The notes beneath the pieces are model-generated. The model searched no databases, was not told where the DNA came from, and saw only the letters and a program-made list of their open reading frames with translations. Position numbers and translations under genes: made by a program. Positions 1 to 26,946 of a stretch of 26,946 bases of DNA are shown piece by piece. Origin of the DNA: Ginkgo biloba (taxonomy: Eukaryota > Plantae > Ginkgophyta); contig JANKJI020000002.1 of NCBI GenBank assembly GCA_024626585.2, forward strand, positions 204,010,551-204,037,496, written 5' to 3'. Positions within the stretch are counted from its first letter, which is position 1, and each line of letters opens with the position of its first letter.

Positions 1-2384
1 TTTTTTGGTTGTTGTGACTATTTCTTCTAGTTGATTCTTCAGAATGGATGTACTTGGCACTTCCTCCGGCAGTGTTGCCTTTTCTTTTCTTTTTTTTCTT
101 TCCTCCTCTAACACTTCCTGGAGGATTGACCTTAGGCTAGTGGCCTATTCTTTGTCTTGGTTGCCAACTTCCTTTGCAACAATTTCCTATACTTCAATTG
201 CTGCCTNNNNNNNNNNNNNNNNNNNNNNNNNNNNNNNNNNNNNNNNNNNNNNNNNNNNNNNNACAATCATAATTTGTGTGAGAGTCGATCAAAGTGTTTC
301 AGAGGTCTATGTGAGAGCTATTTTCCAACTCCCATTTGTATCATTGATGGAGTTAGTGAAAGATCCTTATCTAGTTTGAGTTCCTTATGTGCTAGCTAAT
401 TGAGAGAGAGATTTCTATTTGTAATGGGAGAGTGTGTTTTATATGGTAATGCTCTACTCCTTGACATTGTAGAGACCTTGATTGCCTAGCAGGCAAAAGC
501 TTGTCAATACTAGCATTCTTTTGACCTACTCCTTGAATTGCTAACTTCCTAGGATTGTTCTCAGCCAATTTGTTCCATTTTTTTTGAATACTAGGTTGGC
601 CATTTTCTTGGATCTTAGTATTAATGTTAGGTATATTGCGATTTCACTTCCATTTTGTCCCTCAAACATGTTCCAAGTAGGATTTGAGAATAGAGGCAAA
701 TTGACTTCATTTTGATAGTGGCAAAAGAAAGTCAACAAGCATTAAAAGAATCATTAGAATTTTGAATAAGAATCGATTATTGTTGATGGGGTCCAAACTT
801 TGTAGCTCAAGTGATTGTATGACCATTTTATACATTGAAAGTCTGAAGTCCTATACATTTACTTCATGAATACAGGAGCTCGTCAACTAAACATAAAAAA
901 ATCAGCTAACTCTCCAAAATACATAATCAGTCCATGCCACCTAAAGTAAAAGCTTAGATTTGGACAATTTATCTTGAGTGCTACAGCATGCCACAACATC
1001 AACACTGAGTGGAAATGAAACTTCATTTAGCCAGAATCCAATAGTCAAATGGTGAAAGCTTGCTTGTACAAAATTGACCAATCAACTAAACTTCGCCCAA
1101 AGTTCAATTGGGCAAAACTGTGAAAAATGAAGATACAAAAAAAATAGAGAGAACNNNNNNNNNNNNNNNNNNNNNNNNNNNNNNNNNNNNNNNNNNNNNN
1201 NNNNNNNNNNNNNNNNNNNNNNNNNNNNNNNNNNNNNNNNNNNNNNNNNNNNNNGCAAGGTTCTAGAAACAAACAATTGAATGGTGAAAGATTGCTTGTA
1301 TGAGATGGATAAATCAATAGGATTATGCAAAAAGATCTGACGGTGTGATCAAGCAATAGTGTAAAGTCCAAAAAGAGATGATAATTCACTTATTGATCAA
1401 TGATTGATACATAGATCAATAATTAGGATTTTGTTGTAGCTCAACATTATTATAAAAGTGCAAAAGGGTCTTGCTAGTGTAGTGAGGAAAAAATCTAGAA
1501 TAAAAAAAAATCCAAAACACTAACATAGCACAAAAGCACTTGGAGCCTCCGTTGCCAGGTGGCAAATATCCATGTCAGCTAGCTCCAAGCCAAGAAGTTG
1601 ATAGTCTTATAACTGTATTGCTCAAGAAATGCATGTAGTCGATTGATGGACAATTGTGACTCAAAACATTACAAAAACTCAAATGGAATCATGAATAAGG
1701 GGGATGATGATTCACGACTTACACACAGAAGACACATCTCGTCAAGAGCTAGACACTGAGAGAAACTTCAAATTCTTTCTCCTTTCTTTAAGCTTCTTGT
1801 AAATGTTGTAAGTTGACCCTCCTGTTGAGGCAATAATTTTGTGTGCTTTGATACGCAAATTCCTTTGTGCGTTGTAATTTTGTGGATTTGTTAAACTTTT
1901 CGGCATGATATTAATACTATGTAAATCATTGAACAAAGAAAATAAACGCAGTAGTAAACTCTTGAAACATTCAAGCCATAAATCAATGTTTATTGAACTG
2001 TAAACATCAAACATCAATGAGCCAAACATATCTCAAAACATGCACATGATTGCTAATCAAACCCACCTTCATCACAACTGAAAAACCAACTTAATTACAA
2101 TTGAAACAAATCAATATTAGAGTAGTATACATACTCTAATGGTAACCCACAAACATGCTTAAATAACTGTCTATATTACAACTGATAGACGATCTTTAAT
2201 GCTACTATAAATTGCTTTTATTACATTAGCAAACCATCTACTTTAGAAACCCAAAATAGTTTGAAGGAGCCCTCAATTCCAAAANNNNNNNNNNNNNNNN
2301 NNNNNNNNNNNNNNNNNNNNNNNNNNNNNNNNNNNNNNNNNNNNNNNNNNNNNNNNNNNNNNNNNNNNNNNNNNNNNNNNNNNN

Positions 2385-3160
2385 ATAGATTTATTGATGA
2401 GATAGAGTGTGACATGGTGCCGCTAGATGTATGTTTAGTCATGCTTGGAAGTCCTTATTTATGGTACAGAGAAGTTGGATAAGGTCTCCGAATTAGTAAA
2501 GATTGGTTAAGGATAGCCAAGGCTATGCAAGTAGAGCTAGTTTTTGTAATAATGTCAGCTTAAGCCAAGAGGCTTGTCAATGCTTCGAGAATGTCCACGG
2601 AGGTGCTCACAACAAATGAGAATGGTGCTCAAAGGACAATTGTTCAAAATGCGAAGTAGTAAGGACAACTTTATAACATGCTACAAAAGTATGCGTATGT
2701 CTTCTAGGAACCTAAAGGAAAGCCTCTTAAGAGAATCATTGAACATAATACAAGGATTTAACAAGGGGTAATACTCCTAAATTTTATTCTTTATAGGAAC
2801 TTAGTCTTAGAGAATGAGGAAATCAAGAAGCAACTCCTCGAATCATTGGATAAAGGCCATATAAAGCCCAACACTTAACCTTGTAGCCTTTCAATTGTCT
2901 TATTGTGTAAAGCCCAACACTTCCTTGTGGCTTTTCAATTGTCTTAGTCCCCAAGAAGGATTGTACTTGGAGTATGTGTGGGCTACAGAGCTCTTGATAA
3001 GATCGCAATGGAGAACATGTATATGCTTCCTGAGATAGAGGACTTGATTGATCAACTCTAGGAGGCTAACTTCTTCAATAGATAGACCTTAGGTCGGGAT
3101 ACCACCAAGCCAGAATCAAAGAGTAAGACACACACAAGACTCTCTTTGAAACATGGGAGG
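2385..3160 (+). pseudogene. Ty3/Gypsy pol remnant, 5' part (aspartic protease C-terminal region, linker, N-terminal half of reverse transcriptase)
   Basis: Translates with stops and frameshifts to FIDEIECDMVPLDVCLVMLGSPYLW, AKRLVNAS, ENEEIKKQLLE..DKGHI, IVLVPKKDCTW, LPEIEDLIDQL and IDLRSGYHQARI..DTHKTLF. These match typical Gypsy protease and RT motifs (DLRSGYHQ, KTAF). Confidence 0.92.
2862..2946 (+). repeat. Short tandem duplication (46-bp period) inside the Gypsy RT
   Basis: taaagcccaacactt..ccttgt.gc.tttcaattgtctta occurs at 2862 and again at 2908. Confidence 0.85.
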
Positions 3161-5054
3161 TGTTATGCCCCCGATGTTTACCAATTCAATGATGAGAAGT
3201 GAGCCCAAGAAGCCCTTAAGGAATGTTTGCCATATAGCTTTAAATGATGTCTCTAAGATTAAGCTTAATGATGATGCTAGATTAGTTATATTGTAGATGC
3301 TGGCTCAACCTCATGATGGGGTAATTAAGAAAGAGAAAATGGGTAAAGAGAGAGCCAAGAGGTTATCTCAACCTAAGGTGCCCCACTTTCAAAGAGTAAT
3401 TGGAGTGCAATTAACCACAAAGGGTTTCCTAGGGTTTGGGGTAGCCTTGGGAATGAGCTTAGCTCTATGAGGCGGTCAAATGCTTCTCCTCATTGTATAA
3501 ATACGGTGTAAGGGGGCTGAGATAAATCCTAAGCATGATTTGATATCTTTTCTATGACCTTATATTGAGGGCGTTTTATTTCTAAGGTATATTCTCTGCA
3601 TTCTAGCTATCGTTTTGCTCCAAGAGAAGTTGTTNNNNNNNNNNNNNNNNNNNNNNNNNNNNNNNNNNNNNNNNNNNNNNNNNNNNNNNNNNNNNNNNNN
3701 NNNNNNNNNNNNNNNNNNNNNNNNNNNNNNNNNNNNNNNNNNNNNNNNNNNNNNNNNNNNNNNNNNNNNNNNNNNNNNNNNNNNNNNNNNNNNNNNNNNG
3801 TCACATATTTTCTAGAGTTGGCGACTTGATTCCACATTGGTAGTGTGCATTAAGTTTGACAATGGGACCCTGACTATGCATTAAGCTTGGTTATAGACTG
3901 CACCTACTAACAGATTTTGCACCTCCACTGCTTCTAACCTTTGCATGAAGGGAGCTACATTTTATGCGGTAGAAGTATGATGTTTTTGATTAAGGAAGCT
4001 TCTATCATCTTCAAATACTCCAATTCTATCGAGCAAGTCCCTCTTTAAGGCATTCATTGTGGGCTTCACTCTTTTACTGCACTTTTCTGTTATACTGTTG
4101 TTGTAGTCGTGCATTTCTAGAATGGCCTAAAATTTGAATTTATGTTTGCATGTGCATTATTATGGGTCTATAAACCCTAGGACTTTAGATTTAGACTTCT
4201 TATAGTGAAGTGCCCTTAGTCAAANNNNNNNNNNNNNNNNTTTATGGTGGCTTTTGCTTATGATTGGATTTTAAGGTTTGTTGGTCTTCTCTATTGTCCT
4301 TTTTTTAGATGTCAAACCTTAGAGCCTGGTTCTTGGCGTCCTATATTAGCATGGTAACCATTGAGGGGGAATCTTATTATCCTTTGATGTGCATTTGGTC
4401 TAGTTAGCGATAATACTAGCATTAGCCCATGTGTGAGCATTGTGTGACTTTATGTCGTAGGGCTACTAATAATGAGGGTAGGGATAGCACCCTAATTACC
4501 CTTAGGGATGGTATGGTGTTGTGGGCTATGCTGGCACCCATAGTGGGCCATTCTTTTTAGCTGATTGACATTATTTGTGCATTTATGTATTGCTCACATT
4601 TATCCTTATGTGGTTAGTATGCTATATGCATGAACTGCTAGTGGGGAGGGCATCTCGTTAGGGTGATGGCCCTAGTGCTAAAGAAGGGATTGGAATAGAC
4701 CTACGCCTGGCCATCTTGGTAGCTACAAGGGGTGGAATCAAATGGGGAGGCCATTTGGCGTTGATGGTCAACATTTATGGATCAGAGGTTTGTTTTGATA
4801 GTTGCATAAGCCCCAATAGGTGATCCTCATAGTCAATAGTGGTTGTTAGTGCATTTTGCCAAGACCTTTCCTTACGTCTAGCAGTGTAACCTTTGAGTCT
4901 TGTATATGTGGATTCTTTAGAGTTAAGTGATTTAATATAAATGAACATTTTTCCTTGTTTATTTATTATGATTACATTGCACTTTGGTTATTCATGTATC
5001 TTTATAAGCAATTGATTTAGAATAGTATATAGGACTAAGGGCGAGACTATTACA
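3161..5054 (+). mobile_element. Probable solo LTR (~1.9 kb including N gaps) inserted into the Gypsy RT
   Basis: Starts TGTTA and ends TTACA. The RT reading stops at FETWEG before 3161 and resumes at (Q)(G)LFE(W)TVMPF after 5054. Flanks GGAGG/ATAGG look like a degenerate 5-bp target-site duplication (TSD). No coding motifs were seen inside. Confidence 0.75.
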
Positions 5055-5757
5055 ATAGGTTCTTTTTGAATAGACGGTCATGCCATTTCGACTGACCAAT
5101 GCATCGGCAACCTTCATGAGGTTAATGAATGAAGTGCTTAGACCTTATTTATATTCATTGGTCATTGTCTATTTGGATGATATTCTAATATACAGAAAGA
5201 CTTGAAAGGAGCATTTGGAACATAATGAGATAGTGCCTTAAGCATTAGCAAATTAGTAGTTGAATGCAAACCTCAAGAAATGCCCAATTGCAATAAATGA
5301 GCTAATCTACCTAGTTTCAAGGTAGATGGTGTAGGGCTCGTGATAGAACCTACTAAGACAGAGTTGTCCTGAATTAGCCAACATTCAAGAATTTCCACAA
5401 GCTTATAAACTTCACAGGATTGGTTAAAAATATTGTAGCAAGCTATTCAAAGATAACCTTACCCTTAAATGCATTAGCAAGGGGAAATACAACTTTCAAT
5501 TGGGTAGAGAGACAATAGAGAGGTTTTGAGGGGCTTAACTATAGAATAAAAAATTACCCCTTTTCTATAATCTCTTTATATAAGGTTAACTTTTAAGATA
5601 AAATTTGATGCATCAGGGTATACCTTAAGAGTGGTCTTAGTCCAATATGACAAGTTAATTACTCATCATTCAAAAACCATTTTAGAAGTTCTATAAGTAC
5701 TCCACTTATGATAAGGCCCAACATAGTATCATGATTTTATTAGGGACCTAGTACCAG
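5055..5757 (+). pseudogene. Ty3/Gypsy pol remnant, continuation (RT catalytic core, RNase H, possible start of integrase core after a deletion)
   Basis: [36 protein letters not shown] (YLDD at 5170-5181), then DASGYTLRVVLVQYDKLITHHSKT..STYDK (RNase H). An SI-M-DFIRDL-like stretch near 5725-5750 resembles integrase SMDF. Confidence 0.92.
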
Positions 5758-6877
5758 TGTTAGTCATAAATTTAACTTTGACAAAGCAAGATCTAGTGGC
5801 ACTTATATATAGATAAGAAGATTGTTACTTAATAAATCATTGATGGTTTGGACTCGATGATTGGCTTATCAAATAACTTAGATTAAATAAGAACTAATAG
5901 ATGACTCTAGAGTTTAAGACTCAATGTCAAGAAGGTCACTTGAGCTTAAAATATTATCAGAGGATAAATTTAATCTTAAGACTATATTATGGTTAAGGTC
6001 AAGGTCCAATAAAAGCCATTAGGAGCCCAATAAATATAGCTTATAAACTANNNNNNNNNNNNNNNNNNNNNNNNNNNNNNNNNNNNNNNNNNNNNNNNNN
6101 NNNNNNNNNNNNNNNNNNNNNNNNNNNNNNNNNNNNNNNNNNNNNNNNNNNNNNNNNNNNNNNNNNNNNNNNNNNNNNNNNNNNNNNNNNNNNNNNNNNN
6201 NNNNNNNNNNNNNNNNNNNNNNNNNNNNNNNNNNNNNNNNNNNNNNNNNNNNNNNNNNNNNNNNNNNNNNNNNNNNNNNNNNNNNNNNNNNNNNNNNNNN
6301 NNNNNNNNNNNNNNNNNNNNNNNNNNNNNNNNNNNNNNNNNNNNNNNNNNNNNNNNNNNNNNNNNNNNNNNNNNNNNNNNNNNNNNNNNNNNNNNNNNNN
6401 NNNNNNNNNNNNNNNNNNNNNNNNNNNNNNNNNNNNNNNNNNNNNNNNNNNNNNNNNNNNNNNNNNNNNNNNNNNNNNNNNNNNNNNNNNNNNNNNNNNN
6501 NNNNNNNNNNNNNNNNNNNNNNNNNNNNNNNNNNNNNNNNNNNNNNNNNNNNNNNNNNNNNNNNNNNNNNNNNNNNNNNNNNNNNNNNNNNNNNNNNNNN
6601 NNNNNNNNNNNNNNNNNNNNNNNNNNNNNNNNNNNNNNNNNNNNNNNNNNNNNNNNNNNNNNNNNNNNNNNNNNNNNNNNNNNNNNNNNNNNNNNNNNNN
6701 NNNNNNNNNNNNNNNNNNNNNNNNNNNNNNNNNNNNNNNNNNNNNNNNNNNNNNNNNNNNNNNNNNNNNNNNNNNNNNNNNNNNNNNNNNNNNNNNNNNN
6801 NNNNNNNNNNNNNNNNNNNNNNNNNNNNNNNNNNNNNNNNNNNNNNNNNNNNNNNNNNNNNNNNNNNNNNNNNNNNN

Positions 6878-7315
6878 CACTTGGTCCGACTTGGGACAAT
6901 ACAAGCCATAGCCCATGGGAGCATAAATGACTTGGAGTCATAGGGCTATTGACAATGCGGGTAGGGCTAGCACTTTGATAACTCGTAGTGATGACATGGT
7001 GCTGTGAGGTATGTTAGCACTCATAGTGGGTCGCTCTTCTCAATTGAATTGCATTGTTTTTTGTGCATGTTTATTGCTCACACTATGTATGTAGTCAATA
7101 TGCTTGTATGCATCAATTGTTACTAGGGGGGATATTTCATAGGGAGATGATCGTAGTGCCANNNNNNNNNNNNNNNNNNNNNNNNNNNNNNNNNNNNNNN
7201 TTTAATATATACAAATATTTTATTTATTTATTCATGCATTATACGTTGATGATTCATGTTTTCTATAAGCAATTAATATATTTAGCATTCAGGGCTAAGA
7301 GACAGGGCTGTTACA
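6878..7315 (+). mobile_element. 3' portion of a second LTR of the same family as 3161-5054
   Basis: 6878-6975 aligns by eye with 4391-4490 (ttggtc..tagcccat..gagcat..tgactt..tagggcta..gggtaggg.tagcac). Its end (ataagcaatt..gctaagagacagggctgttaca) matches the 5054 end (ataagcaatt..actaagggcgagactattaca). The 5' part is probably inside the 6051-6877 N gap. Confidence 0.75.
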
Positions 7316-7432
7316 GCAGAAACCTTGATCCAACACGGCAAGCCAACTGCTTAGCACTCAGAAACCTTTTTAGAAGCTGTGCAAAGGTACTTCACTTATT
7401 ATAAGGAGATTTAAGCGTTGGTCAAGGGCCCC
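7316..7432 (+). pseudogene. Second Gypsy RNase H fragment
   Basis: AETLIQHGKPTA*HSETFLEAVQRYFTYYKEI*ALVK matches the Gypsy RNase H pattern L.Q.GKPVAYHSETF....Y.TYDKELYALV. It is homologous to 5630-5715. Confidence 0.8.
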
Positions 7433-7756
7433 GTCTTTTCTTTGAAGTAGAATATCCTTTAACTCCTCTTGCATGGCCTGATTTCTTCTAAGACTACTGA
7501 CCTTAATTGACCAGCTGAGCTGCATTAAACTGGGCTGTGACCTTTCATTTCTGATGATCCTGCACACCTTAATTGGCAGTGTGATTTGTCTACACACTTT
7601 CAGAGTTTTAAGGGACTAGATGAAAAAAGAATTGATGCTATGCTTGTGTCTTTCCTCATTGAACATGTCCTCTATTTGGAACTAAAAATTTAAGTACAGA
7701 ATTTCTTGTTTCATTGTTGTGTCAAAAATTTCTCTGATCAAACCAAAAATGAACAG

Positions 7757-8054
7757 GCTTGCTGTTCCTGCTGAAAGTTTAATTCAATCATATGAAAACT
7801 TTCTCCAATGTTTGTCTTCTCGTAATAGGAGGAAACATAAACAAGCAAAGGCAGTAGCTCTATCTGGAAGCGTTCCTTTGAAGTGCAACGAAAATAATTA
7901 CTTCAAAAACCACACAGAACCAGGCATCAAAGAAGTTGAAAAGAAGAGGGGTAGTTACTCAAACGAAGACTCTGAAACAAATTGTAATTCGTTCTCAAGT
8001 TGTGAGGCTGGAAGAAGAAATAATGTGGGTGTTGGAGAAGGCTCAACGGTGTAA
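7757..8054 (+). CDS. BMF3: Internal exon of a Bub1/Mad3-family (BMF3/MAD3.2-like) gene: last helix of the TPR (Mad3_BUB1_I) domain plus start of the linker; 3' boundary uncertain
   Basis: Acceptor gaacag|G at 7756/7757, then LAVPAESLIQSYENFLQCLSSRNRRKHKQ. This resembles the TPR end of plant BMF3 as I recall it (LAEP.DELQKSY.QF..RMERHKKKK). The frame stays open to a stop at 8052-8054; no strong donor site was identified. Confidence 0.62.
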
Positions 8055-9202
8055 ACCCATGGAGAAGCATACGATAGAAGGAAACCTTGTATGTTGTTGC
8101 TACAAAGTTGTGATTACTTGGAGAACGATCTTTGGTGGTAGCATTTCTCTTGCATTCAGGTTAAAAGGAGGTAGTAGGAGCGGGAGTCGTAGAACGTTTA
8201 GAAGATTATAACGAATGGTTGTTGTGTGATATGCTGACGGTTTTGGAACAGAGTCATCGCGAATCAGTTGTGAGATACCAGTGGTTGTTGTTGAAGCTTA
8301 GATAAAGTCGCCATGATGGTATCAGAGGTGAGCTATTGCACTGCAGTGAATGCTTAGGACAAAGGTGAATTACCAANNNNNNNNNNNNNNNNNNNNNNNN
8401 NNNNNNNNNNNNNNNNNNNNNNNNNNNNNNNNNNNNNNNNNNNNNNNNNNNNNNNNNNNNNNNNNNNNNNNNNNNNATTTATAAAAAAATCAAAGAGGTA
8501 AGAAGAATCCTTCTTGTATTGTTGAAGGTTGCCACATTGGCAAAGTTGGCCAATCACAAGAATTTAGAAAAGATGGGATAGAGTGACAAATTCTTAAGCA
8601 AAATCCAACTCTTTACATGCTAAACAAGTGTGTAGATCATCAAGATATGACTCATCGTGGAAAAAATCATGTTCTCGAAAGAACAAGTTAATATTGTATT
8701 TTTGCGTGCACACATAGATAAAGACCATGTAAGTGCACGCTAAAGGGGTGTGTACTAATGTGGTAGATGATACAAGGATGTGTAGAAACATGGTTTTGAA
8801 AAAAACTATACAAAAATAAGAAAATATTTAGAGCAGTTGATGAAAAAATCTCAAAGCTTGAATACCTACAAACAATCAAGGAGATGGATTCCATTTATTA
8901 ATAAAGAACGTGTCTATACAATTAAAGGGGGTGTGTGCCTTGGGCACTAATAACCAAAATATTTATAAAATTTTATTATCTTCTAAAAGTCATATATGAT
9001 CTCCTGATACATTAATAGACTAGTCCCCAAAATCTTGATTATAGTAATTATCAAAAAAAGAAGAAGCCATAAAAACCAGAGTGTTGATGGAGAATGATTG
9101 CAAGAGTCAACCGAAGAGGGCATCAATGACATAATCCTAGAGTTAGACAGTGAGAAAACAACCTAGGGATTAGACAAGGTTATAGAAGAAGGTGAAGGCA
9201 CC

Positions 9203-11222
9203 ATGGAAAACCATGTTGGTAGTAGTGGAGATGCTGGCGATGATAAAGCAGGCACTGAAGTCCGAGGAGAACGAGAAGAAGGTGTAAAAAGTGAAGAACA
9301 GTTGTGTCAAGGTTCTTATTCTACAGCCAGTTCATCTTCCAAGTTTTGCAGTGAAGAAACAATCATCATACACAAATTTGTAGATTCTGCAATTGTTGGA
9401 GATACTGAAGAAGTAGAGGATGTTCACCATCATGGTCTGGTTGAACCTACCATTATTACAAAGGAAGCCATGGCAGATATAAACGATATGTTTGGGAAGC
9501 CACTGCATTTTGATAATTTAAAACTGAGAAATCAATCACGGAGAACTGAAACTATTAAGCAACCTGTGGAAAGTTTTCAGATATTGGCTGATGAAGATTT
9601 GGAAGAACAAGGTTCAAAGCAGCTACGTTCTCTGTCCAATGCAAATGATGACGATGATTCTTCTATTTGGTCTGTCAGAGATTTGCAGGTATTTGTAGAT
9701 GCTAGTCTTATCCATAAGTCCTCAGAGAAACTTCCAAAAGCAACATCTGAAGATTTTGCTCATGTCCAGGGCTTGCAAACATTGGCTGATCAAAGTTTTA
9801 AACGGAGCCAACAAGAGACATCTATAGAGTGCTCTATACCAGTCAAAGATTTTCAAGCTGGACAGGGAATAGAAGAGAGAGAATGGAACAGATGGATTAG
9901 CTCAGATGAACTAAATATTCCTTTGCAGTTGATAGAAGGCTCTTATCCTACAGCCAGTTTACCTTCCAAGTTCTGCGGTGAAGATACAATCATCATACGT
10001 AAATTTGCAGATTCTGCTAGTGTCGGTGATACCCAAGAAGTGGAGGATGCTTGTCATCATGGTCTGGTTGACCCTACTATTAATACAAGGGAAGCTATGG
10101 CAGCCATAAATGATATGTTTGGGAAGCCACTGCATTTTGACAAGTTAAAAACAAGAAATCGACCACCAAGAACTGAAATTATTAAGCAACCTGTTGATGT
10201 CTTTCAGATAATGGCTGATGAAGATTTGGAAGAACGAGGTCCAATGCAGTTACATCATCTGTCCAATACATTGGAGGAACATGATAACTCTGTTCTGTTT
10301 GACAAAGATTTTCAAGTGTTTGTAGATGAAAATCTTAGCAATGAGTCCGCCAGACAAGTTCCAACAAATTCCTATTCATCTGGGGATCTTGCACCTACCC
10401 AGGGCTTGCAAATGCTAGCTGATGAGCATTTCGAAGGGATCCTACAGAAGACACCCATAAAGTGCAATACATTCAAAGATTTGGATCTCTCTTCCAAACC
10501 AGTTGAAGCTATTCAAAATGGCCCAGCCATAGAAGAGAGAGAGTTGAATGGCAAAAGGTGCACTATAGAGGGTGTACAAGGGCAGGGAAACTTTATAGAA
10601 GGTCACTGTTTTGCAGACAGTTTGCTATCCAAATTTTGCAGTGACGATACTGTTGTTATCCGCAAATTAGTAGATTCTGCTATTACTGGTGATACTGAAG
10701 AAGTGGAGGCTGCTTGCCATCATGGTCTGGTTGATCCAACCATCAATACAAAAGAAGCTATAGCAGACATAAATGATATGTTTTGGAAGCCATTGCAGTT
10801 TGGCAATTTGAAAAGAAGTCGCCCCCCAAGAACTGAAACAATTAAGAAACCTTCTGAGAGTTTTCATATATTGGCTGATGAAGACATAGAAAACCAAGGC
10901 TCGCAGCAACAGTGTCTTTTGTCCAATACGNNNNNNNNNNATTCATCCCATCTCTTCTCTGCCATTTGTTGATAACTTTCAAATATTTGTGGATGAAAAT
11001 GTTCATTCTCAGTCCACAAAGGAAGATTTAGAAAAATCCCATTTTTCAGAGGATGTTAAACCCATCCCAGCACTAACTAATGAGAATTTCAGGGATATGG
11101 AAGAGAAATTACCGATGCTCTGTAATAGATCTAAAGATGAGGGTCTCTCCTGTGTGCCAGTTGAAGGTTTCCAGATCTTTGTTGATGAACAATTTCAAGA
11201 TCAAGAATCAAAGGATCAGTAA
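9203..11222 (+). CDS. BMF3: C-terminal coding block of a BMF3/MAD3.2-like spindle assembly checkpoint protein with three CD1+ABBA repeat modules and no kinase domain; joins ORFs 9203-10972 and 10989-11222 across a 10-N gap
   Basis: Three copies of (D/E)T(I/V)(I/V)I.K.(V/A)DSA..GDT.EVE...HHGLV(D/E)PTI(N/I)T(K/R)EA(M/I)A.INDMF.KPL, the plant BMF3 internal repeat. Its core matches Bub1 CD1 (human SPTVHTKEALGFIMNMFQAP). FQVFVDE and FQIFVDE ABBA motifs are present. There are ~575 stop-free codons before the gap, in a background where TE ORFs are riddled with stops. After the gap the frame starting at 10941 (IHPISSLPFVDNFQIFVDEN) is colinear with repeat 2. The ATG at 9203 may be internal rather than the true start. 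Confidence 0.88.
9308..11189 (+). repeat. Intragenic tandem triplication; units start at 9308, 9935 and 10598 (periods 627 and 663 bp, both in frame)
   Basis: Shared nucleotide blocks in all three units, e.g. tccaa(g/a)tt(t/c)tgc, catcatggtctggttga, gatatgttt.ggaagcca, agaactgaaa and tggctgatgaaga. Confidence 0.95.
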
Positions 11223-11988
11223 CCACAGTCTACTGCATTACAGAACAAGGCTCCAATTCTCTGATTAGTAGAGGACTTAGTAGTGCCTGTAAGGCACTGA
11301 ATACTCTGAAGACTTTTCCTAAATTGGTGGCCAGCTTAAATATTTGAAAATGTACAGTTTCAAGAAAAGGCTTGTACGAGCAGTCTATAGAGTGCACTAT
11401 AGCTGAAGATAAACGCATGATCATGGAATCCAAGGCTAGAATTTACATCAGCATATGTACTGTGAATACAATAGTGCAGAAAGATATGCTATCTGATTTA
11501 TTCATGGATCTAGATCCCTATCAATCGCACCTAAATGATCTTTGTAAGCATACTTACACAACAGCAAGTAATGCTTCTGATGGGAGGAATTTTGTGTAGG
11601 TCCTGCTAATGACAAACATTATAAATGTGTTGTAGAATCAAAGGAGAGGATTTGTGCCTTAATGTGTTTTACACCAGAAATTTAACTTCATAGATGTAAA
11701 AGATTTGGTGAGTGACTGGTGATGATATATGTTTGTGAAATGTGACTATCATAAGATACTGTATGCCTATTGAATTCCATGCTTGTTTTTTGTTTGCTAA
11801 TCTGAATTTACACATCCCTCGTTTCTTGAACTCGCTGCATTATTGTCAGAACAATCAATCCGGTCAATGAACATAGTATAAGGATCATATTGTGGCATTA
11901 GACTATATTTATTATGAACCTTTTTTTTCCCAATGGTGATGGCATTTNNNNNNNNNNNNNNNNNNNNNNNNNNNNNNNNNNNNNNNNN

Positions 11989-13721
11989 GCTCGATTTCGT
12001 TTCGGATTTTAGAGGAATGAGTTAAAGCCATTTAGGAAAAACAGGAGACAGCTGAAATTAGGAGAAAACAAGAAATTGAATCCTAGTATTATAAGAAACA
12101 AAACTGTCGAAGGAGGTTGGGAAAGTTGCAGCATAAATTGGCAGCAAGTGAAATCAGCAGCAATTCGTGCCAGAGGGAGTTCGGCAGAATTAATAGTTCT
12201 CTAGAGTGAAAAGGAGGCAGGGGAAGTGGTGCAGGCAATCATTGGTGGAGCGGATCATTGGATTTGTATTCAATTTGGCACTACTGTTTAGTGTATATGC
12301 CCCTAACAACACATCAGATTGAGTCGCCTTATTGGAATACCTTCTAAAGTATTTGAAGTTATTCCCATGAAATGAATTGTGCGATTATGTTGGGGTGCTT
12401 CAACTTCATGGAGTCCCAAGATGGGTTTAACCCCATAAATTCAAAATGCACAAGGGAAAATGAGAAGTATGTCTTTGAAGAGCTAAAGACAACACTGGAC
12501 CTAGACGAACAAAGTTGGCAAGGCTTGATCAAGCACACATGGTTCAATGGATAAAAGGGAGCAGATATAGTGCTAAGGAGATTCATCTGGGCATATTTTA
12601 TATAGACACAATGGATTCATCTCAACAGATTATATATCATGTAATACCTCCAATTATATGTCAGATCACAAGCCAGTATTATTCGATATCTCAATTGGTT
12701 TACAATGTAAGAAGCACAAGTTGCGGCCTTTCAAATGGTATATTATTAAAATCAACACTGGTAATTGACTTCAAAAAGCAGGAAGTAAACCACAAATTTG
12801 AAGAATCCAAACTGGTGGGGGTAAAATCGGTCGCTGTGACGAAGGAATGAAATCGATAATAAAGCAAGTACAGAAGGAAATACATACATCAGTCTGGCAA
12901 TCAAGAGAGGAACTGGAGCCACAAATGGCATGCCTCGAAATCAATCCCGTAGATACGAGGGAGCATGAAAGGCTTACAGAAGCATTGGAGGAAAATAATC
13001 AGGCAATAGAACAAATACCAAATGATTCCACATTGGGTCCCTATGGAATCTACAAGGAATTCTATGAGCTCGTACTCCTTCCCCTAGTATGGTATACAGA
13101 TCATATGCGAGGAATTCGAACATTCGTCCATGAACTGCAGTCACATAACCTTTTACTATTTAGCCCCAAAAGGAAAAAGTCAGATACAAAGTAATGAATC
13201 GGAGACCGATTGCAGTGAGTAATGTGTCCTATGAAATTATTGCAGAAAAATCATTTGCCCAAATATAAACAGTGGACAATACAAGGGGCAAAATGCCTTC
13301 ACAAAAGGAAGGCGAGTTTAGGACAATATTACAGTGGCGAGTGAGTTAATATGCATTCAATCAGAGAAAAACAATAGAAATATGGCGTATAAAGCGGATA
13401 CGCTGAACGCCTTTGATAGGAGCAGGTGGCCATTCATCAATCGCCACATTACCAGCGTAGAAGTTTCCAACAAATCTCACTGGATGGGCGGCAGTTTGTC
13501 TAAGAACAACCAATATTGCAATATTGGTAAACAGGAAGCAAACATGTTTTTTTCGAACCAGAAGAGATGCATGCTAAGGATGGTCACTATCTCTAGTACT
13601 ATATACTCTCTCTAGATACTTCAATGCTTGGAAGAAGCAGGTCTACTCATGGGAATCTTATTTAGAAAGGATATAAAAAGATACTTCACATGATATGGAT
13701 CAAGTAATGGGGTCCATTGCT
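11989..13721 (+). mobile_element. Degenerate L1-type LINE ORF2 (APE endonuclease and reverse transcriptase), running into an N gap
   Basis: Endonuclease-like SVYAPN, MLGCFN (GDFN), HTWFNG and SDHKPV. RT-like IPNDSTLGPYG..KEFY (KAPGPDG), NRRPIAVSNVSYEIIAEK (WRPISLLNVSYKII), QNAF.KGR, KADTLNAFDRSRWPFI (KLDFEKAYDRV.W.F) and C*GWSLSLVLY (RQGCPLSPLLY). Many stops and frameshifts. Confidence 0.88.
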
Positions 13722-15594
13722 NNNNNNNNNNNNNNNNNNNNNNNNNNNNNNNNNNNNNNNNNNNNNNNNNNNNNNNNNNNNNNNNNNNNNNNNNNNNNNN
13801 NNNNNNNNNNNNNNNNNNNNNNNNNNNNNNNNNNNNNNNNNNNNNNNNNNNNNNNNNNNNNNNNNNNNNNNNNNNNNNNNNNNNNNNNNNNNNNNNNNNN
13901 NNNNNNNNNNNNNNNNNNNNNNNNNNNNNNNNNNNNNNNNNNNNNNNNNNNNNNNNNNNNNNNNNNNNNNNNNNNNNNNNNNNNNNNNNNNNNNNNNNNN
14001 NNNNNNNNNNNNNNNNNNNNNNNNNNNNNNNNNNNNNNNNNNNNNNNNNNNNNNNNNNNNNNNNNNNNNNNNNNNNNNNNNNNNNNNNNNNNNNNNNNNN
14101 NNNNNNNNNNNNNNNNNNNNNNNNNNNNNNNNNNNNNNNNNNNNNNNNNNNNNNNNNNNNNNNNNNNNNNNNNNNNNNNNNNNNNNNNNNNNNNNNNNNN
14201 NNNNNNNNNNNNNNNNNNNNNNNNNNNNNNNNNNNNNNNNNNNNNNNNNNNNNNNNNNNNNNNNNNNNNNNNNNNNNNNNNNNNNNNNNNNNNNNNNNNN
14301 NNNNNNNNNNNNNNNNNNNNNNNNNNNNNNNNNNNNNNNNNNNNNNNNNNNNNNNNNNNNNNNNNNNNNNNNNNNNNNNNNNNNNNNNNNNNNNNNNNNN
14401 NNNNNNNNNNNNNNNNNNNNNNNNNNNNNNNNNNNNNNNNNNNNNNNNNNNNNNNNNNNNNNNNNNNNNNNNNNNNNNNNNNNNNNNNNNNNNNNNNNNN
14501 NNNNNNNNNNNNNNNNNNNNNNNNNNNNNNNNNNNNNNNNNNNNNNNNNNNNNNNNNNNNNNNNNNNNNNNNNNNNNNNNNNNNNNNNNNNNNNNNNNNN
14601 NNNNNNNNNNNNNNNNNNNNNNNNNNNNNNNNNNNNNNNNNNNNNNNNNNNNCACATCAATCCCTTCACCATGTGGTAAATGTCCACGTTAGTTAGCTTT
14701 AACTAGGAAGTCAAATCAAATAGTGTGGTAATTGAATTAATAGTTACAACTTTAATCATTCAAAAATTTTGCTCAAACTTAGAAGCAGGGGAGTTAGTGA
14801 GGGAGAGGATGTAGGAATATTGAAAAGCTTTTGCGCATAATCGAAGTAGTCTGAAAGGCGACATAAGTGCTATCCCAAGTCCTTCCTTCTTCCATCTTCA
14901 AGCTAAGGCTTAAGTTTTTACTCTACAAATTGTAAGTCGATCCTTGTGCGAGGCAACACTTCTATGCACTCTGATTTGGTATTCTCGAATTAAAGGATAT
15001 ACAACTCTATAAATAGATGGACGTTGATTCGACTTCCAAGTTTATTATAAAAGTTGTGCAAAGCATATCATTTTTTCTTAATAAAAGCAATCTTTTATAT
15101 GTAAACACAATTTATGACTGTGGAAATTTAACAAATTTAAAATTACTTCTAGCATATACATTTAGAGCTCCATATCAAAGGTTAATTTACAAAAGTTGCA
15201 ATTGCCATATCCAATTTGGAAAAAAAAGAGAATGGATATGTTGGGCAATGTTAAGTAATGTGATTAGAAGCATGTTTAATCTTTGCGTATTTTGATAAGA
15301 TTTATAAAGTTATCAATAAAGGATTGGGAAAAAAATAATGCAAAAAATGCAATCCAAGACATAGGTATGCCCCACTTGCCATCAAAATATAAAAGGCCAT
15401 AGGGTGATAATTTAATTGATGTTATGAGCAATGTTGTAGTGCACCCTAACGTTGATGACAAGTTCGAAAGCTATAATGGGAAATTATGCGACCACCTTAG
15501 TGATAACTTCTCCCTTCTCATTCTAGTTATAATTGCCATCTTAGCAAGGTCTTGCACCTTGAGACCAACTTCTACGCTTGGTTTGGTCAATTGA

Positions 15595-16055
15595 CACTAG
15601 TTGGAAAAAAATATTTCCCCTTCAACTTCTTTTCGTTTAGTGCAAGCATACCGATATACCCTCATTGTTGGTGTAGGTGGCTATTATAGGAATTGAGCTA
15701 CTTATACCGTTGTTATAGCTATTGCATACGAAATGCAAGTAGGCTACCTACACGTTTGTTGAAGTAACTATTTACGTAAGTCAGACAATTTACATCGTCA
15801 TTGCAAGTAGCCATTTACATGAATTAAGTCGTCCACATCATTGCTGCAAGTAGCTACTTGCATATGAAATGCAAGTTGCATGTAACTATTTACACAAACT
15901 AAGCTACCTACACCATTGTTGTAGGTAGCTATTTGCCTAAGAAATGTAAGTAGGCTACCTATACCTTTGGTGCAAATAACTCATTACATAGAATGTGTAA
16001 GTTTGTTGTCATCACTATTAGTGTAGGTAGTTGCATGCATGACTTATGCAAGTAA
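15595..16055. mobile_element. Probable terminus of a CACTA (En/Spm) DNA transposon with a subterminal repeat array
   Basis: CACTAGTTGGAAAAAA at 15595, followed by about a dozen degenerate direct and inverted copies of TG(C/T)A(A/G)GTAG / CTAC(T/C)T(G/A)CA between ~15640 and 16055. The opposite terminus was not found. Confidence 0.6.
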
Positions 16056-17919
16056 AATTCAATGATTCATAATATGAATATCTCACAACACTTGATCAAC
16101 TATATTCTAATCCCATAAGGGCAATTGTTACAATGGTATAGAATAATCTCCAATTTCATCGTAATAGATATATATGAATATCCCTTTTACATAGGTCATA
16201 CAATAAAATACATAAGAAATTGAGTAAATAATGGCATCGAAAGTGCCTCATCTTTTTCCACTATTGAATTTCATAGGTCCTCTTGTGAACTAGGCTTCTG
16301 CTCTATCTCTAATGCCAGATTTGGTGCTAGTGCTAGTAGTGTCAAAGGCCTAGGCACCTAAATTAATGCCATGAGTTCTACCTGTCTTTAGGTTCTAGCT
16401 TCTTTGGCAACTCTTTTATGATTTTCATAAATATCTCGAAGATCATTCTAGATCTGATGTTTTGAACCTTCATACCTAGTCAAATACAATGGAGGTCCTC
16501 TCTAAGGGCACTTTCTCTCCACTCTGCTTTTCATGCCCTTATTGAAATGAAAGTGCATCATTAAAGGGTCACACTGGTAAGCCTTTTCAATCCATAAGCT
16601 CTTCATCTCCTAAACATACTTATACGTATGGTTAACTCTCCTTATTACAAGATGACAAGTGTGTCTATTCAAAGGCTCCTTATCTTGCAGGACTTTAGGA
16701 AGATCTTTGACCATAATTGTAGTTGCCTTCTTTGCANNNNNNNNNNNNNNNNNNNNNNNNNNNNNNNNNNNNNNNNNNNNNNNNNNNNNNNNNNNNNNNN
16801 NNNNNNNNNNNNNNNNNNNNNNNNNNNNNNNNNNNCTTGCATTGTTTCATCATGGGCCTGGATCATATGTTCTGCAATTGTCCTATTGGGTTTGATGGCC
16901 TACTCCACCTTTAATTCCAATTGTACATGTGTTTCATATGGCCAAACTCTGATAACTTCAGTAGACAGGGTAGAGAAGGGGGCTTTGAGGTGGACAATTC
17001 CCATAAGTAATAAGAGATTGTAATTAACATCATCCTTACTAAATTCTTTGGCAAAAAATATCTTAGCAAGCACATTTTGGTCCAATTTGTTGCTCCTTTT
17101 ATAAAGTGACTCCAACCGCTCTACATCAAATTTCATTAGGGGAGCAGTGGCCAAAATAAACCTTATCTACAACCCTTAACTTCTTTTCCTATACATTAGG
17201 GCATAAACATTAGGTGGAACCTTGCATCTCAGCATCTATGTTGCTAGGGTGACTTCATGCAGAAGTAGGACCTTGATTCCTTCAACTCGTTCATCCAAAG
17301 AGGCACATTTCTTTGCCAAGGATTCAACCTTTGCATCCCTATTTGATTGATCCACTTTAACTATCAACCTATTCTTATCACATCATCACTAAACTCAAGA
17401 AAAATATCATTTCAGGAATAATGATGGTCCCATTTATATCTTCAGTAACTCTCCATCATATAAATTGATCTTAGTGTTAATTTTATATTATAATTTCTTC
17501 AATCATTCCTTATAAATGGAAAGTTTAATATTCCCCCAATCATAAGTTAAATTCTTCCAACTTTCTATCCCATTAAAAATATTTTTCTTTTGAAGTACAT
17601 TTCTCATGCATTAATCTTCTCTATTCATAGTTATTATATAATAATCCCAAACAATATAATTTATTTCTTTGCAATAACTTCTTAATTGAGATTTGGCCTC
17701 ATGTTTATGAACTTTTAATATAACGTTAATCAAGTTCTCTTATTATATTATTTTTTCCTTCCAAGTGACTATTTTGAGTTTCATTTATATTATTTCCTCT
17801 CCCACACACTTAATATAATNNNNNNNNNNNNNNNNNNNNNNNNNNNNNNNNNNNNNNNNNNNNNNNNNNNNNNNNNNNNNNNNNNNNNNNNNNNNNNNNN
17901 NNNNNNNNNNNNNNNNNNN

Positions 17920-19470
17920 GAAAAGAACAACTTGATCTTCAACCTCACACCTTTCTTCCTCTATCTTCTACGTAATTGCTTGCTTAGAACGTTTTGCAAC
18001 TTATGGTGTTGGGGTAGAAATTGGTTCTTCTTGTTCACTCCAAGAGCAATCTTGATGATCATCATAATCAATCCAAAATAAAGCACCTCCTTGTCTTGCC
18101 TTTTTTCCATCTTATTAAATTTCTATCTATGATATCTAGTTAAATGTAGACCATATTAACATATTTACCCTTCCTCCATGTAGTGAAAAATATGAAGCAT
18201 GGATTGTACATATAAGTTGAGTGTTGTTACATAAACACAAAATAAAAAATAAGATATATAAGTTAGTTGTAGGGTGCAGGGATAAGCTTTATTGTGACTC
18301 CAGTGCTAGTGCTTACCCTTGTAGGGGGATGATTAGTACTTGGAGCATTGCTCCCTGAAGAAAGTTTATCAACAATTTCTTTTAGCTCTTTAATAATTTG
18401 TTCCTCCATTTTTCAAATCTTATCTTTTGTTTCCATTGAATTAGTTGGAACATCTAACAATTCTCTTGTCATTTCTTCAACCTCCTTTTTAAAGGCTTTT
18501 AATTCTTGCCATCCGTCTTGAAACTTAGGTCATGACTAGTTTGGACTCCTACATTTACCACACTTCTTCCTGGAATTTAATTGGCTCATTGGAAAGCTAG
18601 GTTTGCTTCAATTCTTGCTCTAGCGATGCCACCCTCTCCTTCAAATGTTTGTTTTCTTGGGCTAGCTGGTCATTTGCTATCATGAGGTTAGTGGTGCATA
18701 TATCGAAAAGAACAAATGCATCTTCAACCTCCCACTTCTCTTCCTCTGTCTTCTACACAATGATTTTCCAAGAAGGTTCTAAAACTTGTGAGTTGGGGGA
18801 AATAATTGGTTCTTCTTGTTCAACTCCAAGCATAGTGTTAATGATCATTTGGATCAATCCAAGATGAAGCACCTCTTGTCCTGCCTTTCTTCCATCTTAT
18901 TAAATTTCTAACCCAGTAAAATGTAGGCCATATTAACATATTCACGCTTCCTCCATGTAGTGAGAAATATGAAGTATGGATTGTATACATAAGTTGAGTG
19001 TTGTTACATGAATACATAATTGAAAATAAGATATGTAAGTTAGTTATAAGGTGCATGGATAAGCTTTATTGTGACTCCATTACTAATGCTTATTGACGGT
19101 CCCAAGGTTACACCCGGAGCTAATGGGGATAAGGCTAACTGGTCTGCATACTCTAGAGTGGGCAATGGTGTCACGATAGGGTCAATAGTGAGGGGCCAAA
19201 TGGCCCTCCGTTTCAATAGGGGTGGTTCCCTTTAAGGAGCACAAAACACTGGAAATAAAAGATAAAAGGGGCAAAGAGCNNNNNNNNNNNNNNNNNNNNN
19301 NNNNNNNNNNNNNNNNNNNNNNNNNNNNNNNNNNNNNNNNNNNNNNNNNNNNNNNNNNNNNNNNNNNNNNNNNNNNNNNAGAGAGGGAGACTCGGCGCGA
19401 TTTAACCACATCAAAAATTGCAGTCAATAATGCTTGATCCTGTAGCAGGACGATTAGGAAATAAATTGTC
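17920..19470. repeat. Diverged tandem duplication (~785-bp offset): 17920-18340 versus 18706-19090 plus 19430-19460
   Basis: Shared blocks: aattggttcttcttgttc, ccatcttattaaatttcta, ccatattaacatatt, cttcctccatgtagtga, ataagttgagtgttgttacat and ggataagctttattgtgactcca. Confidence 0.92.
19091..19429. mobile_element. Solo-LTR-like insertion with a perfect 5-bp TSD (ATGCT) and TATTGAC...GTCAATA termini; true length unknown because of an internal N gap
   Basis: ATGCT at 19086-19090 and 19430-19434, and a 7-bp terminal inverted repeat. The flanks rejoin to match the uninterrupted paralogous copy at ~18305-18340. Confidence 0.85.
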
Positions 19471-20806
19471 TAAAAGGTCTTTGAATTCTTCTTGAGTCCC
19501 CCTCTTGGTCCAGGTGTTTCCCTTTTCCTGACCCTTTACAACTCTAAGTATCAACTCTTTGTTGAGCATAATTATCCTACCACACACTTTGGTTGCCTTC
19601 CCATAATTTTGCACAAATTTTATGACTTGCAAATAATTAAAATAATAGTCACAATAACACATGAAATATTTCGACTATTTTGAATAAAGTATATAACACA
19701 GGGTTTTTGTTAATCGATTGCATAGAGTTAACCTCTTTCTTTGCATGGAATATTATAGGATAGACATCTAGAGCTAGTTGAAGTTCCTCTTCCAAATTTG
19801 TCATCCCCAATCCTTCTTCTCCTTCAGGATGATGTTTGGCTTCTTTAGGTTGCTCTAATGACAATTTTAAAATCTTTATCTTTGTGGTTGCTTCTACATG
19901 GTGGTTGTTGTTGTCATTTTGTTCACATTCTAGTTAGATTGTTGCTCACAAGCTCAATTCTGCATCTAGAATCAAAATTATACTTCTTTACATGAATCTT
20001 CATGTTAAAATTTGATTTAAAAGATGTAGAATGATGAAAAAGCACATCCCCTACCGGAAATCGACCATTGTGGCAAATCTACTTGCACTCACAATGAGCA
20101 TAGAATTGACTCCATTATGGCCTAGTTAGCAAGACATGTAGGAGCATATGAATTGATGGCCAATGGGAAAAGAAGAAAGTTAAAATTGTTAGAATATTTA
20201 TTTATGTAATGAGATGCCGGCAGGTCTGTTTCCATGGTCGTGAGCTCACCGGGAGGACGCGGAGAGACAACCCGACGTGAAAAGACATCGTGGGATAGGG
20301 TCTGTGTGTAAATCCGGACCGTGGAACAGGTGCTAAACGTCGTGAGTTGCTTCAGATACCCGAGGGAGAAAGTACAAGGCCCGTGACGCCGTTTGGAGTC
20401 AAACGAAGCCAAGAACAAAATTTATAGAGCTCATTGACCATGAGGGCAATGCTCCTTGTACAGTGAATTGGGTGCCCCCTAAACAAGAGAGAAGTTTCCC
20501 ATAGGAGCTACCAGCAATGAAGCAGGTCTAGGAGCACCAAAAGGCCTAGAGGAACAGGCAAGCCCCTCCCTACATTGGATTCTCCCCCTCCAAGAAATAG
20601 CAAGTTCCTTTCTTTGCAAATAGTTGTCCACCACACTATGGATGGGCAGGAGACCCCACCATAAAAACAGCAGTAGGAGGAGGAATAGAATGGCGGGTCC
20701 CCATAGNNNNNNNNNNNNNNNNNNNNNNNNNNNNNNNNNNNNNNNNNNNNNNNNNNNNNNNNNNNNNNNNNNNNNNNNNNNNNNNNNNNNNNNNNNNNNN
20801 NNNNNN

Positions 20807-20858
<52 letters not shown>
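20807..20858. repeat. (CA)n microsatellite next to an N gap
   Basis: Perfect CA run seen directly. Confidence 0.98.
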
Positions 20859-20859
<1 letters not shown>

Positions 20860-22747
20860 GTTTAGTTGGGTCCGCAACAATAACTTATATATATATTGAT
20901 GTAGGAGCATCATGATCGCATACCGATTCATGCAAAATTTTGGCCTGCGAGCATGGAGCATAATTTCATTTGGTGCATAGCAGGTATTTGCATATAAATA
21001 TATGTATGTATATTTTTCTTTTGTATGTCATTTATATTTCCTTAAGGGATGTGCATGTGGGGTTGGACTTAGTGTTGATGTCAGATTGTCGGGCCCTTCG
21101 GCTAGCAGGGGTCGAACCCTTTGACATTGAAAAGGCGCATAAAAAACCTACAGACCAAGAAGCTTATAAAGTGTGTTTAGTTGGCTATCAGAGAGTTGGG
21201 GTGTCGAGGGTCAGGGCAAGAAATGTTGGGAGACCATCACGCAGACCCACGGACCTAAAATCTTATGTATTGTGATCGATCAGGTATCGAAGAATAGGGA
21301 CCCAGGAGGTGGCGCAAGAGACATTTGAGAAATTAATTTAATCCCAAGGACTCGTAGACCTAAAATTTTTATAAAGGTTATTTAAAATGGGATATCAGGG
21401 GATCGGGGCTCGGGAGCTGGTGCTGGATGATTGAGGGTAGATCACGTAGAACCCACTGACCTAAAAACTTATAAATCATGATTATATCAAATTATAGGGG
21501 GTCGAGGTTCTTGGAGGCTCAAAGGAAGAGGCACAAGTCATTCGTGCCCCATGAAATCATTGAGTCATTATGTTACAACCCTGAAAGTTGTTTGAAGTCC
21601 ACGAGATGGAGGAGAGAGAAGAGAGGGATAAAATTATCAGGTCATCGGGGTTTCAGAGGACGCCACACCCTTTCAAACCACTAAATGAGTGGGCCTGACG
21701 AGGGATAAATGTGAATTATTTGAATTCACATTTAATGCCAAGGGCATGATCCATTAATGAAGATTGTGAAGCTTTCATTGAAGGCATGCAAGGACAATAA
21801 ATATTGAGGGTGGATCCATTATTATTCCACCTACTTGACGATGAAANNNNNNNNNNNNNNAGTGAACCTAGACCAAGAAGGGATTTAGAGGATCATTTTT
21901 CAGATCCTAAAGGATGGAAAAATTCGTTGAGAGGTTGAATTCTCCACCTAACAGAGTCGTTGGAGCCGAATATGAATGTTGCACTAACCGTTATTAGCCA
22001 TGAAAGATCAAGTATAAAGAGCCCAGAGGTAGATGAAGAAAGGGTTCATTAGCAAATTAAGTTGGTTAGTTATTGGGCAAGTTGGTGGAGAAGAGGCAGA
22101 TTAGAGGCGATTGCAGTGTTGGTTCTTTCTTCTAGTTGGACGATCATAGTGGAAGATAGTGGGATAGAGAGCTCGGGGAGAGAGATCGACGATGGGAGAG
22201 GTTGCATAGATGATTTGGTATTGAAGTTTTCACCATGTTGTTGTTGAAGAATGGCTAGGGTGAAATAAAATTGCATTGGAGAATCAAAGGCATACCTGGA
22301 AATACACTCGAAGAAGGAATTGGAGGAGCTGCTTCGATTGGTTGCAGAAGCATTTGGCCGTGGTACACATTGGTGAAGCATTTTGGCACAGTAGATAGGC
22401 AGAGGCCCATTCTTGTAATCTCTTTGCTTGAATTGTACCAACCTTCAGTAGTGAGGAAGATGCCGCATAGGCAAGTTGTGAAATGATTTAATAATTTTCT
22501 TTTTGGCCAATACACTTGGAGTTTTATTCCCCACGAGGGTTTCTCCAGTTAAAAACGTTGTGCATGGCTTCACTTGTGTATGCTTGTGGTATTTGTGTTC
22601 ATTTGTATCTTCTTGTGATTGGATTAAACTTGTGATTGAGATTTGTTATTTATTTCCTTGTGGGTGAGCTCATTGCTGTGAGCTCAAGCTAACATTGTTG
22701 GCTCGTTCGTTTGAAAGATCTTGGAAGACGGGCAGGGGTTGGCGACA
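20860..22747 (+). mobile_element. LTR-like non-coding segment, probably a long Gypsy LTR; 5' end not located
   Basis: Contains internal degenerate tandem repeats and a cccacgagggtttctccagttaaaaac motif (~22530-22557) of a kind common near plant LTR 3' ends. It ends gggcaggggttggcgACA, like the other LTR ends in the window. No TSD was confirmed. Confidence 0.45.
21090..21660 (+). repeat. Degenerate ~100-bp tandem repeat, about 5 units
   Basis: A recurring cc.....gacc(t/a)a.aa...ttat block at ~21147, 21246, 21351 and 21452, each followed by a tatcagg..tcg..g-type block. Confidence 0.7.
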
Positions 22748-23034
22748 GTGAGGTAGAACTTCAGTGTGAGTTTTGTAGTAGTGGAACCATCGCCCACTCC
22801 CAGCTTGCATCATTTCTACAACCATAAATCAATATAGTTAAATAATTGCCTTGTATGCACACTGACTGCATTCCATACTTATTGTTAGATTTACATTTTA
22901 TTTACTTTGTGTAAGTCAGCTTGTTCCTTTCTCTATTATGGCATAATCATTGCAAGTTTAGTAAGTGGAATTGCAATAACCAACATCTCTACCTTATGAC
23001 CTCATCTGCACTNNNNNNNNNNNNNNNNNNNNNN

Positions 23035-23329
23035 AATGAATGCTTGTTATGCATGTGAGAGTGTATCTTGAGTCGTCATTTAGTATGGCATTATTTTAAC
23101 CAGGCATATAGATACATGTGTATGATATGGATATGGCTTAAATACAATGTTTATACTTGCTATGTTTATTTATAGGAATGAAAAGTTACTTAATGGCATG
23201 TATCATGGGTAAGTACAAATGAGTTTGGACATTGATAAATTTGAAATGTTAGAGATGAATGTGTGACATTAAAGAGATTTGCAAGAGAATATCCACTTGA
23301 GTATGTAGGTATAAGGGCAGGTTGTTACA
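23035..23329 (+). mobile_element. Probable LTR 3'-end fragment
   Basis: Ends taagggcaggttgttaca, resembling the LTR ends at 5054 and 7315. Confidence 0.45.
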
Positions 23330-25199
23330 CTCTAAAAAATGTGGCTAGATATTGTTGGTCTTTGTAAGAAATGAATGTGGAGAAAAGAGAGAAGAGAAAA
23401 TATATTAATGGTCGATAGGTGACCAAAAAGTGGTGAATGGAACTACAATAAAAGATACAAATGTTACATGCTAGGGGCATGTTTTCAACAACTCTAGACC
23501 CAAGGCTAAGAGCTAAAAGAAAAACCTCTATTAAAGGAAAACAAACTCTAACAAAAGGGTGTGACAAGTGATAAGCAAAAGGTACATCTAAAGGGAGTGT
23601 GAGGGTAATCTTAGGAGGGATAATCCCTTCATGCTTTGATCCAGGGTCTATATAAATACAACACATCAAAATAAGTCTTTGGAATTTGCCAATATTGAGA
23701 GATCTATACGTCATTGACAATAACAAATTTGCTCAAGGCTTGTTAAATCATCTCCTCTATGGTCTAATTGTTAATGGTTCTCAGTCTAGTACTAAATATT
23801 TGTCTAACCCCATCCCTATTTTGATCTCTCTCTCTCTCTCCTAGCATCCGAAAGCGATGTTCCCTCATTTTGGTATAGATAAGCTAGTGATGAGGCCATT
23901 TCTCCTGGATTTGGATTTGAGTCGCTCAGTTCTATAGGGGCCTCTCTTGGCATGTCTGGAGAGTCTCCTATCAGGTTGTGTATGAGGTTGATAGCTAGTN
24001 NNNNNNNNNNNNNNNNNNNNNNNNNCCGATCTCTTGCTGAGGGCTATGTGTACATGCTAGGCATATTTGCCCTATTACTGGGGTCACAAAATGAAAGAAA
24101 GAGGTGACGTTTTGGACTTTATTCCCCCGTTATGTAGTGCTCTCCTAGAGGTGGCATCTGTGGAGAAAGAGCTTTCTGAGAAAGAGAGCCACACATTGCT
24201 AGTCCTTGTCAGAGATAAGAATGGACAGGGACCCTCTTGCATCCTTGAAAATGTAGTAGTTCCTTCCTTTGATCTCATAAAAGACAAGACAATGAAAGAT
24301 GAAGTGTTTGCCCCTTTGTACCTCCAATGAGCAAAGATTGCATATGCATTGATCTTTGGGCACATGGTGCCCTCCTTTTATTTGAAGTTGGTGGAGTGGA
24401 ACCTAAAGTGCCTAATAGGGAACTGCATGCTATGTGACATGTGCAAACATAGATAACTTAGAGGATCGATGTTGTCCTCAGAGATATGAAGTGGTTGCTA
24501 TAGAAGGCCATCTTGGGGTTAAGAGCCCTAGATGAGGTCCATAAGGACTAAATGCAAGCCCTATAAATGCCCCCCCCCTCGAATATGCTCATTAATCTCC
24601 TCCTTAGTAAGCAAGACATTAGGTGCATCAAGAGAGTATCTAAAAGGTGGTAATCTAGAAATTGAGATCCCAATCATCTAAAGTAGGACAAAGGCCTGAC
24701 TATACGAATCACATCTATGCTTGGTGGTCTCCTTGTTGGCCACCATCTTTGAAGAGCATAAGGCCAAATAAGGGTATTGTACCCTCGCTATGTTAGCATT
24801 TGCCATAACTTGGACCCTATGTAGGTATGTGCAAATCCAAAATTTGGTGTCTAGGTAAAGTGGGTTAGCTCCAAATTTGGCTAGAGCAATACTTTGAGGT
24901 ACCACTCATTTGTAACAATTAATCTTGGATACCATTAGTGTGTGGGCTCTCTCCACTCATGCTTAATCTCTTGTAGATAATCCCAGTTTCCAAATCTTAA
25001 AACCATGGAGAGTGGTTGGCTTCACTAAGGTGTCAAATAGCAACCATTCAATAGGGATATCCTAAAATTGGAGGTGGAAGCACTACCTTTTGAGAGGGGA
25101 AAGGGAAGCATATCCCATCACTACTAGGCACATCGTAGGACTAGACAACTAGACACCAAGATATGTCTAAGAAGAAATCACATCCATTATTTGACCACC

Positions 25200-25345
25200 T
25201 CATAGCACCAAAACATCTCTTGAGGGTTCTTAGAGTGTTATCCCTACCCTCATTGTAAGTAGCCCTGTGACTTCAAGTCATCAAATGCTCACTGTGGGCT
25301 ATGGCTTGTATCATCCCAAGTCGGACATAATGCATGTAATGCACA
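25200..25345 (-). mobile_element. Inverted fragment of the LTR family seen at 4391-4530 and 6878-6975
   Basis: Reverse complement reads gtccgacttgggatgatacaagccatagcccacagtgagcatttgatgacttgaagtcacagggctacttacaatgagggtagggata, close to 6885-6970. Confidence 0.8.
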
Positions 25346-25599
25346 ACCATGGCTAAACCNNNNNNNNNNNNNNNNNNNNNNNNNNNNNNNNNNNNNNNNN
25401 NNNNNNNNNNNNNNNNNNNNNNNNNNNNNNNNNNNNNNNNNNNNNNNNNNNNNNNNNNNTATATTTTTGATTTTTTAACGTTTATATATAAAGAACATAT
25501 ACACACACAAAAATGTCTTATAACATAGTATAATTATTATGAGGATTTTTACTACATAAGCTACAAGTCAGTTTGTAAAGAGAGTTGTTGAATAAAGTG

Positions 25600-26800
25600 C
25601 TACTGATTGATAGGATTTTAATAGATCTTTAGATGATATCCATTTTAAAAAAGTTCCTGCATAGTTTTGTTAATAGTTATCAACATAACTACTCCATTAG
25701 AAAGCACCTTCTTGACTTCATAAAGTCTCATCTAATGAATTAAAAATTTCCCAGGGAAATGACTGTATCCAAAATCATACAAAAAGGCCCAATTCCCCTG
25801 GTTGGAGGTCTTTCCTCCTCAAATACTAATCATGTCATATTTTTTGTTATTGTTGAATTAAATAAGTCTGTATATGGGCCTCTTTCCAAAATTTATCCAA
25901 TGTATACAGTTGCAGAACTTTGACTTGTTGGGCTTAAATAAGATTAATTCCTATCTAACTAGCAATTTTTAAAGTTTTAATTCCAAATTCAATATGCAAA
26001 ACTACATTTTTATGATAGACTAAAACTAGTGGTAGTCCTCCAAGTGTCTCTATAAGCCCATATTGCTTCAAGTAGTCATTGTCCCTAATACTTTTAATAT
26101 ATTTGATATTACTTCCATTTTTTTATTGGTGACTTTAGCCTAACCATTTGTCTAGGGGTAATAAGGTATTGATTTCCAATGTCAAATTTGATATTCCCTA
26201 GTCAATGCTTCAATCACCTTAGTAACAAAAGGACTTCTCCTATCAATAACCATTTCTCGAGGTGTGCTAAACCTACTAAAGATTTCTTCATAAAAAAAGA
26301 TTGCCATATTTTTGTCATCGACCTTTCTCACAAACCAAATCTCTACTTATTTTGTCAAATAATCCCTACAAACCAAGACATATTTATGGTTTTTTTTGGA
26401 TAGTAAAGTGAGTGATAAAATCTAAATCCCATTTTTCAAATGGGTTTAGAACAATTATTGGATATAGAGGCATTGCCTCGATTCCATAGGCGTACCCATA
26501 AATTGGCATACATCATAGGTACAAGTATGTTTTTCAATGTATTTAAATGTATTAGTCCACTGATATTCAATCTAGATAATATTTTGGTTGTATGTTATGT
26601 TGTAGAATAATCACCATAAGGATCATCATGGACTGCCTCTAGAAAATAATCAATATTATCTTTTTTAAGGAATTGATAAAAGTTGTTATTAGGTCCTTGA
26701 TTATAGAGATATCCTTCAATACAAGTGTAGATAATACTCTTACAAACCAATATCCTTAGATGCAAAGGGATTGTTAAAAGGGGGGTGATCCTCATACTTC
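25600..26800 (-). pseudogene. Ty3/Gypsy integrase remnant (HHCC zinc finger, DDE core, GPY/F region); non-chromovirus (Athila/Tat-like)
   Basis: Minus strand: LEAVHDDPYG (HACHD.PCGGH), FEKWDLDFI, FFYEEIFSRFSTPREMVIDR, KSIPYYP*TNG*AKVTNK, LEAIWAYRDTWRTTTSF and GNWAFLYDFGYSHFPGKF..YEVKKVLSNGVV. Confidence 0.92.
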
Positions 26801-26946
26801 CTAAAACCTCATACTAGCTTCTTATTGTTATTACTCAAATAATCTTTATTAATATTTTTAATTTCTAATAAAAGGCCATGTAATCTCTAGTGACTTAATT
26901 CTATAAAAGTCACTAGATTCATGTATGCATTAGATCTATTTTGAAC

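Follow-up and report, generated by a model that had tools for sequence, protein, structure and literature searches.

A four-unit CD1 and ABBA-like tail in the Ginkgo biloba checkpoint protein BMF3, probably older than the Ginkgo-conifer split

The window, a stretch of 26,946 nucleotides of Ginkgo biloba DNA, very probably holds the second to fourth of the four units in the tail of Ginkgo BMF3, whose array would have originated before the Ginkgo and conifer lineages split and would work by a mechanism of the type described for the human and Arabidopsis proteins. Directly visible in the window are units B, C and D of the four (A-D). An earlier note, made from the letters of this DNA, had read the region as a spindle-checkpoint scaffold amplified into three tandem CD1 and ABBA cassettes.

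The open frame at 9167-10930 of the forward strand holds three CD1-like motifs at exactly the positions described in that note (Table 1), each preceded by HHGL, with spacings of 209 and 221 codons. The three-unit, in-frame repeat seen there is real, and duplication affected the cassette in its entirety, as had been supposed. No CD1-like match arose in 5000 shuffles of the frame, and strict ABBA-like matches, of which 4 are observed, had a mean of 0.015 in the same shuffles; the ABBA motif is a short degenerate consensus, and all ABBA-like calls reported here are consensus matches only. The last of them (11169) is kept at the C-terminus of the conifer orthologues, and the post-gap part of unit D gives a faint Pfam match to Cyclin_N2, the cyclin A APC/C-binding region (E 0.0086, below cut-off). 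Another faint match below cut-off, of the repeat frame to Plectin, was dismissed as chance. Tandem Repeats Finder did not detect the units, the period being above 500. Duplication of a unit by the assembly is ruled out, since the units differ by about 25% and sit on single contigs.

Table 1. Features of the BMF3 locus in the window (positions count from the first letter of the window).
Feature	Position	Strand	Remarks
Diverged duplicate fragment of the BMF3 coding piece after the TPR exons	7755..8039	+	Not the working exon
Non-gene DNA	8040..9276		Gap 8377-8476 (100 N), high-copy repeats; depth up to ~3000 in X2
Large terminal coding exon of Ginkgo BMF3, 3' part	9277..11222	+	Gb_15966 residues 335-979 plus stop; single contigs in X2, X10, X20
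Unit B (second of four)	9320..9946	+	Plant-specific leader ending HHGL, CD1, ABBA-like motifs, linker; 209 aa
CD1 of unit B	9446..9502	+	E at human S459 position, T at T461 position
ABBA-like motifs of unit B	9575..9793	+	9575, 9683, weaker near 9773; consensus match only
Unit C (third of four)	9947..10609	+	221 aa
CD1 of unit C	10073..10129	+	Only confident predicted helix of unit C
ABBA-like motifs of unit C	10202..10426	+	10202, 10310, weaker near 10406
Unit D (fourth, C-terminal)	10610..11219	+	
CD1 of unit D	10736..10792	+	
ABBA-like motifs of unit D	10862..11189	+	10862, 10977, 11169
Assembly gap and 12 wrong letters after the Ns	10931..10952	+	22 letters stand for 15 (5 codons), in frame
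3' untranslated region, at least to 11643	11223..11643	+	RNA-like contig ends: 11568 (X10), 11643 (X20)

The window contains 19 gaps in 27 kb (2946 N), and was compared with contigs and reads from four public runs of four studies. The gap at 10931-10940 is crossed by a DNA contig (X2) and two RNA-like contigs (X20 and X10), each with net 7 letters fewer and with mismatches to the window that continue to 10952. The resulting 15-letter fill agrees with the Ginkgo protein Gb_15966, and past the gap the frame continues to a stop at 11220-11222; as the reads give an in-frame fill, a frameshift or pseudogene at the gap is ruled out. Beyond the stop, contigs extend to 11568, 11643 and past 11900. Eight raw RNA reads were recovered at the locus from 6% of run X21, all with the first mate of the pair on the minus strand, as expected for a plus-strand transcript in a stranded library. 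This evidence, thin as it is (the eight raw reads and two contigs guessed to be RNA), suggests that Ginkgo BMF3 expression is low but real. The 37 in-frame codons at 9167-9277 were rejected as coding, being absent from the transcript contigs.

An exhaustive protein search identified Gb_15966, a 979-aa Ginkgo biloba protein to which the window is identical at 548 of the 551 residues that precede the gap and at all 89 that follow it. The three differences lie at 9314, 9668-9670 and 10710 (S/A, W/R and A/D); all four runs disagree with the letter at 10710, and 9314 is polymorphic among them. The remaining strong relatives are all plant Mad3/BUB1 TPR proteins (Mad3_BUB1_I) that contain the same repeats internally. 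Neither the window nor Gb_15966 includes the TPR exons. In the transcript contigs, codons for the end of the TPR are joined to the exon piece and the four units, and full-length conifer orthologues carry PF08311 (N-terminal TPR); it is from the loose end of the transcript and from these orthologues that a TPR on the same chain is presumed in Ginkgo. As for the other plant paralogues, the C-terminal kinase of BMF1/BUB A (TPR-CDII-kinase) is missing, the frame stopping at 11220-11222 with the 3' UTR after it and neither Gb_15966 nor the full-length Cryptomeria orthologue containing a kinase domain. The KEN boxes of BMF2/MAD (KEN1-TPR-ABBA-KEN2-ABBA), like GLEBS patterns, were found neither in Gb_15966, where the search covers the protein that remains without the TPR-bearing N-terminus, nor in the full-length Cryptomeria protein P0196. 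What is found fits BMF3/BUB B: its sequence relatives, a repeated CD1 (CMI), ABBA-like consensus matches after each CD1, and no kinase, KEN or GLEBS. On this combination the protein is assigned as Ginkgo BMF3, the BUB B of Tromer et al., a kinase-less plant BUB1 paralogue, and the earlier assignment to BMF3 is upheld by the near-identity to Gb_15966 and by the plant Mad3/BUB1 relatives.

Concerning the number of units, Gb_15966 has four complete ones, and contigs X2, X10 and X20 carry a further complete unit (A) 5' of 9277. The piece of unit A on these contigs resembles 10696-10797 and 9556-9623, its spacing fits the protein, and from the 7755-like start to 9277 there are 995 letters in X10 for 332 codons in the protein. 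In the window, 8040-9276 stands where the gene has about 710 letters including unit A, and all three contigs join 9277 to unit A. Hence, the scaffold proposed earlier as three-unit and trivalent is, by the DNA contig, the RNA-like contigs and Gb_15966, a four-unit and tetravalent one. The window makes a four-unit gene look like a three-unit gene, which we flag as an assembly fault, with a private allele as the alternative. The junction between repeat DNA and exon at 9276/9277 is absent from X2, X10 and X20, and all sampled words across it are present in X1. The upstream fragment (7755-8039) shows 19 differences and a 6-letter loss relative to the transcript contig and runs into a stop at 8052-8054. 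More copies resembling 7755-8054 exist in Ginkgo (X2 depth 39-57, against ~17 for single-copy DNA) and share the 6-letter loss after 7841; the six letters end in AG, like an alternative acceptor. The fragment also runs unbroken over two short-intron sites of the conifer gene L002, with the upstream intron tail kept, and may be a partly processed copy.

The CD1 identity of the repeat motif was recovered with a profile. When 66 plant units were combined into a profile and compared with the PDB, the best match was the human BUB1 CD1 peptide in complex with Mad1 (7b1f_C of 7B1F, E 0.0087); a single-sequence PDB search with one unit gave nothing meaningful, the match coming only with the profile. 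The motif file of Tromer 2016 likewise lists the plant motifs and human BUB1 455-481 under one name, CMI (PMC5204127). In 441 of 441 intact HHGL/HQGL plant units, many of them from close relatives, there is a Thr equivalent to human T461 and an Asp or Glu at -2, and all four Ginkgo copies retain the T461-equivalent together with the hydrophobic helix face. In the plant unit profile, conservation of the leader that precedes CD1 is on a par with that of CD1. Fold prediction of unit C yields one confident helix, over CD1 (pLDDT 84), with low values elsewhere, as would fit a disordered chain whose CD1 folds on Mad1 (PMC8391104). Judged by these similarities, the plant motif is a true homologue of Bub1 CD1, and the succession of CD1 and ABBA-like motifs described earlier is confirmed, the former by the profile match and the latter by consensus and shuffles.

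Units were counted in 221 fetched proteins. The usual angiosperm state, seen in 140 of the 221, consists of two full units with a partial copy that is almost always just a C-terminal CD1; in Amborella there are three full units and a terminal copy (four CD1), and Nymphaea and Victoria have two units, a decayed third and a terminal copy. The earlier note gave angiosperm BMF3 two internal repeats; most of the angiosperm BMF3 proteins sampled have three CD1 copies, the third being the C-terminal one, and Amborella has four. In grass BMF3 (P0004-P0093) three to five ABBA-like motifs at ~36-residue spacing lie between the two repeats, a separate ABBA amplification. The conifer-type orthologues recovered number four (Cryptomeria XP_057860576.1, Taxus KI387_037170, P0197 and P0001), no cycad or gnetophyte being among them. 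In Cryptomeria and the conifer-type locus P0197 a decayed first unit precedes three intact ones, Taxus (a partial model) has a decayed unit and two intact ones, and the transcript P0001 has three units. In P0001 (L001 against L002:6170-6952) the whole decayed unit A is missing in frame; splicing is ruled out here, as the skipped part of the related genomic locus is without GT-AG ends, which indicates a deletion. All gymnosperms covered far enough have units B-D intact. Four intact full units occur only in Ginkgo among the sampled species, three or four CD1 being the norm in seed plants; the conifers share the array by position, and the supposition of a Ginkgo-only expansion is rejected. The sampled ferns, lycophytes and bryophytes have one unit, and the fern proteins P0174 (Ceratopteris) and P0175 (Adiantum) combine a TPR, one leader and CD1 unit and several ABBA-like motifs, with no kinase.

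The tree of whole gymnosperm units groups them by position (A 100/99, D 97/97, conifer B 100/99, conifer C 99/99), with weaker placement for Ginkgo B, which joins B at 79/83, and Ginkgo C, which has no firm position. The AU test rejects trees in which the Ginkgo units are constrained to one clade (p-AU 0.0005 for the four units, 0.007 for B-D). The dS values between Ginkgo units (0.46, 0.74 and 0.72, unit D being counted as far as the gap) are comparable in magnitude to those between Ginkgo and conifers for the same unit (0.61, 0.58 and 1.01). By these comparisons the four-unit array is judged to predate the Ginkgo-conifer split, and a Ginkgo-specific expansion or recent homogenisation is ruled out by the positional tree, the AU tests and dS. 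Between window units, dN/dS is 0.22-0.25 in the 52-codon core, from which we infer that the unit cores are under purifying selection; linker dN/dS reaches 0.7-0.9 (B-C linker 0.74). In a wider tree of cores, which left out decayed units and terminal CD1-only copies, the gymnosperm units form one group apart from the angiosperm repeats (93/94, not among the starred groups), hinting at separate expansions in the two groups; one-to-one matches of gymnosperm units to angiosperm IR1/IR2 are not rejected (p-AU 0.07, 0.12).

The architecture, the mechanism and even the four-copy state are already known. BUB B has been described as TPR-[CMI-ABBA]n, with repeated CMI in several lineages and a proposed role as MAD1/CDC20 scaffold (PMC5204127 supplement), and Tromer 2016 counted 3 CD1 in Arabidopsis and rice and 4 in Amborella (PMC5204127). 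Zhang 2018 pointed out that RZZ is absent from plants and that their Bub1-like protein contains CD1 in multiple repeats, and proposed an amplifier role (10.1101/322834); Bub1-4xCD1, built to mimic the plant proteins, shows strong Mad1 recruitment and bypasses Rod/RZZ (10.1101/322834). The suggestion of an undescribed design hence falls, both TPR-[CD1-ABBA]n and the amplifier idea having been published (PMC5204127 supplement, 10.1101/322834). Among the known systems, Arabidopsis BMF3 (MAD3.2, At5g05510) is, like the Ginkgo protein, a kinase-less MadBub paralogue with leader and CD1 units, ABBA-like motifs and an HHGL-x-D/E-P-T core, which come after a TPR (presumed in Ginkgo); it has two full repeats and a C-terminal CD1-only copy in 471 aa, whereas Ginkgo has four full units of ~200-220 aa with two to three ABBA-like motifs each and ends in an ABBA-like motif, not a CD1. 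Amborella BUB B equals Ginkgo in its four CD1 copies (PMC5204127 supplement, and our own count), but these belong to three full short units and a terminal CD1, and the core tree groups its units with the angiosperm repeats, cross-group orthology not being rejected. Conifer BMF3 has the array in the same order, B, C and D matching by position (Ginkgo B and C placed weakly), in a single open frame of genomic DNA in P0197, and differs in that the CD1 of unit A is broken (Cryptomeria, Taxus, P0197) or absent (P0001). Human BUB1 has a homologous CD1 with ABBA downstream; its single CD1 bears the Cdk1 site S459, and a GLEBS motif and a kinase are present. The plant units instead have D/E at that site and a leader specific to plants, and lack both GLEBS and kinase.

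According to Tromer et al., BUB B arose in flowering plants (PMC5204127). The presence of BMF3 in Ginkgo and conifers indicates that it is older, and two fern proteins look like one-unit versions; if P0174 and P0175 are complete and orthologous, BUB B/BMF3 predates seed plants. In the open-access literature we found nothing on gymnosperm BMF3. What is new here is modest, and not a new system: the existence of BMF3 before flowering plants, the four-unit array before the Ginkgo-conifer split and the decay of unit A in conifers. This fills a gap in plant checkpoint history and would not surprise a specialist, but it offers a natural copy-number series (one unit in ferns, two with a terminal CD1 in most angiosperms, three in conifers and four in Ginkgo), i.e. 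ready-made constructs for relating valency to checkpoint strength.

As regards mechanism, in the human protein Cdk1 phosphorylates S459 and thereby primes Mps1 on T461, Mps1 favouring an acidic residue at -2 (PMC5268738). Phosphorylated T461 contacts an arginine (R617) of the Mad1 RLK motif and pS459 forms no contact; the stoichiometry is one CD1 per Mad1 dimer and the affinity micromolar (PMC8391104). Cdc20 is positioned beside Mad1-Mad2 by the ABBA motif (PMC5472792). For Arabidopsis BMF3, binding to MAD1, BUB3.3 and KNL1 and recruitment of CDC20 to unattached kinetochores have been shown (PMC10963012, PMC12526889), MAD1 being bound via a CD1-like domain (PMC12526889) and BUB3.3 via IR1 (196-228) and IR2 (354-387), repeats required for CDC20 recruitment (PMC10963012). 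Each range overlaps one of the Arabidopsis CMI copies, which lie at 204-230 and 363-389 (motif file of PMC5204127), and because of this overlap each Ginkgo unit is likely a BUB3.3 site as well. The overlap connects two literatures, in which we found no cross-citation of it.

By analogy, the best mechanism for Ginkgo BMF3 would be that of a multivalent MAD1/CDC20/BUB3.3 platform, as the earlier note proposed, though tetravalent instead of trivalent. The protein would be located on unattached kinetochores, as the KNL1 binding of Arabidopsis BMF3 suggests, and MPS1 would phosphorylate the T461-equivalent of each CD1, the Asp or Glu two residues before it replacing the Cdk1-primed pS459. The fixed D/E of the intact plant units suggests such built-in priming, an idea we did not find stated in the literature examined. 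Each phospho-CD1 would then become helical upon binding to the RLK motif in a MAD1 dimer, the leader and CD1 repeat would bind BUB3.3 too, and the downstream ABBA-like motifs would hold CDC20 beside MAD1-MAD2, speeding assembly of the MAD2-CDC20 inhibitor. With as many as four sites for MAD1 and BUB3.3 and about ten of the ABBA-like type, the four units would offer higher avidity and load along a disordered chain, and would probably compensate for RZZ, absent in plants. The array itself would have arisen by tandem duplication within one exon in the ancestor of Ginkgo and conifers, the conifers later letting the first unit decay and Ginkgo keeping four.

Other accounts of the locus have to be weighed against this. 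The earlier note read a recent, Ginkgo-specific triplication that created a new trivalent amplifier, and the DNA identity among window units, 73-78%, is indeed still obvious, just as four intact full units were seen in Ginkgo only; yet the units number four and not three, the conifer array has the same order, a Ginkgo-only clade is rejected and dS is as deep as the Ginkgo-conifer split, which makes this reading extremely improbable. Instead of a misassembly, the three-unit form of the window could reflect a truly truncated allele, or a second copy, present in the source sample and broken at 9276/9277. All sampled words of 9200-10930, junction included, are found in run X1, which is possibly the source sample, but single contigs at single-copy depth in X2, X10 and X20 pass 9277 into unit A, and the window itself is gapped 19 times in 27 kb, with incorrect letters next to the 10-N gap, so that we consider a genuine truncated form quite unlikely.

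With respect to function, the repeats might be kept mainly as BUB3.3 docking sites or be split between BUB3.3 and MAD1, copy number then reflecting a division of labour and not simple MAD1 avidity. This is possible, if somewhat unlikely: the mapped BUB3.3 sites overlap CD1 and the Arabidopsis IR1 and IR2 are unequal (PMC10963012), the pre-CD1 leader matches CD1 in conservation and the positional identity of the units is older than the Ginkgo-conifer split, but none of the four Ginkgo CD1 copies has lost the T461-equivalent or the hydrophobic helix face, each Arabidopsis repeat alone still partly binds BUB3.3 (PMC10963012), and such a division is compatible with the main reading. Copy number above two could also be nearly neutral, extra units being spare and gained or lost by unequal crossing-over. 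We find this unlikely in view of a core dN/dS of ~0.2 for all Ginkgo unit pairs and of the preservation of B-D across the gymnosperms sampled far enough, despite the decay of unit A in three conifers and its absence from P0001, the decayed third unit of Nymphaea and Victoria, the two full repeats and terminal CD1 with which most angiosperms manage, and linker dN/dS up to 0.7-0.9. Going beyond the multivalent platform that we favour, the gymnosperm units might form a specialised, non-interchangeable array kept since before the split, in which BUB3.3 and MAD1 compete at overlapping sites, so that several repeats are needed, and the D/E makes MAD1 docking independent of Cdk priming; we put this forward as a speculative and rather doubtful extension, under which Ginkgo would provide a natural four-valent version for relating copy number to checkpoint strength.

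A final point concerns other elements in the window. Broken reverse transcriptase remnants of LTR retroelements lie on the plus strand at 2760-3170 and 5060-5330, with Ty3/gypsy-like motifs on translation, stops and frameshifts, and a broken LINE-like one at 12960-13612, also on the plus strand (faint RVT_1, E 0.088). A dispersed repeat occurs in three copies, one inverted (4409-4678, 6884-7159 and 25197-25326), a 390-letter direct repeat at 17920-18315 and 18705-19092 has 82% identity, and a (CA)26 tract at 20807-20858 adjoins a gap.
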